Positions 1 through 64,000 of a stretch of 64,000 bases of DNA are shown here, one piece after another. Numbering within the stretch: the first letter of the stretch is position 1; every line of letters begins with the position of its first letter. The notes beneath the pieces were generated by a model. The model was not told where the DNA came from. It searched no databases and worked only from the letters and a program-made list of their open reading frames with translations. The stretch lies in the UHGV virus genome UHGV-0125682. The stretch is one strand, 5' to 3'. Position numbers and translations under genes: made by a program. Source of the DNA: a virus.

Positions 1-1001
1 CTAACAGCACGTCTGAAGTGCTGGCCGCTACACCGAAAGCTGTCAAGGCTGCATATGACCTGGCTAACGGGAAGTACACAGCCCAGGATGCAACCACGAC
101 ACAAAAAGGGATAGTTCAGCTCAGTAGCGACACCAACAGCACTTCTGAAACATTAGCTGCAACTCCAAAAGCGGTTAAAGCTGCATACGATCTAGCAGCC
201 GGAAAGGCACCATCCAATCATATACATCCCTGGAATCAGATCACTGGTGTGCCAACAGCTTCATTGACAGCGAAAGGCATCACTCAGCTCAGTAGTGCCA
301 CTAACAGCACGTCTGAAGTGCTGGCCGCTACACCGAAAGCTGTCAAGGCTGCATACGATCTGGCAAACGGAAAACAACCGGCAGATGCCACGCTCACTGC
401 TCTGGCAGGACTTGCCACTGCAGCAGATCGGTTGCCTTATTTTACCGGAGCAGACCGCGCAGCGCTGGCAACCCTTACAGCTATTGGTCGCGCTATTATC
501 GCTAAGGGCAGTATAAAAGATGTCCTCAATTACCTTGGTTTAGGAGAAGGCTCGGCGCTACCCGTTGGTGTACCTGTTCCGTGGCCCACCGCCACACCGC
601 CAGCAGGCTGGTTAAAGTGCGACGGGCGCGCCTTTACAAAAGAACAATATCCTGTTCTGGCCAGAGTCTACCCGACCCTCCGTCTTCCCGATTTACGCGG
701 TGAGTTTATTCGTGGCTGGGATGACGGACGTGGTGTGGATGCCGGGCGACAATTATTATCTTCACAGGGGGATGCAATAAGAAATATTGAGGGATTCGCA
801 GATGGCGGGATCGGTATGTCTTTTGATGCAATCAGAGGGGCTTTTTATGATGCAGGAACACGATCTGCGAGAATGCCGAATAACACAACTGATATAGGCA
901 AAACCGATGACCTTGGATTCGACGCCTCTCGTGTCGTGCCAACAGCTAATGAAAACCGTCCTCGTAATATTGCCTTTAATTATATCGTAAGGGCGGCATA
1001 A
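1..1001 (+). CDS. Tail fibre protein, 5'-partial (repeat region plus currently expressed C-terminal cassette A)
   Basis: Open in frame from window edge; ~40-aa repeats ...SE(T/V)LAATPKAVKAAYDLA(N/A)GK...; conserved segment GEGSALPVGVPVPWPTATPPAGWLKCDGR...RGEFIRGWDDGR; ends ...NRPRNIAFNYIVRAA. Confidence 0.85.
   Translation, partial: NSTSEVLAATPKAVKAAYDLANGKYTAQDATTTQKGIVQLSSDTNSTSETLAATPKAVKAAYDLAAGKAPSNHIHPWNQITGVPTASLTAKGITQLSSATNSTSEVLAATPKAVKAAYDLANGKQPADATLTALAGLATAADRLPYFTGADRAALATLTAIGRAIIAKGSIKDVLNYLGLGEGSALPVGVPVPWPTATPPAGWLKCDGRAFTKEQYPVLARVYPTLRLPDLRGEFIRGWDDGRGVDAGRQLLSSQGDAIRNIEGFADGGIGMSFDAIRGAFYDAGTRSARMPNNTTDIGKTDDLGFDASRVVPTANENRPRNIAFNYIVRAA
523..548 (+). other. Candidate invertase crossover site 1 (26 bp; complement reads TTCTCCTAAACC-AA-GGTAATTGAGGA)
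   Basis: Half-site TTCTCCTAAACC resembles gix/hix half-sites (TTCCTGTAAACC / TTCTTGAAAACC); 2-bp AA core; lies at start of repeat R1 inside coding sequence. Confidence 0.55.
537..715 (+). repeat. Repeat R1 (~170 bp, one of four near-identical copies)
   Basis: Near-identical to 1009-1190 and, in inverse orientation, to 2420-2597 and 2860-3035; encodes the conserved tail-fibre segment. Confidence 0.9.
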
Positions 1002-1020
1002 AAACGTTGGTTTAGGAGAA
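995..1020 (+). other. Candidate crossover site 2 (complement TTCTCCTAAACC-AA-CGTTTTTATGCC)
   Basis: Same conserved half-site and AA core as site 1; stop codon of cassette A lies in its variable half. Confidence 0.55.
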
Positions 1021-1524
1021 GGCTCGGCGCTACCCGTTGGTGTGCCTGTTCCGTGGCCCACCGCCACACCGCCAGCAGGCTGGTTAAAGTGCGACGGGCG
1101 CGCCTTTACAAAAGAACAATATCCTGTTCTGGCCAGAGTCTACCCGACCCTCCGTCTTCCCGATTTACGCGGTGAGTTTATCCGTGGATGGGACGACGGG
1201 CGCAAAGTTGATACAGGACGTAAGTTGCTGTCCGCACAAGGGGCAACGCTGTTAAGAACAGCAATGCTGGATTATTATAACCAGGACACTACGGGAACCT
1301 CGGGGATAGTCGGCATGGGATTCAACAATGAAGATTCCATTACAGACCTTCGTGAGGGCAGCTTTAAAATGCCGGACGGGACAACATTCAGCGATCCTGT
1401 CATAGCAATGTCAGACAATGGTATGCAGGCTACTATTCTGACCTCTATCAGAAGCGGGTATGCGAAGGGTATCACTGTCAGACCCCGTAGCATTGCACTT
1501 AATTACATTGTGAGGGCAGTTTAA
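1003..1524 (+). CDS. Silent tail-fibre C-terminal cassette B (no own start; ORF-track ATG at 1042 is incidental)
   Basis: Begins with repeat R2 encoding same conserved segment, then unique ~100 aa, ends ...RPRSIALNYIVRAV; frame closed by stop at 988-990. Confidence 0.6.
   Translation, partial: NVGLGEGSALPVGVPVPWPTATPPAGWLKCDGRAFTKEQYPVLARVYPTLRLPDLRGEFIRGWDDGRKVDTGRKLLSAQGATLLRTAMLDYYNQDTTGTSGIVGMGFNNEDSITDLREGSFKMPDGTTFSDPVIAMSDNGMQATILTSIRSGYAKGITVRPRSIALNYIVRAV
1009..1190 (+). repeat. Repeat R2
   Basis: Direct copy of R1 with one mismatch over ~170 bp. Confidence 0.9.
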
Positions 1525-2138
1525 TGAGTAACACTGCAGTTCTGGATGAAAACGGTATCGCCACTGTAGCGGGCGATATCACTGTATATCACTATGACGA
1601 GGAAACCCGGGAATACACCTCATCCTCTGTGGAGTATCTCGCCCTTGGGGTGGGTACTCCGGCACATTCGTGCGCCGATGCACCGCCGGAGGCAATTTCG
1701 GGTTACGTGGTTTGCCGGACTGCCACGCTGAACGGGTGGGAGCATGTGCCTGATCACCGCGGCGAGACGGTATACAGCACGGAGAACGGTAACCCCGTTC
1801 TGATTACCCAACCGGGTGATTACCCGGCGGACACCACCACAAAACAGCCTGCCACACCATGGGATACCTGGAACGGTGAAGCGTGGGTAACTGATACTGA
1901 ACGGCATAGAGCCGCAGAGCTGGAGACTGCCAAACTGCAACGCCAGAAACGGGTGGATCAGGCGATGAAGTCCATCGACCTCATCAACCTCAAACTGCGG
2001 GCAGGTCGCAGTCTGAAACCAGAAGAAACGGCAAAACTGAACGCCGTGCTGGATTATATCGACGAGCTGAACGCACTGGATATCAGCAAGGCACCTGAAA
2101 TCAGCTGGCCGGAAGCGCCACTGGCGCTTGCCGGCTGA
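1524..2138 (+). CDS. Tail fibre assembly protein (Tfa/U-like chaperone)
   Basis: 204 aa; start overlaps cassette B stop (TAATG); N-terminus MSNTAVLDENGIATVAGDITVYHYDEE... and size typical of Tfa. Confidence 0.75.
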   Translation: MSNTAVLDENGIATVAGDITVYHYDEETREYTSSSVEYLALGVGTPAHSCADAPPEAISGYVVCRTATLNGWEHVPDHRGETVYSTENGNPVLITQPGDYPADTTTKQPATPWDTWNGEAWVTDTERHRAAELETAKLQRQKRVDQAMKSIDLINLKLRAGRSLKPEETAKLNAVLDYIDELNALDISKAPEISWPEAPLALAG

Positions 2139-2144
2139 ACGGTA

Positions 2145-2597
2145 TCACGCCGCCCTCACGATATAGTTAAATGCGATATTGCGGGGGCGAGCTGATACAT
2201 AAGCCCACCAGTCATATCTTTGTGCACCTTTAGAGGATGCATCAAATATCCACTTTTTGCCATTTATGACCCCCAGTTGATTAGAGGTTAAAGCGTCACC
2301 AAATCCGTATTGTGTAGAGCCGAGCGAACTGATATCTCCGGTATCATTATCATCAAAACCGGATACGATAGTCCCTTCCTGAAATGAAAGTAGCGCACGC
2401 CCGGTATCAACCTTTCGTCCGTCATCCCATCCACGGATAAACTCACCGCGTAAATCGGGAAGACGGAGGGTCGGGTAGACTCTGGCCAGAACAGGATATT
2501 GTTCTTTTGTAAAGGCGCGCCCGTCGCACTTTAACCAGCCTGCTGGCGGTGTGGCGGTGGGCCACGGAACAGGTACACCAACGGGTAGCGCCGAGCC
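2145..2597 (-). CDS. Silent tail-fibre C-terminal cassette C (inverted; absent from ORF track, no ATG)
   Basis: Reverse strand translates without stops: ...LPDLRGEFIRGWDDGRKVDTGRALLSFQEGTIVSGFDD...ARPRNIAFNYIVRAA*; preceded by inverted repeat R3. Confidence 0.6.
   Translation of the reverse strand, partial: GSALPVGVPVPWPTATPPAGWLKCDGRAFTKEQYPVLARVYPTLRLPDLRGEFIRGWDDGRKVDTGRALLSFQEGTIVSGFDDNDTGDISSLGSTQYGFGDALTSNQLGVINGKKWIFDASSKGAQRYDWWAYVSARPRNIAFNYIVRAA
2420..2597 (-). repeat. Repeat R3 (inverted copy)
   Basis: Reverse complement matches R1/R2. Confidence 0.9.
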
Positions 2598-2623
2598 TTC
2601 TCCTAAACCAACGTTTCATGCCG
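2598..2623 (-). other. Candidate crossover site 3 (TTCTCCTAAACC-AA-CGTTTCATGCCG)
   Basis: Conserved half-site plus AA core, inverted relative to sites 1-2. Confidence 0.55.
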
Positions 2624-3035
2624 CCCTTACGATATAATTAAACGCAATGTTACGAGGACGAATGGTTACATAATTAACCCCATCACCTCGTGAAGGCCCT
2701 GCAAATGAAAAACGGGAAAATCCTGGTTGGTTAGAAACAATTTGGTCATAGTTATTGATTGAATGACCAGACCCAATGTCGAAATTACCTCCGTAATGAG
2801 AAAAACTTGTACCATCCTGCCGTGAAAGCAGATCGCGCCCTGTATCCACTTTTCGCCCGTCGTCCCATCCACGGATAAACTCACCGCGCAAATCGGGAAG
2901 ACGGAGGGTCGGGTAGACTCTGGCCAGAACAGGATATTGTTCTTTTGTAAAGGCGCGCCCGTCGCACTTTAACCAGCCTGCTGGCGGTGTGGCGGTGGGC
3001 CACGGAACAGGTACACCAACGGGTAGCGCCGAGCC
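2616..3035 (-). CDS. Silent tail-fibre C-terminal cassette D (inverted)
   Basis: Reverse strand: GEGSALPVGVPVPWPTATPPAGWLKCDGR...RGEFIRGWDDGRKVDTGRDLLSRQDGTSFSHYGGNFDIGSGHS...IRPRNIAFNYIVRAA*; ORF track shows only the distal 91 aa. Confidence 0.6.
   Translation of the reverse strand, partial: GSALPVGVPVPWPTATPPAGWLKCDGRAFTKEQYPVLARVYPTLRLPDLRGEFIRGWDDGRKVDTGRDLLSRQDGTSFSHYGGNFDIGSGHSINNYDQIVSNQPGFSRFSFAGPSRGDGVNYVTIRPRNIAFNYIVRAA
2860..3035 (-). repeat. Repeat R4 (inverted copy)
   Basis: Reverse complement matches R1/R2. Confidence 0.9.
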
Positions 3036-3061
3036 TTCTCCTAAACCAACGTTTATCTCTC
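3036..3061 (-). other. Candidate crossover site 4 (TTCTCCTAAACC-AA-CGTTTATCTCTC)
   Basis: Conserved half-site plus AA core; immediately upstream of invertase gene. Confidence 0.55.
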
Positions 3062-3115
3062 AAATCCTCCCCACATTATCTCAGTACTTTAACCACTCAA
3101 AAGGGAGTATTTTTA

Positions 3116-3688
3116 ATGCTGATTGGCTACATACGTGTGTCAACAAATGACCAAAACACAGATTTGCAACGCAATGCATTAATGTGCGCAGGATGTGAAC
3201 AGATTTTTGAGGACAAAATGAGCGGAACCAAGTCGGAACGACCAGGCCTGAAACGCGCTTTAAAGTGCCTTAAAAGAGGGGATACATTGGTGGTCTGGAA
3301 GCTGGATCGGTTGGGTAGAAGAATGAAACACCTCATTGCTCTCACAGAAGAGCTACGCGCAAAAGGTGTCAATTTTCGCAGTCTGACGGATTCAATCGAT
3401 ACCAGCACTCCGATGGGAAGGTTCTTTTTTCATATGATGGGTGCACTGGCAGAAATGGAGCGTGAACTGATAGTTGAGCGCACGCTGGCAGGACTGGCTG
3501 CTGCGCGATCACAAGGAAGAGTTGGAGGACGTCGCCCGAAACTGACGAAGGAGCAGCATGAGCAGATCGCAAGATTGCTCCAGAAAGGGTATGACAGAAA
3601 GCGGCTGGCAATTATCTATGATATTGGACTGTCAACGATCTACCGCTATCACCCTGTTGGGACTGTCATAACGCAACCTGAAATGTAA
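3116..3688 (+). CDS. cin: Serine DNA invertase, Hin/Gin/Cin/Pin family
   Basis: MLIGYIRVSTNDQNTDLQRNAL...VVWKLDRLGR...MGALAEMERELIVERT...; resolvase catalytic domain plus C-terminal HTH; RBS AAGGGAG; true ATG at 3116 (ORF track starts at 2987). Confidence 0.93.
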   Translation: MLIGYIRVSTNDQNTDLQRNALMCAGCEQIFEDKMSGTKSERPGLKRALKCLKRGDTLVVWKLDRLGRRMKHLIALTEELRAKGVNFRSLTDSIDTSTPMGRFFFHMMGALAEMERELIVERTLAGLAAARSQGRVGGRRPKLTKEQHEQIARLLQKGYDRKRLAIIYDIGLSTIYRYHPVGTVITQPEM

Positions 3689-3904
3689 TTCTTTTTCAAA
3701 TAATGAAACGCCGCGTGGATGCCATTTATTGCACAAGATAGAGTGCATTTATCGCGCGGCGCATCATCATTTGTTGATATGCGAATGTATCCAATAAGCA
3801 TATGTCTCCCTTGTATGCTAAGGATACGATCCTAGAAGATGTCCTGTAAGGAAATAACAAACTGACTAAGTTAGTGGCGCATTAGATGTTATTTCTGGAG
3901 GGGT

Positions 3905-4231
3905 ATGTTTGCAGATTATGAAAATCTGGCTGTAGTAGTCATAACATCCCTACTAAGTGGAACCGGCGTATTCCTTCTCGGAGTTAGAGACGGGCGCATT
4001 TCTGCGTCCCTGCTCAATCTTGCGAGTGAATTGTTTACTGCGGTAACAGCCGGGCTTGCGGGGTATGGGGTGGCGGTTAGCCAAGAATGGCCTGAAGGTA
4101 TCATTTTCTGCGTTGTTCTGATTGCCAGTAACAACGGTAGTGAAATTTTACAGGGCTTGAAGTCCAGAGCTAGTAACGTCTTGAATCTCTTAAGCGTAAT
4201 AGCGAATGGGGGAAAAGGTGGAGAGAAATAA
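3905..4231 (+). CDS. lydA: Holin-like small membrane protein (P1 LydA-like by size and position)
   Basis: 108 aa with hydrophobic segments and charged C-terminus; AT-rich; RBS GGAGGGG; follows invertase as in P1. Confidence 0.5.
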   Translation: MFADYENLAVVVITSLLSGTGVFLLGVRDGRISASLLNLASELFTAVTAGLAGYGVAVSQEWPEGIIFCVVLIASNNGSEILQGLKSRASNVLNLLSVIANGGKGGEK

Positions 4232-4677
4232 TGGGTAACTTTGGAAATTATTTCATTTTTATCATGGCATTTGTTGCCATCATTGACCGTTTCATTTTTC
4301 GTCGCAAGAGTGTTGAGATTTTGAGTATTGGTGACGCTGTAGTGAAAGAATCCGCTATAGCATTTCCTGTTTCGCTACGTGTTAAGCGAAGCTGGGTCAG
4401 CAATGCTCAAATCGAATATTGGTTGCAAGACCTGAAAAATCCATCTGTGGTTATTTCAGGGAAAACGCGACCAGTTGACGCCTCAAAACGCGGTGAGAGA
4501 GAAGAGTATTTGCTCATCGATACGAAATATCTTGAGCCAACGAAGTGGGATCTGAAAGTCACATTGACTAACGGTAACTGTCGACTGAATCCGCTTTATC
4601 GCATTTTCCCTATCAATGACTGCATAGAGCGCCAGTTTACGATCGAAAAGCGTGAAGGAGACTGGGATGTCAAATAA
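4231..4677 (+). CDS. lydB: Antiholin-like protein (P1 LydB-like by size and position)
   Basis: 148 aa, N-terminal TM; ATG overlaps upstream stop (TAATG). Confidence 0.4.
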   Translation: MGNFGNYFIFIMAFVAIIDRFIFRRKSVEILSIGDAVVKESAIAFPVSLRVKRSWVSNAQIEYWLQDLKNPSVVISGKTRPVDASKRGEREEYLLIDTKYLEPTKWDLKVTLTNGNCRLNPLYRIFPINDCIERQFTIEKREGDWDVK

Positions 4678-5287
4678 GAATAATTATGTTCTTCTTAATT
4701 ATGATGAGTTAAACGAAAAGGGGCTGTCAAAACTCGTCAAAGAAATCAGCAAAGGTGGTTACAAGATAGCGAGGGTGATCCCTGCAAGTAATGGCAGGAA
4801 GAAAGATGGGATCATGACGCGCACGTTTACCCTTATTGGTATTGATGAACAGACAATGGAAGTTCAGGTTAACGATACCGGTGATATATCTGGGATCAAA
4901 CTGAATGGTAAAACAGTACCGTTCAAGCCAGTAAAAACAATGTCGGCTTTGGGGCAATCTCTTGCGGCTTTATTTAATCGCGGAGCAACTTCTTTCCAGA
5001 AGTCATTAGCTCGAAAACTTGCTCGTGCAGCAAAAAATATTGATGACGGAAATAAGAAGCGGCAGGGAGTTAAATCTAACGCTCAGAAATTAGCTGAAGC
5101 GAAAGAATCACGTGATGCACTCCGTGAAGATATCGCTAATGCTAACGACAAACTGTCTAAACTCCAGAGCAAGTCAGACAAAGTAATGCAAGATACGGGT
5201 AACGTTAAAGCTGCCTTGTCTCAGGAAGTAGCTAAGACACGTGCTCTTAAAGAAGAAATCGCGCGCCTGGAGGATGAGCATGATTAA
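4667..5287 (+). CDS. hdf: Hdf-like coiled-coil protein (dar operon, by synteny)
   Basis: ~206 aa from ATG 4667 (RBS GAAGGAGA); coiled-coil C-terminus; precedes DarA-like gene. Confidence 0.4.
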   Translation: MSNKNNYVLLNYDELNEKGLSKLVKEISKGGYKIARVIPASNGRKKDGIMTRTFTLIGIDEQTMEVQVNDTGDISGIKLNGKTVPFKPVKTMSALGQSLAALFNRGATSFQKSLARKLARAAKNIDDGNKKRQGVKSNAQKLAEAKESRDALREDIANANDKLSKLQSKSDKVMQDTGNVKAALSQEVAKTRALKEEIARLEDEHD

Positions 5288-7205
5288 CAATCCTTTACGA
5301 ATTAATATTCAGTCTACTTTTGCTGATACGATCCCCGGCTATGTGCCAAGTCGCTGGTCTTCAGAAGAATTAAGCGAAGATGACCTGATTTTTGAGGCGG
5401 CGACCTTAGAAGATATTGAGCTTGCCTATATGGGCAATGAAATTCTGGTTGTGTCTGACGAAGCTATGTTTGAGTCCATAACTACAACCAGAATTCGGTT
5501 AGCTCAAACAATGCGAGCTTTCGTCCGTGCGCTGAATCGTGGCCTGAATGGTACGAATATTATGGCAGGGACTGATGAAGCCGGGACCGATGAAAATGGA
5601 CGTAATTGTATTGGTGGTGCGATTATCGGTCGTGTACGTCGGGTAGCTAATATCCCTGTTTTGACCGCGCAGATACCGCTTACTGACGGGCAGAGTACAA
5701 GCATAATTTTCCACTCTCCAACAGCTGACGGGGCAAAAATAAAGAGTAACGACGAGCTTGTTGCATTTCAGTTTTTACTTAATAAGCGTAACGTAACTCA
5801 CGTTGTCGCCCCGATTGGTGGGAGAGATGTTTCTTTAAGCCAGGTATGCCAGGCGCTATCTAATTTGATTGAGCGTAACAGCGAAAAATTTAAGAAAGCA
5901 AAAGAGCGCCAGGACAAAATGAAGGCAGATATTGAGAGTTATCTCAATGAAGCAGATAAACTGGCAGAAGAACGGTCAATAATGATTGATCAGGTGGACG
6001 TTGCGCAACGTGGGCTGACTGAAAAGCGTGCTGCTCTTACGGAGATGCAAAAAAAACTTGATGCCCAGAAAGCCATCAACGAGGAATTACAAGAAAAACG
6101 CGATAAATTGTTGTCTGCTAAAGGTGAAAAAACGAAGGAACGAGCGTTTAGTGACCAGCTGCGACATGTAAAACATAATCTTGCCATTGACGGAAAAACA
6201 GTGCTGGATAATGGCGCTGAAGTTAATTATATCACGTCCGGCAGTGACAATTTCGTTACGATAGTAGCACCTGAAGGTAAATTCAGTATTGATGCCAGTG
6301 CTGTCAAAGGAGGCAGTTTGGCAGATGCTGCAACCAAATTACTTAAAGCCTACCGAGAGCATAACGCAGATAAATATAAAGTTGATGTGTTACCAGGCCA
6401 GCAGGAAGACCCCGAACCACCACAGACAGACCCCGAGACGAACCCAGTATCACAACCAGAGAGCCAGGATGTAGGTAAATACCACTATGCACTTCAATCT
6501 CGCCCGGCTGGTGTTGGTGCTGTGCCGGATGGAAATAAAGCCGTGCTTGATCGTCCTGACCAGGCTGATCAGTATTACGAATATGCTCGTCACGGTATCA
6601 TTACGTATGACCGTAAACTGACAGATGAAGAAGTCAGCCAGTACGAGTTGCTCTATCTTCCTGATGAAGATGAGCTGAAAGATTTTGCAGGCCAATTGGT
6701 TGTGTCCAGCATGTCGAAACATATTGATGGCTATGTAGACCTGTTTGGCAGTGACCTGAAAACATTCAAGGCGCAAGTGAAAATTCTTTTCCGCAAAGCG
6801 TTTCCAAACGTGGCGTATCCACTTGGTGATGGGGAGAACCTTTTCATTATGGACGTGTATAACGCCCTTCAAAATCATTCAAGCGAAGTAAAAACAGAGC
6901 ATGTGGTTGAGCCGGAATCACAACCACAACCAGCACCAGAACAGGAGCCGGAGCCAGAAGAAGCTGGTGAATCAGCAAGTGAAGCTGATCAGGAGGCAGA
7001 TAAAGCACTGGAGTACCTGAAATCCGTGCCGGAGCAGTTTACATCCCGCGATCTGACGGTCATCAGTGCTGAACTTGATCATGTGCAGGAAGCAGCAAAC
7101 GCTCTAATCAGCGCAGGTCGATACGACGAGAACGAAGCCACTGTTGGTGCAGCAGTTGACTACCTGATCAACATTCTGGCTGAAATTCAGCAGGGAGGTG
7201 CTTAA
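5283..7205 (+). CDS. darA: DarA-like anti-restriction / capsid-internal protein
   Basis: ~640 aa; central coiled coil and acidic PE-rich linkers; size and order match P1 dar operon; no sequence motif independently confirms it. Confidence 0.45.
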   Translation: MNNPLRINIQSTFADTIPGYVPSRWSSEELSEDDLIFEAATLEDIELAYMGNEILVVSDEAMFESITTTRIRLAQTMRAFVRALNRGLNGTNIMAGTDEAGTDENGRNCIGGAIIGRVRRVANIPVLTAQIPLTDGQSTSIIFHSPTADGAKIKSNDELVAFQFLLNKRNVTHVVAPIGGRDVSLSQVCQALSNLIERNSEKFKKAKERQDKMKADIESYLNEADKLAEERSIMIDQVDVAQRGLTEKRAALTEMQKKLDAQKAINEELQEKRDKLLSAKGEKTKERAFSDQLRHVKHNLAIDGKTVLDNGAEVNYITSGSDNFVTIVAPEGKFSIDASAVKGGSLADAATKLLKAYREHNADKYKVDVLPGQQEDPEPPQTDPETNPVSQPESQDVGKYHYALQSRPAGVGAVPDGNKAVLDRPDQADQYYEYARHGIITYDRKLTDEEVSQYELLYLPDEDELKDFAGQLVVSSMSKHIDGYVDLFGSDLKTFKAQVKILFRKAFPNVAYPLGDGENLFIMDVYNALQNHSSEVKTEHVVEPESQPQPAPEQEPEPEEAGESASEADQEADKALEYLKSVPEQFTSRDLTVISAELDHVQEAANALISAGRYDENEATVGAAVDYLINILAEIQQGGA

Positions 7206-7573
7206 TGACCATCTCTGTTTTAGACCGCCTGAAATTAGGTAAAGAGCTATCAGATCTAATGCAGGCGCAGAAAACGGCGCCAGTATTGCAACGCGTCACC
7301 ATTGGTAAGCAGATTGTTGATGTGATGCTGAAATTGGGCTTGGGGACTGCCGCGCAACCGGCAGCGGAACCGCAACAACAGACTGATCCTGTTGTAGATG
7401 AAGTTCCTAAGATAGTGACTGACTTCCTGGGCGGTGTGTTCACAAAGTCCACACAAATGGAATTTATTGATGCGCTGCGTGGGATCTCAAACTATGTTGG
7501 CGAGTTCCTTACGTTGGAACAGGCAAAAGAGCAGACCATAAGCTGGGTGAAAGCCAACGGTTATGCAGGGTAA
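7205..7573 (+). CDS. ddrA: DdrA-like small protein
   Basis: 122 aa; ATG overlaps darA stop; synteny only. Confidence 0.35.
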   Translation: MTISVLDRLKLGKELSDLMQAQKTAPVLQRVTIGKQIVDVMLKLGLGTAAQPAAEPQQQTDPVVDEVPKIVTDFLGGVFTKSTQMEFIDALRGISNYVGEFLTLEQAKEQTISWVKANGYAG

Positions 7574-7666
7574 TCAAAGGGGCTGAAATGCCCCTTTCAC
7601 TTTCCTGTAAGTCCATAAATCACACACTTTTTACACTTCCTGCTTTCTATGTAAGGGGAGTGTATT

Positions 7667-10600
7667 TTGAACAAGTCAGTTACTTCCGCGCTATCCGAAG
7701 CAGCAGACATTAACAGTGTTATTGCGCTGGTTTCTTCATTAGAGAGGCGAGAAACACGCCAGGGGCGCAGTAGTTACGTAGTCACCAGTAAAGGGGCAGA
7801 GGTAAAGACGGCTTTTAAGGTCGTTGATGCCAGCAGTCTGATCATTTCGAACAACCTTGACGGTACGATTAATCCGGCCTTCCCGGAAGAACTCCAGCCA
7901 CGTGACCGTACACGGCTATCAAGCAAACTCCAGGTTAACCGTATTGCCTCCAATTTACGCCCGGCACAATTAACGGATTCCGGCATGAGCAGCCACGGAG
8001 CGCCGATAGTTGGTCCGGACAACGTTGTTGAATCCGGCAACGGAAGGAGCATGGGTATCTGGCGTGCCTATGAGCAAGGGCAGGCGGATGAATATCGCCA
8101 GTACCTGATCGATCATGCAAAAGAGTTTGGTCTGAATCCTGACGACATTTCACAAATGTCTATGCCCGTATTGGTGCGAGAAAGACTCACAGATGTAGAC
8201 CGCGCACAATTTGCCCGCGATTCAAACATCAGCGATCTGCAAGAGATGGCTGCAAGTGAAAAAGCGTATGCGGATGCGCAATTTCTCACTGAGAGCGTCA
8301 TGGCGCTATTTAATCCTTCAGATGATGGAAATCTACTGGCGCGGTCCAATGATGCGTTTATTCGTGCGTTTTTGCGCGAAATAGGTGATACGGCGACGGC
8401 AGGTTTGCTTACTGCCGATGGGCGTCCAACGAAACAACTTATCGACCGCATCCAGAATGCAATTTTTGCCAAAGCGTACAAGGATGAAAGGCTTGTTCGG
8501 CTGGTGGCGGAAGAGCCAGATCCGGAAATGCGTAACATTCTTACCGCATTAAATACGGCAGCCAGCGATTTTGCGCAAATGCAGTCGCTTTCAGGTGATG
8601 TTCACCATGACACGGTAACCGGACTGGTAGACGGTATAGAGCAATTGAATGGTCTGGATAAACAGGCTATTGCCGCGCTACAGGAAGCAATTAACCTTGT
8701 TCGTGAAGCAAAAGATAACGGTCAGGCAGTAGAAGAGGTGATCGCACAGCGTGGATTGTTTGGAGATAGCACTCCGGAAGCAGAAGCGCTTGCTCTGTTT
8801 ATTGTTGCCAACAACCGAAGCGCTAAGCGAATGGGGGCAGCTTTCAAGAAACTGGCGCAAAAAATTAACGATGAACTTATTCACCAGCAACAAGCGTTAG
8901 GCGATATGTTCGGCGGCGGAGATGTCGATCTGCGTAGCATTTTATCTGCCGTTTCTGATGAAATTGAGGCTGAGTATGGCGAAGGTAAAGGGCTTAATTT
9001 CGCCATGTTTGAATCGGTTTCAGGAGAGGTCGAACCATACATTTCAAAGCTAATTGCTGATGCGACCAGCGTGGAGGACTTGATCCGAATCGTGAAGGTG
9101 TCAGAAAAAATTAAGGAGTCCGCAAAAAAAATAAAGCGCAATGTATTTTTGGAACTTGGTTTTTATATTCGCAATGTCACCGTTAATGAGATTAAGGAGT
9201 GGGCTAAACGTTATGGATACAGCGACGCTGTGTTAACAACGATGTTATTGTCTTATCAACGCAGCAATTTTTATGCTAACGCACTGCGTGACGCGATTGA
9301 AAAAGGAGATGAAGCTCCTTCGCTCGCAGATGAAAGAAATATTGATTGTGATATTGAAACGTTTTGCAACATATCAGAAGAAGGCGTGCCCGCTGAACAA
9401 TTTATACGTGTTTTACATAATGCAGCAAAACATATTCCTGATGACTTTAGTATTGATGAATTGCGCAATGGTTGTCTTGTTTGGTTAGGTAACTATTTAA
9501 AATCTCCAGCGTCTATTGCAGAGAAAACAGCTTTAAGATTTAGAAAGGAAATGAATAAAGCTGGAAGCGCAGAAGAGATGGTGTGCATAATCCAAAATAC
9601 TTTGAAGTTATTCAAAAAGAGCTTGCATAATATCGACGATATTATGGCGGCTGGTAGGAAAATAACAGCCAGTGTCGGAGTTAGCTCTGAACTAACGGCA
9701 GAGGAGATCGCTGATGCGTATATTGAGACACTTGTCAGGCTTAAGGAGATAGTGGAATTAGCAGAGCATTCCTCATATTACGGAATCAAGGAGCGTGTTG
9801 ACTTTACTATAGAACAAATCAATAAAGTTAGGTCAAATAAGGAAAAACTCACTGACTACCTTGCTGATGTTTTGCACCAGAATGATCATGGGATTGGATA
9901 TGATCTGAAAAAAATGCTTGTTTTTAATCTGGACATACCGGAAGACTTGCAAGCAGAACTATATGAAATAGCTTCATTAACACGTGGACAAAAAGCCTAT
10001 CCTAATGCGCTTGAAAATGTAGTACATAAAAAAGTCAGAGCCGCATTTGACATGATTCTTGAATCGTCAAATGTGTCACATGACCAGTCTAAGGAATGGA
10101 GTCGTGGGATTGCTATTTCTGATGAAGCAGAGCAGTTAAGTGGTCACGATAATGAAACTTTCTCCCGTAAAGCATACAGTATTCGCGAGACGATTGAAAA
10201 AGCCTATATTATTTCAGGAGGGACTTTATCTACATTAAAAAATATTAACCACAAGAACAATGTTCGTGCTTTTGCAAGTCGAAATGGGAATATAACAATT
10301 GATGCTAATAGTGATCACGAGCGTGTATTATGGCATGAAATAGGTCACCATATAGAACATTCAAATCCCCATCTATTGGAGAGGGCCAAAGCCTTCATTA
10401 AATCAAAAACTAACGGTAAAGTTTCTTATCATAATATTGGTAGCCGTGGCAGTGCTGAGTATTTGGTGCGAACCGACCTAAGTCATGGATATATGTCTAA
10501 AATTTATATGGAAAATACGGTAAGTTCTGTCAGCGGCAGATTTATATCAAAGCCACCTGCATTAAGCAATTGCAGGGCGACTGAGATTTTTTCTATGGCC

Positions 10601-10708
10601 TTGCAGATGTATGCCGATCCGGAGCAGGCGACTAACTCTGTATTAAACAATGACGGCGTGCTGGAATTTTTCTTGGGATGTATGAAGGAGTTGCAAAATG
10701 AAGTATAG
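7667..10708 (+). CDS. ddrB: DdrB-like large protein with C-terminal HExxH (putative Zn-metallopeptidase) motif
   Basis: 1013 aa; TTG start with RBS AAGGGGAG; C-terminal half AT-rich; motif LWHEIGHHIEH near aa 880. Confidence 0.45.
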   Translation: MNKSVTSALSEAADINSVIALVSSLERRETRQGRSSYVVTSKGAEVKTAFKVVDASSLIISNNLDGTINPAFPEELQPRDRTRLSSKLQVNRIASNLRPAQLTDSGMSSHGAPIVGPDNVVESGNGRSMGIWRAYEQGQADEYRQYLIDHAKEFGLNPDDISQMSMPVLVRERLTDVDRAQFARDSNISDLQEMAASEKAYADAQFLTESVMALFNPSDDGNLLARSNDAFIRAFLREIGDTATAGLLTADGRPTKQLIDRIQNAIFAKAYKDERLVRLVAEEPDPEMRNILTALNTAASDFAQMQSLSGDVHHDTVTGLVDGIEQLNGLDKQAIAALQEAINLVREAKDNGQAVEEVIAQRGLFGDSTPEAEALALFIVANNRSAKRMGAAFKKLAQKINDELIHQQQALGDMFGGGDVDLRSILSAVSDEIEAEYGEGKGLNFAMFESVSGEVEPYISKLIADATSVEDLIRIVKVSEKIKESAKKIKRNVFLELGFYIRNVTVNEIKEWAKRYGYSDAVLTTMLLSYQRSNFYANALRDAIEKGDEAPSLADERNIDCDIETFCNISEEGVPAEQFIRVLHNAAKHIPDDFSIDELRNGCLVWLGNYLKSPASIAEKTALRFRKEMNKAGSAEEMVCIIQNTLKLFKKSLHNIDDIMAAGRKITASVGVSSELTAEEIADAYIETLVRLKEIVELAEHSSYYGIKERVDFTIEQINKVRSNKEKLTDYLADVLHQNDHGIGYDLKKMLVFNLDIPEDLQAELYEIASLTRGQKAYPNALENVVHKKVRAAFDMILESSNVSHDQSKEWSRGIAISDEAEQLSGHDNETFSRKAYSIRETIEKAYIISGGTLSTLKNINHKNNVRAFASRNGNITIDANSDHERVLWHEIGHHIEHSNPHLLERAKAFIKSKTNGKVSYHNIGSRGSAEYLVRTDLSHGYMSKIYMENTVSSVSGRFISKPPALSNCRATEIFSMALQMYADPEQATNSVLNNDGVLEFFLGCMKELQNEV

Positions 10709-10991
10709 CATTGTGAGTCCCGCTGGGATTAGAGGGATTGTTGAATGCTCTGATGACGGCACATTGCGTATATTTGAAGGCGATATTTCGGAAGAAAATA
10801 TTGCGCAAGATTTACGCTTTATCAACACAAATTCCGCAATGGGGATCGTGAATACCATTCATGCCGATGGGGTGTTTGTTCTGCGGAGCCTGGAAACTGT
10901 TGGCTGGGAGGTTGAGTGGCCAGAGGTGGAAGGAGATCCTGACGACGAAGACGATACTGGCGAATCATATCAAGACATTGATGTGAATTGA
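10698..10991 (+). CDS. Hypothetical acidic protein (overlaps ddrB end)
   Basis: 97 aa ORF; ATG at 10698; followed by terminator. Confidence 0.4.
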   Translation: MKYSIVSPAGIRGIVECSDDGTLRIFEGDISEENIAQDLRFINTNSAMGIVNTIHADGVFVLRSLETVGWEVEWPEVEGDPDDEDDTGESYQDIDVN

Positions 10992-11004
10992 TATGATTGA
11001 TAAT

Positions 11005-11027
11005 CCCGCCGTCAGGCGGGTTTTTTT
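11005..11027. terminator. Rho-independent terminator between convergent genes
   Basis: CCCGCC-GTCA-GGCGGG followed by TTTTTTT. Confidence 0.75.
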
Positions 11028-11289
11028 AGCGTGGTGTAAGAATAAATTCAGGATGCTCTCCAGCAAGCAATAACAGGTACTCAAATTCACCAGCCATAAG
11101 GCGTCTCGGTTTATTTCTATCTTCTTTGAATTGCCAAGCCCGGAGTTGATACCCCATTTTGTGGGCTAACTCCGTTTGCGTTAGCCCCATTCGCTGGCGG
11201 ATTTCAATTATAGTTTCCGGGGTGTTTGGTGGGAGTTGTTTCACAATATGCCCTTTGCCAATGCTGTGATTCGCAACGAAGTATATCAT
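11026..11289 (-). CDS. hxr: XRE-family HTH regulator (P1 Hxr-like)
   Basis: 87 aa; ...IRQRMGLTQTELAHKMGY... helix-turn-helix. Confidence 0.55.
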   Translation of the reverse strand: MIYFVANHSIGKGHIVKQLPPNTPETIIEIRQRMGLTQTELAHKMGYQLRAWQFKEDRNKPRRLMAGEFEYLLLLAGEHPEFILTPR

Positions 11290-11301
11290 CGTTGAATCGA
11301 T

Positions 11302-11604
11302 TCACAGAGCTGCGCCGAATAGACCGCAGCATGGCATCCCTTCATCACAGTACCTGGCCCATTCTTTTTGGCATTCTTCTGTTTGCGCGTATTGGCTTAA
11401 CGCGTCATCCAGCATATCCCAGGCCTTATAGGAATCCTCTGCAACGCTAAACAAAGTCCTGCCTTCCCGGCTTAGAATTTGCAGATTGTAAATGTTTTCA
11501 TTGCTCAGACATGCGCGGCTGATATGCATGTAAACCGACCATGCAGGAACTCGATTTTTGATAGCAAGTTGGTGTAATTTGGAATTAATTAAAGAGCTTT
11601 TCAT
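11302..11604 (-). CDS. Hypothetical protein
   Basis: ~100 aa from ATG preceded by GGAGAAA; Cys-rich C-terminus. Confidence 0.4.
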   Translation of the reverse strand: MKSSLINSKLHQLAIKNRVPAWSVYMHISRACLSNENIYNLQILSREGRTLFSVAEDSYKAWDMLDDALSQYAQTEECQKEWARYCDEGMPCCGLFGAAL

Positions 11605-11787
11605 GGGATTTCTCCGCAGCAAAGTGGTCAACTTTTTCAATCTTAATGCGCACAATGTGCATATTCAAGTTTTATTCTTCACTTTGTTACGAGAGGGGCC
11701 AGCCAATATTTCTAGTTGAAAAGATCCATCATCAAAAATCACATACTGATTATGCTGCCGCAAACTGAAAACATTTCGCGGTGACTC

Positions 11788-13470
11788 ATGGCAACGAAAG
11801 ACAAAAACAAAGGCTTTCTGTCGGCATTGAAGAAAGCCTTCAACAGTGGCGATGTCACGCCTGCCGATCCGGTCGTTTTTACGAGCGGTCATAGTGTCGT
11901 TGCGCGTTCTGGTCTGTCCGCTTTACGTCCGGGGATACTGGGTGGCAATAGCGATGGCATGACAAGCGCGGCAGATACAGTATCAATTTCGGCAGAACTG
12001 CCCGGCGACCGCCTGCAAAAGTACAACATCCTGGAAACGATGGCTAAAAGCCCGACTATCTCGACGGCTTTAAATATTCACATTGCACATGCGCTTGCGC
12101 CTTCAAAAAAAACCGGACAAGCATTCATCCTTTCGCCAAAGGATGGTTCCGATGCCGAGGCAGTAAGTAGATGTGAAGAGTTAACCGCTGATTTGGGGAC
12201 GATGATTAATGACGGACTTCCTTCATGGGCCATGATTATGGCGATCTTTGGGGTGTCTTATGTCCGACCTTATGCTGAACAGGGCAGGGGGATAACAGGC
12301 ATTGAGTCCAGTTATTACACTCTGCCACACTTCGTCCAGGAGTTTTATCGTGGTAGCCAGCTGGTAGGTTTCAGTGGTGATTACATTCTGGATACGCATA
12401 GTTTGCGCAGAGTAATAACCGAACCGTGGAATCTGGTTTCCATGAAAAATCCCTATTGGACGCCACAGCATAAAGTTATTCCGGTTAGCTACGGCACAAA
12501 AGGGTACTCACTGTTAAGTGATCAGGCTGATAAGCCGTTAATGGAGACGCAGAATTACGGAACTTCATTCCTGGAATACAGCTATGAACCTTACCTTAAT
12601 TTATGTGCTTCGCTCGCCGCGCTGAAATCAACGCGAAATAATGCAGCCAAAATTGACCGCCTGATTGCTCTTACGACGAACACACTGGACCCGGTTAATG
12701 CGGCGAACTATACGCGTGGCGTCAGCCAGGCATTGAAGCGTCATAGTGACCTGGTGGCGCAAAGGTCGATTAATGCCAACGCTATTCCGACTGTGCTTAA
12801 CCATCTGATACCTGTTATGGGAGACGGGAAGAACGGCATCACCATTGATACGCAATCCATACCCGCAGATATCAGTGGTATCGAAGACGTTATGTTTCAC
12901 CTCCGGCAGCTTGCTGCAAGCCTCGGCATTGACGCAACAATGCTTGGCTGGGCTGATCAGATGAGCGGAGGGCTTGGAGAAGGCGGCTGGCAGCAAACTG
13001 CTATCCAGGCTGCATTGCGTGCGAACTGGATCAGACAGGCCGCCCAGCGAACTATTTATCGGCTTCTGGACATTCACCTCGCTTATAAATACGGCAAGGT
13101 TTACACCGAAACAAACCGCCCTTATGACGTGCAATTCAACTCAATGAACACAGCTATCCAGGAAGAGGAAAACCGAGAACTGGATGCACGCGCCAACTTT
13201 GTTGCTGTCATCTCCCAAATTATGGACCAGATCCAGAACAACCCGAAACTGGCTGGTAGTGACGCGTTTATGCGTTATCTGTTCACCGAGCAGTTGCACA
13301 TCGACGATGACACTCTCAACACCATGATCAAAGAGTTTAAGGCGAATGAATCAGAGCAAAACAGCGAGCATGGTATGTACGAATCCGCGCCGTTGTCGTC
13401 CGGTGACGATCCGGAAAACTGGACGCCAGAACAGTTAATAAACTTTGCAAAATTTGTGATGAGCAATTAA
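11788..13470 (+). CDS. Putative virion morphogenesis protein (possibly portal, P1 Prt-like by size)
   Basis: 560 aa ORF; assignment by size and neighbourhood only. Confidence 0.35.
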   Translation: MATKDKNKGFLSALKKAFNSGDVTPADPVVFTSGHSVVARSGLSALRPGILGGNSDGMTSAADTVSISAELPGDRLQKYNILETMAKSPTISTALNIHIAHALAPSKKTGQAFILSPKDGSDAEAVSRCEELTADLGTMINDGLPSWAMIMAIFGVSYVRPYAEQGRGITGIESSYYTLPHFVQEFYRGSQLVGFSGDYILDTHSLRRVITEPWNLVSMKNPYWTPQHKVIPVSYGTKGYSLLSDQADKPLMETQNYGTSFLEYSYEPYLNLCASLAALKSTRNNAAKIDRLIALTTNTLDPVNAANYTRGVSQALKRHSDLVAQRSINANAIPTVLNHLIPVMGDGKNGITIDTQSIPADISGIEDVMFHLRQLAASLGIDATMLGWADQMSGGLGEGGWQQTAIQAALRANWIRQAAQRTIYRLLDIHLAYKYGKVYTETNRPYDVQFNSMNTAIQEEENRELDARANFVAVISQIMDQIQNNPKLAGSDAFMRYLFTEQLHIDDDTLNTMIKEFKANESEQNSEHGMYESAPLSSGDDPENWTPEQLINFAKFVMSN

Positions 13471-13483
13471 CCGGAGGGAAATA

Positions 13484-14482
13484 ATGCAATCACTGAATAC
13501 TGTTACGGATCGCTTCTCCCTGGTAGAGAAAATCCGCAAACACACACCGCAGAACAACCGAAATTACGTCATTCAGTCGGTACGAGACACATTCAACTCG
13601 CCAGAAACAAAAGAGCGTATCGCGCTGGGTGAGATGTATGGTTATTACGGTCATGGTCGCCGGGCGATGCACTATAACAAAACGAAAAGCCTGAACTTGC
13701 CGGAAGTCTCTGTTGTGATGGTAGATGGGAAGCCTGTTGTATTGGAGAACGTGCCGTCAAACAGGACTATCGACATTTCGATTGACGACAACGGCATTGT
13801 TACTCATACGCAGGAAATACTGGATACAGACACCGGGCGTATTGTTCAGGGCATGATTAATTCTGGTGCTGGTGGTTGGTCGTGGGCTACATCTGGTCCA
13901 GATTCATCGGTATCCCTGGTAAAGTCTTTCCACGGCTTTGATTACGTAACTGTGCCTAACTATATCAGCCTCGACAAGAAAAGCCTGATGCTTGAATCAG
14001 CAGAAGAGCGCGATGCGGCTATTCATGCAGCACTTATCGAACAAGGTTTTACCGATAACGCTGCTACGGATCTGGTTCACCACTTTTCAGCAATGAAAAA
14101 TCAGCAAGCCATGCTCGAATCTGCACATCGTGAAGCCCTGGAATCAGAATTGATGCTCCTTGAAGTGGAAAACATACAGCTTCGAGATAAGCTGCGCGCT
14201 CAAACAGCGATGATGGAAAGCCAGGGGGAAAATGCAAAGCAATGCCGCCGGATTTTGCGTGACGCTATCCAGGAAATGCCTGTTTTTATCAGCGCAGAAC
14301 AGCGCCGGGCGCTCTGCCGTATGCAGTCTGAAGATGATGCCCGCATAGTGGCTGCGATGCTTGAATCTCTTGGGGCAAATGCTACTTATGGCTTACCGGT
14401 ATCAGGCAAGAAAGAACCAGAGTTATCACCGAAGGAGAACAAAAACACCACCCCGTTACTCTTCGTTTCCAGAAGGGGGTAA
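13484..14482 (+). CDS. Putative head maturation protease/scaffold (P1 Pro-like by size)
   Basis: 332 aa with C-terminal coiled coil; immediately after preceding gene. Confidence 0.3.
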   Translation: MQSLNTVTDRFSLVEKIRKHTPQNNRNYVIQSVRDTFNSPETKERIALGEMYGYYGHGRRAMHYNKTKSLNLPEVSVVMVDGKPVVLENVPSNRTIDISIDDNGIVTHTQEILDTDTGRIVQGMINSGAGGWSWATSGPDSSVSLVKSFHGFDYVTVPNYISLDKKSLMLESAEERDAAIHAALIEQGFTDNAATDLVHHFSAMKNQQAMLESAHREALESELMLLEVENIQLRDKLRAQTAMMESQGENAKQCRRILRDAIQEMPVFISAEQRRALCRMQSEDDARIVAAMLESLGANATYGLPVSGKKEPELSPKENKNTTPLLFVSRRG

Positions 14483-14492
14483 TCGCCTTGTT

Positions 14493-14510
14493 AAGTTAAA
14501 TTTCTAACAT
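14493..14510 (-). promoter_or_regulatory. Operator-like motif (AAGTTAAATTTCTAACAT)
   Basis: Instance of recurring 18-bp motif AAATTAGTTTTCTAACAT. Confidence 0.4.
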
Positions 14511-14597
14511 AGTGTATTTATATACACTGTTGATCCTGGTGGATGGGATCGAGTAGGATCGCGGTCACTGCTCCGGTAGCGACTGCCAAAAAAGCAA

Positions 14598-14620
14598 AAG
14601 CCGCTGAGAAGCGGCTTTTT
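14598..14620 (+). terminator. Rho-independent terminator
   Basis: AGCCGCT-GAGA-AGCGGCT followed by TTTTT. Confidence 0.7.
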
Positions 14621-14682
14621 GGGTGTATAAATCCACTGCCATAGATTTATACGGTAGATAGATTTTTTCACGGAACTATCTG

Positions 14683-15645
14683 GTGAGTATTTTAAATTCA
14701 GTTTCAGTAACTTTCAACACTTCTGAGTATAAAAACAACACTGAATACCACAAAAAAATCAAAGGTCATCAGTTGAGTTTTTTTGCTCGTCATAGCGGTC
14801 TTCTTTCCCCTTCACATAGCGCCATTATTGCCGAGTTCGCCAACCTGGCAGGGTCTACCGATGAATACATGATCCGTCGCTCATATGCTGATATGTCCGA
14901 GATTACAGGACGCAGTATTTCTACTGTGCGCCGGGCATTTGCTGAAGCGACGAAGTGCGGAATGCTTGTTAAGCAACATCAGGTAGCGAATAACAATGCC
15001 CAGGTGTGTAACGTATATCGGTTTACGACACAATTTCTCCACTTCATTCATGTAGCAATGGAGATAGGGGGTAAGCAGGGCATCAAATTTGCCAACGCCA
15101 CAAAACTGGTTAAGCAGTTGATTTCAAAGGTTCGTTATTTTTTTGAAACTGGGAACCCCCTGTTCAAATTGAACAAGTCCCCCCATGTTCAAAATGAACA
15201 GCCAATAGAAAATAAGAGTTACTCTATAGCCAAAAGAAGAGAAAGATCATGCGCGGTTCAGCCAAAGGCTTCACCAGCAGATAGTTCTCAAACGGATAAC
15301 GGTGTACTGGATAAAAAACCAGTAATCAGGGAAGAACATACCAACCACTGCCTGGCGGCGGCAAAAGCGAGAGCTGCAAAGCGTCGTTCAGACGAGGGGC
15401 ACGCAAAACGGCAGGCTCTGTATCGTACCGCTGAAAAGCTGGCAAAAAAATTTGCATGGATACGTAGTGCCGCTACCGCAGTGAATAAGCCTAAACAATC
15501 CAGTGCCCTGGATTTCTCAATGGATTATTCTGGCTCCCAGGGGTGTGCAACCATTGGTGAAGCCTTTGACCTGATGAAACAGCGTGGCTATCGGTCTGAA
15601 TTTGACCGTGAGGATTGGTCAATCCCTGCGGGATTTAGGGGATGA
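14683..15645 (+). CDS. Putative replication initiator, winged-HTH (RepL-like)
   Basis: 320 aa; GTG start uncertain; wHTH-like SEITGRSISTVRRAFAEATKCGMLVK; twin palindromes inside the ORF. Confidence 0.4.
   Translation: MSILNSVSVTFNTSEYKNNTEYHKKIKGHQLSFFARHSGLLSPSHSAIIAEFANLAGSTDEYMIRRSYADMSEITGRSISTVRRAFAEATKCGMLVKQHQVANNNAQVCNVYRFTTQFLHFIHVAMEIGGKQGIKFANATKLVKQLISKVRYFFETGNPLFKLNKSPHVQNEQPIENKSYSIAKRRERSCAVQPKASPADSSQTDNGVLDKKPVIREEHTNHCLAAAKARAAKRRSDEGHAKRQALYRTAEKLAKKFAWIRSAATAVNKPKQSSALDFSMDYSGSQGCATIGEAFDLMKQRGYRSEFDREDWSIPAGFRG
15161..15200. other. Twin 15-bp palindromes inside RepL-like ORF (candidate origin or binding site)
   Basis: TGTTCAAATTGAACA and TGTTCAAAATGAACA, 25 bp apart, each preceded by a C5 run. 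Confidence 0.4.
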
Positions 15646-15698
15646 CCTGTGTGTCTACAAAACATCCCAATGATCGGAAAATGCTCGTTCGATGATTT

Positions 15699-15716
15699 GT
15701 GTTAGAAAATTAATTT
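15699..15716 (+). promoter_or_regulatory. Operator-like motif (GTGTTAGAAAATTAATTT)
   Basis: Recurring motif; upstream of icd/ant module. Confidence 0.45.
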
Positions 15717-16058
15717 GCTGTTTCTAAATCGGAATGTATGATCTGCATCATCGACTGAAGTCATCCATTGCTGAAATTTTTAGTTGATCTTCCATGTTTT
15801 CAGGCTTATATTCATGCCGTCGTAGCAAATTCTGCGACCGGGTTTGACAGCCTGAATACTTACGCGGACAACCGCACATTTCCGATATTGCGGTATTTTT
15901 GTGTCCGTAAAACCACGTTACGCCCGAATTATGGTGGGGCGTGATGGGGAGGCTTCGGCCTGCTGGTTTCGTAAGTGCCAGTCTGTCAACCCTGTCACGT
16001 CCTGCCACCTGTTTGACAGCGGGTCGCAGGTTGTTTATCAACTTACGAGGCCGTAACT

Positions 16059-16283
16059 ATGGTTAATGCCAATCCTTGCTCACGCCCAGAATTCATCTGG
16101 CGTTTCCACTCCCTGCAAAAACACTGCGATCACTTCGCAATTGCCGCAACCGAAAAAGAAGCCCGTTCTCTGATCCCTGATCAGTATGGTGTTCTTACTG
16201 GTCGTTTCTCTACTTCCCCACAACCAAACACTAATCCCTGGTATCGCAATATTACCAATCCCGGAATTGCGGAGGCACACTGA
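16059..16283 (+). CDS. Small protein paralogous to 56458-56673 (Icd-like position upstream of antirepressor)
   Basis: 74 aa; shared motif EFIWRF.S.QKH......AATE.EARS with the second copy; stop overlaps next start. Confidence 0.45.
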   Translation: MVNANPCSRPEFIWRFHSLQKHCDHFAIAATEKEARSLIPDQYGVLTGRFSTSPQPNTNPWYRNITNPGIAEAH

Positions 16284-16990
16284 TGGAAATCTGCATTCTT
16301 GAAAAGCCATCAATGACCAGCATTGAGATCGCGGAGCTGGTGGGAAGTCGTCACTCTGATGTTAAACGCAGCATCGAAAGACTTGTTGCTAAAGGAGTTA
16401 TCCAACATACGCCATTGGCTACAGTTGAGAATAATCAATCACTTAGCCCTAATAAATACACAAAAGCCTATTTCTTCGAAGGCGAGCAAGGCAAGCGCGA
16501 TAGTATTGTCGTCGTCGCGCAGCTCTCTCCCGAATTCACCGCCCGGCTGGTGGACCGCTGGCGCGAACTGGAAGAACAAGTACGCCAGCCGTTGACCGAA
16601 ATAGAGATGATCGCCGCAATGGCTGCAAATGCAGTTCAGCAGCAAAAGCGGCTTCATGTTGTTGAGTCAAAGGTTAGTCAGGTGGTAGAAACCGTCGAGC
16701 AAATCAAGAAGGGCAACATGCCAGATGGTTACATTGGCTACCGCCAGCTGGCTGCGAAATGTGGACTGACCGAAGCCAAATGCCGCAACCTGGTTAATGC
16801 TTACCGGATTCCCACCGATACACATGAGTTTTTAACTCCAGAGGGGGTATTGTCGCGTCGTTCCATCGTGGCCTTATCTCCCTTCATGAATGCTTTTAAC
16901 CGGATGATGTCGGAGGCTGAACACCGAGGAAAACGCTGGTATCACCCCAAAATGGGGCAATTCCAGGTGATCGGTTGGGGAGGTGAGTGA
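16283..16990 (+). CDS. Rha-family phage regulatory protein / antirepressor (Ant-like), lacking C-terminal domain
   Basis: MTSIEIAELVG.RH..VKR... Rha-type N-terminus; ~75% identical to 56673-57614 but stops early. Confidence 0.7.
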   Translation: MEICILEKPSMTSIEIAELVGSRHSDVKRSIERLVAKGVIQHTPLATVENNQSLSPNKYTKAYFFEGEQGKRDSIVVVAQLSPEFTARLVDRWRELEEQVRQPLTEIEMIAAMAANAVQQQKRLHVVESKVSQVVETVEQIKKGNMPDGYIGYRQLAAKCGLTEAKCRNLVNAYRIPTDTHEFLTPEGVLSRRSIVALSPFMNAFNRMMSEAEHRGKRWYHPKMGQFQVIGWGGE

Positions 16991-17187
16991 TGGACATCAT
17001 GCAGGCGGTAAAAAAAATCAGGGAAGGACAGGCTGAAGTGTGCCGCCGTAAAGCATGGAGTGTTGGTGTATGGGCCTGGCCTGATAATTACTCTACTACC
17101 GGATGGTTTTGTATTAATGGACTCCAGATCCGGGAAGTTGATTTATCGACGGCTGATATAGTCGGTAATGATTGGATCGTGACTTGA
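16987..17187 (+). CDS. Separate ORF matching the C-terminal domain of the intact antirepressor paralogue
   Basis: 66 aa ...CRRKAW.VGVWAWP... matches C-terminus of 56673-57614; different frame from 16283-16990. Confidence 0.4.
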   Translation: MMDIMQAVKKIREGQAEVCRRKAWSVGVWAWPDNYSTTGWFCINGLQIREVDLSTADIVGNDWIVT

Positions 17188-17195
17188 AGCGTGAT

Positions 17196-17220
17196 GCCCC
17201 GGCCTGGCCGGGGCTTTTTT
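17196..17220 (+). terminator. Rho-independent terminator
   Basis: GCCCCGGCC / GGCCGGGGC stem followed by TTTTTT. Confidence 0.7.
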
Positions 17221-17705
17221 CATGCCTCATTAGTTGAGGTTGCTGCGTCTCCGACTGGTAACAGAGCGGTATTGCGTGGTTCGCCAGCAGGCCAGCGATA
17301 GCCAGACACTCTTGATGTTGGGAATGCACGAATATTAACCGCATCCCCCTGGTTCCCACCCAGGACAAGCAGATCGCCATTGGCGCGGCGTCCGACAACG
17401 AAGCCTACGTGCCCACCGCCTACGCGGGTAAATACAACGATACATCCGTATGCCGGTGTATCTAATTTCTCGCCCCAATCCAGATAGGATTTTGCCGACT
17501 CAAATCTTGTTGAGCGGATGCCTACACGTTCCAGCATTGCACCGACAAATGCTGCGCACCACGGCGTTTCATCGTCTTTAATTCCGCCGCGCTTGATGTC
17601 GCGCCAGAACTGAACGATTTCAGGGTTGTGTTTAGCGCCTTTTATTTCAGTCAGGCCAATGTGCTTACGGGCTTCAATTAGCCAGCGAGGTTCAATGTTT
17701 GCCAT
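17220..17705 (-). CDS. Putative peptidoglycan hydrolase (CHAP / NlpC-P60-like)
   Basis: 161 aa; ...TPWCAAFV... and ...GGHVGFVVG... resemble Cys/His hydrolase motifs; not a T4-type lysozyme. Confidence 0.45.
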   Translation of the reverse strand: MANIEPRWLIEARKHIGLTEIKGAKHNPEIVQFWRDIKRGGIKDDETPWCAAFVGAMLERVGIRSTRFESAKSYLDWGEKLDTPAYGCIVVFTRVGGGHVGFVVGRRANGDLLVLGGNQGDAVNIRAFPTSRVSGYRWPAGEPRNTALLPVGDAATSTNEA

Positions 17706-17855
17706 ATTTTTCTCCCGGTCATGGGTTAATAAGTAGGCAAACTATGGGGAGTATGTGATTTTGACGGTAGTATCGTCCCCCTGAAAATAACATTCTCCAT
17801 ACCCTCTCAACCGTACCGCATAGCGGAATTTTTACGGTTTAGAGGGGGAAATCCT

Positions 17856-20800
17856 TTGGACAAATTACTTCATTCAATCAGTGAAGCCTCCAGCTTAGGC
17901 GAACTGATTGAAATTGTTAGTCGGTTGCATAAATTACGTGCTGTTGCGACCTTTGGCGTCAGGAAAGCCGATGGCGTCAGTATTCAGAAAACACGCCGTG
18001 CAGCAAACAATGCCGCAGTAAATCTTCTTAATTCCCTTCCGCCCGGCTTCGATGGGGCGAAATTAACTGACGAACAACGTCAGATTCTTGCTGGGTATAC
18101 CGGTGAAGGCGGCCTGACAGATGGTGAGGGCAGCCAATACGAATACTACACGCCACAGTTTATGGCTGAAGGTATATGGGATCTGTTTGCTGACTACGGT
18201 ATTGATGGCGGGCACGTACTGGAACCATCAGCGGGCACAGGTATTTTCCAGGAGACAAAACGGCAGGGCATGATAATGACCAGCGCCGAACTGTCTCCGA
18301 TTTCTGGTCGAATAAACCAGCTTTTGCACCCGGAAGACGATGTGAATATCGGGGCGTTTGAGGCGCTGGCGGCGAAAGATGCAATGTATGACCACGCTGT
18401 TGGTAACGTACCGTTTGGTGAAGGGCGTTCCGGCGTTGCCGGGCTTGATCCGGCATATGCAAACGAGAAGAACGTTGGCAATTACTTTGTGCTGCGCACG
18501 ATCGACAAGGTTAAGCCAGGTGGGCTTATCGTATTGGTGGTGCCGAATGGCATGACCGATGGTACGAAATATAAAAAATTGCGCGATAAAGTCAGCCGTA
18601 AAGCGGAATTTTTGGGCGCACATCGTATGCCTTCCGGTACGTTCAGCGAATCTGGAACAGATACCGTGGTGGACGTATGGGTATTGCGTAAACACCCGGA
18701 AACCTTCCTGGAGATGATCCCCGACACGGATGATGCAACGCTCAAATCGGCAAACGTCCTTTGGGATACCTTCCTCAAAGGGAAATGGTTTACAACCGAT
18801 GGGAAGCGATTTGTTTACGGCGACATGGAACGTACCAGCTTCCGCAATACCCTGGTGGTGAAAAAAGACGGTCGTGTATCCAATGAGTCGATGAAAACCG
18901 CGCTATCTCGTCGCTTTGATAGTCGCATCAATTGGGATTTGCTCGGCGTAACTACTCAGGCATGGCAGGGCGCGAAAGTGGGCGATAAACGCCTTGTAGG
19001 CGGTATCTGGCATGAGTTTGATGGTCTGAAATGGGTTAAGGACACGACAACCAAATCCTCCGCGCTTGATGTAAGTCGATATGGTGTTTCGACGTTTGGC
19101 GATCTGCAGATCGCGTTCCAGTCAACAAACGGGATTCTGGCTTTGTCATGGGACCAGATATCGGCGATCGCGTCCGACTATCCATCGGTTGTCAGTGATG
19201 AAGTGGCAGCAATGATTCGCTTTGCTGGCAAACAGCGAGAAAAAGACAGGGAGCGCGTTATGCGCGGTGCGTTGATAGGGCAGTTGATCAACAAGGCACT
19301 TGATTTGCGTAACCTGGGGGTGAACGTTGATGACAAACTGGCAGATGCATCCCGCCTGGCGGCAGCAGAAGTTGCGAAGTATGGACCACCGCACGCGATT
19401 AAGCTGAATGGGCTTGCTGAAGCTGGCGCTAAAAACTGGATGACGTTCACTGGCAATGTGAAACAGGATGGTTCCACTTCTGACCTTCTGGCAGGGCGAC
19501 TTGATGTAACGGATGGTGCTGCCGGTATTGACTTTACGCGTCCTGAACAAGTGATAGCACATCTTTTTAGTGATGTAGCCCTTAATCCTATAACGCTGGG
19601 CGACTTTCGTGAGGCGTTTGCTGGTGAACTGCCAGAGGACGACGACGCGGTCCTTGAATACCTGGCGAAATTTGATGATATCGCTATTGATGGGTATGGC
19701 TGTCTGCTGCCGATGGACCGCGCCACCAGCGGCGATGTTGCAACCAAAACAGCACTGCTGGTGGGCTGGCGTGATGCGTCAACAGGTGAGCAGAAAGCGA
19801 ACTTTGAGCGTCAGTTGGCGAAAATCGAAGAGAAACGCATTTTCACGCCACTAAATAAAGTCACCGTTAATCTGAATGCCCGCTGGCTGGATCGCCGCTT
19901 GATAAAAGAGTTCCTGGCAGAGCAGGGCTATGACGAGTTTAAGTACACTGAACCTGATCTGAAGGTCGTCGATGGCATTCTGGTATCTCCGGACGATTAC
20001 GAAGGTAAGGACGGGGTATTTACCGGCTATCAGCTACGAACCGTAAACGGCAAAAACGGGAATGAGTTCAAGAAGGCCAACAATAAAGACGGCTTCCTGA
20101 ACCAGTTAGAAAACTACCTGAACGGTGTTAAACCGCGTGGGCAGAACGCTAACGAGTACCTGGATAAAATTGCTCAACTGGAAGTTAGTTTTAACGACTG
20201 GTTACGCACTCACCCGCAGGCTGATCAGATAGCCCGCGAGTATAACGACGCATTCAATGGTTTCATTCCGTTCACGCATTCTGACGCACCGCTTGGCCTG
20301 GAAGGGCTTAGTGGAAAGCGCATTCCTCTTACTTATCAGAATGAAGAAGTTCGGCGCTTGTCAGAAGATGGGCGCGGCATCATGGGATTTGGTACCGGGC
20401 TGGGTAAAACCACGACCGCGCTTGCGCTTGAGGCGTATAACTTCGAAACAGGTCGCACTAAACGCACGTGTATTGTTGTTCCGAAGGCGGTTTATCAGAA
20501 CTGGTATCACGAGGCACAGAGTTTCTACAGTGCTGATGCCTTCGCCAATATGATGTTTATCGGTTTGGATGAAGTTCGTGATGACAGCGGAAATATTCTG
20601 ACCGCGCCGGTGCTTGATGAAAATGGCGAACCACGCCTCGACAGTAACGGGCAGCCTCTTACCAGAAATGTTGTGAAAGAGTCCGCCAGCGCCGTTATCG
20701 TTCAGCGTATGAACATGATCCCGTCGTCAAATTGGCGAACGGTCATCATGACAAAAGAACAATTCGCGTCTATCCCGCTACGAGAAAAAACCATCGAGGA

Positions 20801-23800
20801 GAACTCACAGCAAGCTGTCTTTAATGCTGTGGAAATGGGGCGTCTTGACCTGGCGTCCGGTAAACACCGTGATGCGCAGAAGAAGAACAAGATTAAGGAT
20901 CAGGCCGCGAATACCGGTACAACGAAGAAGCAGAATATCCCGTACTTTGAGGATATGAACTTCGATAGCGTGATTGCCGACGAGGGGCATAATTACCGCA
21001 ACTCCTTTAATGCCGGGCGTGAAGCGGGACAACTGGCATATTTGCCTAACCCGGCAGTATCCAAGATGGCCCGCGACATGGCTGTAAAAGCTGCGTACAT
21101 GATGAAACGCAACAACGGGCGTGGTGTAGTCATGCTGACGGCAACTCCGCTGGTGAACAGTCCGATTGATGCCTTCAACATGCTGTCTACTGTCATTCCG
21201 CAGGAAGAGTGGATGCGCATGGGTATTGTTACGCCGGATGATTTCGTTCGCGTGTTCGGCAAAACAGCCACAGTTCAGGTTCAGAAAATTTCCGGTGAGG
21301 TGGAAGAGAAGCAGGGGCTGGTGGGCTTCCAGAACCTTGATGGTCTGCGTGGTATTTTCCACCGTTGGACCACTCTGAAGACTGCCGCAGATGTCGGAGC
21401 GACGGTTAAAATTCCCGATATCATCGAGAACACCTTGCAGATCCCGATGACAGGGGAGCAGGAGGCTGCTTATGAAGAGCTTCGTAAGCGTGCTCAGGAG
21501 TTAAGTCGCAATGATGAGCTGACAGTCGATGAAAACGGGCATATCACTAACGACAAACCGGATGATTTCATCTTCTCCATCATCCGCGACATGGATAAGG
21601 TTGCTATAGATCCGGATCTGTATGCCAGTGCGATTACATTCCAGTTCCCCGTTGAGCTTGCAGACAAGGTAAAAGCTATTGCTGATGCCCTGCCAAAAGT
21701 CGCAGGCGGTAAAGTGGCAGATGATGCAGACGAGGCCGAAGAAGACGGCGCTGGTGGACTGGTCAGTACGCGTACCAGCAAGGTAGTGAAGACCACCTTT
21801 AGTGAACATCCGGCGCATGTTGAAATACGCGCCAGCATTGAACTGGAAGCTGAAATACTGAAGGCCATTGCTGCCGCCGGGATTGATCTGCAGCAGGTAT
21901 CACACCCCATCCCACCGAAGTATGCCGCGCTGATCGAAAACCTTCGTGAAGGTCTGAAGAACGGTAAACAAATTGTCTTCATTGATGAAAAAGCCCAGCA
22001 CCAGAAGCTGCGCCGTATTATCGCCAGTGCACTGCAAATGCCGGAGCAGGAGATAGGCATTATCAATGCGACGACCGTTAGCCAAGCTGGCGGCATCAAG
22101 CTGAAGAAGGTGAATAAACCGACTGAACCTACTCCGAATAAAAACGGTGAATACAAAGAAGGGGCATGGGAAACCTACTACAGCAAACTTGCCCAATATG
22201 AGGATTATCTCTCAGCTAAAAATGATGCTGGCCTTGAGGGCATGGAAGGTATTGCCGCCGACTATAACGAAGGTCGCACGCGCATCATAATCTGTAACAA
22301 GAAGGCTGAAGTAGGTATTAACCTGCACATCGGGACAACCGATATCCACCACCTGACACTACCCTGGACACCAGCCAGTATCGACCAACGAAATGGGCGC
22401 GGTGCGCGCGTAGGGTCACCGCAAGAGAAGGTCAATGTTCACTACTATTGTGGCAAAGGCACATTCGATGACTTCCGTCTGGATACGCTTAAACGTAAGA
22501 AAGACTGGATCAAGATGGTGATGACCTCCGACATGTCAGAGATCGCCAATGGTGATGCGGATGATGCTGATGAACGCGCCATTATGCTGGCGGCAAACCC
22601 GGAAGAACGCCGCGCAATCATGGCTCGCCAGGCGCAAGAGCGTGAAGAACGTCTGAAACTGAAAGCACAGCGCGAGGCCAACAATGCTCTCGATATCTAC
22701 CTGAAAGCGGCAAACGCCGCCGGAAAAGATATCGGCATGATGGAGACAGAACTGAAAAGCGCGATGGAACAGATAGAGTATTACCAGCGAAATCTTGACG
22801 ACCTGATAAAAGCGGGTACGAACAGGAATGGGCAAAAATACGCGCTTGAGCAGTTGAGTAGCTACAGAAAACGTGCGCGGGTGCTGCGGTTTGCGATCAC
22901 CAGGGCAAAAGACGCGGATACCATAATGAAACGCTCTCGTGGTGATGTGGAGCGCGCTATTAAGTCTGGTGTGCTGGATATCAGTATCGATGTTATTCAG
23001 AACCCACAGGAATATATGCGCACTGACAAGAATATCCTGTTGCATAAAGGTAGTTATTACCGTGCAGTCATTGATGATCGCGAAACAACAGCGATTGTCC
23101 GGGTGGAAAAAATTGACGGTGAAAAAGCACAATACCTCTGCCGTATCGCCTGGCTGGATAGAGCAAGTCGTTACGCTCGAGCACCGGGGTCAATCGTTAC
23201 ATTGCCGTTTGACTCTGTGATTGAAGCGGTAACTTTTGAAGAGGGGGTAGCTGAATCGCGCGCAACGGCTGCGCGAGGTGTTCAGTGCCACCAGCTATCA
23301 ACAATACTTACTCGCGATCAGTTCTATGATGCTATTCGCAATGGGGTAATGAATGTTATTGCTGGTAAACCTGGTAATGCATGGGGCGGTGGGTCAGCTA
23401 TTAAATACTGGGCATATCGCACAGATGATGGTCAGATCGCGCTGTCATCGGCCTATGATGGCGTGATAGGCCAAAAAATCGGGCGAGCATCGGATATAGC
23501 ACCTGAGCGATGGATATATCCTGATGGCAACGACGAGGCGCTGAAGCGTGAAGTGGCAAAAATACAAGCCAGTGATAACCCGCTGAATATCGTGGACGGC
23601 GAGGGATTCCTCCAGGCATTGTATGGGTATGATTACACCCAGGGAATGCAGGCATGGGGCGCACAGGCAACGATGGATGATGTTGCCCATGAGTTCGAAA
23701 ACTGGATGGCTGGGCGTGGTCTGTCAGGTCGTTCGCTTAATAAAGTCACTTCTGAAGATATTCTTAGCTTGTTCCGCAAACCGTCCGGAGAAGGTCTGGA

Positions 23801-24692
23801 ATCATTCTGGAGGACCGTGCTGGCATACCGTTTATTCCAGGGCAGGATGAAAGCCTTTAGCAATATCGATGATATTGAACGGATGTTTAATCAGGTCAAG
23901 ATCGCGAAAATTAAGGCGAAGATCGAAAAAACACGTTCTGCGCTGGTGGCCTGGCGCGATGCATTGTTTGAGCAATATAAATCACTCAGTGATGCAGATG
24001 GATGGGCGGCATTGGAACAGCTGGCGAATAATGGGGTAGATGGAGCGAAACTCGCCATTGTTCAGGCTGATAACCCCCTGGAATCACCGGCAGCACAGTG
24101 GATTAAGGTGGGGGCTGTCATCAATGCATTTGATGAAAAACACATTAGTAAGGACGATTTTGCTGATGCTGTTTCTGTTAATCGCCTGGTAGAAATGGCT
24201 ACCCGCCGCGCCCGTGAGTTGAAAGACGGCGACTATGTGAATGAGTTGCCGGATACGCTCAAATCGGCAACGTGGCAGGACTATGTATCGCTGAAAAACG
24301 GCGGGGCCACTGAATCAGAGATCGCGGAAAGGCTTGAGCAGGCTGAAAGCAAAAGAGAAGAGCAGGCGGCAGTGGCTGAAGCCAGAGCTGATGAAGCGGC
24401 GAATGATGACTATATCATTGTGGTTAATGATAAGCCGATTCGCGCTAAGGCGCGTGTTCGCGGGCGCTGGTGGAGCGTCAGCGAGGACGTTGGCGCGGTT
24501 TATCTCATTGCCGACCAACCAGGTTCCTCGACAATACGGAACGCCAAAGACGCGATTAAGAAGATTGGCGGACGTTTCTGGAATTTTGAAGCAAACCCGG
24601 TTGCTGATGTGAACTTTGACCGTCCTGCATGGATGGTATCTACGCGTTACTCGGTAGATGAACTGCGTAAAATAATCGCCGATGCGGCCTAA
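17856..24692 (+). CDS. darB: Giant N6-adenine methyltransferase-helicase fusion (DarB-like anti-restriction protein)
   Basis: 2278 aa; TTG start with RBS; MTase motif I LEPSAGTGIF and motif IV NVPF; Walker A GTGLGKTT; motif II DEGHNYRN; size matches P1 DarB. Confidence 0.8.
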   Translation: MDKLLHSISEASSLGELIEIVSRLHKLRAVATFGVRKADGVSIQKTRRAANNAAVNLLNSLPPGFDGAKLTDEQRQILAGYTGEGGLTDGEGSQYEYYTPQFMAEGIWDLFADYGIDGGHVLEPSAGTGIFQETKRQGMIMTSAELSPISGRINQLLHPEDDVNIGAFEALAAKDAMYDHAVGNVPFGEGRSGVAGLDPAYANEKNVGNYFVLRTIDKVKPGGLIVLVVPNGMTDGTKYKKLRDKVSRKAEFLGAHRMPSGTFSESGTDTVVDVWVLRKHPETFLEMIPDTDDATLKSANVLWDTFLKGKWFTTDGKRFVYGDMERTSFRNTLVVKKDGRVSNESMKTALSRRFDSRINWDLLGVTTQAWQGAKVGDKRLVGGIWHEFDGLKWVKDTTTKSSALDVSRYGVSTFGDLQIAFQSTNGILALSWDQISAIASDYPSVVSDEVAAMIRFAGKQREKDRERVMRGALIGQLINKALDLRNLGVNVDDKLADASRLAAAEVAKYGPPHAIKLNGLAEAGAKNWMTFTGNVKQDGSTSDLLAGRLDVTDGAAGIDFTRPEQVIAHLFSDVALNPITLGDFREAFAGELPEDDDAVLEYLAKFDDIAIDGYGCLLPMDRATSGDVATKTALLVGWRDASTGEQKANFERQLAKIEEKRIFTPLNKVTVNLNARWLDRRLIKEFLAEQGYDEFKYTEPDLKVVDGILVSPDDYEGKDGVFTGYQLRTVNGKNGNEFKKANNKDGFLNQLENYLNGVKPRGQNANEYLDKIAQLEVSFNDWLRTHPQADQIAREYNDAFNGFIPFTHSDAPLGLEGLSGKRIPLTYQNEEVRRLSEDGRGIMGFGTGLGKTTTALALEAYNFETGRTKRTCIVVPKAVYQNWYHEAQSFYSADAFANMMFIGLDEVRDDSGNILTAPVLDENGEPRLDSNGQPLTRNVVKESASAVIVQRMNMIPSSNWRTVIMTKEQFASIPLREKTIEENSQQAVFNAVEMGRLDLASGKHRDAQKKNKIKDQAANTGTTKKQNIPYFEDMNFDSVIADEGHNYRNSFNAGREAGQLAYLPNPAVSKMARDMAVKAAYMMKRNNGRGVVMLTATPLVNSPIDAFNMLSTVIPQEEWMRMGIVTPDDFVRVFGKTATVQVQKISGEVEEKQGLVGFQNLDGLRGIFHRWTTLKTAADVGATVKIPDIIENTLQIPMTGEQEAAYEELRKRAQELSRNDELTVDENGHITNDKPDDFIFSIIRDMDKVAIDPDLYASAITFQFPVELADKVKAIADALPKVAGGKVADDADEAEEDGAGGLVSTRTSKVVKTTFSEHPAHVEIRASIELEAEILKAIAAAGIDLQQVSHPIPPKYAALIENLREGLKNGKQIVFIDEKAQHQKLRRIIASALQMPEQEIGIINATTVSQAGGIKLKKVNKPTEPTPNKNGEYKEGAWETYYSKLAQYEDYLSAKNDAGLEGMEGIAADYNEGRTRIIICNKKAEVGINLHIGTTDIHHLTLPWTPASIDQRNGRGARVGSPQEKVNVHYYCGKGTFDDFRLDTLKRKKDWIKMVMTSDMSEIANGDADDADERAIMLAANPEERRAIMARQAQEREERLKLKAQREANNALDIYLKAANAAGKDIGMMETELKSAMEQIEYYQRNLDDLIKAGTNRNGQKYALEQLSSYRKRARVLRFAITRAKDADTIMKRSRGDVERAIKSGVLDISIDVIQNPQEYMRTDKNILLHKGSYYRAVIDDRETTAIVRVEKIDGEKAQYLCRIAWLDRASRYARAPGSIVTLPFDSVIEAVTFEEGVAESRATAARGVQCHQLSTILTRDQFYDAIRNGVMNVIAGKPGNAWGGGSAIKYWAYRTDDGQIALSSAYDGVIGQKIGRASDIAPERWIYPDGNDEALKREVAKIQASDNPLNIVDGEGFLQALYGYDYTQGMQAWGAQATMDDVAHEFENWMAGRGLSGRSLNKVTSEDILSLFRKPSGEGLESFWRTVLAYRLFQGRMKAFSNIDDIERMFNQVKIAKIKAKIEKTRSALVAWRDALFEQYKSLSDADGWAALEQLANNGVDGAKLAIVQADNPLESPAAQWIKVGAVINAFDEKHISKDDFADAVSVNRLVEMATRRARELKDGDYVNELPDTLKSATWQDYVSLKNGGATESEIAERLEQAESKREEQAAVAEARADEAANDDYIIVVNDKPIRAKARVRGRWWSVSEDVGAVYLIADQPGSSTIRNAKDAIKKIGGRFWNFEANPVADVNFDRPAWMVSTRYSVDELRKIIADAA

Positions 24693-24728
24693 CAGATAAG
24701 GAGCGGCCCCAACTGGGGCCGAATTTGA

Positions 24729-25163
24729 ATGACGACATTAATTGACACTGTAAAACCGACGGAATCCTACCTTGAGGACATTTTGCCGCAGGCGCTCAAT
24801 GGCAGGAGTGAAGAGGCGTTTCTGGATGCATATCTGAATGGCATGGTGGAAAGGCTGAAACGAGATCCACAGCTTTATCACCTTTATGGGCCGTGGTGGC
24901 CTGCGCTTAAAACGTTATTGCTGGAGCGCGGCGACATATCATTTGGACAAGTTGTAGATAGTGATGTGGCAGAGATCTACAAAATGAGTCGCCCGGCGCT
25001 TACGGTTTTGGCTGGGCATCTGTATTCGAGCGATCGCCTGGAAAATGACGCGGTATACAATCCTGTTCATGCTCTGGAAGTCGCACCTTATGCCGATGAT
25101 ACAGAGCCATACGTGTACACAAGTTACGACGAGTCTATAGAGAAATATCGAATTATGGGGTAG
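24729..25163 (+). CDS. Hypothetical protein
   Basis: 144 aa ORF directly downstream of darB. Confidence 0.5.
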   Translation: MTTLIDTVKPTESYLEDILPQALNGRSEEAFLDAYLNGMVERLKRDPQLYHLYGPWWPALKTLLLERGDISFGQVVDSDVAEIYKMSRPALTVLAGHLYSSDRLENDAVYNPVHALEVAPYADDTEPYVYTSYDESIEKYRIMG

Positions 25164-25165
25164 CC

Positions 25166-25426
25166 ATGCGAAAGAATCGTAGGTTTACGGTCGAAGACCT
25201 AAAGGAATATTCCATATCGAAGGGGTATATCCTTGAGTTCCACCGATACAAGAAGGTTTTTACGCTGCGAAAAGCAGAAAACCCTGCGAACTGGAGCTGG
25301 ATATACTTTCCTCACACCGATGATAAGTTGGTAGAACTTGTTGATGATTTAACCTATGAAGGTTGGTTGATCGCAATCGACAAGACAATCAAAGAATTAT
25401 CCGAACAGGATAAAATAACCCTTTAA
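25166..25426 (+). CDS. Hypothetical protein
   Basis: 86 aa ORF. Confidence 0.45.
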   Translation: MRKNRRFTVEDLKEYSISKGYILEFHRYKKVFTLRKAENPANWSWIYFPHTDDKLVELVDDLTYEGWLIAIDKTIKELSEQDKITL

Positions 25427-25562
25427 AAATAACAGGTTGGGTAAATGCCATGCGATTTACCCTCCTTGTTGATTAAGGTCACTCTTTACTCTAAAAGCAA
25501 ATCCGACCTGTTGCATATAGACCATCCTTGAGTAGTATCTCTCTTGTTTTACAAATCTAACG

Positions 25563-26057
25563 TTGTTGTTATTATTTCGCATATTTACTATCAATGGGTG
25601 TGTTAGAAAAATAGCGCGAAAGAGAAGGCGTCGCAGTGAATATTCTGAAACATCCCCACATGCCGCAGCTCTTAGAGAACTGGAGAAAAACCCAGATCTA
25701 ATCAAAAGGAACCATGAGCATTACGAGCAGGTTCGCGTCCTGGACTGGATGTATCGCAATATGCGTTATGTGTATGAGCATACTCACGCCACTCCAAACG
25801 GTGGCCTGCGAGGCATAAGGACGGCAATAAAAATGGTGGCAGAGGGCCAAAAGAAGGGATATCCCGATCTTTCTATAGACCTTGCTTGTGGGGGATACCA
25901 CGGAATGCGCATTGAGATGAAACATGGGAGAAATCGCCTGACTCCCGAACAACTCGTCTGGATGACTCGCCTCACAGAAGCCGGTTACTACTGCTTTGAG
26001 GCGCGCAGTGCCGCTGAAGCCATAAAAGCTATCACGGAGTATGTTTGTCTTGATTAA
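25563..26057 (+). CDS. VRR-NUC domain nuclease-like protein (start uncertain)
   Basis: ...PNGGLRGIRTAIKMVAEGQKKGYPDLSIDL...IEMKHGRNRLTPEQ...; no in-frame ATG before the domain, TTG at 25563. Confidence 0.5.
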   Translation: MLLLFRIFTINGCVRKIARKRRRRSEYSETSPHAAALRELEKNPDLIKRNHEHYEQVRVLDWMYRNMRYVYEHTHATPNGGLRGIRTAIKMVAEGQKKGYPDLSIDLACGGYHGMRIEMKHGRNRLTPEQLVWMTRLTEAGYYCFEARSAAEAIKAITEYVCLD

Positions 26058-26071
26058 ACGGAGAAATCGTT

Positions 26072-26272
26072 TTGCGGTTACTTAACGTGGCAGAACTTAT
26101 CCCTGCAGGAACTAATGCTATCGCTCGTCGTCGCTCATGGCAGCAGGCTCTATGTATTGAGATCTCGAAACGTATCAATGGAAGTTTTGAAGCTCGCAAT
26201 ATTGTTACTGGCGATAAGGTTCACATAACCCCGGAAAGTGCAAGCGCTGATGATTGGGAGTTTGTACATTGA
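26072..26272 (+). CDS. Small DUF2829-like protein
   Basis: 66 aa, TTG start with RBS GGAGAAA; motifs ARRRSW and C-terminal ADDWEFV shared with C-terminus of 31646-32221. Confidence 0.4.
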   Translation: MRLLNVAELIPAGTNAIARRRSWQQALCIEISKRINGSFEARNIVTGDKVHITPESASADDWEFVH

Positions 26273-26568
26273 GCAAAAAATATTATGTGAGTCTGGCGTT
26301 CGCTGACGATGCGGGGAGGACGCGGAGTATCACGTTGAGCACACCGGTTAAGGCTGTGACAGCGCCGTTAATCCGTGAAGCTCTCAGAGAGCTGGAATTG
26401 GGTGAAAACTCGGCACTGTTGTCGGTTAGTTGGTTAGGGAAAATGTCAGAGAAACAATACGTGGATGGAGTTACCCCAATAACAGTAATGAGGCTACTTT
26501 CATTGCTGCAATGGGCCATCGTACCTGTATTTATCGCGTATCTTATTTATCAGGCTGCAACACAGTAA
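26269..26568 (+). CDS. Hypothetical protein with C-terminal TM helix
   Basis: ~99 aa; non-ATG start; followed by strong terminator. Confidence 0.4.
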   Translation: MSKKYYVSLAFADDAGRTRSITLSTPVKAVTAPLIREALRELELGENSALLSVSWLGKMSEKQYVDGVTPITVMRLLSLLQWAIVPVFIAYLIYQAATQ

Positions 26569-26580
26569 TTGCATAAAAAC

Positions 26581-26604
26581 CCGCCAATTAGCGGGTTTTT
26601 TGTT
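26581..26604 (+). terminator. Rho-independent terminator
   Basis: ACCCGC-CAATTA-GCGGGT followed by TTTTTTG. Confidence 0.8.
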
Positions 26605-26643
26605 TATTGCATCTTCCGATACCGTCATCAAACTAATAAAATA

Positions 26644-26660
26644 TGTTAGAAAACTAATTT
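26644..26660 (+). promoter_or_regulatory. Operator-like motif (TGTTAGAAAACTAATTT)
   Basis: Recurring motif upstream of 26682 gene. Confidence 0.45.
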
Positions 26661-26681
26661 AACAAAGTAACGGGAACAGCA

Positions 26682-27890
26682 ATGAGTCAACACACTGATA
26701 CTTCTAATCTGGAAATTATCTCGACAGCAATTGAAACGCTGCGCACACAAATCGCTCTTATACAGAAACGGAATCCGGGTGATGACCTGTCAAAGCGACT
26801 GCACGAGAGTGTCATTGCCACTACAGATAACCTGGTGGCGGAAATCAACAAGCTGCTTGATGATGGGGCAGTTGATTACAATAAGCTGGTGGATCAGTTT
26901 GAGGAATACCAACAAGCCGTTAATGATGGCTTGATCCGTTTTTCACAAGTCACAGGCGTATCAGCGACAGTTGAAAGCCTGGGTGATGCAGTTAATCAAT
27001 TTGCCGCGAATATGCGTAATGAGATCGGCAATCTGGAAGCGCGTCTTGAACAGGCAAATACACTGCGTAAATCTGCCGAAGCCGATTTGAACCGTTACAA
27101 AAAAGACTATCCGCCCAGCCTGACAAAGCGGCTGGATGTTGCGGAGAAGGATAACCGCACGCTGAAAAGAGAGCGCCGGGAACTAAAAGAGCGTTTAACC
27201 AAGCTCAATCAGCAATGCATTGATTATCAAGGCGAAGGCGTCACACTGCGTAAAAAGTTGGCTACAGCGCAGAGCATTATCGAAACATTAAAGCGAGAGT
27301 GCTCACAGCTTGGTCACGATCTGAACCGTGCTTGTGGCATGGGACAAAGACCAGAGACATTTCCACTTATGTATGACGGAAGGGATGCCATTGCCTACAT
27401 CCATGAGTATCCGCACGGCCTGGTTGCGGAAACTGGGCAGCGTGGCGAAGCACTGCTGACGGCTAATTACCATCAACAAATCAGAACCAATCGCCTGTTA
27501 ACGATGGATGTGATCCCATCGGTATGGGGAACGCCGCTTTACTATCGCCTGCCGGGCTTCGAAAAGGACTGGAATACCGACATAGACGAATGTCTCGCAG
27601 ATAAAATTATGGCGTACCTGGAGACGGATTTTCCGTGCTTATATCGCCGGATTATGGACTCTAAGGATGCGCCAATCGATGAATTAAAAATGCGTCCGGA
27701 GACGCTGGAGGCAATCAAGCAGACGGAGTTTGATACTGTATTCAGTGTGGCCTGCATTCCAAGCTGTTTCCATGAAAGCATTCCGTTCATGCAAGGAGAT
27801 CGTCGTCAGGAAATCATTGACGCTTGCCGGGTATGGGCGAACGAATGGGATAAGAATAATGGGGGTGTAGAAGATCTTTACGGGAAATAA
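26682..27890 (+). CDS. Hypothetical coiled-coil protein
   Basis: 402 aa; heptad-rich N-terminal half. Confidence 0.55.
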   Translation: MSQHTDTSNLEIISTAIETLRTQIALIQKRNPGDDLSKRLHESVIATTDNLVAEINKLLDDGAVDYNKLVDQFEEYQQAVNDGLIRFSQVTGVSATVESLGDAVNQFAANMRNEIGNLEARLEQANTLRKSAEADLNRYKKDYPPSLTKRLDVAEKDNRTLKRERRELKERLTKLNQQCIDYQGEGVTLRKKLATAQSIIETLKRECSQLGHDLNRACGMGQRPETFPLMYDGRDAIAYIHEYPHGLVAETGQRGEALLTANYHQQIRTNRLLTMDVIPSVWGTPLYYRLPGFEKDWNTDIDECLADKIMAYLETDFPCLYRRIMDSKDAPIDELKMRPETLEAIKQTEFDTVFSVACIPSCFHESIPFMQGDRRQEIIDACRVWANEWDKNNGGVEDLYGK

Positions 27891-27892
27891 TG

Positions 27893-27909
27893 TGTTAGAA
27901 ATCTAAAAT
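27893..27909 (+). promoter_or_regulatory. Operator-like motif (TGTTAGAAATCTAAAAT)
   Basis: Recurring motif at start of ORF-poor island. Confidence 0.4.
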
Positions 27910-28048
27910 CACAATTCGAATGTATTGATTGTGAAGGTAACTTAACATAGAATTTTCCTTGCTGGTGGGCGGTACCCACGTTTCGCTTGCTGGGCTTGAT
28001 AGTCACTTATTGGTTATTGTTCGCCCACCAGCATTTAACAAATTAAAG

Positions 28049-28065
28049 TGTTAGAAAAGTATAGT
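28049..28065 (+). promoter_or_regulatory. Operator-like motif (TGTTAGAAAAGTATAGT)
   Basis: Recurring motif. Confidence 0.35.
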
Positions 28066-28250
28066 AACGCAAGAGCACGCTTTGGCACCGTGCAGGCCAA
28101 AGTTCAGCAGGTTTAGTGCGGAAAGTGGTTTCAGAGAGAGCACTTTGCGGAGTAAACGACAATACATGTTGAGCCAAGGAAGGTCTTTTTAAGGTGTTTA
28201 TTGATGATGGTCCGGCAGAGAGTAACGGTACATGCTGCATCTAATCATCA

Positions 28251-28316
28251 ATGCACATCTTCAACATTAAGGAGGCATAGGGATTTTTGTGGCGGTTACC
28301 TTTTGCCCTGAGTCTC
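28251..28316. other. Long hairpin 1 (13-bp perfect stem CAACATTAAGGAG, 40-nt loop)
   Basis: Perfect inverted repeat; no credible ORF. Confidence 0.45.
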
Positions 28317-28543
28317 CTTAATGTTGCGGTAATGCACCTATGCGGATGTGGCCTTGCATTGTGTCTTGAAAGAATGGGGTAAGGCCGGGGATATCCCCAG
28401 GGGGAGGCACCCCCGCTGCAACGAACAGCCACAGACGGCAGTCGAGTGATGGAAACGTGCAAAGACTTTAAACCTCGTTACGGCTGGCGTGGCAAACGCG
28501 ACAACCGAGACAGAGCGGTGACGGGCGGAGAGAGTGCCGCATC

Positions 28544-28620
28544 AAGAAAGAAGCCGACTTGTGATCCCTTTCAGCGGGCATTTGAAAGTGAATCCAGCTC
28601 AGGCAGTCGGCTTCTTTCTT
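28544..28620. other. Long hairpin 2 (15-bp perfect stem AAGAAAGAAGCCGAC, 47-nt loop)
   Basis: Perfect inverted repeat with nested CTTTCA/TGAAAG; terminator 21 bp downstream. Confidence 0.45.
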
Positions 28621-28640
28621 GTGTGAGATGTAGCGTATTT

Positions 28641-28664
28641 GCCCATCTTCGGGTGGGCTTTTTT
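28641..28664 (+). terminator. Rho-independent terminator inside non-coding island
   Basis: GCCCATC-TTCG-GGTGGGC followed by TTTTTT. Confidence 0.6.
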
Positions 28665-28850
28665 AGGGTTTTCGTCATGGTTAGCGACTTTGCGGCGGTT
28701 TATAAACTGACCATTAAAGTAAATGCAAACGATGATCTGATGATGGTAGCGGCCTAAGAAGCCAGACGCCACGGGGTATGAGTCGTCCCCCGTCAAAAAA
28801 TCGACCGCAGAGTGTCCCCGTCTGTGTATTAGGGAACGGGGAGGCATAAC

Positions 28851-28923
28851 AGGCAAGGGCGCTGGTGTGATTAACCAGATGAATGAGAAGGGTCAGGTCT
28901 TTCTGGTCAGCGCCCTTACCTGT
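28851..28923. other. Long hairpin 3 (15-bp stem, one mismatch, 43-nt loop)
   Basis: CAGGCAAGGGCGCTG ... CAGCGCCCTTACCTG. Confidence 0.4.
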
Positions 28924-29124
28924 TACGTCCCTCCCGCGTAACAGCCATTGATTAATGGCTTTCTGGGATAACATCCTACTACGGGTATATCCCGTCATGC
29001 TGAAGGCGCTAATCACGCTGGAAGCCAGGGTTGTGCATCCCCTGTTACCGAATTGCAGCCAGGGCGCGGTGCGCCGAAAAGCATACGGAGGTGGAAGCCC
29101 TCGCCGGAGACGTACCCGGCAAGT

Positions 29125-29201
29125 GATGGTGTAGCTCAGTAGGATAGAGCAGCAGCCTTCTAAGCTGTCGGTCGGTGGTTCGAATCCACCCACCATCGCC
29201 A
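29125..29201 (+). tRNA. tRNA-Arg (anticodon TCT)
   Basis: Cloverleaf folded by hand: acceptor GATGGTG/CACCATC, D-arm GCTC..GAGC, anticodon loop CTTCTAA, T-loop TTCGAAT, 3' GCCA. Confidence 0.85.
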
Positions 29202-29203
29202 AT

Positions 29204-29279
29204 GCCGGTTTAGCTCAGTTGGTAGAGCGCCTGCCTTGTAAGCAGGATGTCAGCGGTTCGAGTCCGTTAACCGGCACCA
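29204..29279 (+). tRNA. tRNA-Thr (anticodon TGT)
   Basis: Acceptor GCCGGTT/AACCGGC, D-loop AGTTGGTA, anticodon loop CTTGTAA, T-loop TTCGAGT, 3' ACCA. Confidence 0.85.
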
Positions 29280-29288
29280 ACACAACAG

Positions 29289-29365
29289 GTAAGGGTATTT
29301 TGCGACGTCGGAGATCGCCGTGCTTGGCAGAGGGTTCGAATCCCTACGAAGTACCCTTACCGTTG
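29289..29365 (+). other. tRNA-like remnant / hairpin 4 (10-bp stem around canonical T-loop GGGTTCGAATCCC)
   Basis: GGTAAGGGTA...TACCCTTACC stem; has T-arm but no D-arm or anticodon arm. Confidence 0.4.
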
Positions 29366-29508
29366 TGATGAAGTGCAGCTCTTTGAAGCAACCAGAAGAT
29401 AAGCATCTGGCTTCACAACATAAACCGCAGGAACGACCAATAAACGGTAGTCCGTATGGAGAACACCCCGTTGAGGAAGAGGCCTGGCCGGAACCGTAAC
29501 CGGCACTA

Positions 29509-29598
29509 CAACGTTGAGAACACTGGCGTAACGGGGTCATATCCCAATCTATGAATAAATGTTGCGTTGCAGCGTGACAACCAGTGTTCTCAACATTG
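29509..29598. other. Long hairpin 5 (18-bp stem, one mismatch, 54-nt loop)
   Basis: CAACGTTGAGAACACTGG ... CCAGTGTTCTCAACATTG. Confidence 0.4.
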
Positions 29599-29917
29599 TG
29601 GTGAATGCGCAGGCTGATGCGCGAAAGACATTGCAGCTATTGCGGAAAAGAGCTGTTCGGCGGGGCAATTAAACGCCCGTGAGAGTCTGAAATAACCGCA
29701 AGCCGGAGATCAGCACCGGTCGCCACAATAACGGGAGAGTAGGGAGCATGGTGCTCAAGCAGTCTTGAAAACCGTCCCATTGCGCACGCGGAACAGTTAA
29801 AACAATCCTCCTTAGTGGTTAAGTCAAACATCCCGGCGTTAATTGTTAACTGGTTAACGTCACCTGGAGGCACCAGGCACCGCAGCTTTTTTATTCGTTA
29901 AATAATGGAGTGAGAGG

Positions 29918-30154
29918 ATGCAGAACAATCCGAACAAATGTCGAACGCTATGGGTGCGGTTATATATTTATGTCGTCCTCTGTTTGATTGTGTCACTGGT
30001 TCTGTATGTTTGGCTTTTGCCAAATATGATCTCATCTGACAGCACAATACTTGTATTGTTGGGAGTCCTTCTCGCGCTCATTTACCCGGCTTTTGCAGTA
30101 GTCTTTTTTCGTGAAAAAACCAGGAAATTGATTAATGAAAAAAACGTTGATTAG
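29918..30154 (+). CDS. Small membrane protein
   Basis: 78 aa, two hydrophobic helices; overlaps start of next gene. Confidence 0.45.
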   Translation: MQNNPNKCRTLWVRLYIYVVLCLIVSLVLYVWLLPNMISSDSTILVLLGVLLALIYPAFAVVFFREKTRKLINEKNVD

Positions 30155-30962
30155 TGCAGCGATTATTTTTGGTTCTTTATGTCTGACCGGATGCGACCGG
30201 GTAGAACCAGGCAATGTAGGGATCAAAGTAAATAAGCTGGGGGATGATAAAGGTGTCGGCGAAGTAGTTGGCGTTGGTCGCTACTGGACAGGCTGGAACA
30301 CAGAAGTTTATATCTTCCCGACCTTTAAGCAAATGAAGACCTATGATGATCCGTTCAGCTTCCAAATGAGCGACGGGACAACAATTGGTTACCACATTGG
30401 TGTAGCTTACAAGGTTGATCCGGCAAAAGTCACAACTGTATTTCAGACCTACCGCAAAGGCGTGGATGACATTACCGACACCGACCTGCGCCAGAAGATT
30501 GCCGACGCACTTAACCGACTGGCCAGCAAAATGACCACCGACAAATTTATCGACGGTGGCAAGTCTGAACTACTGGATGCAGCTCTTAAAGACATCCAGG
30601 AAGAAATGACGCCCATCGGTATTCAGGTAATGAGCCTCTCATATGTGGGCAAGCCGGAGTACCCGCCAACCGTTATCGACAGCATTAATGCCAAAGTCAC
30701 GGCGAACCAGAAAACTCTGCAACGCGAGCAGGAAGTCAAGCAACGCGAAGCAGAAGCCAACATGCTGCGCGCAGAAGCTGCCGGACAGGCCGATGCCATT
30801 CGCACAAAAGCCCAGGCTGAAGCTGATGCCATTCGTTTACGCGGTGAGGCTCTGCGCCAGAACCCCGGCGTTATGGAGTTGGAAGCGATCAACAAATGGA
30901 ACGGAACGCGACCGCAGTATATGACCAGTAATACCGCTGTTCCGTTTGTTCCGGTGAAATAA
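30135..30962 (+). CDS. SPFH/band-7-like lipoprotein (P1 Plp-like position near tRNAs)
   Basis: Lipobox LSAAIIFGSLCLTGC; coiled-coil A/E/Q/R-rich C-terminal region. Confidence 0.6.
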   Translation: MKKTLISAAIIFGSLCLTGCDRVEPGNVGIKVNKLGDDKGVGEVVGVGRYWTGWNTEVYIFPTFKQMKTYDDPFSFQMSDGTTIGYHIGVAYKVDPAKVTTVFQTYRKGVDDITDTDLRQKIADALNRLASKMTTDKFIDGGKSELLDAALKDIQEEMTPIGIQVMSLSYVGKPEYPPTVIDSINAKVTANQKTLQREQEVKQREAEANMLRAEAAGQADAIRTKAQAEADAIRLRGEALRQNPGVMELEAINKWNGTRPQYMTSNTAVPFVPVK

Positions 30963-30975
30963 CCAAATAGAGAAC

Positions 30976-31107
30976 ATGATGGAATTTTGGACGTTTGCCG
31001 ACAAGAACCCTTGGTGGACATTTTTATTTCTGCTGGTGGTTGCATATGGGGTCGAGCAAGCAGCAAAAGCCTTACGCGGTCCTGGCAAAAAGCGTAAGCG
31101 GAATTAA
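30976..31107 (+). CDS. Small hydrophobic peptide (below ORF-track length cut-off)
   Basis: ~43 aa MMEFWTFADKNPWWTFLFLLVVAYG...KKRKRN; ends 10 nt before tRNA. Confidence 0.3.
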   Translation: MMEFWTFADKNPWWTFLFLLVVAYGVEQAAKALRGPGKKRKRN

Positions 31108-31116
31108 CAGTAATCT

Positions 31117-31192
31117 GGCCCTTTAGCTCAGTGGTTAGAGCTGGCGACTCATAATCGCACGGTCACCGGTTCAAGTCCGGTAGGGGCCACCA
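31117..31192 (+). tRNA. tRNA with CAT anticodon (Met or lysidine-modified Ile2)
   Basis: Acceptor GGCCCTT/AGGGGCC, D-loop AGTGGTTA, anticodon loop CTCATAA, T-loop TTCAAGT, 3' ACCA. Confidence 0.85.
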
Positions 31193-31645
31193 TATTTGGT
31201 TGTAACACGGCGTATGGCACATGCGTCGTTAGCGGTCTGGTGACGTTAAAGGGGTTACCTTTTCCCCAAGCTCAGGCAACAAACCAGGTAGCCGGAATGT
31301 GCAAGCCCCGTACATAGCGTCGGACCGAGGACTCACCACCCTGGCGATTCGGTGTGACAGCCGGAAGAGTACGGCGCACAACAGGAAAAGGCGTTTAATT
31401 AACGCGAGCGCCGTTTCCGTTGTGGTAATTGCGGCTATGCGCTCGTGACGAAGCCATTTTCATTCACTACGTTCTGATAAGTGACGTCGCCAGGAGTGGC
31501 TAACCTGGCAGGTGGAGGCACCACCGCCACAACTCCTTTCAATTCATCATATAGCCGCTCAGGCTGTACCCCTTAATTAATACGAAGTTTCGACATCTCT
31601 ATCGGTTTAACCGAGGGATGGTCGCGCGTGTAAAAAGGAGACGTT

Positions 31646-32221
31646 ATGTTAACGGCGAACGATAACGCGTATGCAGAAGCAGATCTCATATTGAGTGACT
31701 TCATCGGTCAGCGGGAACGCTGGACACAAAAGCGAGAGGAACTTTATGCCTCGTTAGTTCGCAAAGGTGTCAACATTGAAACCGCTCAAAGCGGCGATAT
31801 GACGGTAGTCAGTGTTGGATTACATGGTGTGAGCGTGTCCGCAGCCAATCATGAGCCATACGTAGCGTTATCAGAGTCGATGGCAAGGCTAATTAAGTTT
31901 CTGAAGCAAACAGAAGCCAATAATGTTTTCATCGCCAAAAAGAACATCAATTTTTCTGCCGCCGTGTTCTGGATGATGAAGGGGCTTGACGCCCGCCGGG
32001 CATCATGGCCTAAAGGGAGCTATATGTCGATGTTCCGTGGCAGTATAGGCAGCAAAGAAAAGCTCGTCGAATTCCTGCCGGAAGAAGCATTCGATATTGT
32101 GGAAGGGTGCGATGTGATGATTATGCCTCGGCTGGTAATGATGAATGGAGACTTACAGGCACAGACAGACTGGTTCGCCACTGGCGTGGATATTATCGCG
32201 ACTGACTGGGAGGCATTCTGA
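31646..32221 (+). CDS. Protein with C-terminal DUF2829-like domain
   Basis: 191 aa; RBS AAAAGGAGA; C-terminal ...RRASWPKGSYM...NGDLQAQTDWFATGVDIIATDWEAF paralogous to 26072-26272. Confidence 0.5.
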   Translation: MLTANDNAYAEADLILSDFIGQRERWTQKREELYASLVRKGVNIETAQSGDMTVVSVGLHGVSVSAANHEPYVALSESMARLIKFLKQTEANNVFIAKKNINFSAAVFWMMKGLDARRASWPKGSYMSMFRGSIGSKEKLVEFLPEEAFDIVEGCDVMIMPRLVMMNGDLQAQTDWFATGVDIIATDWEAF

Positions 32222-32613
32222 TGTACGAGACCACAAAATTAAGCATTCACGAAGTATCCAATGTGGAGTGGAATATCGTCACCTGTAAGATTGTATCGTG
32301 TAATGCTGCGCGTACTGATGCAGGCCATAAGAGCACGATAACAGGCTACATGGTAATGGCTTATAGGGGATTGAGAGTTCGCTTTATCTGGAAAGCTCGG
32401 CAATTGACACCATTCAGAGAGCCGTCAATGCCATTAGAGGTAGAACAGGATTATTTAAGCCTGCCGGAAATAGACGGTGCAACGCTGGTGGATTCTGATG
32501 GTCGTAAGGCTGATTTTGAAGTCAGCTTAAAGGTGGCGCAGGCCGTAATTAATAACTCACGTGGTAAGTGGATCGCTAAGGTAAAACACGGCGTTCGCTT
32601 ATCTCGCTGGTAG
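32221..32613 (+). CDS. Hypothetical protein
   Basis: 130 aa; start overlaps upstream stop. Confidence 0.5.
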   Translation: MYETTKLSIHEVSNVEWNIVTCKIVSCNAARTDAGHKSTITGYMVMAYRGLRVRFIWKARQLTPFREPSMPLEVEQDYLSLPEIDGATLVDSDGRKADFEVSLKVAQAVINNSRGKWIAKVKHGVRLSRW

Positions 32614-32645
32614 TGTTAGATGAATGGAATTAATTTTCTAATATA
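32613..32645. promoter_or_regulatory. Paired operator-like motifs in inverted orientation
   Basis: TGTTAGA...TAATTTTCTAATA upstream of 32722 gene. Confidence 0.4.
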
Positions 32646-32721
32646 ACCAACTTTTTGCCAGTCTATACAGAAATAACATTCTCATTATCATCCCCTCGGT
32701 CATTTCCTGCCTGGGGGATTA

Positions 32722-33114
32722 ATGGAGCATATCAGCAGCGCAGAAATTGCGGATATCATGATTAGGGCTGACTGCTATCTGACAGTCACCGAAATCACCA
32801 CTCTAGCTAAAGAAAAATATCCTCACCTTCATGTTTCACGCGTAAGTGTAACCAACATCATTCGGCATTTTGTGCGGTCAAGCCGAGCTATTTGTGAGCT
32901 TGATGATCGTGTTTACCCACGGAAATACTGGTTGCATGGCCTGAACGGATATCAGTTCAAGGTGCGCGGGCGCACGCCTGAATACGGTAGCTTACTGGTT
33001 AAAAACTGTAGCAGGAAATCAGTCGAACAGGCGCGAAAAGAGCAACGAGAGCTGGTGGACATGGCGAATAAGCTGTGGAATGCCGCCGTTAAAAAGCGTG
33101 GTGTTGCTTTATGA
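32722..33114 (+). CDS. Putative late-promoter activator (P1 Lpa-like by position upstream of pacA)
   Basis: 130 aa; HTH-like LTVTEITTLAKEKYP; operator motifs upstream. Confidence 0.4.
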   Translation: MEHISSAEIADIMIRADCYLTVTEITTLAKEKYPHLHVSRVSVTNIIRHFVRSSRAICELDDRVYPRKYWLHGLNGYQFKVRGRTPEYGSLLVKNCSRKSVEQARKEQRELVDMANKLWNAAVKKRGVAL

Positions 33115-34475
33115 GTCTGGTTAATTGGGAGGAGCACCGCGCCCGCTTTATAGCGTTGCGTGAAGAAAAAGGGATCACTGTAAAGGAATACTGTGAGGAG
33201 CATGGCCTTAGCTTCAATACAGCCAGAAAGCATCTCAATATGAAAAAAAATGAGGTGCGGTCGCAGGTAAAGACAACAAAAAAAAGCACCAAATCACCTG
33301 AAAAAAAACGGGCGGGAAGAGCAACAAAAAAGCTGGAAGAGGGTGCAGAAAAAACAAAATTTACAGAAATTGACAATTCGCAGGGCGCAGGTTCTTTCCG
33401 AAGTATGCCGAGAAAGAAAACTTCGGATCATGAAAATAATGCAAATAATAACAATGAGATAAAAGAATCTGTCAGGAGATCATTGCGCGAAAAAATGGCG
33501 AAAATGATCCCCGAAGAAGATAAAAGCGCCCCAAAAATTGAGGGATCTTCAGCAATGATCCCTGGCGGTGCTGTGCAGCGTGCCACATTGCCCACTACGA
33601 ATGTGGCTCGCGATATGATGAAGAACGGCGCAGAAGAACACCTGCGGTTAGCAATTCAAATGGCGCAAGAGCGCGCACTTCAGTATCAAAGCATTGTTGA
33701 TCAGGAGGCCGAACGTCTACAGGCGGAAATAGACGCCTTGGGCGATAAAGAGCCAGAAGGAATGCACCCTGGGCAGCGCCTTCTCGGTCTAATCAGTGAC
33801 GCTGCCTACTACATGAATGATTTTATCAGTAGGTTGGCAGCTATATATCAGTCCGAACAAAAGCTGCGACAGGGGGATGAAAAGCTTCGTCAGAGCGCTC
33901 GCCAGCAAGCATTCAAAGAGGCTGAGGCCAGAGAAAAACTCGAATTAGCACGCCTACAGGCCGAACAGCGTGGCAAAGAGATTGAATATCGCATTGGCGC
34001 TGACGCACGCGCAGCCAGAGTTATCGCCGCCGCTATACGTATGCGTGAGCGCGAGGAACTGGATGATATCAGTGTTGCTGAATACATCGAGCGCCAGGGG
34101 GTCAGCGTCCCGGCTATCCTCGCGGCGCGCGCGGCGAAAGCTATCACTCTTCTCGAACCACCTGTTTCTGACGTCAATGATGTTGATGATGAACAGCTGG
34201 ACAAAGAGGCAAGGGAGTTTGCAACGCTTCAGGCTAACCATCCGCAATGGCTGGCAGAGCGCCGGGCGGATGTGGCAACCATTGTTGAAGAATTGGGGTG
34301 CGGAGATTACGACCGCAATGGCGAGCGTAAAGCTGGAGAATTCGAGGCCAACGACGAAGAGCTGGATATTGACCCTTCGGCAACGGCTGAAATTTACGGT
34401 GATTATGATGCATCTGATGCAGGGTATGACGCCGGAGATGATGATATCGCGATAGAACCGCCGGAGGATGATTAA
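33111..34475 (+). CDS. pacA: Terminase small subunit (PacA-like)
   Basis: 454 aa; N-terminal HTH ITVKEYCEEHGLSFNTARKHL; K-rich linker; acidic C-terminus; GATC-hexamer cluster inside; directly precedes large terminase. Confidence 0.7.
   Translation: MSLVNWEEHRARFIALREEKGITVKEYCEEHGLSFNTARKHLNMKKNEVRSQVKTTKKSTKSPEKKRAGRATKKLEEGAEKTKFTEIDNSQGAGSFRSMPRKKTSDHENNANNNNEIKESVRRSLREKMAKMIPEEDKSAPKIEGSSAMIPGGAVQRATLPTTNVARDMMKNGAEEHLRLAIQMAQERALQYQSIVDQEAERLQAEIDALGDKEPEGMHPGQRLLGLISDAAYYMNDFISRLAAIYQSEQKLRQGDEKLRQSARQQAFKEAEAREKLELARLQAEQRGKEIEYRIGADARAARVIAAAIRMREREELDDISVAEYIERQGVSVPAILAARAAKAITLLEPPVSDVNDVDDEQLDKEAREFATLQANHPQWLAERRADVATIVEELGCGDYDRNGERKAGEFEANDEELDIDPSATAEIYGDYDASDAGYDAGDDDIAIEPPEDD
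33420..33565. other. Candidate pac site (clustered TGATCC/GGATCA Dam hexamers)
   Basis: GATC at 33426, 33506, 33545 and 33557 within ~140 bp of pacA. Confidence 0.35.
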
Positions 34476-35983
34476 TGGCTGGCGGGCGCAAGATTAAATG
34501 CGTCACCAGCGATCCACGCTGGCGCGATATGGTAATCAAATACCGCTACAACTTTACCCAAGCTGTTGTCGATATTTTTGGGATGTTCCCCTCCCACCAG
34601 CAGCAGCAGATCATTCAGTCAGTGCAGGAAACGGGGAGTAGGACTACCGTCACGTCCGGACACGGAACGGGGAAGTCGTCCCTTACCGCGATGTTGCTGT
34701 TGATTTTTATGATCCTGTTCCCCGATGCCCGTGTCATCATTGTTGCTAACAAGATAGGCCAGGTAAAAACAGGCGTATTCAAATACGTTAAACAGTATTG
34801 GGCGAATGCAGTTAAGCGTCATGGGTGGTTGCAGACCTATTTTGTCCTCTCTGACACCATGTTTTATGAGCGCTCCCGTAAGGGGATTTGGGAAGTTCTC
34901 TGCAAAGGTTATCGACTCGGCAACGAAGAAGCGCTGGCGGGGGAACATGCGGCACATTTGCTTCTAATTCTGGATGAAGCATCTGGTATATCTGATAAGG
35001 CGATCGGCGTAATGACCGGTGCTCTTACTGAAGAAGATAACCGGATGTTGATGCTATCCCAGCCAACAAGGCCAAGTGGTTATTTCTACGATTCGCACCA
35101 TTCTCAAGCAAAAACCCCAGACAACCCGAAAGGGATCTGGACAGCAATTGTTCTTAACTCGGAAGAATCACCGTTCGTCACACCACAATTCATCAAGCAG
35201 AAGCTTCTGGAATATGGCGGGCGCGATTCTATTGAGTACATGGTCAAGGTGCTTGGTCAGTTCCCACGAGAAATTAACGGCTATTTGCTTGGTCGTGATG
35301 AATGCGATCGCGCAGCTCGCCGCAAGGTGTTGTTGGAGAAAAACTGGGGATGGGTGGCAACGGCTGACGTTGGTAATGGGCGAGATAAGTCGGTCCTCAA
35401 CATCTGCAAGGTATCTGGTCACAGGGATAAGCGGCGCGTTGTTAACTTTAAGGTAATGGAGATGCCTGGCACTATGGACCCATTGGCCTTTGCTGACTTC
35501 ATATATAACGAATGTACGCCGGAAAAATACCCGAATATAACAATCGCGGTTGATGCCGATGGTTTTGGTTCTGATACGTGTGCGCAGTTGGTGCGTCGTG
35601 GTGCGAACCCGGTACGTATTCGGTGGGGAAAACCCATGTTTGCAAACAAAGACAGGGAGCGATTTGTTAATCAGCGTGCCTACGCAAATATTATCGCGCG
35701 AGATGCCATAAAGTCAGGGCGTATGCGGATAGACAGTGACCCTAAAACGGCAGAGCAAGCGTCAAAAATCCCCTTTTTACTGAATGAAGAAGGGAAAATG
35801 GCGATGATGCGCAAAGAGCACATGCGGCAAAAGCTAAACATCAAATCGCCTGACCGATGGGATACCTACTGCTTCACTATGCTGGTGGACTATGTGCCTG
35901 CTAATGAAGATATTGGTGCCGAAATGGCAACTTTTCGGGATCAGGTTCTGGCGGATATCGAAATGCCGGATCTGGATATATAA
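34475..35983 (+). CDS. pacB: Terminase large subunit (PacB-like)
   Basis: 502 aa; Walker A TSGHGTGKSS; Walker B LLLILDEASG; ATG overlaps pacA stop. Confidence 0.85.
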   Translation: MAGGRKIKCVTSDPRWRDMVIKYRYNFTQAVVDIFGMFPSHQQQQIIQSVQETGSRTTVTSGHGTGKSSLTAMLLLIFMILFPDARVIIVANKIGQVKTGVFKYVKQYWANAVKRHGWLQTYFVLSDTMFYERSRKGIWEVLCKGYRLGNEEALAGEHAAHLLLILDEASGISDKAIGVMTGALTEEDNRMLMLSQPTRPSGYFYDSHHSQAKTPDNPKGIWTAIVLNSEESPFVTPQFIKQKLLEYGGRDSIEYMVKVLGQFPREINGYLLGRDECDRAARRKVLLEKNWGWVATADVGNGRDKSVLNICKVSGHRDKRRVVNFKVMEMPGTMDPLAFADFIYNECTPEKYPNITIAVDADGFGSDTCAQLVRRGANPVRIRWGKPMFANKDRERFVNQRAYANIIARDAIKSGRMRIDSDPKTAEQASKIPFLLNEEGKMAMMRKEHMRQKLNIKSPDRWDTYCFTMLVDYVPANEDIGAEMATFRDQVLADIEMPDLDI

Positions 35984-36011
35984 AAGCCCCGCGATGCGGG
36001 GCCGGTTGTGA

Positions 36012-37049
36012 TTACCAGAGCTTCGCGGCGTACTGCGTTTGGGGGAATGTGTATCCGTAACGTTCTTCGATTGCTTTGCCGTATTTTTTACGAGCTTCAT
36101 TCAGTTTAATGCCGGTCAGGTCGTCTCCAGAGGCCATCATTACGTCTAACAATTCCAGATCCATTTTATCCAACCTTGCCATTGCTTCACGTGATGTACG
36201 TATCTTACGCTCAATGATATGGCGAATAGCCGGATCGGCATCCTCCAGCATCTTAGCGGATTTCTGCTTAAGGCTTTCATTGCGAATATCGATGTTCCTT
36301 AAGATGTACGACTTCGCAACGTAGCTTGGCTGGTGTTTTTCCAGGTCACGAACACGATATAAGTTAAAATCGCCGAGAAGGCTGCATGGTACCGATTCGA
36401 CGCCAGAATAAATTGTAATGCTCCGGCGTTCACCAACATTATTGACAACGGGGATCGTTGTCTTCGGTAGTCTTGCGAAAACCAATGCGCCATGTGCGCC
36501 AACTCTAAAGCGAGAAAGGGCATTGCTGCCTTCGATGTTTGTTGTCAGCACAACATCTGTATATGCCTCTTTACGCGCCCGGTAGATCTCGCCTTCAGGC
36601 TCAGCTTCAAAGAAGCGCTGTTCTTCTTCAAGAGCACCTACGATTTGAGAAAAAACCCTATTTTTCAGGCTTTTCTTTATGATTTTGTCGTATTTTTTTA
36701 GCAATTGTTCACGTGTAAATGTACGTGTTGTTGTAGCGCTTTGCACAACGACATGCGTGCTTTGATTGGTGTCCTCAATGATGAATGGGATCGGAGAATA
36801 TACAGACTCAACAATGTTCGACGCTTTGCCGTCGGCATCGCGGCACATGTCAACGAAGGCTTTCCATTCAGCAAGACATTTTTCAGCTTCTTCTAATATG
36901 TTTTGGTCATGCGTTAATGCAACATGGCGGAATTCCTCGCCAGCATAACTGGTATCATGGAAAACAGAGTTTGCGACCACCAGCTCTTTCCACCGTTCAG
37001 CGGTTTGCAGGAACCGTTTGTACTCTTTCTCGATCGACTTCTTACTCAT
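36012..37049 (-). CDS. Putative C1-type immunity repressor (by position between pacB and rox)
   Basis: 345 aa; divergent from dre; operator-like motif 12 bp upstream of its start. Confidence 0.4.
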   Translation of the reverse strand: MSKKSIEKEYKRFLQTAERWKELVVANSVFHDTSYAGEEFRHVALTHDQNILEEAEKCLAEWKAFVDMCRDADGKASNIVESVYSPIPFIIEDTNQSTHVVVQSATTTRTFTREQLLKKYDKIIKKSLKNRVFSQIVGALEEEQRFFEAEPEGEIYRARKEAYTDVVLTTNIEGSNALSRFRVGAHGALVFARLPKTTIPVVNNVGERRSITIYSGVESVPCSLLGDFNLYRVRDLEKHQPSYVAKSYILRNIDIRNESLKQKSAKMLEDADPAIRHIIERKIRTSREAMARLDKMDLELLDVMMASGDDLTGIKLNEARKKYGKAIEERYGYTFPQTQYAAKLW

Positions 37050-37060
37050 TATTCCTACTC

Positions 37061-37078
37061 GATTTAGTTTTCTAACAT
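37061..37078 (-). promoter_or_regulatory. Operator-like motif (GATTTAGTTTTCTAACAT)
   Basis: Recurring motif immediately upstream of putative repressor gene. Confidence 0.45.
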
Positions 37079-37259
37079 AAAATTACTATGACAAATTTAT
37101 GTCGAATAACAGGGTGAGTAAAGGATCGAACTGTGATTTTTTGTCATCAATTTTAGAAAACCAACCGTAGAAACCACACTTCGCAAATTAAAGACCATGA
37201 AGGCAACGTGTTACTGGTCATCATCAATCTATGATGGATTAAAAAAAATCGGCATTTTA

Positions 37260-37291
37260 TAACTTTAAATAATTGGCATTATTTAAAGTTA
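37260..37291. other. rox: rox-type recombination site (14-bp inverted arms, 4-bp spacer)
   Basis: TAACTTTAAATAAT-TGGC-ATTATTTAAAGTTA; matches rox as recalled; 150 bp upstream of Cre-like gene. Confidence 0.8.
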
Positions 37292-37443
37292 GGCTATAAT
37301 CATGTGTAGATGAACAGTGTTGACATCACTGAAAATACGTGCCTCGAATCAAAGGCTTGTATTTTGAAAATTAACTTATAGCTACCCTGTCATTTTTATA
37401 TTTTTCGCGTAGCGTCATCTGTATATAGAGGTCAAATAGTTTC

Positions 37444-38472
37444 ATGGGCGAATTAATTATCTCTGGCAGTTCCGGTGGTTTTCTGCGCAACATTGGCAAA
37501 GAGTACCAGGAAGCCGCAGAAAACTTTATGCGGTTCATGAATGACCAGGGAGCTTATGCGCCGAATACTCTGCGCGACCTCCGTTTGGTGTTTCATTCCT
37601 GGGCGCGCTGGTGTCACGCTCGCCAGCTTGCCTGGTTTCCGATCTCACCAGAAATGGCCCGCGAGTATTTTCTTCAGCTGCATGATGCCGATCTGGCTTC
37701 GACCACCATTGATAAGCACTACGCCATGCTGAACATGCTGCTTTCGCATTGTGGCCTTCCACCACTTTCGGATGATAAAAGTGTTTCTCTGGCTATGCGG
37801 CGCATCCGGCGCGAAGCGGCAACTGAAAAAGGCGAACGAACAGGCCAGGCTATACCGCTGCGGTGGGACGATCTGAAACTGCTCGACGTCCTGTTGTCCA
37901 GGTCTGAACGGCTGGTGGCCCTGCGCAACCGGGCTTTTCTCTTTGTTGCATACAATACGCTGATGCGTATGTCGGAAATCTCGCGTATTCGTGTAGGAGA
38001 TCTGGACCAAACAGGTGACACTGTCACGCTACATATTTCACACACGAAGACAATAACGACCGCCGCCGGGCTTGATAAGGTGCTTTCCCGTCGCACTACC
38101 GCTGTGCTGAATGACTGGCTGGATGTTTCCGGGCTTCGCGAACATCCTGACGCAGTGCTGTTCCCGCCGATACACCGTAGCAATAAGGCCAGGATCACGA
38201 TAACGCCCCTTACTGCACCTGCAATGGAGAAAATATTCAGCGACGCCTGGGTGTTGCTGAATAAAGGAGATGCTACGCCAAACAAAGGAAGATACCGGAC
38301 GTGGACCGGGCATAGTGCACGCGTCGGGGCCGCTATCGATATGGCTGAAAAGCAGGTCTCTATGGTGGAGATTATGCAGGAAGGAACCTGGAAGAAACCG
38401 GAAACACTTATGCGGTATCTGCGCCGTGGCGGCGTGTCTGTGGGGGCTAATAGCCGCCTGATGGATTTATAA
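37444..38472 (+). CDS. dre: Tyrosine site-specific recombinase, Cre family (Dre-like)
   Basis: 342 aa; Cre-like ...WTGHSARVGAAIDMAEKQVSMVEIMQEGTWK...; 34 bp cognate inverted-repeat site upstream. Confidence 0.9.
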   Translation: MGELIISGSSGGFLRNIGKEYQEAAENFMRFMNDQGAYAPNTLRDLRLVFHSWARWCHARQLAWFPISPEMAREYFLQLHDADLASTTIDKHYAMLNMLLSHCGLPPLSDDKSVSLAMRRIRREAATEKGERTGQAIPLRWDDLKLLDVLLSRSERLVALRNRAFLFVAYNTLMRMSEISRIRVGDLDQTGDTVTLHISHTKTITTAAGLDKVLSRRTTAVLNDWLDVSGLREHPDAVLFPPIHRSNKARITITPLTAPAMEKIFSDAWVLLNKGDATPNKGRYRTWTGHSARVGAAIDMAEKQVSMVEIMQEGTWKKPETLMRYLRRGGVSVGANSRLMDL

Positions 38473-38488
38473 ATTAAATTTCTAACAC
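38471..38488 (-). promoter_or_regulatory. Operator-like motif (AAATTAAATTTCTAACAC)
   Basis: Recurring motif just after dre stop. Confidence 0.4.
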
Positions 38489-38545
38489 ATCTTTTTAGAT
38501 TAACATCTTTGCTGTAAAGTACCCTCGCCTATTTAGGAGGGTGCT

Positions 38546-38890
38546 TTGCAGAGTCAAATCACGGAATCAAGACGCTTCAAGGTGGATGGTTACACCGTAA
38601 CCTTCGCCGCTGGTGTTAAGAACAGTCATGCTGTCGTTGTGTTCGGCATCATGACCGGGCTTGAGGCCGTCCCTGTGTTTACCCTCGAAAAAAACTGGCG
38701 AAATCTGGAGGAAGCAGAAAGCTACGTCCGGAAAGTAACCATCATTGCCGCCGAAAAACTCCTGGCCCACTATCAGGAAAATTATCGCACTATGGTCGAG
38801 AAGATTAATCTCGCTTTCACTCGCCCCACTACCGGCTTTATTGCACCGGATACTAATGCAGGTCGATATCCTGCAAGGGGGCGTCGGTGA
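38546..38890 (+). CDS. Hypothetical protein
   Basis: 114 aa; TTG start with RBS TAGGAGGG. Confidence 0.45.
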   Translation: MQSQITESRRFKVDGYTVTFAAGVKNSHAVVVFGIMTGLEAVPVFTLEKNWRNLEEAESYVRKVTIIAAEKLLAHYQENYRTMVEKINLAFTRPTTGFIAPDTNAGRYPARGRR

Positions 38891-39363
38891 AAACTTATTA
38901 CCCATCTCTGAATTGTTACCCGTCTTCCTATCCAGAATTATCCGGGAAGCTGTTAGCTCTATTAGCTAAAGCACCTACGGAATGGTTTAAGCCAGTCGTT
39001 ATCAATCCACACTTCCTGGATTACGGATCTGTTCGCACTCGTAACGAACTCAAAAACCTACTGGCGCATGGATTCATTCGACACCGTGCCGGGAAAGGCT
39101 ATCAGTTAGCGATTGCGCCAGAAGAGGCCGTGCGGCTATTCGCATATCGTGACAGCCAGACAAAAGCTCGGGTAATAGCTCAAATACTTCTTAACGGCAG
39201 CACCTATGCCCGCCAGTTTGGCGGCGACACGTCGCAGTTCTTGCGGGCGGTGCGATCGCTGGAGGAGCAAGGGGTTATTGAAAGTTCCTGTCTTCCTGTT
39301 CCTACCGTTCCACATATCAAACGTCGGGTTTACACCTTCACGCAGAGAGCTAAAAAACAATGA
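38887..39363 (+). CDS. Hypothetical protein
   Basis: 158 aa; GTG start overlapping upstream stop. Confidence 0.45.
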   Translation: MKTYYPSLNCYPSSYPELSGKLLALLAKAPTEWFKPVVINPHFLDYGSVRTRNELKNLLAHGFIRHRAGKGYQLAIAPEEAVRLFAYRDSQTKARVIAQILLNGSTYARQFGGDTSQFLRAVRSLEEQGVIESSCLPVPTVPHIKRRVYTFTQRAKKQ

Positions 39364-39854
39364 TTTACGTAAAAGTGAAACGCCTACATCCGGCAGCAAA
39401 ACTTCCAGCTTATGCCACCTCCGGATCGGCGGCGATGGATTTTGAGGCTGTTGAAATAAAACCATGCGTCGATAGCAATGGTGCAATTTCCTCAAGCTGG
39501 TGGGTGTACACCGGACTGGCTATGGAGATCCCGCCCGGCTGGTGTCTGAAACTCTATCCGCGCTCCGGATTGGGCTGCAAAAAACATACTCGCTTGGCTA
39601 ACTGCGTAGGAATTATCGACTCCGATTATCGCGGTGAAATCATGGCAAAACTGATTACTGATCCAGGCGGGGAAGTCGTTCGTCTCAAGCCTGGAATGGC
39701 TGTCATGCAAGGCATTTTTGAGCGTGTTGAACAAGTCTCACTAGTCGAGGTTGAGGAACTCAACGAAACGGAGCGTGGTGCTGGTGGCTTTGGTAGCACA
39801 TCGGAAGGCCACTTTGAAATAAAGCGTTCACCGCTTCAGTACGAAAAGTTATAA
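39360..39854 (+). CDS. dut: dUTP diphosphatase
   Basis: 164 aa; motifs AYATSGSAAMD, RSGLG.K, GIIDSDYRGE, GGFGSTS. Confidence 0.9.
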   Translation: MIYVKVKRLHPAAKLPAYATSGSAAMDFEAVEIKPCVDSNGAISSSWWVYTGLAMEIPPGWCLKLYPRSGLGCKKHTRLANCVGIIDSDYRGEIMAKLITDPGGEVVRLKPGMAVMQGIFERVEQVSLVEVEELNETERGAGGFGSTSEGHFEIKRSPLQYEKL

Positions 39855-39868
39855 GCAGAGAAAAGACC

Positions 39869-40636
39869 ATGAATAACATGAAAACAATTCAATACCGCTT
39901 GCGTAATGGCCTGCTGGTGGCTGTTAACGCCGACATGTCACTGCCGTTTGACACGATTGAACGCACTATCATGACGTATCTCGGCTTTAATGAAGAGCTG
40001 AATGAAGAGCATGGCGTAGCTATATGGAGTGATGCAGAAAGCGGCGTTCATCGTTACATCACCGCCAGGGGCAAAGACTACTCTCTTGAAGAACTGTTTA
40101 CCCTTGCACAGTCTTTCGAATGTGTAGCATTAGACCTGTTTAATGATCCTGCTATAGCGCAACGACTTATACGCGAGTTTGGGCTATCCGTTACACCAAT
40201 TATCTTTAAAAATGGCAGCCTGACTGGCACATGGCGCGTAGAACGCATCTCAAACTACCTTCCATATAACCGACAGTTAAATGGAGTAATCTCCGGCGTT
40301 AATCAGCCCGTAGCGTGTGAAAATGTAAACCTGGTTGTCGCTGTTTTGGCAACCGCATGTCGTGTTATCGGTTTGGCTAAACAGGCATTTATTCATTTCC
40401 CAAATGGTGCAGAAGGTAGCGCAGAGATTATCGCGTGTGATTTCGAATTTACCTGGATGCTACGCGAATATCTGGACCAAACAGTATTCCGTGCCGAAGA
40501 ACTGGATATGTATATCACGTCAACGATTCCAGACGATGTGCGAGCTGAAGCAATCGCTACAGCCAGGGCGAAATGCCGTGCGGCGATTGCAGAACAGGCC
40601 AAAGAAGAAGTTAAGGAAGTGGCAGATGGCGACTAA
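39869..40636 (+). CDS. Hypothetical protein (upstream partner of PacB paralogue)
   Basis: 255 aa; stop overlaps next ATG by 11 nt. Confidence 0.5.
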   Translation: MNNMKTIQYRLRNGLLVAVNADMSLPFDTIERTIMTYLGFNEELNEEHGVAIWSDAESGVHRYITARGKDYSLEELFTLAQSFECVALDLFNDPAIAQRLIREFGLSVTPIIFKNGSLTGTWRVERISNYLPYNRQLNGVISGVNQPVACENVNLVVAVLATACRVIGLAKQAFIHFPNGAEGSAEIIACDFEFTWMLREYLDQTVFRAEELDMYITSTIPDDVRAEAIATARAKCRAAIAEQAKEEVKEVADGD

Positions 40637-41720
40637 GAGCAATATTTATAAAGATCCGCGCTGGCTGTCGCTGGTGGAGAAATATAAAGACAATTGGGTA
40701 CTGGCAGCAAAAGAATTGTTTGATATTGATTTAAGCCACCAGCAACAACAAATTGTTGAAGCTATACAGCCCAATAATGCAAAAGCTACTGTCACCACTC
40801 CGTATGGGATCGGACGACCGCAAGTGCTTGCTGTTATTAGTACCCTTTATACGATTATGTATCCTGATTCCCGGACAGTAATTGTTTATCCAAAATCAAA
40901 TGTTTGCAAAAGAGGAATTGTTGCATATGTGTGGCAATGTTGGGAGGCATTGCTGAAAAAACAACCTTTTATCATTGAGTATTTTAAGGTCGGTGATAGC
41001 GGTCTGATGTTCAATGAATTTTGGGGAATGTGCTTTTGTAACTACCGCCTTAACTATGAAGATAGCATTGCAGGTCACTACGCCGACCATCTTTTATTCA
41101 TTATTGTGGATTCCGCACATATCAGCGATCGGGCATACAGCATTGTGTGGGCAAGCATGACTAGTGGTGATTCACGCATATTGCTCACTTCAATTCCGTC
41201 ACCAGAGGAAATAGGCTTTTTTTATGATTCACATCATGGACGTGCTTTAGCTGAAGATAATCCGAGTGGTGTATATAAAGCCATTAAGCTGAGTGCGGAG
41301 GATTCACCATTTATTACCCAAGAATATCTTGATCATTTTGCCGAAAGGTATGGCGGGCGAAATAGTGATGACTATCGTCGTATGATTCTTGGTGAGTTCC
41401 CTGGTATTAGGGAGGCTGTTCTTGAATCAGATATGCCGAAGACAATGCGCTTTTCGATGCCTGATGGTAGTGAATGGACAATGCCATTACGAGTGATAGC
41501 CCGGCATCATGCGCAGCACCACGCCAAAAAACATGGCGTCACAACATTAGAATGGTTGAAATCGCACACTATTCCACTCTTCACTGCAGATCACAATGCT
41601 ATCGTTGAGTGGGCAAAAACAATTCCGTGGGAGCATGTCGCTGAATATGCTCACATGCTAAAACCGCCGAAAGACAGGCACGAAATTAGCTGGCTGACAG
41701 CCGAAAAAATCATTGAATGA
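40626..41720 (+). CDS. PacB-paralogous terminase-ATPase-like protein with degenerate Walker motifs
   Basis: ~364 aa from ATG 40626; aligns with PacB N-terminal ~270 aa (DPRW, HQQQQI, FYDSHH conserved); Walker A is TTPYGIGRPQ (no GKS/T), Walker B is LLFIIVDSAH (DE to DS); no PacB-like C-terminal nuclease region. Confidence 0.7.
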   Translation: MATKSNIYKDPRWLSLVEKYKDNWVLAAKELFDIDLSHQQQQIVEAIQPNNAKATVTTPYGIGRPQVLAVISTLYTIMYPDSRTVIVYPKSNVCKRGIVAYVWQCWEALLKKQPFIIEYFKVGDSGLMFNEFWGMCFCNYRLNYEDSIAGHYADHLLFIIVDSAHISDRAYSIVWASMTSGDSRILLTSIPSPEEIGFFYDSHHGRALAEDNPSGVYKAIKLSAEDSPFITQEYLDHFAERYGGRNSDDYRRMILGEFPGIREAVLESDMPKTMRFSMPDGSEWTMPLRVIARHHAQHHAKKHGVTTLEWLKSHTIPLFTADHNAIVEWAKTIPWEHVAEYAHMLKPPKDRHEISWLTAEKIIE

Positions 41721-41755
41721 TAGTAAGAAGCCCGCCTGGTTGAGCGGGCTTCTTT

Positions 41756-42136
41756 TCAAATATTGGAACCATATAGTTCACGTAGTTTTTTCGCTACTGA
41801 AGATACGGGGATTTCACCAGTTGCAGCCCCCACTGCAAGCTCCACCAGCACGGGATCATCATATACCTGTATACCGTTACGGCGTAGAAATAGCAGCGCA
41901 CTGTTTAGCGCGGTACGCTTATTGGCATCATTGAATATATGCCCTCTCGCCGTAGCCACCAGGTAGGTGGCGGAGACTTCGAAAAGGTCGGTGATCTCTT
42001 CGTAGGCAACTCTGGCCTGAACTCTCCCGATAATGGCCTCTGCCCTACCCGGATCTGACATTCCCGGCAGGCCGCCGTAGCGGCTTATATTCGCATCATG
42101 AAGCGCAATAAGTTCTTCCGGTGATATATGCCTCAT
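41756..42136 (-). CDS. doc: Doc toxin (Fic-family kinase; death on curing)
   Basis: 126 aa [25 protein letters not shown]...; near-identical to P1 Doc as recalled; overlaps phd stop. Confidence 0.95.
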
Positions 42137-42357
42137 TATCGGTTAACCAGTTCCTTGTTGGTGGAGTCCAGGGTGTCAAACAGGGATGCAAATTCGGCAT
42201 CCAGCGCCGCTTTTTTGTAGGCTTCAAAAGTAGCCTTGCTAACAATTACTGCTGGCTCACGGCCTCTGCGGGTGATTTCAACCTCTTCCCCGGCTTCAAC
42301 ATTGTTGAGCACTTCAGAAAGGTTGCCGCGCGCGGTACGGAAGTTAATGGATTGCAT
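42136..42357 (-). CDS. phd: Phd antitoxin
   Basis: 73 aa from second Met: [39 protein letters not shown]... Confidence 0.95.
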
Positions 42358-42465
42358 AAACACCTCGTGTGCTCGTTATGTGTACGCAATTATAGGTTTT
42401 AATGATGCTGAATACCACTTCTTGGTGCCTTAAATCCTCGAGATGCAGTCTTGCAATTGCTGGGA

Positions 42466-42888
42466 TTAAGCAGAATAAGTGGTTGGAATTCTGAGCAGTA
42501 ATCCAATCTTGGCTATGTGCTCATATGGCAGCTCTCCGGTTTTACCATCATGTATCGAGGCTATCAGATTCAATTCTTGCGCCGCTTTACGAATTTCAGT
42601 TTCTGATGGAACAAGGCGAAAACCGATGTGTAACATTTTGATATAGAAAGGTAATAGTTCGTACTTCACCCGTAACTGTGCTGCCGCATCTTTCAAATCA
42701 TGGATGATTTCTTGTTTTAAGTCAGAGCGGGGATTCGATAGCTTTGCTTGGTTAGACAATAACAGATGCGATATTTCCCCCAACTGTTCCTTGAATGAAA
42801 TGTAAGACTCAACCCCCTTGATGATGAGTCGACCTAGGACAAAAACGCTTACTCCAGTGACAACAGTGACAAAAGCAGACGAACTCAT
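42466..42888 (-). CDS. Hypothetical membrane protein
   Basis: 140 aa with N-terminal TM helix. Confidence 0.5.
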   Translation of the reverse strand: MSSSAFVTVVTGVSVFVLGRLIIKGVESYISFKEQLGEISHLLLSNQAKLSNPRSDLKQEIIHDLKDAAAQLRVKYELLPFYIKMLHIGFRLVPSETEIRKAAQELNLIASIHDGKTGELPYEHIAKIGLLLRIPTTYSA

Positions 42889-43022
42889 TCGCGTACCTAA
42901 AAAGAGAATTATAACCTCATCTTATCTTCAAGTGAGTAACCGCGTCTAATGGGAGGAATCATTTAAATGGCCAGGGCGATATAGATCCAGTCATGCCTCT
43001 CTATGGTTTCTCTGAAAACAAA

Positions 43023-43412
43023 TCATATAGCAGGACTATCATCAAATTCACCGCCCCTGGCGTCATTGATAATGTGGGTGATCACACCAAAAACAGCATT
43101 ACTACCCGTGTAACCATCGTCATCTACTGGTAACGCCTCTTTCTTCCCGGTGCTTAAATCCTCCAGGTGCTGGCGCGGATACTTCCGGTATCTTTTTACG
43201 CGATATTCTCCCTCCATAGCGCATATAAGCAGTGAGCCATCAACCGGAGTAAGTGAGGAATCAACCACCAGCAAAGCACCTTGCAATATTCCCTCACGGT
43301 GATGGCTGTCTGCCGCCCGCATGAAGTAGGTCGCTGAAGGATGTCTGATTAGTTGCTGATCAAGAGAAATACGGCTTTCAACATAATCCGCCGCAGGAGA
43401 AGGGAAGCCCAT
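43023..43412 (-). CDS. humD: UmuD'-like protein (P1 HumD homologue)
   Basis: 129 aa; GFPSPAADYVE...HPSATYF... matches UmuD' N-terminus; LexA box at its promoter. Confidence 0.85.
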   Translation of the reverse strand: MGFPSPAADYVESRISLDQQLIRHPSATYFMRAADSHHREGILQGALLVVDSSLTPVDGSLLICAMEGEYRVKRYRKYPRQHLEDLSTGKKEALPVDDDGYTGSNAVFGVITHIINDARGGEFDDSPAI

Positions 43413-43430
43413 AGCGTTTTACCTTAATGA

Positions 43431-43450
43431 TACTGTTTATTCATACAGTA
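43431..43450. promoter_or_regulatory. LexA (SOS) box
   Basis: TACTGT-TTATTCAT-ACAGTA between humD and divergent 43603 gene. Confidence 0.8.
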
Positions 43451-43602
43451 TACATTGAAAAGGCATAGTTTGTGAAAGCGGGGTTTGTAAGCAACGCCGC
43501 TGGCGGCAAGGTCTACGTTCACCTTGTCTCGCTCTTCCTGGCTTTTAGCTGCTATATTTCGATCTGACACAAGAAACCTCCAGGAGTTAGTGGATCAGGC
43601 AC

Positions 43603-43953
43603 ATGCACAATAACGTTCTCAATGTTAGCCGTTCAATTCAGACAATCAGAGACTGCACCAGTGTGGTGGCATCAATCCCATTGCGAAACAGCATAGACGA
43701 ACTGCAAATTCGTGTATTGAATCCGAATCAGGCTAATAAGCAATTGCGCTTTATTTTGACGCTGAAAAGTGAAACAGAGGGGATAAAGCACAGCGTAAAA
43801 GTGTTTTCTGAGGCCATTCTGCTTAATGGGAAGCTCCGGCATCTGGTAAGGCCAGAACGTCAATATCCTGACGTCCTGGCGCGTGAAAAAGACCTTCTTT
43901 CTGAAGTTCAGGATAGGGTGATCGATTTCGTCAAATGCTATCCCCTGCATTGA
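43603..43953 (+). CDS. Hypothetical protein (possibly LexA-regulated)
   Basis: 116 aa; divergent from humD across the LexA box. Confidence 0.5.
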   Translation: MHNNVLNVSRSIQTIRDCTSVVASIPLRNSIDELQIRVLNPNQANKQLRFILTLKSETEGIKHSVKVFSEAILLNGKLRHLVRPERQYPDVLAREKDLLSEVQDRVIDFVKCYPLH

Positions 43954-44222
43954 GGGCAGGTGTTCCCTTCCGCAAAGTAGGGAAAACTGCTATCAAGTTC
44001 ATCACACCATCTGCGATGGTCGTAGCACCAAAACGCCTCCCACGGTGCACGGAAATACTTCATCCACCAGGACACTCGATCAGGTATATCTGCTGGTGGC
44101 AGTTCTTCTGGCAATAATTTGCCTGATAATTCCCTTTCCGCCCGCGACAGCATTTTTTTGAGGCTCGCGTTCTCTTTTTCAAGCTCATCTACGCGCACCT
44201 GTAATTCAGCTTTCGTTGGCAT
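43938..44222 (-). CDS. Hypothetical protein with C-terminal Cys cluster
   Basis: ~94 aa from MPTKAELQ...; ends ...CPQCRG. Confidence 0.4.
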   Translation of the reverse strand: MPTKAELQVRVDELEKENASLKKMLSRAERELSGKLLPEELPPADIPDRVSWWMKYFRAPWEAFWCYDHRRWCDELDSSFPYFAEGNTCPQCRG

Positions 44223-45711
44223 GGTCCGCCTCATGCTTTTCAGCCACCAGCGGCAATAAAGCCCTGGCCATCTTATGAACCAATAGTGCATCAATAATGC
44301 CAAGCGTATGCCCCGGCTTAATGTTTAATGCCGCCTCAAGGTGACACCTTTCCAGGCCACTTTTCTCGGCTTGTTTATGATGATCTGGTGTAATAACGTC
44401 GCCCAAAACACGGCTAATTCTTTCTCGTAATTGCTGGGTGCCAGCACACTTGATCGCTGTATCGTGGAGACGGTTAACCAGTTCGCGATAAACATGCGGC
44501 TTAATTCGGATACGTTCACCGGTGACGCCCTTTCCTGGTGCTGGCACCGAACTATCCGGAATATCCGGATAGTTGCCTGCCAGTCTACGCAAAACGGCCT
44601 TAACAGCCTCAATACGGTCATCATCGCAATTTTCCAGCGTATCTATGCGATCGAGCATGATGATGGCGTTATCAATATCAGGATTGCCGGTCCACTCATT
44701 ACCGCGATTGGATTCGGCAGCCTGGTTGCCGCGTACTGGTTGATTATCGGCTTTACCCAGTCTGTCGTTGCTGCATGAATGCCCTTCCAGCAAGGCCAAT
44801 GCTTGTCGCATGAAATACGCAATATGTTTGCCGTGGTAATCGTCTTCATCGATGTGAAAAGCGATACTGCGGATGTATTCAATTGCGTTTTCAATGGCCT
44901 CCGGCGTTATCGGCGCTGACATATTTTGATTTTGGAGTGCCAAGACGCGACTGGCATCCTCAACGTTCTTCACTGCATCTGCGCAGTAGTTATAGCGATT
45001 GCATTCCACTAACTTCTGCTTGAGATTTTCAATTGCTTGCGCGACATCAGCCTGTATTTCCGGAACTGGCGGAACGGCTGTCTGCTGCTCTCGAACGTCA
45101 TTAGTCGCTATCGGTTCTGCTGCCAGCTGACTGGCATATTTGTTAATGGTAACGATAAGCTCTTGCTCGGCCTCATCCAGACAATCACCGATACCTCGCC
45201 TGTCACCGTCAAAATCATCGAAATCGGCACGAATCTTGGCAACCTTCTGGATTGCGGACAACACCTCACTAGGAATTACCGGATAGTTGGTTGACGTTTC
45301 CGCGATTTCCCGAAAATTATTGGTTGACGAATTCTTGTTTTCCCGAAAGTTTCCGGACTGAAGCATGGCTTCGCGGCAATCGTTCCAGCCTGTAGCGTAT
45401 GCAGCCGCTTTGCTGCTGCCTTCAACTGGCGCATCCTGCCAATACATTTCTTCCGGCACTACCTGCACCTGAGGGGTGGCGTAGAGTGGAATTCCTCCCC
45501 CTCCACCAGAAAATTCATTGCGAGCGTTATACTCACGACCATCTGCGTCATCACGCATCCACGCCACCGGTTCTGCTTCCAGCGATGCCAGCGCGATACG
45601 AAACACATTGGCAAGCAGGCTGTCTGAAGATTGGTTATCGTGCGCCGGGTCGCTCAGGAAGCCTGTGATGAATGATTTAATCTCCGCACGTTCTTTGGTA
45701 ATAGTGGTCAT
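44206..45711 (-). CDS. Hypothetical protein; C-terminal module shared with 54184-54798
   Basis: 501 aa; Gly5 run; C-terminal ...KPHVYRELVNRLHD...GTQQLRERI... Confidence 0.55.
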   Translation of the reverse strand: MTTITKERAEIKSFITGFLSDPAHDNQSSDSLLANVFRIALASLEAEPVAWMRDDADGREYNARNEFSGGGGGIPLYATPQVQVVPEEMYWQDAPVEGSSKAAAYATGWNDCREAMLQSGNFRENKNSSTNNFREIAETSTNYPVIPSEVLSAIQKVAKIRADFDDFDGDRRGIGDCLDEAEQELIVTINKYASQLAAEPIATNDVREQQTAVPPVPEIQADVAQAIENLKQKLVECNRYNYCADAVKNVEDASRVLALQNQNMSAPITPEAIENAIEYIRSIAFHIDEDDYHGKHIAYFMRQALALLEGHSCSNDRLGKADNQPVRGNQAAESNRGNEWTGNPDIDNAIIMLDRIDTLENCDDDRIEAVKAVLRRLAGNYPDIPDSSVPAPGKGVTGERIRIKPHVYRELVNRLHDTAIKCAGTQQLRERISRVLGDVITPDHHKQAEKSGLERCHLEAALNIKPGHTLGIIDALLVHKMARALLPLVAEKHEADHANES

Positions 45712-45721
45712 GTGTTACTCC

Positions 45722-45985
45722 TTAACCCGCAGTGCTTTCAACTGATGAGGGGAACAAAATCTTTTCATCAAACCCTGCATTCATATCATGAACAGCAACA
45801 CACCAATCCATCGACGAACGATTATCAAGAGCCTCCATGATTTCATCCATGCGGCGCAGGTCATACAGGTAAATGCTTTTATCGCCAATGGTGTAAAAGC
45901 CAATTTTTTTCGGTGATGGACAGCGATCAAGAACGTCCTGTAATTCGTTCAACCATGCCCGTTCTTTTTTTGTTAAAGTTGCCAT
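45722..45985 (-). CDS. Hypothetical protein
   Basis: 87 aa from MATLTKKERAWL...; RBS AAGGAGA. Confidence 0.5.
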   Translation of the reverse strand: MATLTKKERAWLNELQDVLDRCPSPKKIGFYTIGDKSIYLYDLRRMDEIMEALDNRSSMDWCVAVHDMNAGFDEKILFPSSVESTAG

Positions 45986-45986
45986 A

Positions 45987-46175
45987 TCACTCTCCTTTAG
46001 TGCGCAAATGGTTTTTCCAGCGGTTTTGCGCCGCGCTGGGCTTTTTGCAAAAACCACAATCCATCATCCCGTAATATTTCATCAACCCCATCCGTCGGTT
46101 GCTGAGTCTCACCCACTGCCAGACGCCAGGAGCGTTTCTACGAACTAACAGAATCTTTGCTTTACGGTTTTTCAT
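45987..46175 (-). CDS. Hypothetical small basic protein
   Basis: 62 aa ORF. Confidence 0.3.
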   Translation of the reverse strand: MKNRKAKILLVRRNAPGVWQWVRLSNRRMGLMKYYGMMDCGFCKKPSAAQNRWKNHLRTKGE

Positions 46176-46347
46176 CGCTTTGCTCTCCTGCGTCTCTTTG
46201 CTGCTCGTCGTGCCGCTGCAATACCGGTATGGCGGCGCTTTGGTGCCGGGATGATGTTGTCAGCCATCAGGACATACGGCTTTGCAATTAGCGCAGAAGC
46301 CCAAAAACGAGTCGGGTACGGTAACAAGCCGATACATGCCACACGCA

Positions 46348-47109
46348 TTACTCACCTCCTTTGATGCGAATGCCTGCAGCGCGGATTGCAGCGATGACTT
46401 CAGAAACTTTGTATGCCATTACCGTTTGGTAATCATCGTGAAAATCTGTTCGATGAAGCATGCTGCTACGTTCCGGGAGCGATATTTCCCGAGCATCCAG
46501 TTCCTTAACGCGTTCCTCCAGTTCGTAGACCCTGCATTGTTCTCTATCATCAATCAGATATAACCCAAGACATTCGCTTTCTACCCAACCGCCAAAATCA
46601 TGATCGTAACGCTCACATGAAAACTCACCGTCACCGTCCTTTGTTGGAATGGTGTAACTATCTAATGGGCCACCATATGTCGGCACATTTCCCAATGTTG
46701 GATGCTCAATCCACATGAAAAATGCACGTCCGGTTATTGGGCAAATATCTGGCCGCCATTGGTTACGAACAGCCTTGGTTTCGGATAATTCTTCAGCGTG
46801 TTGTTTTACTTCCTCAAGCTCAACTCTCAGCTTCCCTACCGTTAGCGCAATATCCTCGTTCTCCTGATCGCGGCGTTTTATGTATTGCTGGTTTCTTTCC
46901 CGTTCATCCAGAAGCGCCAAGACGGTAGCCGGATTGGCTGCGGCGATGAATTCAGCATCACGAGATTCGTTTTCACTGAACACCATAGCTATTTGCTCAT
47001 GGTTTATGCCGTCAGTGGAGTAAATCTCATCGTCGAATTCAACAGCCCACTTACCTTTCGTAGCCTTCTCTGCCGCCTCACGCAGTGCCTGATAGTCAAT
47101 CTTGCTCAC
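46348..47109 (-). CDS. Hypothetical protein (MSKIDYQALREAAE... N-terminal family, Ea22-like)
   Basis: 253 aa; N-terminus shared with 47847-48032. Confidence 0.55.
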   Translation of the reverse strand: MSKIDYQALREAAEKATKGKWAVEFDDEIYSTDGINHEQIAMVFSENESRDAEFIAAANPATVLALLDERERNQQYIKRRDQENEDIALTVGKLRVELEEVKQHAEELSETKAVRNQWRPDICPITGRAFFMWIEHPTLGNVPTYGGPLDSYTIPTKDGDGEFSCERYDHDFGGWVESECLGLYLIDDREQCRVYELEERVKELDAREISLPERSSMLHRTDFHDDYQTVMAYKVSEVIAAIRAAGIRIKGGE

Positions 47110-47410
47110 TGGCAGCCTCCTTTGCCGGGATTTCTAACTTTTGAGTGGTTGTATCAAATTCAAACAACTTAACCACGTCATCAAACAGGACATAATCACC
47201 ATCAGGATCTTCAGTCATATCTGCGCCACAATCCTGACCGCACGAGTCGCAACCATCCATATCAAGCTCGTATCGCTTCAGGTTTGCGATATTTGATAAA
47301 TTCAGCGCCAGTACAGCCAGGTCATAAACCTCTTCGGCAGTGACATCGCTGTTCAGTCCCATTTCATGGCGATATATGATTTTTTCTACCCGTTGTTTTG
47401 TGATTGTCAT
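47096..47410 (-). CDS. Hypothetical acidic protein
   Basis: 104 aa; overlaps neighbours by a few nt. Confidence 0.45.
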   Translation of the reverse strand: MTITKQRVEKIIYRHEMGLNSDVTAEEVYDLAVLALNLSNIANLKRYELDMDGCDSCGQDCGADMTEDPDGDYVLFDDVVKLFEFDTTTQKLEIPAKEAASEQD

Positions 47411-47850
47411 TTTTGCTCACCTCCCTGTTCTTCCAGAAAAATACGCATAGCCTCAAGCATCTCTTCGGTGTCATACGGTGACAACTTGTCACGCAGGATG
47501 TGTTCAATGCTGTTAATGAACTTGCGGATTGCTTTGCGTTCAATTTCAGCCAGGAAAGCGTCGGTGGCTGACATATTTCCTGTTGCCTTCATGGCCTTCA
47601 AAATAACCAGAACGCCATCTCGCCCAACCACCTCAGCGATAACCTCAGTGTTGTCGCCAACAACATCGCAGAATGCCTGAACTGCCTTACGAGCCAGCTC
47701 ATTCTCCACTGCCAGCGCCGCGCACTTGGCCTCAAGAGCGGCAACCACTTCCTGATGGTCTTTGTACTTAACGTATGAGCCGGAGATGTCATCACCTTCG
47801 GTGTTTAGCCATGCGTCATTGCAATTCACTGCGTAGGTTCTGATGCTCAT
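47407..47850 (-). CDS. Hypothetical protein, ATDAFLAEI...EQ(L/I)RKGG paralogue family
   Basis: ~147 aa from MSIRTYAV...; motif shared with 51553, 52191, 53392 genes. Confidence 0.5.
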   Translation of the reverse strand: MSIRTYAVNCNDAWLNTEGDDISGSYVKYKDHQEVVAALEAKCAALAVENELARKAVQAFCDVVGDNTEVIAEVVGRDGVLVILKAMKATGNMSATDAFLAEIERKAIRKFINSIEHILRDKLSPYDTEEMLEAMRIFLEEQGGEQK

Positions 47851-48032
47851 GTTGATGCTCTCCCGCCCCTGACAGACGCCAGGCCAGTCAATAAAGTATC
47901 CGCACAATGCCTACCCTCAGACGTGCGCGCAGGATAAATGCCGTTATGACCCGGCAAAATATATGCTACCCATTCATCTTGCGTTGCCTGTTCCGCCGCC
48001 TCGCGCAGTTCTTGATAGTTAATTTTGCTCAC
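47847..48032 (-). CDS. Short ORF with Ea22-like leader fused to unrelated sequence (possible remnant)
   Basis: GTG start; first 22 aa match N-terminus of 46348-47109, then divergent. Confidence 0.3.
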   Translation of the reverse strand: MSKINYQELREAAEQATQDEWVAYILPGHNGIYPARTSEGRHCADTLLTGLASVRGGRAST

Positions 48033-48720
48033 TGGTTGCCCCCTGAATACGCTTAAACTCGATTACCCACACCCAAGGATTAGCGTTCCAACTATCTTCG
48101 CCATAAATTGATTTCCATAGGCTACGGAAACATGGGTAATGCTTATCGCCAATGAGGGTCGATTCTGTTGGTGCGCCCTCAGCCCTTGCATCGCATTCGC
48201 TGATATCGTTCAACCGCTCAACGCGCACGTTGGTAATTTCCAGAAGAATGCGCGATGCCCAGCGCGGCATGTGAATTGATGGACACCACCCGCCATCAAA
48301 TTTTTCATTCACAGTGTGAGGTTTCCAGTCGGCATCATCGGGTATCGACCACAAGCCGTAATCACCCGGCTTTTGCTCACAACTGGCCCGATAAATCCTT
48401 GCTGCGTTCTTCTCATCGCCACGACAAAGGTTGTCGTTCCAGTCCACACTGCAACCATCCTCATTGCCTAATATCGCCCACGCCTCACGGACCCATATGC
48501 GATCACCAACGTTACCGAACGGGCATAAACCATGTTCAGGTGCATCCATAACGTGGGTATAGACACCATTGCGTTTCTTTGTCGGTTTACGGATAACCAG
48601 GCAGTTATCGGCCCTGACATTTTTTACAGGTCGGCGAGTCTGCGTCTTCCTTCCTTCGAGGATGGCCCTGACCATCTCATCGTTAAAAATCATCCCGCGT
48701 TCTTTCATTTTTTGATCCAC
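48019..48720 (-). CDS. Conserved phage protein (MIFNDEMVRAILEGRKTQTRR N-terminus)
   Basis: 233 aa. Confidence 0.55.
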   Translation of the reverse strand: MDQKMKERGMIFNDEMVRAILEGRKTQTRRPVKNVRADNCLVIRKPTKKRNGVYTHVMDAPEHGLCPFGNVGDRIWVREAWAILGNEDGCSVDWNDNLCRGDEKNAARIYRASCEQKPGDYGLWSIPDDADWKPHTVNEKFDGGWCPSIHMPRWASRILLEITNVRVERLNDISECDARAEGAPTESTLIGDKHYPCFRSLWKSIYGEDSWNANPWVWVIEFKRIQGATSEQN

Positions 48721-48724
48721 CTCA

Positions 48725-49720
48725 TCAGTTATTGAAAGTGATCACTCCGCGCTCGATGGCGAAGTCAAAAAGCTGGTTAGCGGCTACGTAAAGGCGTATG
48801 CCATGTGCTTTTTCCCATGCCCGGACATCGTTTTCTGCGCTTCTGGCGCAGTCATCGCAAAGAGGAACAGCCCAGCGGTCGTGTTCGTTTAACGAGCGGG
48901 CGCGGTACATGAACGGGTGGTTAACTTTGCCACCGCATCCGATGCACGGACGAGAAACCACAAACCGGAGATAAGCCGGGCTTTTACCGAGGACCGCTTT
49001 TGGTCGGCGCATATAAAGCAGGCCGGAATCCTCATCTACAGACAGGTTGACGATCTGCTCTGCGGTTATGTCCACCAGCTCGCGGGTACTGTGCTCCCAG
49101 GTGATATCTGATTCTTTCAGCGTACCGGTAGGGATTTCAGTTTTTGGCTGACAAAATGCAATGCGACCGGCTTCATCTGGCAGCTCATCTTTCAGATTCC
49201 GGCGAATGGCCCAAAAAGTGAGTTCAACCATGCTCAGATCGCGTTCTGGCGGTAGTTTTAACTCGCTCGCAGCCCAGTTCATAACCCAGTTGGCACGATT
49301 CAGGGATAACTGGTCGTCCAGCTTGCTGTACCCCTTCATCATGTATTCCGCATCATGCTTCCAGCACAGGCGAACGGCAGAGCCGTTATAGAAATGAGTG
49401 GTTAGCTGGTGGCTGCAATCGCGCTTATCGTGCGCCTGGCAATCGTGGATATTGGAACTTACCCAATGAACAAGCGAATCTTCACCGCCCAACGCGTTAA
49501 ATACGCGCTCGCTTTGAAAAAACGGTTTCAGAGACTGGTTGGCAACCAGCGAATAATTCAGATCCACTACGCCATCTGGCGTGTTTTCAGCCTGTTCACG
49601 CGGAAGTGGGGAGATAATGAAACGGCGACCTACGCCAATGTAGTTACTGGTGGGCTTGTCTACCGGAAAGACAGCCACACCAGCTCCGTTTACGAAATGA
49701 GGTGTGATTATTGCACTCAT
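48725..49720 (-). CDS. Hypothetical protein, possibly DUF968-like
   Basis: 331 aa; Cys/His cluster ...RPCIGCGGKVNHPF...CDDCARS... Confidence 0.45.
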   Translation of the reverse strand: MSAIITPHFVNGAGVAVFPVDKPTSNYIGVGRRFIISPLPREQAENTPDGVVDLNYSLVANQSLKPFFQSERVFNALGGEDSLVHWVSSNIHDCQAHDKRDCSHQLTTHFYNGSAVRLCWKHDAEYMMKGYSKLDDQLSLNRANWVMNWAASELKLPPERDLSMVELTFWAIRRNLKDELPDEAGRIAFCQPKTEIPTGTLKESDITWEHSTRELVDITAEQIVNLSVDEDSGLLYMRRPKAVLGKSPAYLRFVVSRPCIGCGGKVNHPFMYRARSLNEHDRWAVPLCDDCARSAENDVRAWEKAHGIRLYVAANQLFDFAIERGVITFNN

Positions 49721-49762
49721 AATGTATACCGACTCTGTTTTGTTCCGAGCGGTAAAATAATA

Positions 49763-49793
49763 TGTTAGAAAACTAAAATCAATGTTCTAACAC
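49763..49793. promoter_or_regulatory. Operator-like motifs (TGTTAGAAAACTAAAAT plus TGTTCTAACAC)
   Basis: Recurring motif between two genes of the leftward operon. Confidence 0.45.
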
Positions 49794-49817
49794 ATTTTGA
49801 GTGCGTAAATGATTTGA

Positions 49818-50510
49818 TCAGACTTTAAGCTGCCCTCCCTTCACCTGCATTAGCGTCAGATTTCCGCAAAAAACCGCGCCCGTGTCTATGTAGTGCTGAT
49901 TCCAGTATGCTTTTGGTCTTCGTACCGGTGTGTGCCCAAAGATAAAGCGATCTGCGCCTGTGATTTCTCCACCAATGCCATCTATCGAATCACCGACGCG
50001 ACTGCGCGACCAGACAACATCAAAAAGCGACACATCCTTACCGAACTGGTACTCTCCACCTGGATAGTCGGCATGGGCTATAACGATAGTTTCATGCCCG
50101 GTGTTCAGCTCAATGATATAGGGAAGACGTCTTACCAGCTCCACCAGCGCCCTGGCTAATATTTCCCGATCAGCGTCCAGCATGAAGAACCATTGACCGC
50201 CATTCATTAGCCAGTTATTCACATTGCCTGCGGGACTTAACGCATCGATCATTAATCGCTCGTGGTTTCCCATAACCGACCGAAACCAGGGCATCTGCAA
50301 TAGCTCCAGGCATTCAACATTTTCGGTGCCGCGATCGATAAGGTCGCCAACCGATATCAGTAAATCCTGCGCCGGGTCAAAATCCACACGATGGAGTTCA
50401 TTCATAAGTAGGGTGTAGCAACCGTGCAAATCACCAACAACCCATATGTTTCTGTAGCCTGAACCATCAATACGGCTATATAAATTCACTTCATGCAGCG
50501 CCTGGTTCAT
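49818..50510 (-). CDS. Ser/Thr protein phosphatase (lambda-phosphatase family)
   Basis: GDLHGC, GDLIDRG, GNHE metallophosphatase motifs. Confidence 0.85.
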
Positions 50511-50818
50511 GCGGCAACCTTCTCCCGCAGCCAGATACAAACCGGGCCATCTTCAGTGTCATGAATAGAGCCAACAAACCATCCTTCGCCCGCTGGTCGC
50601 TCTGGTTCCCAGGCGGCAATATCGGGACCATCTGCGTCCAGATTAAAATCATCTTCATCCATACTGCGAATAGTCCACTGAAGATTATTTTCCTTCATCC
50701 AGGCGTCAAATTCCTCAGTGGATATATATTCACGACCTGCGCAAAACTTTTCATACTCCGGATGTGTCCAGCAGCCATATTCATCACGTTCTACCGGCAT
50801 TTCTTTAATTGTGCTCAC
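50507..50818 (-). CDS. Hypothetical protein
   Basis: 103 aa. Confidence 0.45.
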
Positions 50819-51039
50819 TCTTCATCCTCCAAGTCGGCAACGGCATCCATCACATCAGAACCGCGAATAAACTCAAAAGCACGGCAAGCCATTTCAAACA
50901 CCTGTTGTTCTTGCGGATGCGGTGACTCCCAATACTTAAAACCAGGTCGATGCTCGTAACCCATCATGGAATAAAAATCGCCAGCAAGTTCAATCGCGGC
51001 ATCAACAAGTTCGCGATTTGTCATCGTCTGTTCTGTCAT
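50815..51039 (-). CDS. Hypothetical protein
   Basis: 74 aa. Confidence 0.4.
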   Translation of the reverse strand: MTEQTMTNRELVDAAIELAGDFYSMMGYEHRPGFKYWESPHPQEQQVFEMACRAFEFIRGSDVMDAVADLEDEE

Positions 51040-51311
51040 TTTGTTTTCTCCTGTCTGAACATCACTATCATCAGGTCGCCTTTTGTCGCTATCCTCGCTG
51101 TTGTGCCTGGTTCAATGCTGCCAAGTTCAAATGCGTCATAGAACGCTTCTAATGCCTTCAGGCGTAGTTCCTGTTTGCGCCGTTTTTTCCACTGTTTCAG
51201 GAAAATGGAACCCAGCCATCGCCATGTACGGGACATGATGTAAAGCCAACCGAGAAGTGCCAGACCGGTATTTAGGGCCGTATCGAGCGTTATCGTGGTG
51301 TCGATATTCAC
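51036..51311 (-). CDS. Hypothetical membrane protein
   Basis: 91 aa with TM segment. Confidence 0.4.
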   Translation of the reverse strand: MNIDTTITLDTALNTGLALLGWLYIMSRTWRWLGSIFLKQWKKRRKQELRLKALEAFYDAFELGSIEPGTTARIATKGDLMIVMFRQEKTK

Positions 51312-51556
51312 TGTGGTGGCTCCTGCTTTTCTGCCTTTAATACCATGCGAGAACCATCATCCAGCTCCCAATTAATTTCACCGCCTTCAGCCATGACTAG
51401 ATGCCAAACGAGTTGTGCGGCCTCGTTGGTTACATCACGACCGCGATCATTGCCGACACGACGTTTTGTTCCATCCCCTAAGTCACGCATTTTTGCCAAC
51501 ACGATGGTTTTTGATAGCGGTGAAAAACCAAGCTGTAGTCGTGCGGTATTACTCAC
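51308..51556 (-). CDS. Hypothetical protein
   Basis: 82 aa. Confidence 0.4.
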   Translation of the reverse strand: MSNTARLQLGFSPLSKTIVLAKMRDLGDGTKRRVGNDRGRDVTNEAAQLVWHLVMAEGGEINWELDDGSRMVLKAEKQEPPQ

Positions 51557-52194
51557 TGTTTGCCTCCTTTTCGAAGCTGGTCAGCGAACCTATCAGCTGC
51601 ATCCGCGCAAGCAGAAGCAACGGAATCAAAAAATGGATCATCTCCGGTATCGCGCATCGTCAAAGCGAATGCCTCCACCCCTTGTGCCTGTATTTCTACA
51701 AGGTATGCCTTAGATGTAGTGCTTTTCGCCTCGCCTAATTCGTTATGAGCGATGTTCGCTATACATGCGATGTCTATATCTGGATGATTAATTGGGCAAT
51801 GGCTAAGAATTGCCTCAAGTGCTGCTTTTTTGCTTTGGCATTCCGCCACCATCGCCCCGCAATTGCTTTCATATTCGGCAATACGCTGTTTAGCAGCCTC
51901 CAGCTCAACACGCAGCTTCTCAAGCGTTAGAGCCATCTCCATGTTCTCGTCCAGCAGTTCAATCACATCAGGATCGCTATCATCAACTACTGTTATGCGC
52001 GATTTTTTGTAATGCTCGTCAGCATAAGTTCGTCCAGTTTTGAAGCATCCGTCGTCCTCCATGCCGGAACAGGCATAAACAACATGTGATCCAGATATGC
52101 GCTGCATTGACATTTCCTCGCCACAAACAGAGCATTTAGGCGCTGGTTTCGGTGAAAAACGTTCACGTAACGTATGATAGTAAAGCTCGCTCAC
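51553..52194 (-). CDS. Hypothetical protein, N-terminal zinc ribbon, paralogue-family C-terminus
   Basis: 213 aa; CSVCG...YACSG; ends ...FADQLRKGGKQ. Confidence 0.5.
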   Translation of the reverse strand: MSELYYHTLRERFSPKPAPKCSVCGEEMSMQRISGSHVVYACSGMEDDGCFKTGRTYADEHYKKSRITVVDDSDPDVIELLDENMEMALTLEKLRVELEAAKQRIAEYESNCGAMVAECQSKKAALEAILSHCPINHPDIDIACIANIAHNELGEAKSTTSKAYLVEIQAQGVEAFALTMRDTGDDPFFDSVASACADAADRFADQLRKGGKQ

Positions 52195-52988
52195 TGGCTG
52201 CCTCCTTTGCGAAGCTGTTCAGCGATATCTTCGAGAACGCCATCAGAGAATGAGCGGTCAAAATCGCCTTCCCGCGCATTAGCCATAAACTCAGTAGAGG
52301 TAAGAATCATCCGGGCAATATCCGCGGCGTTCTTCGCAGTATCATCAATAAAACCAGCTTCCCAAGCAGCCAGCATTCTGTTCGCCACAAAGTAAGCGCC
52401 CTCCTTGCGTGCTTCAGTCTTCACTTCATCCAGGAAAGTGTCGGTCGCAGGAGTGGTTTTTTGTGGTGATAGGGCGATACGAATTGTTTCAAGAGCTGGA
52501 TCTATTTCCACTGTTGGCACTTTGATAAAACCAAGCTGCACGCCATTCATAATGAACGTGCGGCGATCCTCACATATCGCCTTCAGTCTCGCATTCTCCG
52601 CAGCCAGCGCCGCGCGATTACCCTCCAGCTCTGCAATGCGCTGTTTTGCGGTATCAAGTTCAATCGATAATTTTTCCAACTGCTCTTTATGCTTCTTATA
52701 TTCCTGATATGCGTGCCAGGACTGACCTTTGCGCACACTATCAGTAATATCAGTAATCTGTTCTGGTGTTAGCGTAGTCAGTGGCTGTGCTGGGAAAATC
52801 AGCACTTTCCCGGAATCCCAATCAAAACCAGCGTGAATTGACTGAACCTCAACTGAGGGTGTTGAACCAATGCTGCCAGGCGAATGAACAACGATCGTTA
52901 CATCCATATCGCGACGATGGCTGTGGTTGTTGGACAAAATACGATTCACCAACTCAGAAAATTTGGAGAATTTCATGCGGAGCCTCAA
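52191..52988 (-). CDS. Hypothetical protein, paralogue family
   Basis: 265 aa; ...ATDTFLDEV...AEQLRKGGSQ. Confidence 0.5.
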   Translation of the reverse strand: MRLRMKFSKFSELVNRILSNNHSHRRDMDVTIVVHSPGSIGSTPSVEVQSIHAGFDWDSGKVLIFPAQPLTTLTPEQITDITDSVRKGQSWHAYQEYKKHKEQLEKLSIELDTAKQRIAELEGNRAALAAENARLKAICEDRRTFIMNGVQLGFIKVPTVEIDPALETIRIALSPQKTTPATDTFLDEVKTEARKEGAYFVANRMLAAWEAGFIDDTAKNAADIARMILTSTEFMANAREGDFDRSFSDGVLEDIAEQLRKGGSQ

Positions 52989-53395
52989 TATGCAAAATAG
53001 ACCGTTGCCACGCCGTTATAGTGATCAAACGATACGGCGTTTACTTCATAGCTGGCAGGGAGCTTCGATCCGAGAACATATCCGGGCCACGTTTTCCATG
53101 GAATTTCTCTACTCTCACTATCCCCATATACCGTACATCCAAGTGAACCTACAGCTTCATTAGAACGCGTGCCGCACGTTATGAATCCCAGATTTTGCTT
53201 ACTGCTCTTAATGGTGATTGAGTGAACGCTGGCTGATGCATTAGCAGCACGCTGTGCCTGTTGGTTTGCGATATTCGCAGAGTTCGCAGCAGCTACAGCA
53301 GCCGTAGTCGCGGCGGTAGAGGCTACAATAGCTGCTGAAGCATGCACTTGTTGGATATTCACCAACAATGCCGCGACAAAAATCATCTTCTTCAC
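52985..53395 (-). CDS. Secreted protein (signal peptide)
   Basis: 136 aa; MKKMIFVAALLVNIQQVHA. Confidence 0.5.
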   Translation of the reverse strand: MKKMIFVAALLVNIQQVHASAAIVASTAATTAAVAAANSANIANQQAQRAANASASVHSITIKSSKQNLGFITCGTRSNEAVGSLGCTVYGDSESREIPWKTWPGYVLGSKLPASYEVNAVSFDHYNGVATVYFAY

Positions 53396-53880
53396 TTGTC
53401 AGCTCCTTTGCGAATCTGTTCCGCCCATTCTTCAAGGGATTTCTCCGCATATTCACCGGACAGGCCATCAATCGGGTGCGGTTCATTAGCCAACTCTTCT
53501 TTCGCTGACAGAATCATGCGTGTAACGTCGAAAACTTCACGTAAAGACTTATTGATAAATCCGTGGTTGAAAGCAGCAGCAAGACGGCTTGCGGTATAGT
53601 TAATCCCCTCGTTGCGAGCCTCCGCACGAATTTCAGCCAGAAAAGCATCGGTGGCTGGAGTTTCGCTGTGGTGCAGGGCATCGTTGATAATCATTGCAGC
53701 AACTCCGGCCTGCCCTGCATCCGTGACCGACACATGCTCAAGAGTTACAGCCATTGCATGTTTCAGCCCAGCATTCTCCGCCGCCAGCGCCGAGCGTTCT
53801 TTCTCAAGTCGGGAAATTTCCGTTACATACTCAGCGTTACGCTCTGCCAGTTGTGCTGGCGTTAAACCTTCAGACTTCAT
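53392..53880 (-). CDS. Hypothetical protein, paralogue family
   Basis: 162 aa; ...ATDAFLAEIRAEARNEG...AEQIRKGADK. Confidence 0.5.
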   Translation of the reverse strand: MKSEGLTPAQLAERNAEYVTEISRLEKERSALAAENAGLKHAMAVTLEHVSVTDAGQAGVAAMIINDALHHSETPATDAFLAEIRAEARNEGINYTASRLAAAFNHGFINKSLREVFDVTRMILSAKEELANEPHPIDGLSGEYAEKSLEEWAEQIRKGADK

Positions 53881-54187
53881 GTACTCTCCTTTCGAAATAA
53901 ACGTACTGATTAATCATGCTCAAGGGCATTTCGAGTTTTTCTGCGATCTCACGGCGGGGAACACCACACCGATGAAGCTGCCGTGCCAGTTCTATATCGC
54001 CCTGCCGGTATTTGGCTGACGGGTGAAAGTCTCCTTTCAGAATCATGCAGATCCGCAGTTGCCGCGCTTTGGTTCTGACAGCACTACCGGTACGCCCGAT
54101 CAGCCTCCCAATACTCTCGACTGTCATAGTCCCGGCGCACTGGCGGAGTATCATGATTTCTGCCCTTCCCCATCCCCGCCAGCTCAC
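53870..54187 (-). CDS. Putative DNA-binding protein (HTH)
   Basis: ~95-105 aa; HTH-like ...VPRREIAEKLEMPLSMINQYV. Confidence 0.45.
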   Translation of the reverse strand: MSWRGWGRAEIMILRQCAGTMTVESIGRLIGRTGSAVRTKARQLRICMILKGDFHPSAKYRQGDIELARQLHRCGVPRREIAEKLEMPLSMINQYVYFERRVHEV

Positions 54188-54798
54188 GCAGAACTCCTTC
54201 TAACCAAAAGAACGCCATCTTCAGAAACAACGTTGCAGGACTTCAGGTAATTCATTGCCTCTTTCGGTAATGGATTCTTTGGATCGGCGTTTGCCAGGGA
54301 TTTCGATAACCTCATGATAAATTTGATCATTACCTTCTGGCGGAGCTTGTGCTCATGAGATAAAGACAGGTAATAGGAAATGGTATGGGCTAAACGCTCA
54401 CGAAGCTGTTCTGTGCCGTGATATACAGCAGCGATATCACGCAGTGCATTGACCAGTTCCCGGTAAATATGCGGAGCAACCTGGCATTCAATGTTGGTTG
54501 GTGACTCATAAATTACAGTCAGCCCCAGCTTTTCAGCCAGCGCGTGCTCTGCACGAGCACCAATCGATTCCTCCCATCGATTGAGCAAGTAGATCGCATC
54601 AGCAGAACGCACCATTGCCAGGCAAATATCCATGTATTCACTCTGACAAAGGCCACCAGGTAACACAGCTGGATTCAGAACGATATGCCCTTCAGCCATC
54701 AGCTCGCTCGCTTTCGCATTAAACGCCGCACGGTTGTAGTCTGGATAACCAGTCATCGGCCCCGCGATGTAAATTTTCAAAACACGTCTCACCATCAA
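54184..54798 (-). CDS. Nucleoside 2-deoxyribosyltransferase-like (DUF4406-type) protein with extra C-terminal module
   Basis: KIYIAGPMTGYPDYNRAAF...GHIVLNPA...; C-terminal ...PHIYRELVNALRD...GTEQLRERL shared with 44206-45711. Confidence 0.55.
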   Translation of the reverse strand: MMVRRVLKIYIAGPMTGYPDYNRAAFNAKASELMAEGHIVLNPAVLPGGLCQSEYMDICLAMVRSADAIYLLNRWEESIGARAEHALAEKLGLTVIYESPTNIECQVAPHIYRELVNALRDIAAVYHGTEQLRERLAHTISYYLSLSHEHKLRQKVMIKFIMRLSKSLANADPKNPLPKEAMNYLKSCNVVSEDGVLLVRRSSA

Positions 54799-54989
54799 AA
54801 TTTCCCCAGCATCGTGACGAAAAACATCAGCACGGCAAAAAGCTCAATACCTAATTCAAGTAGCGCCAACGCCCCGAAAAAAAACACATAGAACAGGCCA
54901 ATCTCATTCACAGATGGCTGGTGGATCGCACTTAAAGCTATAAGCATCATGTCCTCCAAACATTTATCAGTGATGATATTAATGTTTTG

Positions 54990-55006
54990 TGTTAGAAAAT
55001 CAATTT
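54990..55006 (+). promoter_or_regulatory. Operator-like motif (TGTTAGAAAATCAATTT)
   Basis: Between the leftward operon and ref-like gene. Confidence 0.45.
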
Positions 55007-55067
55007 TGAATATCTAACTGCTTTGATCAATCATAGAAAAATCGCTGAAAAGTAAGAGGCAGCCATC

Positions 55068-55646
55068 ATGCAGAAACAGAGCTATTGGGAGAAACAGAGA
55101 CAAAAAGCCATGCAAAAATTGGCTGACCCAGCCTGGCGAGAGGAACAAAGGGCAAAGCGCCTTCAACAAGCTCAACGCCAGCAGCAGCGAGCGAGAGAAA
55201 AAGCCGCATCGCCTGAATATCGGCAAAAGAAAATTGAAAAAGCAAAGCAATATGAACAGCGGAGAAAAGATAAAGCTGTATCCGCTCCGTCCAAAAAAAC
55301 ACGCACGTCACGCGGCCTGAAAGGCAGATCACTCACAGCCGATGAACGCCGGATACAGACCGCTATCGGTGCTCTCCCCTGCATTGCCTGCCATATTCAC
55401 GGGCAACATAGCCCAGTGGTATCCCTGCACCATATCTTCGGGAGAACGGCAGAGAACGCGCATAAATATGTCCTCCCTTTGTGTAAATGGCACCACCAGT
55501 ACGCAGCGCCAGCCGAGGTCAGAGAACAATATCCCTGGCTGGTCCCTGTTCATGCTGACGGAAAAATAGGCGGAAAAGCAGATTTCATGCGGCACAATGC
55601 CGATGAAATGACGTTGTATCAGATGGCGATTGAGTTGATAAATTAG
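55068..55646 (+). CDS. ref: HNH-type nuclease, P1 Ref-like
   Basis: 192 aa; K/R/Q-rich N-terminal ~95 aa then ...CIACHIHGQH...HHIFG...PLCKWHHQ. Confidence 0.5.
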   Translation: MQKQSYWEKQRQKAMQKLADPAWREEQRAKRLQQAQRQQQRAREKAASPEYRQKKIEKAKQYEQRRKDKAVSAPSKKTRTSRGLKGRSLTADERRIQTAIGALPCIACHIHGQHSPVVSLHHIFGRTAENAHKYVLPLCKWHHQYAAPAEVREQYPWLVPVHADGKIGGKADFMRHNADEMTLYQMAIELIN

Positions 55647-55657
55647 TTTTCTAACAT
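55640..55657 (-). promoter_or_regulatory. Operator-like motif (AAATTAGTTTTCTAACAT)
   Basis: Exact consensus instance just after ref stop. Confidence 0.45.
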
Positions 55658-55976
55658 TTTAAGTTGAATTGAAAAACTCTCCGATGTACATTCACTACCG
55701 ATTGGCACACCGGTCAACTTTTTGAGACAAACTGTTTAGTTTTTCGTATTATTGCCTCCGCCATACCTATGGCGGTGCAATATAGGTGGCTGAAAAGCCC
55801 CCGTTGACTCACGGTGTTCCAGCCTTTATTGCGCCGCCACCAGACCGTGGAACAGTCGATGGCGGCTCCGAAAGCAAGGAGTCACAACACTATGAACAAC
55901 TACAGTCTTTTCCCATCACTCGTCTTCCACCACTCACGCGATAATCTGCATTCTTTGCTCGCGCCGGGGGTGTCAA

Positions 55977-56147
55977 AATGACTGTTCGCTACCTCAACTT
56001 TCAAATCAAGAACATTACTGGCGGTTGCTATGACTGGTTTGTCACTCTCGGAAAAGAAGTGATCACCGGGAAGCTGGATGAAGTGAAAGCTAAAGCAATG
56101 GCCTACGCCTGCAAGCAAGTCAGGAAGAAATCCGCCAAAGCATAAAA
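55977..56147 (+). CDS. Possible small protein (below ORF-track cut-off)
   Basis: 56 aa MTVRYLNFQIKNITGGCYDWFVTLGKEVITGK...; terminator-like hairpin downstream. Confidence 0.25.
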
Positions 56148-56457
56148 CACTGACTGTTGCGCCCTGGCATTATCGTGGGGTATATTTCTACGGCACCTTA
56201 GAAAAACGGGTGCCGGGATTGGAACCCCGGATAATGCAAAAGGCGACACAGACGCCGAAAGCGTCTTTTTTTGTGTCATGCCATCGCACAGCCATACGTA
56301 GCGTTTAGCTCAGAGATCAATGGTAGTGCTGGCTGGGCTGCCGAAAGGCAGGCCGGTTCCCTTTTGCGCCGGTAGTTCCAACCCAGTCAGTGCTACCGCC
56401 ATTGAGATTGGAACCTCACGCGGTAGCTCCTTAAATTAGCAAAAGGAGGCTGCCAAT

Positions 56458-56673
56458 ATGGCTACTATCCCTACCCCAACTCATTCTGAATTTATCTGGC
56501 GTTTCTATTCCTGCCAAAAACACCTGTATATCTGCGTCATGGCTGCTACCGAAGCAGAAGCTCGTTCATACCTTCCTGAAGAACCCTGCATTTTTGCCGC
56601 ACGCTTCACTCTTGATGCGATGGAGATCCTAAATTACTGGAATCTGCCAATGAACTGCGTGGAGGTGCACTGA
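56458..56673 (+). CDS. Small protein paralogous to 16059-16283 (Icd-like position)
   Basis: 71 aa; RBS AAAGGAGG; stop overlaps next start. Confidence 0.45.
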   Translation: MATIPTPTHSEFIWRFYSCQKHLYICVMAATEAEARSYLPEEPCIFAARFTLDAMEILNYWNLPMNCVEVH

Positions 56674-57614
56674 TGAATCTGTCCATCTCTCAAAAAGCGA
56701 CAATGACCAGTATTGAGATCGCGGAACTGGTAGGTAAGCGTCATGATAATGTGAAGCGTACCATTGAAGTATTAACTAAAGGTGGTGTCATTCAATTTCC
56801 TCAAATTGAGGAAATTGAAAATAAACAATCAGTTGGCCCTCGTCGATTTTCCAAGGCTTACATATTTGAAGGCGAACAAGGAAAACGAGACAGCATCATT
56901 GTCGTCGCGCAGCTCTCTCCGGAATTCACCGCCCGGCTGGTGGACCGCTGGCGCGAACTGGAGAATGCCCGGGTACAGTTAAAATCAAAAGCCGAAATTC
57001 TGGCTGAAATGGCGCAAATGCATCTTGAGCATGAACGCCGGATCAACGCCGTAAATGCCCAGGTAGCCGAGGTATCAGCACAAGTATCGATGGTCGCTGA
57101 AACACTCGAGCAAATAAAGAAAGGCAATATTCCGGAAGGCTACATTGGCTACCGCCAGCTGGCGGCGAAATGTGGCCTGACTGAAGCCAAATGTCGCAAC
57201 CTGGTTAACGCTTTCCGGATTCCCACCGATACGCATGAGTTTTTAACTCCAGATGGTTTGCTTGCGCGACGCTCCATTGTGGCCCTGGTCCCCTTCCGGA
57301 AAGCCTTTAAGCAGGTGATGTCGGAGGCAGAACCACGCAATAAACGCTGGTATCATCCAAAGATGGGGATGTTTCAGGCAATCCACCATCCTGTGCCTGA
57401 AAGCCCAAAGGATAATCTGTCACTACATACCGTCAGAGAGAAGATCAGGACTGGATACGCAACAGTGTGTCGTCGTTCTTCCTGGCCTGAAGGTATATGG
57501 GTGTGGCCCGAAGGTGGATCACGAAAGCACTGTCGCACCATCCGTGACGGGAAAATCCATGCTATTGATTTAGCTCCAGAGGATGTTATTGCTATGGACT
57601 GGATTGTTAGTTAA
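56673..57614 (+). CDS. Rha-family phage regulatory protein / antirepressor (Ant-like), full length
   Basis: 313 aa; MTSIEIAELVGKRHDNVKR...; C-terminal domain present. Confidence 0.7.
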   Translation: MNLSISQKATMTSIEIAELVGKRHDNVKRTIEVLTKGGVIQFPQIEEIENKQSVGPRRFSKAYIFEGEQGKRDSIIVVAQLSPEFTARLVDRWRELENARVQLKSKAEILAEMAQMHLEHERRINAVNAQVAEVSAQVSMVAETLEQIKKGNIPEGYIGYRQLAAKCGLTEAKCRNLVNAFRIPTDTHEFLTPDGLLARRSIVALVPFRKAFKQVMSEAEPRNKRWYHPKMGMFQAIHHPVPESPKDNLSLHTVREKIRTGYATVCRRSSWPEGIWVWPEGGSRKHCRTIRDGKIHAIDLAPEDVIAMDWIVS

Positions 57615-57673
57615 ATGCTGCATCCCCGGCGACGCCGGGGATTTAACTGCCAAATAATCGGATTATCCGCACG

Positions 57674-57985
57674 ATGAAAAAAATAGATTTCACTTATTCT
57701 GCCGCCACACTTGAGCGGCGCTTCACCCTCATTAGAGAGTTGGAACTGTCAAAAGTCTGGTATCAAATCCTACTGGATGAAGAGTTTTCACTGATGGTTA
57801 TAGCAGAAAAATTGGCTATGCCTAATGATCGGCACAAGGTCATAGCCAGCCTCGATCTGGTGACAAACAGATACTGGGAAACAGAGGAACTACATGAGGC
57901 GGGAGTAATTCGTGACCTGATGGAGAATTCCGTTCCCCGCCGCTATCGTGCAGGGAACGGCATCTCCGTGGTTAAAGGTGTTTAA
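57674..57985 (+). CDS. Hypothetical protein
   Basis: 103 aa. Confidence 0.45.
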   Translation: MKKIDFTYSAATLERRFTLIRELELSKVWYQILLDEEFSLMVIAEKLAMPNDRHKVIASLDLVTNRYWETEELHEAGVIRDLMENSVPRRYRAGNGISVVKGV

Positions 57986-58374
57986 AGCTCACCTGCGCGC
58001 TGTTTTTCAAGCACAGATTTAACATTTGGCGCTTTCCCTTTAAAAGAATGGAAAGTGCCACATTTTTCTGTTTTAACCTCGCGCAGAGCTTCGCCATCGG
58101 CGTTCTGCCATTGATGGGATAATGTCATATCACCGCGAGAAGGAACATCCAGCGAGTACAGCGTGTAAGTTCCCCCCATCTCCGCATACTCCTGGAACAC
58201 ATAGCTCATTACGTCAGATTCAGTTTTTCGGTGTGCGTTATCAACCTTATTCCCATTCAGAAATATGGCATCTGGATAGATTTTTATATCAAACCTACCG
58301 CACTTAACTTGTAAATTTCCGGCGCTCGCGATCAAAGGGAAAGACGCCAGTAAAGCAATAGCCAATCTTTTCAA
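57982..58374 (-). CDS. Secreted protein (signal peptide)
   Basis: 130 aa; MKRLAIALLASFPLIASA. Confidence 0.5.
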   Translation of the reverse strand: MKRLAIALLASFPLIASAGNLQVKCGRFDIKIYPDAIFLNGNKVDNAHRKTESDVMSYVFQEYAEMGGTYTLYSLDVPSRGDMTLSHQWQNADGEALREVKTEKCGTFHSFKGKAPNVKSVLEKQRAGEL

Positions 58375-58394
58375 TTCTGCCTCCGCTGCGTAAC

Positions 58395-59018
58395 TTATTG
58401 CCCGTATTTTTTACACCATTGCTCTGCCATTTGTTTGGCTAAAGGCCCGGCTACTGCACTGTATTCTGCTGTTTTACTTTGCACACATGAAGCAGATGTT
58501 TTTTTATTTCGCTGCTCGGTTAGTTTGCGCTCATAAGCCATCATGCTATCGAACCCGGCAATATCACTTTGGCGAAGCATTCCCTTTTTAACCAAAAATT
58601 GCTGCCCCTCGGGCACCAGCGCAAGCATAAAAAGTGGTTGTAATAACTCACCTAATCCTTGCTGGCGATACACTTCGAATTGCTGCCATCCCTGACTTAA
58701 TCTGGAAAGAGTATCTTTGGTTGAATAACCTGTTTTTGTTATAGCTTTGTCCGTCAGATATGCTGTATATGCAAAAACGCAAAAGTCAGTTTTACCAATA
58801 AACTGAGTTCCAACAGGCCGTAATGGAATGCCCTCTCTCTTGCAAAAGTCCATAATTGCCGCTTGTGAATGATCCCCACCAGCGTTATTCATAACCTGCT
58901 GCCCTGCCCTGAATTGTGCAGGTAACGCAGTTGCATTGGCTGTATTAACAGATACGCATCCCAACATAGCCGCGAGCGCGGTCCCTAAAACCCTTAACTT
59001 CACTACACCGTCCTTCAT
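58395..59018 (-). CDS. Secreted protein (signal peptide)
   Basis: 207 aa; hydrophobic N-terminus ...LGTALAAMLGCVSVNTANA. Confidence 0.5.
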   Translation of the reverse strand: MKDGVVKLRVLGTALAAMLGCVSVNTANATALPAQFRAGQQVMNNAGGDHSQAAIMDFCKREGIPLRPVGTQFIGKTDFCVFAYTAYLTDKAITKTGYSTKDTLSRLSQGWQQFEVYRQQGLGELLQPLFMLALVPEGQQFLVKKGMLRQSDIAGFDSMMAYERKLTEQRNKKTSASCVQSKTAEYSAVAGPLAKQMAEQWCKKYGQ

Positions 59019-59286
59019 GTAAACAAAATGAAGTTTTATGTTACAAAAACAATCAACTACATCAACATGATTTAGGCCAAATTTCGGTCAAAAAATAAAA
59101 TCCACAAAAAGTGGTTGACACTATTTTGGAAATCACAAACTGCACATAATCCATCGCGCTAACGGCTCCCGTTGAAGGTTCTTTTGACGATTAACTTTCA
59201 GCCGAAGCGCGGTAGGGAGTCATAACGCCAAAGCAGGCCGCCATGTGCGGCCTTTTTTTGTATCCGTCATCCGTGGAGGAAGGACA

Positions 59287-59940
59287 ATGGAAAAGATCGC
59301 AATATTCAGCCTGACCACCAGCAAGCCTCAAATGCTCACTGCAATACTGAAAGACGGTGCTCTCATTATTAACGAAGTAAAACCCCTTCCCGCGTCAGCA
59401 TTGGAGCAAAAGCAAAAAATTCCTCCAGCCATAGCAGCCCTGCGGAAAAGCAAATTTAAGGTACTGGTAGACGAAATTACGCCAACGATCTCCGCTGGCA
59501 CCGGAGCAAGCCAGGTGACTCTCAAGACCCGTCATGCCGATGGCAGAGCAGCAATCATCGTCGGGATGGAAAGATACAGAGAGTTAAAACTCCAGAAGCT
59601 ATTATCCCTGCCGCAAAATAACAAAGGTGCTTTCGAAATCCCCGACTCTATCGTTGATACCGAATACAACGGTAACGGAGAAGAAGTCTACAGGGTGAAC
59701 TGGCAGGATATCAGGCCGGAGCATATTCTGATGATCCTGTGTTGCTACGCGACCGTATACCACAACGTTGCCAGTGCGGATTACGTAGAGCAGATGACCG
59801 GTACAGTCGATAAAGAGCAAAAAACAGGCATACTCGCTTCGTTCCTTTCCATTATTGGGCATGAAAAAGTTAAAGCAGGCACCTCCCAGCCAAAGTCACT
59901 GGCTGGGAAAGAAGTTGATGAAGATACCGTGATACTTTGA
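59287..59940 (+). CDS. Hypothetical protein
   Basis: ~217 aa from MEKIAIFSL...; RBS GGAGGAAGG. Confidence 0.5.
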   Translation: MEKIAIFSLTTSKPQMLTAILKDGALIINEVKPLPASALEQKQKIPPAIAALRKSKFKVLVDEITPTISAGTGASQVTLKTRHADGRAAIIVGMERYRELKLQKLLSLPQNNKGAFEIPDSIVDTEYNGNGEEVYRVNWQDIRPEHILMILCCYATVYHNVASADYVEQMTGTVDKEQKTGILASFLSIIGHEKVKAGTSQPKSLAGKEVDEDTVIL

Positions 59941-60268
59941 TCACATTAGTAGCTTTGTTAACTCCCTCAATACCAGGTAGAAGAGTAACAAAAATATTGA
60001 CGCCAGTATTTGAGTGGACAATGAAGCGTTCATAAACAGATCAATTAGCATTAATAATTCGAAGATAACATCCATGTCATGCACTCCGTTTAATTTTTAA
60101 TCTAATGCCAGCAAATGAAGCTGGCCCCCGCATAAAGATTAATGAAAGTCACTTGTCACCAGTGAGGGGATTTATGAACCACATCCCCCTGAACTGGTGG
60201 CCTGTCTGTTTCTCGCATTTCACACCCTGCATACAGTTTCCCCCAGGTTATGACTGAGGGGCTTTGTT

Positions 60269-60598
60269 ATGGGCTATAGCAGACTCGACGATAGGTACAT
60301 TGAAGACGATATTTTTCGTGCGCTGTTTCACCAGGAAATGATTAAGCGGGTATCGGAGTATCACTCTGATAATTTCCAGTACACGATAAAGATTGATGAA
60401 GTATATCGTTCAGACCTTGCAGCCTACAGGGCGTATGGCAATGCAGATTTGCGCTGGGTATTCCGGGTGCTGGTGGGCCATGAGTCAGAAATGGAAGAAA
60501 TGCCCGCCGGGACCACGTTAACTCTTCCTGATGTGGCATGGCTGAGGAACAAGATCCGTGATTACGCGAGCGCGGAACCGGAGATAGAAAATGCCTGA
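60269..60598 (+). CDS. Hypothetical protein
   Basis: 109 aa. Confidence 0.45.
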   Translation: MGYSRLDDRYIEDDIFRALFHQEMIKRVSEYHSDNFQYTIKIDEVYRSDLAAYRAYGNADLRWVFRVLVGHESEMEEMPAGTTLTLPDVAWLRNKIRDYASAEPEIENA

Positions 60599-61781
60599 TT
60601 TCCTGAAAAACCAGGACGGGCGCTATATCACTGACGGTCTGTCCTCTAAGGACTTCACGCGTTTATTCGACCTTATCAGGAAAGAACAAACCCGTAAGCG
60701 CCGACAAGCTCACCGGACGCTGACGCCAGGCAGACTTAGGAACAAATCCGCCGAAGATATTCTCAAGTTAGGGAAGAAAAAAGGCGGCACGTTCTTTACG
60801 CGAGACGATCTGAAAGGCTTCGAAAAGCTACGGAGTAAAACGCGCGAAAAATATGACAGCAAGACGGCTGGCATCACATACGCCCAGCTGGTGGCATCCA
60901 GCCAGGCTATCGATATTAAGCGTGCAAATAACGCCGTGGATGACGGATCTGGTATCAAAAGAGCTACACCCGTATCTCTTCGCCACAATGTGATTAATAT
61001 CCGCGTAGAAGCATCGGATATATCCGTCCACCAGCACCATATCGTCCGGATACGCTTTGAAGAATGGGATCAGATGGTTGATGATATCGCAGAAGACGAT
61101 AAATCAGCTCTCAAAATCACTAAATCACTGTGCGCCGGGCGAGTGTCTTTCGATTGTGACTGTGGTCGTCATCAATACTGGTATCGTTACATCGCCACTG
61201 CGGGTAACTTTGCCCTGGCACCGCCAAAAGAATACGCCTATCCAAAAGTTCGCAACCCGAAGCTGCAAGGCGTCGCCTGTAAACACGTGATCCACTCAAT
61301 GACGCGGTTACAGTCCGCCAGTTGGCAAATGAGTATTGCTCGTGCGCTACAAAAGGCTGCAACGCAAATTGCATTTGGTGACGATCGCCGCCGTACAACC
61401 AAACACTTCTCAAAAGAAGACGAGAAGGAGTTTAATCGCAATCGTAGCAGTAAAACGAACGTTGACGCTGCCAAGCGAGAATGGAGGCTCTATCAGAAGC
61501 GCCAGGCCGCTTTAAGCACAAAACTGGCAAAGGACAACGGCAAGATTGACAAGCTACGTGACCAACTGACCAAGGCCAGAAAGTTGTCAGACGCACAGAA
61601 AAAACGGGCGGCAGCAAAAGAAGCGGCGTTGCAACGTGAGAAACAGAAAAACAAGGAGCTTCAGCAACGCCTGGCCGATCAGTTCGCACTGAAGAAGCAG
61701 GCGTTCATTGATGCGCTTGTCATGGCTGGAACACCACCAGCACAAGCTGAAAAAATGTTCATGGAGTACATAAAAAATTAA
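60591..61781 (+). CDS. Hypothetical K/R-rich protein with SWIM-like CxC...CxH zinc-finger motif
   Basis: 396 aa; ...FDCDCGRHQYWYRY...GVACKHVIH...; basic coiled-coil C-terminus. Confidence 0.5.
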   Translation: MPDFLKNQDGRYITDGLSSKDFTRLFDLIRKEQTRKRRQAHRTLTPGRLRNKSAEDILKLGKKKGGTFFTRDDLKGFEKLRSKTREKYDSKTAGITYAQLVASSQAIDIKRANNAVDDGSGIKRATPVSLRHNVINIRVEASDISVHQHHIVRIRFEEWDQMVDDIAEDDKSALKITKSLCAGRVSFDCDCGRHQYWYRYIATAGNFALAPPKEYAYPKVRNPKLQGVACKHVIHSMTRLQSASWQMSIARALQKAATQIAFGDDRRRTTKHFSKEDEKEFNRNRSSKTNVDAAKREWRLYQKRQAALSTKLAKDNGKIDKLRDQLTKARKLSDAQKKRAAAKEAALQREKQKNKELQQRLADQFALKKQAFIDALVMAGTPPAQAEKMFMEYIKN

Positions 61782-61783
61782 CA

Positions 61784-61808
61784 AAGGTGGGTTTATCCCA
61801 CCTTTTTA
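61784..61808. terminator. Bidirectional rho-independent terminator
   Basis: AAAGGTGGG-TTTATC-CCACCTTT flanked by A- and T-runs, between convergent genes. Confidence 0.7.
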
Positions 61809-62524
61809 TTAGCATCGCATTTAATTTTTTCAAGTGAATCAGAAAGCTTTGAGAGAAGCTCCTCAAGTGTTTCCCTGTCATTTGTATCACCCGAACGAAA
61901 AGATGAGTTTTTCACGGCGGTAAAAAATTCATAAAAATCATCCACCGAATTTAAGCTCTCACCTTTCTCTCTATATAATTTAATAATATGAATGATATCG
62001 CTATCCACACATTCAATCTGTTTCCTAATTTCTTTAAGCCGTTTTTCTAATGATTCAAGTTCTTCTTCTTGTTCAATATACTTTTTAACGTCTCTCTGCT
62101 TCTTAATGGCTTTCTTAATATCACTGTTAATTGTCCTTATTTGTTCTTTTTTATTTGCAATTTCATCTATTTTTCTTAATTTAGCATATAATGTGCTTGT
62201 CACCAAAGAAATTAACAGGGTTAACAGTGGCGCTAATATTGATGCCACAACACCATAAATAAAAGGCAAAACAAAATGAGCTACGAACGATGGTAAAAAA
62301 AGATTCCCCAATAATGGGATCTTTTCCCCGACAAACACTATAGATAATGTATACATAACATCATCTTTTGACTTCAGTAATATAAATATGTCTCGCCAAT
62401 TAGAAATTAAAAACGAAATAAAAATGTAGGCAAAAACCTTATTAAACAACTTATCTTTTACAGCATCTTCTAACAGATTTTGGGTAGAGGAGTTTTCCTT
62501 TTCTATTGATGAATCAGCGCTCAT
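61793..62524 (-). CDS. AT-rich membrane protein with C-terminal coiled coil
   Basis: 243 aa; hydrophobic helices in residues ~30-110, then K/E-rich heptads; markedly lower GC than neighbours. Confidence 0.55.
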   Translation of the reverse strand: MSADSSIEKENSSTQNLLEDAVKDKLFNKVFAYIFISFLISNWRDIFILLKSKDDVMYTLSIVFVGEKIPLLGNLFLPSFVAHFVLPFIYGVVASILAPLLTLLISLVTSTLYAKLRKIDEIANKKEQIRTINSDIKKAIKKQRDVKKYIEQEEELESLEKRLKEIRKQIECVDSDIIHIIKLYREKGESLNSVDDFYEFFTAVKNSSFRSGDTNDRETLEELLSKLSDSLEKIKCDANKKVG

Positions 62525-62555
62525 ATAATTACCAAATATTTAAACATTGATTTTA

Positions 62556-62580
62556 TGTAAAAGCGGTCATCCAGACCGCA
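62556..62580 (-). terminator. Rho-independent terminator downstream of higA
   Basis: Minus strand GCGGTC-TGGAT-GACCGC followed by TTTT. Confidence 0.6.
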
Positions 62581-62584
62581 AAAC

Positions 62585-62944
62585 TTAAACACCAACCAGA
62601 CTTTCCAGTGGAATACCAAACTGGGCATGTAAACGACGAATCATAGGTAACGTCAAATTTCGTGTCCCATTAAGCACTTCGTAAACACGGTTTGACTTAC
62701 CAATTGCCGGTTCCAGATCCTTCACGGTCAGCCCTTGCTGTTCCATACGGAATTTAATGGCCTCAATAGGTGATGGTGGCTCAATTGGGTAATGTTTTTT
62801 CTCGTACTCCTCAATGAGAAGACACATGACCTCAAAGAAATCACCTTCCGGGGTGTTCATTTCCGGTTCGTTATCGAACATCGGTTCGACCGCACGCAGT
62901 GCGGCCTCATAATCTTGTTCTGTACGGATAGGTTTAATGTTCAT
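62585..62944 (-). CDS. higA: HigA-type antitoxin (XRE HTH)
   Basis: 119 aa; C-terminal HTH ...LTVKDLEPAIGKSNRVYEVLNGTRNLTLPMIRRL...; directly downstream of HigB-like toxin. Confidence 0.75.
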   Translation of the reverse strand: MNIKPIRTEQDYEAALRAVEPMFDNEPEMNTPEGDFFEVMCLLIEEYEKKHYPIEPPSPIEAIKFRMEQQGLTVKDLEPAIGKSNRVYEVLNGTRNLTLPMIRRLHAQFGIPLESLVGV

Positions 62945-62947
62945 GAT

Positions 62948-63250
62948 TTACTCCAGTTCTATTGTATCCGCTTCAATGGCATCGTATTCCTTATGTGTTC
63001 CAATAAACTTAACGAACATCCATCCTCGCTGATAAGCAATTGCGACAATTAACCTGTAATCATTTCCCTTAATATTGAACACCACGCGCCTGTTTTTAAG
63101 GATGCTGGCTGTCCGGTACTGTTCTTTGATCTCAGCCGGATTTTTCCAGTCAGCCTTTGTTGCTTCATCAACCCATGCCTTTAATGGCTGTTCTGCATCG
63201 GGATTCTTCGCCCAGAAATCCCTTAGTGTTTTTACCGAAATTATTTTCAT
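62948..63250 (-). CDS. higB: HigB-type toxin (RelE/ParE superfamily)
   Basis: ~100 aa from MKIISVKTLRDFW...; ...FVKFIGTHKEYDAIE... resembles HigB GTHKEYD motif; RBS GAAGGA. Confidence 0.75.
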   Translation of the reverse strand: MKIISVKTLRDFWAKNPDAEQPLKAWVDEATKADWKNPAEIKEQYRTASILKNRRVVFNIKGNDYRLIVAIAYQRGWMFVKFIGTHKEYDAIEADTIELE

Positions 63251-63280
63251 CACAGATTCCTTCTCTCTGAAAGCAGAGTA

Positions 63281-63326
63281 GTCCCAATATGGGACAATGT
63301 AAAGCACTTTAGTCCCATGCTGGGAT
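63281..63326. promoter_or_regulatory. Twin palindromic operators upstream of higB
   Basis: GTCCCAATATGGGAC and GTCCCATGCTGGGAT, 31 bp apart. Confidence 0.55.
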
Positions 63327-63395
63327 ATGAATTGAAATCACAATCTCCAGACAATGCACCCTCGATACCTGATAAATCGACCTTTGAGGATGCTT

Positions 63396-64000
63396 ATGGG
63401 CCGTTTTGACGAATGGTTTTCTGACGATGCAAACCTGGCAAGTAAGGAGTCAGAACATGACAGCACGCAGAGAGAAACGCCAGCGCCGATTGAAGCGAAT
63501 GCAGGAGGCGCGCCGGAACATGGCAATACCAGTTCGGATTCATTCAGCATTCTGGAAGAGCAACCCGCCGCCAAAGCTGATAGCCATGATAATTTTGCTG
63601 ATAGCAACGGTGGCCTTACTCCAGATGCTGGCGAATCAGATATAGCCATACTTCCACCTTCCCTGGCTGGCAGAGAACCAACTCCACAGCTAAAAGCACG
63701 CTATAACGGGCATAAAGCCTTTAACGACCAAATCCGCGCAGACTGGATGCTGATTATTGAATCCAGCCCAGACGCGTTTCAGGCTCTCTTATATCGACCA
63801 GATGTTGGCACATATGGGGTAGTCAGCGACGAAACAGGAGAAGAGTCATTCACTGAACTGGATAACAACCAGCGCGAACTGACTTACCAGGAACCTGAAA
63901 TCGTTTATGTGCTGGATAACCCGGACGGGCGTGACTCTTTCCATGCGATTGACGCAGACGGTGAGCAGGATGGCTTAACCGATGATGTTCTGATTCTGCG
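63396..64000 (+). CDS. Hypothetical acidic protein, 3'-partial (runs off window; not in ORF track)
   Basis: ATG at 63396, open for 201 codons to window end; divergent from higB. Confidence 0.5.
   Translation, partial: MGRFDEWFSDDANLASKESEHDSTQRETPAPIEANAGGAPEHGNTSSDSFSILEEQPAAKADSHDNFADSNGGLTPDAGESDIAILPPSLAGREPTPQLKARYNGHKAFNDQIRADWMLIIESSPDAFQALLYRPDVGTYGVVSDETGEESFTELDNNQRELTYQEPEIVYVLDNPDGRDSFHAIDADGEQDGLTDDVLIL

Follow-up and report, generated by a model that had tools for sequence, protein, structure and literature searches.

The window, a 64,000-nt stretch of a P1/D6-like phage-plasmid, carries two genes of one leftward accessory operon that share a short segment, and this segment forms a module lying inside the C-terminal portion of both encoded proteins. 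One is a 501-aa mosaic protein and the other a protein with a DUF4406 domain (Table 1). The module is an undescribed, unusually conserved small domain of a large family, and the link that it makes between the two genes is ordinary phage mosaicism.

The initial annotation had picked out a motif common to both proteins, and the match proves significant. A regular expression for PH(I/V)YRELVN.L.D.A....GT.QLRER matched exactly twice across all six reading frames of the 64-kb window (44422-44496 and 54397-54471); the motif occupies residues 405-431 in the 501-aa ORF and residues 109-135 in the DUF4406 ORF. BLASTP aligned residues 402-450 of the 501-aa protein with residues 106-155 of the 204-aa protein, with 22 of 50 positions identical (46.6 bits) and E values of 1e-10 for the pair and 2.4e-9 inside the 21-protein operon set. 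The similarity therefore lies well beyond chance, which these values rule out as its source, and it is limited to ~45 residues. The motif had been described as ending both proteins; in fact 56-65 further residues follow it, or, measured from where the aligned block stops, 56 in the 501-aa protein and 55 in the 204-aa protein, and by BLASTP the two tails are mutually unrelated.

Table 1 Features of the two module-bearing genes in the window.
Feature	Position	Strand	Basis
501-aa early accessory protein, mosaic, similar to P1 PmgT/PmgU	44206..45711	-	ORF
Module copy 1 (501-aa residues 402-445)	44377..44508	-	BLASTP, regex
Copy 1 core helix-loop-helix (501-aa residues 405-439)	44395-44499	-	AlphaFold
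C-terminal tail of 501-aa protein (residues 446-501)	44209..44376	-	predicted helical, low confidence
DUF4406 + module protein, 204 aa from TTG 54798	54184..54798	-	ORF
DUF4406 domain (residues 8-97)	54508..54777	-	Pfam
Module copy 2 (204-aa residues 106-149)	54352..54483	-	BLASTP, regex
Copy 2 core (204-aa residues 109-145)	54364-54474	-	AlphaFold
C-terminal tail of DUF4406 protein (residues 150-204)	54187..54351	-	low-confidence helices

The gene for the 501-aa protein has an AAGGAG ribosome-binding site 7 nt upstream of its ATG at 45711. Phage D6 orf104 matches residues 212-501 at 98% identity, the N-terminal segments separately match proteins of P7, Stx phages and Shigella phages, and the PHROG matches split by segment (residues 1-124, 101-261 and 352-501). 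Residues 378-489 share 95.5% identity with P1 PmgU (111 aa; tblastn), which therefore carries the module and corresponds to only the C-terminal part of the far longer 501-aa protein. PmgU is encoded at the same genome place, between the pmgS/pap region and hot/humD. P1, however, has two overlapping ORFs there, pmgT and pmgU, whereas the window has a single 501-aa ORF with different N-terminal blocks. The P1 record labels PmgU/PmgT only as 'putative morphogenetic function' and annotates the operon as controlled by the C1 repressor via the operator OpmgT (formerly Op88). The C-terminal tail (AlphaFold pLDDT 54-68) is kept together with the module in PmgU-type proteins (P0126-P0138 and P0143). 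Some relatives of the 501-aa protein carry the annotation 'EaA'.

Ead/Ea22-like, ASCH-like, phosphatase and HNH accessory genes neighbour the two module genes, and the ORFs at 46348-47109 and 51553-52194 match the Ead/Ea22-like model PF13935. The same model found no match in the 501-aa or 204-aa protein at E ≤ 1. A role in DNA-base modification had been hinted at earlier, but none of these nearby genes suggests such a pathway, and the link between the two module genes is no argument for a common pathway or for DNA modification. A PADLOC scan for defence systems returned only noise. A possible frameshift in the Ead/Ea22-like ORF pair at 47407-48032 was considered by comparison with D6 orf100, but homology between the two stops after the first ~30 coding bases.

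The second gene probably starts at ATG 54795 rather than at TTG 54798, giving a 203-aa product, since this ATG forms a TGATG overlap with the upstream stop codon and the homologues are 203 aa long, beginning MVKRVLK. Assignment of its N-terminal domain to DUF4406 is secure (PF14359, E=1.1e-33, a score of 116 bits where the gathering cut-off is 22, the match covering 2-91 of the 91 model positions), and the proposal that the protein is nucleoside-2-deoxyribosyltransferase-like is borne out by Pfam, PHROG, Foldseek and a profile alignment. The AlphaFold model of the domain has pLDDT ~86-97 over residues 21-100, and in a Foldseek search of the PDB its ~30 top matches were NDT, DNPH1, MilB or BcmB structures with probability 1.00, the best being 2a0k (E=4.4e-4). 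As modelled, the domain has a flavodoxin-like NDT/DNPH1-like fold. Among 64 DUF4406 sequences, YIAGP, S78, G80 and E84 are near-invariant, with E84 at least 90% conserved; in a weak profile alignment (E=0.16), E84 lies opposite a Glu of the T. brucei NDT 2a0k, which we take to be the catalytic nucleophile Glu82. The domain resembles NDT, DNPH1 (Rcl) and the MilB-BcmB N-glycosidases in its fold and its YIAGP-type N-terminal loop, although sequence similarity to them is marginal. The solved enzymes of the NDT superfamily comprise 130-160 aa and the DUF4406 domain only ~100 aa, so the C-terminal part of an NDT-type enzyme is missing. The tail behind the module (pLDDT 35-52) is specific to the D6-like DUF4406 subgroup, occurring only in close relatives (P0001-P0066).

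Structure prediction of the shared module yields a confident helix-loop-helix hairpin between floppy linkers. In the 501-aa copy, modelled with a 41-sequence module alignment, the helices span residues 405-421 and 428-439 with pLDDT 90-96, while the flanks fall to 49-75 and the pTM is 0.35; the module is therefore an independent unit on linkers. In the 204-aa copy the helices span residues 109-126 and 132-145, and the linker to the DUF4406 domain (residues 101-109) has pLDDT below 50. Foldseek found no PDB match to the module model below E=4, a hairpin of two helices between floppy flanks being too small for searches by fold, and comparison of both full proteins with the PDB by sequence gave no meaningful match.

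The core follows the pattern [K/P][P/D]-H-x-[Y/F]-R-E-L-V-N-x-L-R-D-x-A-x-x-[Y/F]-x-G-[T/C]-x-Q-L-R-E-x-[I/L]. Across 121 distinct cores, helix 1 conserves a hydrophobic arc (positions 2, 3, 6, 7, 10, 14 and 17) and a polar arc (positions 1, 4, 5, 8, 11 and 12, each 89-100% conserved), figures that derive from the best 150 matches to a 4-sequence profile and are inflated for the profile's own columns. Two conserved faces of this kind would be expected of an interaction surface.

The module recurs far beyond the window, which establishes it as a discrete and portable unit. An exhaustive HMMER search with the 4-sequence profile, with proteins clustered at 50% identity, found it in 1316 protein clusters at E ≤ 1e-3 and in 295 at E ≤ 1e-10; it replaced a word-indexed homologue search with a 50-aa module profile that gave 6 candidates only. 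The earlier claim that the module links the two proteins is thus correct in that both share it, but the link is not specific, as the module occurs with dozens of partners. Among the best 150 of the 1316 clusters, the module lies at a median of 146 residues from the N terminus and is followed by a median of ~30 residues. This site near the C terminus is the usual one; the module is N-terminal in P0235, P0243, P0257 and P0261, doubled in tandem in P0124 and P0139, and stands alone in P0159 (53 aa), P0172 (55 aa), P0262 (59 aa) and P0149 (67 aa). The Klebsiella Drulisvirus genome has a 46-aa stand-alone module ORF between primase and helicase (sequence MQPHIQRELVNKLRDAAVRYHGTQQLRAVIARLVQEALEGGKNWTL), the Vequintavirinae phage A73 has a 54-aa module ORF in a small-ORF cluster upstream of primase/helicase, and Krischvirus has a 99-aa protein with a C-terminal module beside topoisomerase II.

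Pfam scans of 138 members identified DUF551 (10 members), DUF3850 (4), Ead_Ea22 (3) and ASCH (3) as partner domains, and mostly none; a Lar (restriction alleviation) fusion in P0255 was discarded as too weak (19.4 bits against a cut-off of 39.6). In P22-type EaA the order is dATP/dGTP pyrophosphohydrolase, then module, then DUF551. By tblastn the module lies at 207 places in 204 phage records, mostly as one detectable copy each, in phages of Escherichia, Klebsiella, Salmonella, Proteus, Cronobacter, Serratia and Pectobacterium. A locus search with the 4-sequence alignment returned 3 loci, one of which is a mis-binned contig of an E. coli phage, and it gives no measure of taxonomic breadth. No Pfam or NCBIfam model covers the module among the 138 members, and the stand-alone modules gave only sub-threshold noise against Pfam at E ≤ 10. 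Eight PHROG families contain it, all labelled 'unknown function' (38634, 21459, 5781, 20174, 21749, 29262, 12031 and 15065), and the literature searched on DUF4406, pmgU, EaA/P22 and DUF551/Ea22 yielded nothing on it beyond the generally mosaic character of Ea22 proteins. With the module as a guide, more than 1300 clusters now called 'hypothetical', 'EaA' or 'PmgU' could be divided into defined domains, and it might itself be entered as a domain family of its own.

The closest parallels are Ead/Ea22 (PF13935), DUF551 (PF04448) and P22 EaA, which occupy the same niche of early, repressor-controlled accessory operons. Like the module proteins, they are built as beads on a string with flexible linkers, and in relatives the module is fused to these very domains; Ea22 has been described in mosaic variants whose C-terminal domain, DUF551 among others, can be exchanged (PMC10834534). 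Unlike Ead/Ea22 and DUF551, the module forms its own sequence family, matched by neither PF13935 nor PF04448, and is much shorter (~40 aa). A further difference from all three is its presence in strictly lytic phages of the T4-like, T7-like and Vequintavirinae groups.

What does the module do? From its conservation patterns, its stand-alone occurrence and the variety of its fusion partners, we infer an interaction function and a common partner. Our leading explanation, to which we give about an even chance, is that an autonomously folding hairpin of ~40 residues, shuffled among early accessory genes, acts in protein-protein interaction. Mosaic recombination has placed the module, between flexible linkers, in many otherwise unrelated early accessory proteins of phages whose hosts are mainly Enterobacterales, and the two window copies are old, independently acquired versions maintained by protein-level selection. 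The broad hydrophobic face of the hairpin may pack against a second hairpin, giving a self-associated helical bundle, or against a partner, and the polar face, which is no less conserved (H1, R4, E5, N8, R11, D12, Q22, R24 and E25), may dock onto a common factor of host or phage. In this way the module would oligomerise or localise the protein to which it is fused, and the stand-alone version of 46-67 aa would act directly on the common factor. Pairing of two different module proteins is not the general function, given that most records hold one detectable copy. Rop/ROM hairpin dimers offer an analogy only: like the module, they are short helix-loop-helix units able to occur as free proteins of 50-60 aa, and no sequence or structural match to them was found (Pfam at E ≤ 10, Foldseek against the PDB). 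Rop-type hairpins normally need four-helix-bundle pairing for stability. Should the module prove to be an interaction tag, a single short sequence would account for the assembly or targeting of many unrelated phage accessory enzymes in the cell, and the natural 46-residue form is cheap to test and usable as bait for the partner. A role as a passive structural spacer would suit a two-helix hairpin just as well.

A narrower version of the interaction model, which we regard as unlikely, makes the module a domain dedicated to docking onto a single host factor conserved in Enterobacterales, such as a replisome or defence component, that stand-alone copies inhibit or modulate and to which fused copies deliver enzymes. 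The stand-alone versions of lytic phages would then be inhibitors or modulators of this factor, the fusions of temperate phages would bring DUF4406, dATP/dGTP pyrophosphohydrolase or ASCH to it, and T4-like, T7-like, P1-like, P22-like and Vequintavirinae phages would share an 'address tag'.

Nucleic-acid binding is similarly doubtful. Here the module would be a minimal helix-turn-helix or a Rop-like dimer that targets fused enzymes to DNA or RNA and, when alone, works at the replication fork. Several of its partners do act on nucleotides or nucleic acids (NDT-like DUF4406, dATP/dGTP pyrophosphohydrolase, ASCH/DUF3850), and stand-alone copies adjoin primase/helicase in two unrelated lytic lineages, with topoisomerase II the neighbour in Krischvirus; early-gene clusters, however, adjoin replication genes in most phages anyway. 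R4, N8, R11, Q22 and R24 are conserved and the core carries a net charge of +3 in the consensus and in the 501-aa copy, but the acidic E5, D12 and E25 are equally conserved and the 204-aa copy is net neutral. Even at E ≤ 10, Pfam yields no match to a helix-turn-helix or any other DNA-binding model, and the conserved Ala and Gly stand at positions 14 and 19, a spacing of five, whereas the classical helix-turn-helix has Ala(5)-Gly(9), a spacing of four.

It is highly improbable that the DUF4406 enzyme uses the module as a functional extension, be it an active-site lid or a dimer contact, with the 501-aa protein holding a captured fragment. NDT-family enzymes do use C-terminal residues of the neighbouring subunit in catalysis, and the alignments of PHROG 355 ('nucleoside 2-deoxyribosyltransferase'), 20174, 21749 and 15065 take in the module as well as the end of DUF4406, so this combination recurs. 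Against this, the distant DUF4406 homologues (P0068-P0120) all lack the module, many being bare domains of 112-116 aa, and DUF4406 accompanies the module in only ~3 of the best 150 module proteins and in 0 of the 138 scanned members. The linker of low pLDDT between the two domains and the existence of the module on its own point the same way, and the module-less homologues together with the variety of partners exclude an obligate part of DUF4406.

Least probable of all is that the similarity resides in the DNA, as a recent intragenomic duplication, gene conversion or a recombination junction that promotes shuffling: the operon is full of mosaic genes sharing other blocks too, and relatives such as P0081 and P0136 swap whole domains at such boundaries, but the amino-acid pattern is retained across the T4-like, T7-like, P1-like, P22-like and Vequintavirinae phages, and the two window copies are 49% identical in nucleotides. 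Different codons encode 12 of their 19 identical residues, which largely refutes a DNA-level origin and places the selection at the level of the protein.

The 501-aa protein (ORF 44206–45711) and the 204-aa DUF4406 protein (ORF 54184–54798) are both present in the window, and, as the initial annotation held, a motif is common to them: written as a regular expression, it matches exactly twice in the six frames of the 64-kb window. BLASTP aligns residues 402–450 of the former with residues 106–155 of the latter (22/50 identical, 46.6 bits, E = 1e-10), a segment referred to here as the module, and finds no further similarity in the rest of the two proteins. The module does not end either protein, as had been proposed; 56 and 55 more residues, respectively, follow the aligned block and are mutually unrelated. 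At the nucleotide level the two copies are 49% identical over 44 codons and use different codons at 12 of 19 identical residues, which rules out recent duplication or gene conversion. The same codon differences and nucleotide identity argue against a conserved recombination junction. Selection thus acts on the module as protein, not as DNA.

Given an alignment of 41 module sequences, AlphaFold places helices at residues 405–421 and 428–439 of the 501-aa protein (pLDDT 90–96). The flanking segments are poorly placed (overall pTM 0.35), so the module behaves like a self-contained unit between linkers. The same hairpin is predicted in the DUF4406 protein, preceded by a linker with a pLDDT below 50. 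Foldseek found no significant match to the module model in the PDB. Across 121 distinct cores, numbered from the initial histidine, H1, R4, E5, L6, V7, N8, L10, D12, A14, Q22, L23, and R24 are 96–100% conserved, a pattern that is clear even though selection of the set inflates the percentages. On a helical wheel of helix 1, a conserved hydrophobic arc (positions 2, 3, 6, 7, 10, 14, and 17) lies opposite a conserved polar arc (1, 4, 5, 8, 11, and 12).

An exhaustive search of 1.84 billion representative proteins with a profile built from four module copies returned 1316 clusters at E ≤ 1e-3, 295 of them at E ≤ 1e-10. Among the best 150 of the 1316, 148 carry a single copy and two carry tandem copies, and the median distance of the module from the N terminus is 146 residues, with ~30 residues beyond it. 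In some proteins it is N-terminal, and in others of 53–67 aa it is the whole protein. A tblastn search with a 50-aa segment identified 204 phage records, strictly lytic lineages among them, with hosts including Escherichia, Klebsiella, Salmonella, Proteus, Cronobacter, Serratia, and Pectobacterium. Among the lytic lineages, Klebsiella Drulisvirus encodes a stand-alone 46-aa module ORF between primase and helicase, Vequintavirinae phage A73 a 54-aa module ORF in a cluster of small ORFs upstream of primase/helicase, and Krischvirus Phi1 a 99-aa module protein adjoining topoisomerase II. P22-like phages have the module flanked by a dATP/dGTP pyrophosphohydrolase domain and DUF551, an architecture that ST64T splits into eaa1 and eaa2. 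Some deposited genomes of lytic phages lack an annotation for the stand-alone module ORF, as in Klebsiella phage henu-LMZ (~1501–1641), between primase and helicase, and in an intergenic gap of Serratia phage Kashira (2001–2135).

No shared Pfam or NCBIfam family covers the module in the 138 members scanned; co-occurring domains are DUF551 (10), DUF3850 (4), Ead_Ea22 (3), ASCH (3), and a few others. A fusion partner beyond Enterobacterales phages comes from a high-GC contig placed in a 'Candidatus Peribacteria' metagenome-assembled genome (CAYTNJ010000061.1, 43–1875): a 610-aa ORF, truncated at the contig end, opens with the module's second half (NRLRDIAIEYSGTQQLRERI) and has GT2-like and GT1 glycosyltransferase domains. 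P0255, a high-GC module protein from outside the window, resembles the Lar restriction-alleviation family weakly and below threshold (19.4 bits against a cut-off of 39.6), at most a hint of a counter-defence context.

The shared segment is very probably a discrete portable domain. A 40-residue hairpin that also stands alone as 46 aa would have to fold and act on its own, and helical hairpins of such size are normally stabilised by pairing with another hairpin or a partner protein. The wide hydrophobic arc and strictly conserved exposed polar face are consistent with an interaction module, and we tentatively favour a protein–protein interaction adaptor that might self-associate, dock to a common partner, or both. 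The partner-binding role initially proposed is plausible. Nucleic-acid binding or targeting, the main alternative, would suit the nucleotide-related partner domains and the proximity of module genes to primase/helicase genes, but is less likely: acidic residues are conserved equally, no helix-turn-helix match was found, and the spacing is non-canonical. That the module belongs integrally to the DUF4406 enzyme is unlikely given the low-confidence linker between domain and hairpin and the distribution among DUF4406 homologues: the module is confined to close relatives of the window protein (P0001–P0066) and absent from all the more distant ones (P0068–P0120), these being bare domains or having quite different N- or C-terminal additions. 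The association of module and DUF4406 is weak in both directions.

Description of the 204-aa protein as nucleoside 2-deoxyribosyltransferase (NDT)-like holds at the level of the fold. Pfam DUF4406 covers residues 8–97 (E = 1.1e-33), PHROG 355 ('nucleoside 2-deoxyribosyltransferase') matches at 5.9e-43, and AlphaFold is confident over residues 21–100 (block means 86–97). In the PDB, Foldseek retrieves almost exclusively NDTs, DNPH1/Rcl, MilB, BcmB, and BlsM (best 2a0k, E = 4.4e-4). In 64 homologues, conservation is 90% or higher at Y10-I11-A12-G13-P14, S78, G80, and E84, and a weak profile alignment (E = 0.16) places E84 on a Glu of T. brucei NDT that we take to be the nucleophile. The suggested DNA-base modification is unsupported, as genes near the DUF4406 gene indicate no such pathway. 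The gene probably starts at ATG 54795 (203 aa) rather than at the listed TTG 54798: within 54793–54798 this ATG shares bases with the stop codon of the preceding 54-aa ORF (TGATG), and homologues are 203 aa. A 3.2-kb contig in an 'Actinomycetes bacterium' metagenome-assembled genome (JAFAFN010000164.1) codes for this D6-like DUF4406 protein and its neighbours in versions nearly identical to the window's; it is almost certainly a piece of an E. coli phage-plasmid that was binned in error.

The 501-aa gene, which has an AAGGAG ribosome-binding site, encodes a mosaic. By tblastn against phages the protein divides into blocks, each with its own distribution, and PHROG matches are segmented likewise; Pfam, NCBIfam, and PDB sequences gave no match. 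D6 orf104 (360 aa) is 98% identical to residues 212–501, with the first 211 residues replaced. The P1 record (AF234173.1, 2300–3369) divides the counterpart between two ORFs that overlap in different frames, pmgT (309 aa) and pmgU (111 aa), and labels each only 'putative morphogenetic function'; PmgU is essentially the module and its tail.

Blocks of the 501-aa protein (tblastn against phages) and blocks shared by other protein pairs of the operon
Feature	Position	Strand	Match or shared stretch
501-aa block	residues 1–217		Shigella and Stx phages
501-aa block	residues 38–260
501-aa block	residues 251–333
501-aa block	residues 266–389		P1 'EaA'
501-aa block	residues 378–489		P1 PmgU, 95.5%
Shared block	52191–52988 with 53392–53880	−	37% over ~150 C-terminal residues, E = 1.6e-21
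Shared block	51553–52194 with 52191–52988	−
Shared block	46348–47109 with 47847–48032	−	first 21 residues
Shared block	46348–47109 with 51553–52194	−	25-residue coiled-coil stretch

Both genes lie in one long minus-strand accessory block (~54959 down to 43938), flanked by a ref-like gene on one side and hot/humD genes on the other. Escherichia phage D6, a P1-like phage-plasmid, matches window 43000–56000 at 96% identity over 60% of that interval, with weaker, patchy matches to RCS47, P1, P7, and SJ46. The P1 equivalent is the pmgT-pmgU-pmgV operon, annotated under the C1 repressor via operator OpmgT (former Op88). Neighbours of the DUF4406 gene encode Ead/Ea22-like proteins, an ASCH-like protein, a Ppp phosphatase, a PdcB-type HNH protein, and small unknowns. 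Four further protein pairs in the operon (46348–53880) have blocks in common, and the shared module implies no common pathway for the two genes; this region is assembled throughout from shuffled modules.

The nearest known counterparts are portable domains of mosaic early accessory proteins in lambdoid and P22-like phages (Ead/Ea22, DUF551, EaA), whose mosaic organisation has been described (PMC10834534). The module is an undescribed small domain family within this familiar mosaicism, of moderate note because it is so extremely conserved among phages of very different types and because it also stands alone.

The 61-aa minus-strand ORF 47847–48032 starts with an Ead/Ea22-type leader and overlaps a 166-aa TTG-start ORF (47407–47907) in another frame; the pair may represent a gene that has been truncated or frameshifted. 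D6 orf100 offered no guidance on this, since the sequences diverge after the first ~30 bases of coding sequence. Elsewhere, relatives recombine parts of these genes: the DUF4406 homologue P0081 has this domain fused to the one at the C terminus of ORF 46348–47109, and P0136 combines N-terminal sequence of ORF 48019–48720 with the module-bearing C terminus of the 501-aa protein.

Follow-up and report, generated by a model that had tools for sequence, protein, structure and literature searches.

The leftward early operon pmgL–pmgV of phage P1 (AF234172) leads into hot, humD, phd, and doc and carries the C1 operators Op82, Op83, Op86a,b, and Op88, of which the internal ones (Op83, Op86a,b, and Op88) have annotated promoters. 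Lytic growth requires hardly any of its genes. Deletion or CRISPRi data identify the pmgL–pmgV genes, including ppp, as mostly non-essential, with the two methods disagreeing on pmgN and pmgR (PMC10695390). In D6, orf88–orf105 (NC_050154 / MF356679, 76.7–84.8 kb) occupy a like position between ref and hot/humD/phd/doc. The exo-xis/ea and nin regions of lambdoid phages also contain small overlapping early genes, among them lambda-type phosphatase genes and Ead/Ea22 genes whose products combine a short N-domain, a coiled coil, and a variable C-terminal domain (PMC10834534). About 30% of the genes of P1-like phage-plasmids were recently exchanged (PMC10879196).

The stretch of viral DNA analysed here (64,000 nucleotides, hereafter the window) is identified by its sequence as a D6-like (P1-related) phage-plasmid, i.e., a plasmid prophage. 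Its leftward gene array is a presumably early, non-structural accessory "cargo" operon, the positional counterpart of the non-essential pmgL–pmgV operon of P1, and an ordinary case of a known region type. We consider it probable that this operon is repressed by a C1 protein of the D6 type.

Extent, gene content, and placement of the array

An earlier note on this DNA had described a tightly packed leftward array of about 20 genes between 45722 and 54798. The packing is confirmed, but these limits miss a small membrane-protein gene at one end (54795–54947) and 44206–45711 and 43938–44234 at the other. The array comprises 22 leftward ORFs within 54947–44206 and, with a probable 98-aa ORF at 43938–44234, about 23:

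54795..54947, minus strand: first gene, 50-aa hydrophobic (membrane) protein, D6 orf88 homologue (phrog_8890, E 2.5e-33)
54184..54795, minus strand: DUF4406 protein, nucleoside 2-deoxyribosyltransferase-like N-domain (Pfam DUF4406, 116 bits; phrog_355)
53870..54187, minus strand: 105-aa putative HTH DNA-binding protein (phrog_323, E 1.3e-25; weak Sigma70_r4_2 match)
53392..53880, minus strand: 162-aa protein, coiled coil and C-module ATDAFLAEI…EQIRKGADK (phrog_614)
52985..53395, minus strand: 136-aa protein, putative signal peptide, two Cys (phrog_8805, E 1.9e-86)
52191..52988, minus strand: 265-aa paralogue, distinct N-domain, coiled coil, C-module ending EQLRKGGSQ (phrog_6026)
51553..52194, minus strand: 213-aa Ead/Ea22-like protein, PF13935 N-domain, coiled coil, short C-module ending DQLRKGGKQ (Pfam Ead_Ea22, 48.5 bits)
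51308..51556, minus strand: 82-aa DUF7446 protein (domain match)
51036..51311, minus strand: 91-aa DUF4752 protein (domain match)
50815..51039, minus strand: 74-aa protein (phrog_4132; DNA 88% identical to phiV10)
50507..50818, minus strand: 103-aa protein (phrog_1372)
49818..50510, minus strand: Ppp, lambda-type Ser/Thr protein phosphatase, 230 aa (1G5B, Metallophos)
48725..49720, minus strand: 331-aa DUF968 protein, Cys/His clusters (Pfam DUF968, 153.7 bits; phrog_96)
48019..48720, minus strand: 233-aa protein homologous to the N-terminal portion of P1 PmgT (70% over 217 aa in tblastn; phrog_874)
47407..48032, minus strand: split Ead/Ea22-like gene, 61-aa and 166-aa ORFs (Pfam profile across both)
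47096..47410, minus strand: 104-aa protein (phrog_3126; DNA 97% identical to Stx2c phage)
46348..47109, minus strand: 253-aa Ead/Ea22-like protein, different C-terminal domain (Pfam Ead_Ea22, 108.9 bits)
46172..46348, minus strand: 58-aa protein (phrog_13831)
45987..46175, minus strand: 62-aa ORF (PGAP hypothetical protein at the pGF4-B counterpart; DNA 99.5% identical to Stx2c phage)
45722..45985, minus strand: 87-aa protein (phrog_1714; real start at Met25 of the listed ORF)
44206..45711, minus strand: 501-aa protein (last ~112 aa 95.5% identical to the P1 PmgT-C/PmgU module)
43938..44234, minus strand: probable last ORF, 98 aa, coiled coil and C-terminal Cys motif (putative coding)

Sixteen of the 20 real junctions are overlaps, 11 of them of the 4-nt ATGA/GTGA type, and most genes overlap by 1–14 nt. 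Three junctions are gaps of 1–10 nt, and a single gap exceeds 10 nt: it measures 97 nt and contains a 30-bp palindromic motif pair. The Shine–Dalgarno sequence of each gene sits inside the last codons of the preceding one, and the codons of a conserved RKGG protein tail (cgc aaa gga ggc) double as the next gene's ribosome-binding site. This overlapping arrangement is that expected for translational coupling. Each of the 19 ORFs compared with PHROGs has a match among its phage protein families, and PADLOC gave no matches; the cargo genes are accessory, not structural.

Several assignments of the earlier note stand. Its lambda-type phosphatase is Ppp, which matches the lambda enzyme 1G5B over its full length (E 1.5e-93) as well as Pfam Metallophos, contains the motifs GDLHG, GDLIDRG, and GNHE, and shares 85% aa identity with P1 Ppp. 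Its Cys/His-cluster protein is the DUF968 protein, annotated as 'HNH endonuclease' in D6 and 38% identical to P1 PdcB (E 4e-75). Its secreted protein is the product of 52985–53395, whose N-terminus (MKKMIFVAALLVNIQQVHA followed by SAA) reads, by eye only, as a Sec signal peptide. For the first gene, the phrog_8890 alignment begins at residue 5 of the longer ORF, and D6 orf88 measures 153 nt. PGAP labels the 53870–54187 protein 'DNA-binding protein' in pGF4-B. The 233-aa PmgT-N homologue possibly has an ASCH-like fold, as a weak PDB match to ASC-1 (E 0.0088) suggests. At the distal end, the gene of the 501-aa protein lies 10 nt downstream of its predecessor; the 98-aa ORF adjoins the convergent gene 43603–43953 (plus strand) on its downstream side, and its DNA is kept in related loci, with D6 differing there by an indel.

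The order in D6, orf88 to orf105 followed by hot, humD, phd, and doc, is that of the window. Both share a frame consisting of orf88, the DUF4406 gene, orf90, the DUF4752 gene, two small genes, ppp, the operator pair, and the DUF968 gene, with ~95–97% DNA identity in the aligned parts. D6 is also the best phage match of the region (95.5% identity), but the alignment covers just 50% of the 9.1 kb; the highest coverage by any single record is 82%. The window stands apart by extra or different Ea22-like paralogues, the secreted 136-aa protein, the PmgT-N-like gene, and Stx-phage-derived genes, in place of which D6 has orf91, orf93, orf99, and orf101–103. P1 has the leftward early operon in the same neighbourhood, and Ppp, the PmgT N-part, and PmgT-C/PmgU are shared and collinear (tblastn). 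The earlier note would have been contradicted by the same genes occurring in syntenic order in P1: this is so for three of about 22, and the other 19 lack a homologue in the P1 segment. The DUF4406 protein shows 44% identity to P1 (tblastn) over aa 106–155, and its C-terminal module is common to the 501-aa protein and P1 PmgT-C/PmgU.

Modular paralogues and mosaicism

Five modular Ead/Ea22-like paralogues are present, one of them broken by a 2-bp insertion. The earlier note had reported at least four that share a module running from ATDAFLAEI to RKGG. Their paralogy is supported by comparisons of 53392–53880 with 52191–52988 (E 7e-23), of 52191–52988 with 51553–52194 (E 1e-9), and of 53392–53880 with 47407–47907 (E 2e-4), but the tail is not uniform: the first ends in RKGADK rather than RKGG, and the fourth (47407–47907), unlike the others, in …EEQGGEQK. 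The first paralogue lacks the Ea22 N-domain, and many of its 4349 homologues are fused to PF13935. The sequence of the shared C-module matches no solved structure and thus does not match the NMR structure of the lambda Ea22 C-terminal domain (PMC10834534). In the broken gene, Pfam profile positions 1–45 fall in one ORF and 38–134 in the other. The insertion (47905–47906) is absent from eight related loci, and a 213-codon gene of pEC13-3 aligns as the intact counterpart; the split gene is either a pseudogene or the product of a sequencing error.

Direct DNA identity connects parts of the array with lambdoid phages. Segments 45981–46926 and 47102–47570 are 97–99% identical to an Stx2c-converting phage, and 53392–53659 is 96% identical to phiV10. 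Of the 7427 matching places in E. coli genomes, 6413 are chromosomal. The lambdoid character proposed in the earlier note is thus apparent in these segments and in the Ead/Ea22-like, DUF4752, DUF7446, and NinI-type phosphatase genes, but the operon sits at the pmgL–pmgV position. The contrast with the P1 core drawn in the note is not supported as phrased, and the operon is not alien to the P1 family: P1 has homologues of ppp, PmgT, and PmgU in order as well as C1 operators within its own operon, and D6 has 50% of the DNA. A stronger version of the lambdoid view would regard the array as a recent acquisition, an exo-xis/nin-type module alien to the P1/D6 backbone and controlled by antitermination instead of C1. 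The near-identical Stx and phiV10 segments would agree with such a capture, as would the Ead/Ea22 genes and NinI-type phosphatase typical of lambdoid early regions (PMC7093339). However, the frame (first gene, DUF4406, ppp, operator pair, DUF968, and PmgT/U-like genes) is kept in D6 and many D6-like plasmids and is collinear with P1, the region showed no exo, xis, int, or nin frame genes and nothing resembling N or nut, and putative D6-type operators flank and interrupt it. This makes a wholesale capture highly improbable. Control by a P1-family repressor would also differ from the lambdoid system of CI plus N.

Putative operator motifs and the C1-like repressor

The following elements are candidates for the control of the operon:

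36012..37049, minus strand: c1-like prophage repressor gene, 345 aa, presumed trans-acting factor (NF041318 phage_rep_C1)
49763..49792, no strand assigned: putative internal divalent operator, two inverted 17-mers with 4-bp overlap
54988..55018, no strand assigned: putative operon-start operator pair in the divergent region between ref and the first gene (motif matches)

A 17-mer with the consensus TGTTAGAAAAnTAATTT (≤3 mismatches) has 13 matches in the window versus 0.88 expected. Its core TGTTAGAA also occurs 13 times (1.86 expected), a count reached in none of 100 shuffles. The D6 genome contains 16 matches to the 17-mer (about 1.5 expected), all 16 between annotated genes, although one extends 7 nt into the 3' end of ref. 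They adjoin c1, lpa, pmgS, repL, icd/ant, ref, the cre side, and hrdC/dmt, the loci at which P1 carries C1 operators. Given this enrichment and placement, the 17-mer is most likely the D6-type C1 operator. Its 3' half resembles the P1 operator, and the P1 consensus ATTGCTCTAATAAATTT (≤3 mismatches) has no match in the window. The c1-like gene scores only 25 bits against NF041318 (E 8.9e-6; cut-off 500), but its region is ~98% identical to the D6 c1 region, annotated as 'similar to P1 gene C1', and one operator copy (37061–37077) lies 11 nt upstream of it. A C1 only distantly related to that of P1 would fit a changed operator specificity.

The mid-operon, operator-like pair of the earlier note is thus recovered, at 49763–49792, and very probably represents a repressor operator. 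It consists of TGTTAGAAAACTAAAAT (49763–49779, plus strand) and TGTTAGAACATTGATTT (49776–49792, minus strand). The operon-start pair comprises TGTTAGAAAATCAATTT (54990–55006, plus strand) and, again offset by 13 nt, a degenerate site on the other strand; the counterpart of the pair in the related locus L023 is a perfect palindrome, TGTTAGAAATTCAAAATTGAATTTCTAACA. A second D6 pair, upstream of the hrdC/dmt genes, has the geometry of the internal pair. The latter is kept in D6 (one mismatch) and in ten related loci, where pair, leader, and DUF968 are all conserved and the sequence just upstream varies; L023 has an additional GC-rich hairpin in this variable stretch.

The 30-bp palindrome might instead act as RNA, as a weak intrinsic terminator, a pause site, or a processing hairpin dividing the operon into a proximal and a distal half. 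It can form a 16-bp interrupted hairpin followed by UAUUUUA, and the 111-nt segment folds with z = -2.84 versus shuffles. On the other hand, its AU-rich stem contains few G-C pairs and did not pass the terminator scan, changes among relatives fall at degenerate positions of the 17-mer consensus, and the single, non-palindromic 17-mer copies found in gaps by c1, lpa, ref, repL, and others cannot form hairpins. We therefore give an RNA function very little credence and favour the operator.

Proposed regulation of the distal genes

Whether the internal operator controls a promoter is a separate matter. The internal regulated promoter postulated in the earlier note is plausible because the pair lies in the only sizeable gap, but a consensus scan (≥9/12) gave no minus-strand promoter at either pair. 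Candidate hexamers reach only 7–8/12 and were read by eye: TTAGAA (49790–49785) and TAACAT (49767–49762) with a 17-nt spacer, or alternatively TTGATT (49782–49777) and TATTTT (49759–49754) with a 17-nt spacer, at the internal pair, and TTGATT (55003–54998) and TAATAT (54981–54976) with a 16-nt spacer (8/12) at the operon start. The palindrome could bind C1 without a promoter, as a roadblock or second lock within one transcription unit starting at ~54975. Besides the negative scan, a weak DUF968 Shine–Dalgarno sequence would be consistent with a single unit, and no terminator was found between ppp and DUF968 in the window, so that the distal genes may be served by plain read-through from the upstream promoter. 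Yet the 42 nt between the pair and DUF968 mirror the 40 nt at the operon start, the -10-like TAACAT with both key bases occurs only on the leftward strand of the palindrome, and the pair travels with DUF968 where the upstream gene differs. P1 provides parallels: PpmgR is annotated at Op86a, although Op86a,b are separate inverted sites 49 bp apart whereas the window pair overlaps, and the divalent Obanab (Op72a,b) consists of inverted, overlapping 17-bp C1 sites forming an imperfect palindrome that contains the -35 and -10 hexamers of P1ban. Obanab differs in sequence and slightly in geometry (11-nt offset, 6-bp overlap, 28 bp, versus 13 nt, 4 bp, and 30 bp), and promoter activity was demonstrated in P1 but is a prediction here. 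On balance, a single unit appears unlikely, and an internal C1-controlled promoter is preferred.

The D6-type C1 would then bind the 17-bp asymmetric operators in the plasmid prophage, and the two overlapping inverted pairs, each preceding the first gene of its leftward unit by ~40 nt and overlapping weak sigma-70-like hexamers, would keep the operon silent. Inactivation of C1 would allow leftward transcription through the ~23 genes, and the distal unit, DUF968 through the PmgT/U-like genes, would have a C1-controlled start of its own at the internal promoter. The pairs lie 1261 bp apart in L023, 4248 bp in the related locus L028, ~4.1 kb in D6, and ~5.2 kb in the window. The segment between them is a hypervariable cargo bay that swaps cassettes with lambdoid prophages.

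Gene content and affiliation of the operon

The accessory operon described in the earlier note is real and was correctly observed. It is a tightly packed leftward array in which 22 minus-strand ORFs span 54947 to 44206, and all 19 ORFs scanned matched a phage PHROGs family. The limits first proposed, 45722-54798, miss genes at both ends, namely the first gene, which codes for a 50-aa membrane protein (54795-54947), and a 501-aa gene starting 10 nt after the last gene listed. Sixteen of the 20 real junctions overlap, 11 of these in the 4-nt ATGA/GTGA manner, and three others are gaps of 1-10 nt. The sole true gap, 97 nt long, lies between the phosphatase gene ppp and a DUF968 gene. The genes on either side of this gap, and a probable 23rd ORF, are:

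49818-50510, minus strand: ppp
48725-49720, minus strand: DUF968 gene
43938-44234, minus strand: probable 23rd ORF (98 aa), last small ORF of the operon

The last small ORF also encodes 98 aa in the related viral-contig locus L061, and its annotated counterpart in Escherichia phage D6 (NC_050154), orf105, is shortened to 50 aa by an indel.

That the window belongs to a D6-like phage-plasmid is confirmed by its flanking genes, which on the left comprise those for a c1-like repressor and a cre-like recombinase, dut, doc, phd, and humD, and on the right ref, followed by the C4/icd/ant immunity region. D6 is also the best phage match of the 9.1-kb finding (50% coverage, 95.5% identity), and P1, P7, RCS47, and SJ46 match it over only approximately 10-20%. 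The best plasmid and E. coli genome records are non-mobilizable plasmids of approximately 90-95 kb, of which pGF4-B is closest (82% coverage, 95.6% identity); no identical record was found among the plasmids and E. coli genomes searched. Hits to D6-like plasmids in PLSDB number more than 1000. An Rfam scan of 43.5-56.5 kb gave no match within the operon, and its only matches, C4 and isrK, lie to the right of ref. They comprise a C4 antisense RNA at 56316-56403 (76.7 bits), a weaker second C4-like copy at 55765-55844 (40.2 bits, under the gathering score), and isrK at 56193-56271. The stretch 55765-56403 is the immI (c4-icd-ant) region, and a predicted C1-type operator just upstream of it (55640-55656) overlaps the ref stop codon.

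The protein assignments of the earlier note hold well. The lambda-type Ser/Thr phosphatase matches 1G5B over its full length (E 1.5e-93; residues 10-226 on residues 3-219), its catalytic motifs GDLHG, GDLIDRG, and GNHE are intact, and Pfam Metallophos scores 56.9 bits. The Cys/His-cluster protein is a DUF968 protein (PF06147; 153.7 bits against a cut-off of 27.8) with 38% identity to P1 PdcB over 341 aligned positions (E 4e-75). The putative secreted protein is a 136-aa product with a signal peptide that, read by eye, is plausible for Sec export. The phosphatase fold is the sole functional clue among the cargo proteins: PADLOC found no defence-system match among the ten largest proteins, PDB sequence searches with the DUF968 and DUF4406 proteins and two Ea22-like proteins gave no match, and the PmgT-N-like protein retrieved only a marginal ASCH match.

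Shared gene content and order with P1 pmgL–pmgV do not extend beyond Ppp, the N-part of PmgT, and PmgT-C/PmgU. In tblastn searches of all window proteins against this region (E up to 1e-3), these three homologues were collinear: Ppp itself (85% identity), a 233-aa protein similar to the PmgT N-part (70%), and the C-terminus of the 501-aa protein, similar to PmgT-C/PmgU (95.5%). A short module in the DUF4406 protein also matched. Separately, the operon's second and next-to-last genes, 54184-54795 (aa 106-155) and 44206-45711 (aa ~378-489), have in common a C-terminal module, H(V/I)YRELVN…GT(Q/E)QLRER, which also makes up the P1 PmgT-C/PmgU region.

The lambdoid flavour noted earlier is right for the cargo, because an Stx2c-converting phage matches 45981-46926 and 47102-47570 at 97-99% identity, phiV10 matches 53392-53659 at 96%, and matching places in E. 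coli genomes are mostly chromosomal (6413 versus 1014 on plasmids). The frame of the operon, however, is that of the P1/D6 family. A lambdoid exo-xis or nin region is set between exo and xis or in nin, under pL/pR and N control, whereas this operon is flanked by ref at one end and by a PmgT/U-like gene, hot, and humD at the other; none of the Pfam or PHROG matches of its ORFs is exo, xis, or int. Lambdoid-like cargo in such a frame agrees with the recent exchange of approximately 30% of genes in P1-like phage-plasmids (PMC10879196) and with the scoring of most genes from pmgL to pmgV in P1, ppp included, as dispensable for lytic growth (PMC10695390). The region is an early operon of a P1/D6-type plasmid prophage, mosaic, non-essential, and presumably under repressor control; it is of an ordinary, already understood kind.

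Modular paralogues and their junctions

The proposed paralogue family is borne out by BLASTP (E values 7e-23, 1e-9, and 2e-4), but a modular description suits it better: three types of parts, namely an Ead/Ea22 N-domain (PF13935), a coiled coil, and a C-module, are combined in five genes. PF13935 (cut-off 27) scores 108.9 bits in 46348-47109, 48.5 in 51553-52194, and 48.7 in 47847-48032. The 162-aa and 265-aa paralogues gave no Pfam match to this domain and have only the coiled coil and the C-module in common with the family; fusion of the C-module to PF13935 is frequent among its database homologues. The shared C-module, ATDAFLAEI…EQLRKGG, occurs in these paralogues:

53392-53880, minus strand: C-module ending EQIRKGADK
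52191-52988, minus strand: C-module ending EQLRKGGSQ
51553-52194, minus strand: short form
47407-47907, minus strand: C-module with a different tail

A 2-bp insertion at 47905-47906 (CA on the plus strand) divides one Ead/Ea22-like gene, 47407-48032, into ORFs of 61 and 166 aa. The insertion is missing in all eight related loci covering the site, and the gene is either a real pseudogene or the product of a sequencing error. The AlphaFold2 model of the 162-aa C-module protein, built on a 12-sequence alignment, is all-helical (mean pLDDT 55.8, pTM 0.31); this prediction is unreliable, and its quality does not suffice for a fold search. In lambda, Ea22 is an early protein that promotes lysogeny and forms tetramers; its C-terminal domain is variable (PMC7093339, PMC10834534). 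Related plasmids carry two to four Ea22-like genes.

The end of the C-module has a dual use. The codons for (L/I)RKGG (cgc aaa gga ggc) also serve the following gene as its Shine–Dalgarno sequence; the GTG start of that gene shares bases with the stop codon in the form GTGA. This cassette, AAAGGAGGCnGCCAGTGAGC, is repeated directly at four junctions (repeat families D2, D3, and D5), which suggests that translation is coupled from gene to gene in the operon. The cassette also supplies short identical stretches where genes meet, and one mosaic breakpoint in a comparison with the related plasmid pEC13-3 lies directly 3' of the ATDAFLAE codons. Direct repeats of 26-48 nt occur at the gene junctions 47106-47150, 48023-48048, 51547-51597, 52163-52235, and 53392-53436. 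They comprise the Shine–Dalgarno sequence, the GTGA start/stop, and the first codons of Ea22-like genes, and are possible substrates for cassette gain and loss.

A candidate D6-type C1 operator

The core TGTTAGAA is present in 13 copies in the window versus 1.9 expected. Alignment of the sites yields the 17-mer TGTTAGAAAAnTAATTT, with 13 matches in the window at up to three mismatches (0.88 expected) and 16 in D6. All 16 D6 sites fall between annotated genes, one of them overlapping the last 7 nt of ref.

Locations of matches to the 17-mer in D6
11-12 nt upstream of c1
Upstream of lpa; upstream of pmgS
Either side of repL; either side of ref
Adjoining cre; upstream of simB
Upstream of the hrdC/dmt genes; between ppp and the DUF968 gene

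Taken together, the sites in the window and in D6 adjoin c1, lpa, pmgS, repL, icd/ant, ref, the cre side, hrdC/dmt, and ppp/DUF968. Both thus display the genome-wide scatter of operators at regulon loci that is a trait of the P1-family C1 regulon. The D6 locations largely correspond to the positions of the C1 operators in P1, some of which are given in the P1 annotation.

An operator of P1 specificity is ruled out as the identity of the motif, as the asymmetric 17-bp P1 consensus ATTGCTCTAATAAATTT has no match in the window at up to three mismatches. Only the 3' half of TGTTAGAAAAnTAATTT resembles the P1 site, a partial likeness expected in a heteroimmune relative. The candidate repressor is the product of a 345-aa ORF (36012-37049, minus strand), whose DNA shows ~98% identity to the c1 region of D6, annotated as 'similar to P1 C1'. 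It matches the profile NF041318 phage_rep_C1 over positions 8-245 with E 8.9e-6, but with 25 bits against a cut-off of 500. The absence of the P1 consensus and the distance of this C1 from that of P1 argue for a heteroimmune C1 with its own operator. This is the simplest reading, and binding of C1 to the sites is predicted from sequence. A literature search for the operator sequence returned nothing relevant.

Putative paired operators and the variable segment between them

The internal element at 49763-49792, in the ppp/DUF968 gap, consists of two sites in opposed orientation, offset by 13 nt and overlapping by 4 bp. The D6 pair upstream of the hrdC/dmt genes has identical geometry. P1 Obanab is of the same design but has an 11-nt offset, and the P1 site contains the ban promoter. 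This hrdC/dmt pair of D6 (NC_050154, 64116-64145), the second overlapping one in that genome, lies just beyond the right end of the window. Only 14 nt separate it from the hrdC-like start as annotated; this spacing leaves almost no leader, so either that start codon or the placement of the promoter may have to be revised. A homologous element at the operon start (54988-55018) combines one good and one degenerate site at an equal offset, and its counterpart in the viral-contig locus L023 is a perfect palindrome. Each pair stops short of the first ATG of its unit, by 40 nt at the operon start and by 42 nt at the internal site.

Enrichment of the 17-mer and the intergenic placement of its D6 matches make the motif pair a very probable operator, as the earlier note had proposed. 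A weak alternative is that the palindrome acts as an RNA element; in the transcript, an AU-rich hairpin followed by UAUUUUA would form. A consensus scan of the minus strand at both pairs found no promoter of at least 9/12. By eye, candidates are TTAGAA-17-TAACAT and TTGATT-17-TATTTT at the internal pair and TTGATT-16-TAATAT at the operon start. A terminator scan of the 97-nt gap found none, and the distal genes may rely either on an internal promoter or on read-through from upstream.

Relatives were restricted to contigs matching both the 30-bp pair and this region; an exact-match scan of viral contigs for the pair alone had given 71 loci, many of them probably chance matches in unrelated metagenomes. 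In a 10-locus alignment, conservation covers the internal pair, DUF968, and everything between them, and the stretch just upstream is variable; the 3' flank upstream of the pair in L023 differs and carries a GC-rich hairpin. The putative operator is therefore part of the unit led by DUF968. The spacing of the two pairs varies as well (1.26 kb in L023, 4.25 kb in the related locus L028, ~4.1 kb in D6, and ~5.2 kb in the window), which identifies the intervening segment as variable cargo. In L023 (IMG/VR contig 2908543018_000007), 30-bp palindromes at 378-407 and 1639-1668, 1261 bp apart, enclose just two small genes and ppp, and the hairpin sits between ppp and the second pair. The operon logic of P1 is alike: Op83, pmgN-O-P-ppp-pmgQ, then Op86a,b with PpmgR, and pmgR onwards.

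A D6-type C1 operator, TGTTAGAAAAnTAATTT, in 30-bp palindromic pairs would bracket a hypervariable cargo bay, and any cassette inserted between the pairs would automatically come under repressor control. The conserved junction cassettes of 20-45 nt (…CGCAAAGGAGGCnGCCAGTGAGC…) encode a protein tail together with the ribosome-binding site and GTG start of the next gene. With these cassettes as recombination linkers, Ead/Ea22-like modules could be exchanged between phage-plasmids and lambdoid prophages. The joint proposal, of a previously uncharacterised C1 operator in bracketing pairs and of junction cassettes as recombination linkers, is tentative, and we consider it rather doubtful as a whole.

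Current understanding is unchanged: this type of operon is known, as are the phosphatase, the Ea22-like genes, and mosaicism. The putative D6-type operator consensus, the operator-bracketed cargo bay, and the dual-use tail/ribosome-binding-site cassettes are modestly new points. What is gained for the D6 lineage of phage-plasmids is an operator consensus to work with and a provisional inventory of sites under repressor control. Such elements are frequent in E. coli and Salmonella, and resistance genes are present in some relatives. The data also indicate where foreign cargo may be inserted and silenced in the prophage, and illustrate gene flow between plasmid prophages and chromosomal lambdoid prophages, including Stx prophages.

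Follow-up and report, generated by a model that had tools for sequence, protein, structure and literature searches.

The immI region of phages P1 and P7 encodes a C4 RNA that carries two recognition elements, a' in a junction and b' in the loop of hairpin 2. Their targets are arranged with a2 just 3' of C4 and b2 on the Shine-Dalgarno (SD) sequence of icd, copies of both (a1 and b1) are present upstream, the start of ant overlaps the stop of icd, and the a and b specificities vary between phages. In the isrK-orf45-anrP-isrJ locus of Gifsy-1 (Salmonella; Hershko-Shalev et al. 2016, PMC4825925) the sRNA IsrK ends at a terminator that is subject to read-through, a C4-class RNA complementary to IsrK (STnc1160/'orf45') lies directly downstream, and both precede an antirepressor gene that they control. 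Compensatory mutagenesis showed that IsrK pairs with the RNA downstream of it, IsrK provided in trans increased translation of the antirepressor by a factor of more than 100, and STnc1160 was detected as a processed RNA of about 80 nt (PMC4825925). The short and read-through isoforms of IsrK, its binding of Hfq and its activation of antirepressor translation in trans are known only for Gifsy-1 (PMC4825925). Stx-converting and related lambdoid phages (such as LC710660 and phiP27) carry the same two RNAs in the same order in isrK-C4-Rha modules, which are found in 129 phage records, and both RNAs are already annotated in LC710660. In P4, the CI RNA is a processed stable RNA that lies between complementary sites (seqA and seqC) on one transcript and acts via transcription termination.

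The window (the whole stretch of DNA analysed, 64,000 nt) is a D6-like phage-plasmid with 99.8% identity to an E. coli plasmid. The leader of its second icd/antirepressor pair (module 2; Table 1) contains two small-RNA genes that are already catalogued, one for IsrK and one for a C4 antisense RNA of the P1 type. Module 2 is an ordinary element and the feature is already known, IsrK and C4 both being Rfam families; the presence of a second c4/icd region in D6-like plasmids was remarked on in 2019. The direct orthologue is the orf83/orf82 region of phage D6 and of D6-like plasmids (pYU39_89); D6 has 92% identity to the window across the finding and 97% across the RNA region. The significance is mainly one of annotation, as the two RNA genes and their target sites account for a leader that had appeared to be 'gene-less'.

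Table 1. Features of module 2 and of the sequence directly upstream, in window coordinates.
Feature	Position	Strand	Evidence and remarks
Third, sub-threshold C4-like RNA	55765-55844	+	RF01695, 40.2 bits (gathering score 45), E 1.1e-5
Candidate a2 of third C4-like RNA, TGGAACA	55848-55854	+	
Candidate target of third C4-like RNA, GGAGTCA	55878-55884	+	On SD of 29-codon ORF
29-codon ORF	55893-55981	+	Coupled via ATGA overlap to 55-aa ORF
55-aa ORF	55978-56145	+	
IsrK promoter-like element (putative)	56157-56186	+	Read from sequence; -35 TTGCGC 56157-56162, 18-nt spacer, -10 TATATT 56181-56186; ends 6 nt before IsrK start
IsrK sRNA gene	56193-56271	+	RF01394, 62.5 bits (gathering score 50), full model 1-77
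a1 target copy, TTGGAAC	56219-56225	+	IsrK hairpin 2 loop; exact 7-nt complement of a'
b1 target copy, GCAAAAGG	56236-56243	+	IsrK linker; exact 8-nt complement of b'
IsrK intrinsic terminator, AGACGC-CGAAA-GCGTCT and T-run	56250-56273	+	Hairpin 56250-56266; terminator scan; 3' hairpin of IsrK model
IsrK-C4 spacer and predicted C4-precursor 5' leader	56272-56321	+	Contains TAGCTCAG (56306-56313)
C4 antisense RNA gene (Rfam span)	56316-56403	+	RF01695, 76.7 bits (gathering score 45), full model 1-87
39-codon ORF	56320-56439	+	ORF list; starts at AUG inside C4 5' end; Pfam Phage_ASH, 33 bits (cut-off 26)
b', CCUUUUGC	56360-56367	+	C4 hairpin 2 loop
a', GUUCCAA	56375-56381	+	C4 single-stranded junction
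a2 target, TTGGAAC	56408-56414	+	5 nt past Rfam C4 span; exact 7-nt complement of a'
GCGGTAGC	56420-56427	+	Complementary to 3' strand of C4 basal stem, 56392-56399
b2 target, GCAAAAGG	56439-56446	+	Overlaps icd SD AAGGAGG (56442-56448); exact 8-nt complement of b'
icd-like gene, 71 aa	56458-56673	+	NCBIfam NF033153, 49.4 bits (cut-off 25); phrog_1426, E 3.7e-41
Antirepressor gene (ant), 313 aa, Rha-type N-terminus	56673-57614	+	phrog_63 'anti-repressor Ant', E 1.8e-60, residues 2-313; Pfam Phage_pRha (PF09669), 37.3 bits (cut-off 29.9)
GC-rich hairpin CCCCGGC-GAC-GCCGGGG, weak T tract	57624-57640	+	After ant; read from sequence

An earlier note, made from the sequence alone, had described a second Icd-like/antirepressor pair behind a leader of about 180 bp, and had proposed a candidate c4-type antisense RNA that an Rfam covariance search could check. 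Both ORFs were confirmed by matches in NCBIfam, PHROG and Pfam, about 185 nt lie between the hairpin and the icd ATG, and C4 and IsrK both scored above their gathering thresholds. The candidate antisense RNA was borne out by the Rfam match, by compensatory support for its fold and by the complementarity, with covariation, of its loops to the icd ribosome-binding region. The terminator in that note is present with its hairpin and T-run, but it does not close a gene upstream and instead belongs to IsrK as its intrinsic terminator. This second RNA gene, which owns the terminator and the upstream a1/b1 copies, had been missed.

Module 2 shares with P1/P7 immI the order of the parts, the C4 fold, the placement of a' and b' and of all target copies, and the icd-ant overlap (TGATG). 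It differs in its leader, which fits the IsrK model and carries a strong intrinsic terminator, in its a/b sequences, and in encoding a Rha-type antirepressor instead of Ant1/Ant2. A search of the window for an Oc4-like, P1-type C1 operator (ATTGCTCTAATAAATTT), allowing up to 3 mismatches, gave nothing, which is neutral on repressor control. The succession of IsrK, terminator and C4-class RNA ahead of an antirepressor gene is that of Gifsy-1, but module 2 has an icd-like gene between C4 and the antirepressor, resides on a plasmid prophage, and its C4-spanning ORF ends 18 nt before the next start codon, without overlapping it; an antQ-type output, unlike for Gifsy-1, is not known for D6-like elements. 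The SD and first codons of the downstream gene (GGAGGCTGCCAnnATGGCTAC) are conserved between module 2 and the isrK-C4-Rha modules, whereas in the latter the Rha-type regulator follows C4 directly without icd, the spacer is 24 nt and not 44 nt, and the a/b specificities differ.

The Icd-like protein of module 2 matched no Pfam model, and for the last 60 residues of Ant there was no Pfam domain, the only match being PHROG 7385 (function not assigned). The hairpin after ant is a possible end of the operon; the terminator scan made no call there. The other module of the window (module 1, 15806-17187) is the true P1 immI homologue, 85% identical to P1, and its leader passes the c4-a1b1 model with 55.9 bits. 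The Icd proteins of the two modules are 45% identical and the Ant proteins 65%. The two layers of antirepressor control suggested previously are supported by this anatomy, that is, by two complete modules with different a/b specificities.

IsrK comprises two hairpins, the second of which presents a1 in its loop, followed by a single-stranded linker with b1 and the terminator. Ten homologous loci, with 7 a-types and 6 b-types, were aligned for covariation analysis (alignment A1); a copy on a Salmonella plasmid (pSa1423-90k) was excluded due to many indels in the RNA genes, possibly sequencing errors. The IsrK stems were 94.7% paired and nearly invariant, and therefore show little covariation, while a1 and b1 vary. 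The promoter-like element upstream was not called by a simple promoter scanner, but TTGnnn/TAnnnT hexamers occupy the same columns in all 10 loci and align with the P1 promoter P1c4 (formerly P51b; alignment A4). The c4-a1b1 motif (Rfam RF03163) gave a weak match at 56180-56233, which overlaps the 5' part of IsrK, with 22.4 bits against a gathering score of 46.7 (E 0.009). In alignment IsrK is collinear with the a1b1 leader of P1/P7; it would work like that leader and aligns with it, yet is filed outside the RF03163 model.

The mature C4 is predicted at 56322-56400 (79 nt), with ends placed by alignment with the 77-nt c4 of the annotated P1 record. It folds into a long basal stem around two hairpins, and its 27 pairs were paired in 100% of cells across the 10 loci, with compensatory changes in 12 of them; controls in which the pairing was slid were 27-52% paired. 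The stretch GCGGTAGC between a2 and b2 pairs with the basal stem in 95% of cells in the same loci, with 3 compensatory pairs, and would give the unprocessed transcript an alternative hairpin with a2 in its loop.

Complementary sequences near the icd ribosome-binding site, a further check named in the earlier note, were found as the exact 7- and 8-nt matches a2 and b2, the latter on the SD. Duplex prediction with RNAduplex between the whole C4 and its flanks gave full-length structures that could not be interpreted, and was replaced by a listing of exact complements and by duplexes of the short elements. All four exact matches (a'/b' with a1/b1 and a2/b2) occurred together in none of 20,000 shuffles. 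Across the 10 loci, a'/b' were 99.3% paired with a1/b1 (compensatory changes in 8 of 15 pairs) and 100% paired with a2/b2 (10 of 15); for b'/b1 alone 5 of 8 pairs were compensatory and for a'/a2 5 of 7. The three copies thus covary with 99-100% pairing against 23-51% in slid controls, and b2 lies exactly on the icd SD at every locus. The a specificity of D6 differs from that of the window at all three sites: despite 97% identity, a1, a' and a2 differ in concert, with TTGGAAC/GTTCCAA in the window and TTGAGAC/GTCTCAA in D6 (a1 TTGAGAC, a' GUCUCAA). Modules 1 and 2 do not share their a/b specificities, and in duplex prediction cognate pairs were preferred to cross-module pairs. The a/b code would set which antirepressor switch answers which RNA.

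The explanation which we prefer, with a probability of about 0.8, is that module 2 is an immI-type RNA switch on the icd-ant operon of a D6-like phage-plasmid. We infer the following course from the arrangement of its parts. A promoter just upstream of 56193 would drive transcription, and most transcripts would stop at the IsrK terminator, yielding an IsrK sRNA of about 80 nt; if this terminator is efficient, C4 would be made only via read-through, and the direction of control would hinge on the ratio of IsrK to C4. From read-through transcripts, by homology with P1, C4 would be excised as a stable species some 79 nt long, its 5' end being made by RNase P. On the icd-ant mRNA, a2 would then be bound by its junction a' and b2 by its hairpin loop b', and as b2 covers the icd SD, icd would not be translated. 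Neither would ant, which starts on the icd stop codon; in P1 the corresponding loss works via translational coupling and polarity. The a and b sequences would set an immunity specificity that differs from that of the P1-like module 1.

Since IsrK holds second copies of both targets, in a hairpin loop (a1) and the linker (b1), it would be the cognate partner of C4, and it may serve either as a decoy that frees a2 and b2 or as a cis element that locks the read-through transcript, the latter having been shown for Gifsy-1. The compensatory mutants of Gifsy-1 map to the elements equivalent to a1/b1 of IsrK and a'/b' of C4. In that system constitutive STnc1160 failed to counteract IsrK, growth arrest being more pronounced, and mutating the a1 region in cis led to derepression and not to tighter control (PMC4825925); neither result fits a pure decoy model.

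A Gifsy-1-type cis switch, which is compatible with the immI-type explanation, we regard as possible but rather doubtful. Here the regulated step would be translation of the 39-codon ORF, the positional equivalent of orf45 ('Ash'): the IsrK part of the read-through transcript would fold on the C4 region, IsrK in trans would open this fold, and ribosomes crossing C4 would switch on the downstream genes, with processed C4 a minor factor as trans repressor. This is a published model with mutational support at a homologous locus, and the match of the ORF to Phage_ASH accords with it. At each of the 10 loci the reading frame that begins with the C4 AUG stays open, and translation through C4 may therefore belong to the mechanism; in 5 loci this frame is fused to the downstream gene, and in the other five it ends after 37 or 39 codons. 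In module 2, however, it stops 18 nt short of the icd ATG without overlap, its end differs between lineages, and no conserved SD precedes its AUG in the 10 loci. The cis switch also leaves unexplained why a2/b2 covary with a'/b', fully paired and with b2 on the icd SD, which is the geometry of repression in P1.

A P4-type action, in which C4 on pairing with its flanking sites would mainly cause premature termination of transcription and not a block of translation, as CI RNA does with seqA and seqC, is unlikely. C4 does share Rfam clan CL00128 with c4-a1b1, the target copy upstream of C4 adjoins a terminator, an analogy between IsrK and P4 seqA was drawn by Hershko-Shalev et al. (PMC4825925), and a stable RNA between complementary sites on one transcript is common to P4 and module 2 (its processing being predicted for the latter). 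Nevertheless, b2 occupies a ribosome-binding site and at each locus falls exactly on the icd SD, as in P1, where according to the annotated record the translational block is primary, and a plus-strand terminator scan from a2/b2 to ant gave no candidate except a weak one at 57454.

It is very improbable that module 2 merely duplicates the P1-like immI module and is inert or in decay, even if it is missing from some D6-like plasmids and its pSa1423-90k copy has indels and scores poorly. In the window the two ORFs are intact, as are the five RNA elements, the element is present in 449 plasmid records, and the concerted three-site change relative to D6 implies continued selection.

The central c4 inference of the earlier note is correct, and its tRNA-like reasoning is wrong. 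The string TAGCTCAGAGATCAATGGTAG is present at 56306-56326, but 16 of its 21 bases precede the 5' end predicted for mature C4. The 8-mer TAGCTCAG within it, read as part of a D-arm, is outside the mature RNA. It occurs four times on the plus strand of the window, three times in real tRNAs and once in this leader, and in 64 kb chance alone would give about one non-tRNA copy of an 8-mer per strand. The copy in the leader is part of a lineage-specific insertion of 21 nt (A1 columns 149-169) that is confined to the D6/RCS47/JL22 group, the homologues in Stx phages and phiP27 being without it, and its position reads TAGCTCCAAG in D6 and TAGCTCCGAA in RCS47. Although TAGCTCAG matches the start of a tRNA D-arm and P1 c4 is an RNase P substrate, a tRNA-derived or tRNA-like leader can be dismissed almost entirely, as the motif is not conserved, ARAGORN found no tRNA at the string and the Rfam tRNA model (RF00005) found nothing at E<=1 within 55600-57750.

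Upstream of IsrK lies a third C4-like RNA below the gathering score, which the earlier note missed though it is inside its coordinates. It has a fold z-score of -4.79 and is more than 93% conserved against roughly 55% for its upstream flank in plasmids of E. fergusonii and S. dysenteriae, in which an intact Icd-like gene follows it. The sequences TGGCACA and GAGACAA were considered as upstream a1/b1-like copies for this RNA and rejected: each has a central mismatch, GAGACA coincides with a predicted -35, and both are probably promoter sequence. Its a-site core, GUUCCA, is common to module 2 in the window but not in D6.

More tentatively, and with a probability somewhat below even, IsrK and the P1 a1b1 leader may be one homologous element. 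The immI loci of P1 type and the IsrK loci of Gifsy type would then make up a single family of RNA circuits with three parts (a leader sRNA with target mimics, C4, and the mRNA targets), in which specificity evolves by concerted three-site change. The terminated leader sRNA might be a diffusible, specificity-matched anti-antisense signal, able to derepress an antirepressor on any co-resident element with the same a/b code, and this D6-like plasmid would hold three circuits, two of them orthogonal. If this is so, the shared GUUCCA core would allow cross-talk between the third C4-like RNA and module 2 in the window and not in D6. Heteroimmunity, and cross-induction among prophages residing together, are the questions on which the concerted difference from D6 at three sites has a bearing, as has the occurrence of two or three circuits on one plasmid prophage. 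That IsrK aligns with the P1 leader also joins the P1 immI and Gifsy-1 IsrK literatures, which are treated separately in the literature searched.

A 9-nt sequence just upstream of the IsrK -35, CACTGACTG (56148-56156), complements the 3' arm of C4 and was treated as chance, since in D6 both sides are altered and the pairing is lost. The RNA genes also expose two protein annotations as probably spurious: the 'ash family protein' annotated by PGAP over C4 (in NZ_CP066033), and orf84 of D6, which runs on the minus strand across IsrK and C4 in a record with no RNA annotated there, and is broken in the window.

The leader of the second icd/ant module contains two catalogued RNA genes, isrK and C4, both of which scored above their gathering scores in the Rfam covariance search that the earlier note had proposed. 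Alignment with the annotated 77-nt P1 c4 predicts that the mature C4 would span 56322-56400. A search for complementary targets near the icd ribosome binding site, also suggested there, found exact complements of both C4 antisense elements (a' and b', with targets a1/b1 upstream and a2/b2 downstream, named by P1 nomenclature), and b2 shares bases with the icd Shine-Dalgarno sequence AAGGAGG, 9 nt upstream of the ATG. The upstream pair is within IsrK, where a1 lies in the second-hairpin loop and b1 in the single-stranded linker. All four matches occurred jointly in none of 20,000 flank shuffles. With the C4 match and this complementarity, the proposal of a c4-type antisense RNA was right, though it was reached for the wrong reason.

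Features of the second module, its surroundings and related loci
Feature	Coordinates	Strand	Evidence or remark
Module 1	15806-17187		c4-a1b1 motif 15806-15858, C4 15927-16012, icd, ant
Ref-type RecA-dependent nuclease gene	55068-55646	as RNA cluster	immediately upstream, as in D6; Pfam RecA_dep_nuc, E 4.6e-35
Third C4-like RNA	55765-55844		40.2 bits, below gathering score 45; E 1.1e-5
Its candidate targets	55848-55854, 55878-55884		latter on small-ORF Shine-Dalgarno
29-codon ORF	55893-55981		after candidate targets; coupled (ATGA) to next ORF
Conserved 55-aa ORF	55978-56145		phrog_7786
isrK	56193-56271	+	Rfam, 62.5 bits (gathering score 50)
C4 antisense RNA	56316-56403	+	Rfam, 76.7 bits (gathering score 45)
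b' CCTTTTGC	56360-56367		C4 hairpin-2 loop; exact complement of GCAAAAGG at 56236-56243 and 56439-56446
a' GTTCCAA	56375-56381		C4 junction; exact complement of TTGGAAC at 56219-56225 and 56408-56414
Icd-like ORF	56458-56673		NCBIfam NF033153, 49.4 bits (cut-off 25)
ant, 313 aa	56673-57614		PHROG 63 'anti-repressor Ant' (E 1.8e-60); Pfam Phage_pRha
sRNA-Xcc1 matches (Stx-type phage loci)	L006 2544-2627; L008 2523-2606; L011 2516-2599; L012 2515-2598

The observation behind that proposal was largely real. Both protein-coding calls, Icd-like and antirepressor, are borne out by family matches, and the terminator hairpin exists (AGACGC-CGAAA-GCGTCT plus T-run, 56250-56273, +) but belongs to IsrK as its 3' hairpin. 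The 21-mer quoted as a D-arm is present at 56306-56326 (+), with 16 of its 21 bases in the leader that would be removed from the predicted mature C4; its tRNA-like character did not survive. ARAGORN called no tRNA in the leader, its only calls being three at 29125-31192, and a permissive Rfam scan of 55600-57750 gave no tRNA match at E<=1. Three of the four copies of TAGCTCAG on this strand are inside those tRNAs, D6 and RCS47 have TAGCTCCAAG and TAGCTCCGAA, respectively, at the motif position, and in the alignment the motif lies in a 21-nt insertion missing from the Stx-phage and phiP27 homologues. The tRNA-like reading was rejected on the negative searches and the variable motif.

The element is already known, as it belongs to catalogued families and a published phage lineage; the modest additions here are a three-way covariation that places a1/b1 in IsrK, the concerted way in which specificity differs between the window and D6, and the third C4-like RNA. 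The interval 55640-57650 matches Escherichia phage D6 over its full length (92.1% identity), 56150-57650 shares 99.8% identity with an E. coli plasmid (449 plasmid records matched), and 129 phage records, chiefly of Stx-converting phages, have the isrK-C4 pair. The D6 annotation of the region has Icd-like and Ant genes, flanked by ref on the upstream side and by a pmgF-like gene on the downstream side, and no RNA genes. It also has orf84, a 99-codon minus-strand ORF over IsrK and C4 (L001 3464-3763), which is probably spurious because the equivalent in the window (56103-56402, minus) is split into three short ORFs.

Covariation was examined in ten distinct loci, which represent seven a-types and six b-types. 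All cells of the C4 fold are paired (100%, against 27-52% in slid controls), and both partners have changed in 12 of its 27 pairs. Pairing of a'/b' with a1/b1 holds in 99.3% of cells, 8 of 15 pairs being compensatory (slid controls 32-51%), and with a2/b2 in 100%, with 10 of 15 compensatory (slid controls 23-50%). The IsrK stems are near-invariant and a1 and b1 vary, which is how a specificity element is expected to behave. Identity between the window and D6 is 97% across the RNA stretch, yet a1, a' and a2 differ in concert (TTGGAAC/GTTCCAA/TTGGAAC versus TTGAGAC/GTCTCAA/TTGAGAC), the same kind of difference as between P1 and P7. In the P1-like phage vB_EcoM-673R5 (L004), C4 is above threshold (2545-2620); its IsrK-like leader is not reported at Rfam's gathering score and still has matching a1/b1, with one G-U pair per duplex.

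Aligned with the P1, P7 and module-1 a1b1 leaders, IsrK is collinear through promoter hexamers, first hairpin, CGGG-a1-CC hairpin, b1, and a hairpin then TTTTTGTGTC. The Rfam c4-a1b1 model matches weakly at 56180-56233, overlapping the 5' part of IsrK (22.4 bits, E 0.009). In Gifsy-1, compensatory mutagenesis showed that IsrK G28/G31 pair with 'orf45' C162/C159, STnc1160 was observed as a processed RNA of ~80 nt, and P4 CI/seqA was pointed out as an analogy (PMC4825925); by position, the paired bases lie within the a1 and a' elements. Apart from that study, the papers searched give IsrK and c4 as separate systems. In Stx-type phages the isrK-C4-Rha module is followed ~0.8 kb further on by an sRNA-Xcc1 family match (79.6 bits), which precedes the antitermination gene; no such match occurs in the window.

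With parts, folds, complementarity and covariation demonstrated, a mechanism can be proposed by analogy with P1 and Gifsy-1. Transcription past the IsrK terminator would give a precursor from which C4 is cut out; C4 would pair with a2/b2 and block icd translation, and ant would be silenced too because its ATG overlaps the icd stop (TGATG, 56671-56675). IsrK, with mimics of both targets, may titrate C4, or pair in cis and trans, switching the transcript on. A pure decoy role is at odds with the Gifsy-1 data (PMC4825925). Translation through C4 stays a live alternative or addition to this P1-type mechanism, since the reading frame beginning at the AUG within C4 stays open in each of the ten loci. 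In the window the 39-codon ORF over C4 (56320-56439, +), the positional equivalent of Gifsy-1 orf45, is called 'ash family protein' by PGAP and passes Pfam Phage_ASH (33 bits versus 26), which suggests that the 'ash' family picks up translated C4-class RNA genes. The C4 basal stem has a 3' strand (56392-56399) that can also pair with 56420-56427, between a2 and b2 (95% paired in the ten loci, three compensatory pairs); in the unprocessed transcript a2 would then sit in a hairpin loop.

Module 1 is the true P1 immI homologue (85% identity to P1, 100% to D6); its a site is TTGACAG, which it shares with P1, and its b site is ACTTACG. The target pairs of each module are found only beside their own C4, and predicted duplexes favour cognate over cross-module partners. 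Icd1 and Icd2 are 45% identical and Ant1 and Ant2 65%. The last ~60 residues of the module-2 Ant (~254-312; 57430-57614) match PHROG 7385, with no Pfam match; in module 1 this part is a separate 66-aa ORF (16987-17187) overlapping the ant end (41% identity), a gene fusion or fission between modules.

In D6-like plasmids from E. fergusonii and S. dysenteriae, 81 nt (L014 3078-3158) take the place of module 2 and the pmgF-like ORF (56146-57978), and in the P1-like phages RCS47 and JL22 isrK-C4-icd lies between pacB and c1, joined to a different antirepressor (L002/L003 2501-2960). Judged from these arrangements, module 2 behaves as a mobile cassette. The Shine-Dalgarno and first codons (GGAGGCTGCCAnnATGGCTAC..., MATIP/MATVP; 56442-56480 and the corresponding position in L005, L007 and L009-L011) are conserved whichever gene they belong to, Icd-like as in D6 and P1-like elements or a Rha-type regulator as in Stx phages and phiP27, and thus the boundary of the exchangeable RNA cassette falls inside the coding start.

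Upstream of module 2, and within the interval singled out by the earlier note, is the third C4-like RNA, a candidate without covariation support because its loops are invariant in the available homologues. It is well folded (z-score -4.79), and its conservation in the E. fergusonii and S. dysenteriae plasmids, where an intact Icd-like gene follows it, is >93% versus ~55% in the upstream flank. Its a' has GUUCCA in common with the module-2 a' of the window, not of D6. A segment like 56420-56427 also lies 3' of this RNA (GGCGGC, 55861-55866).
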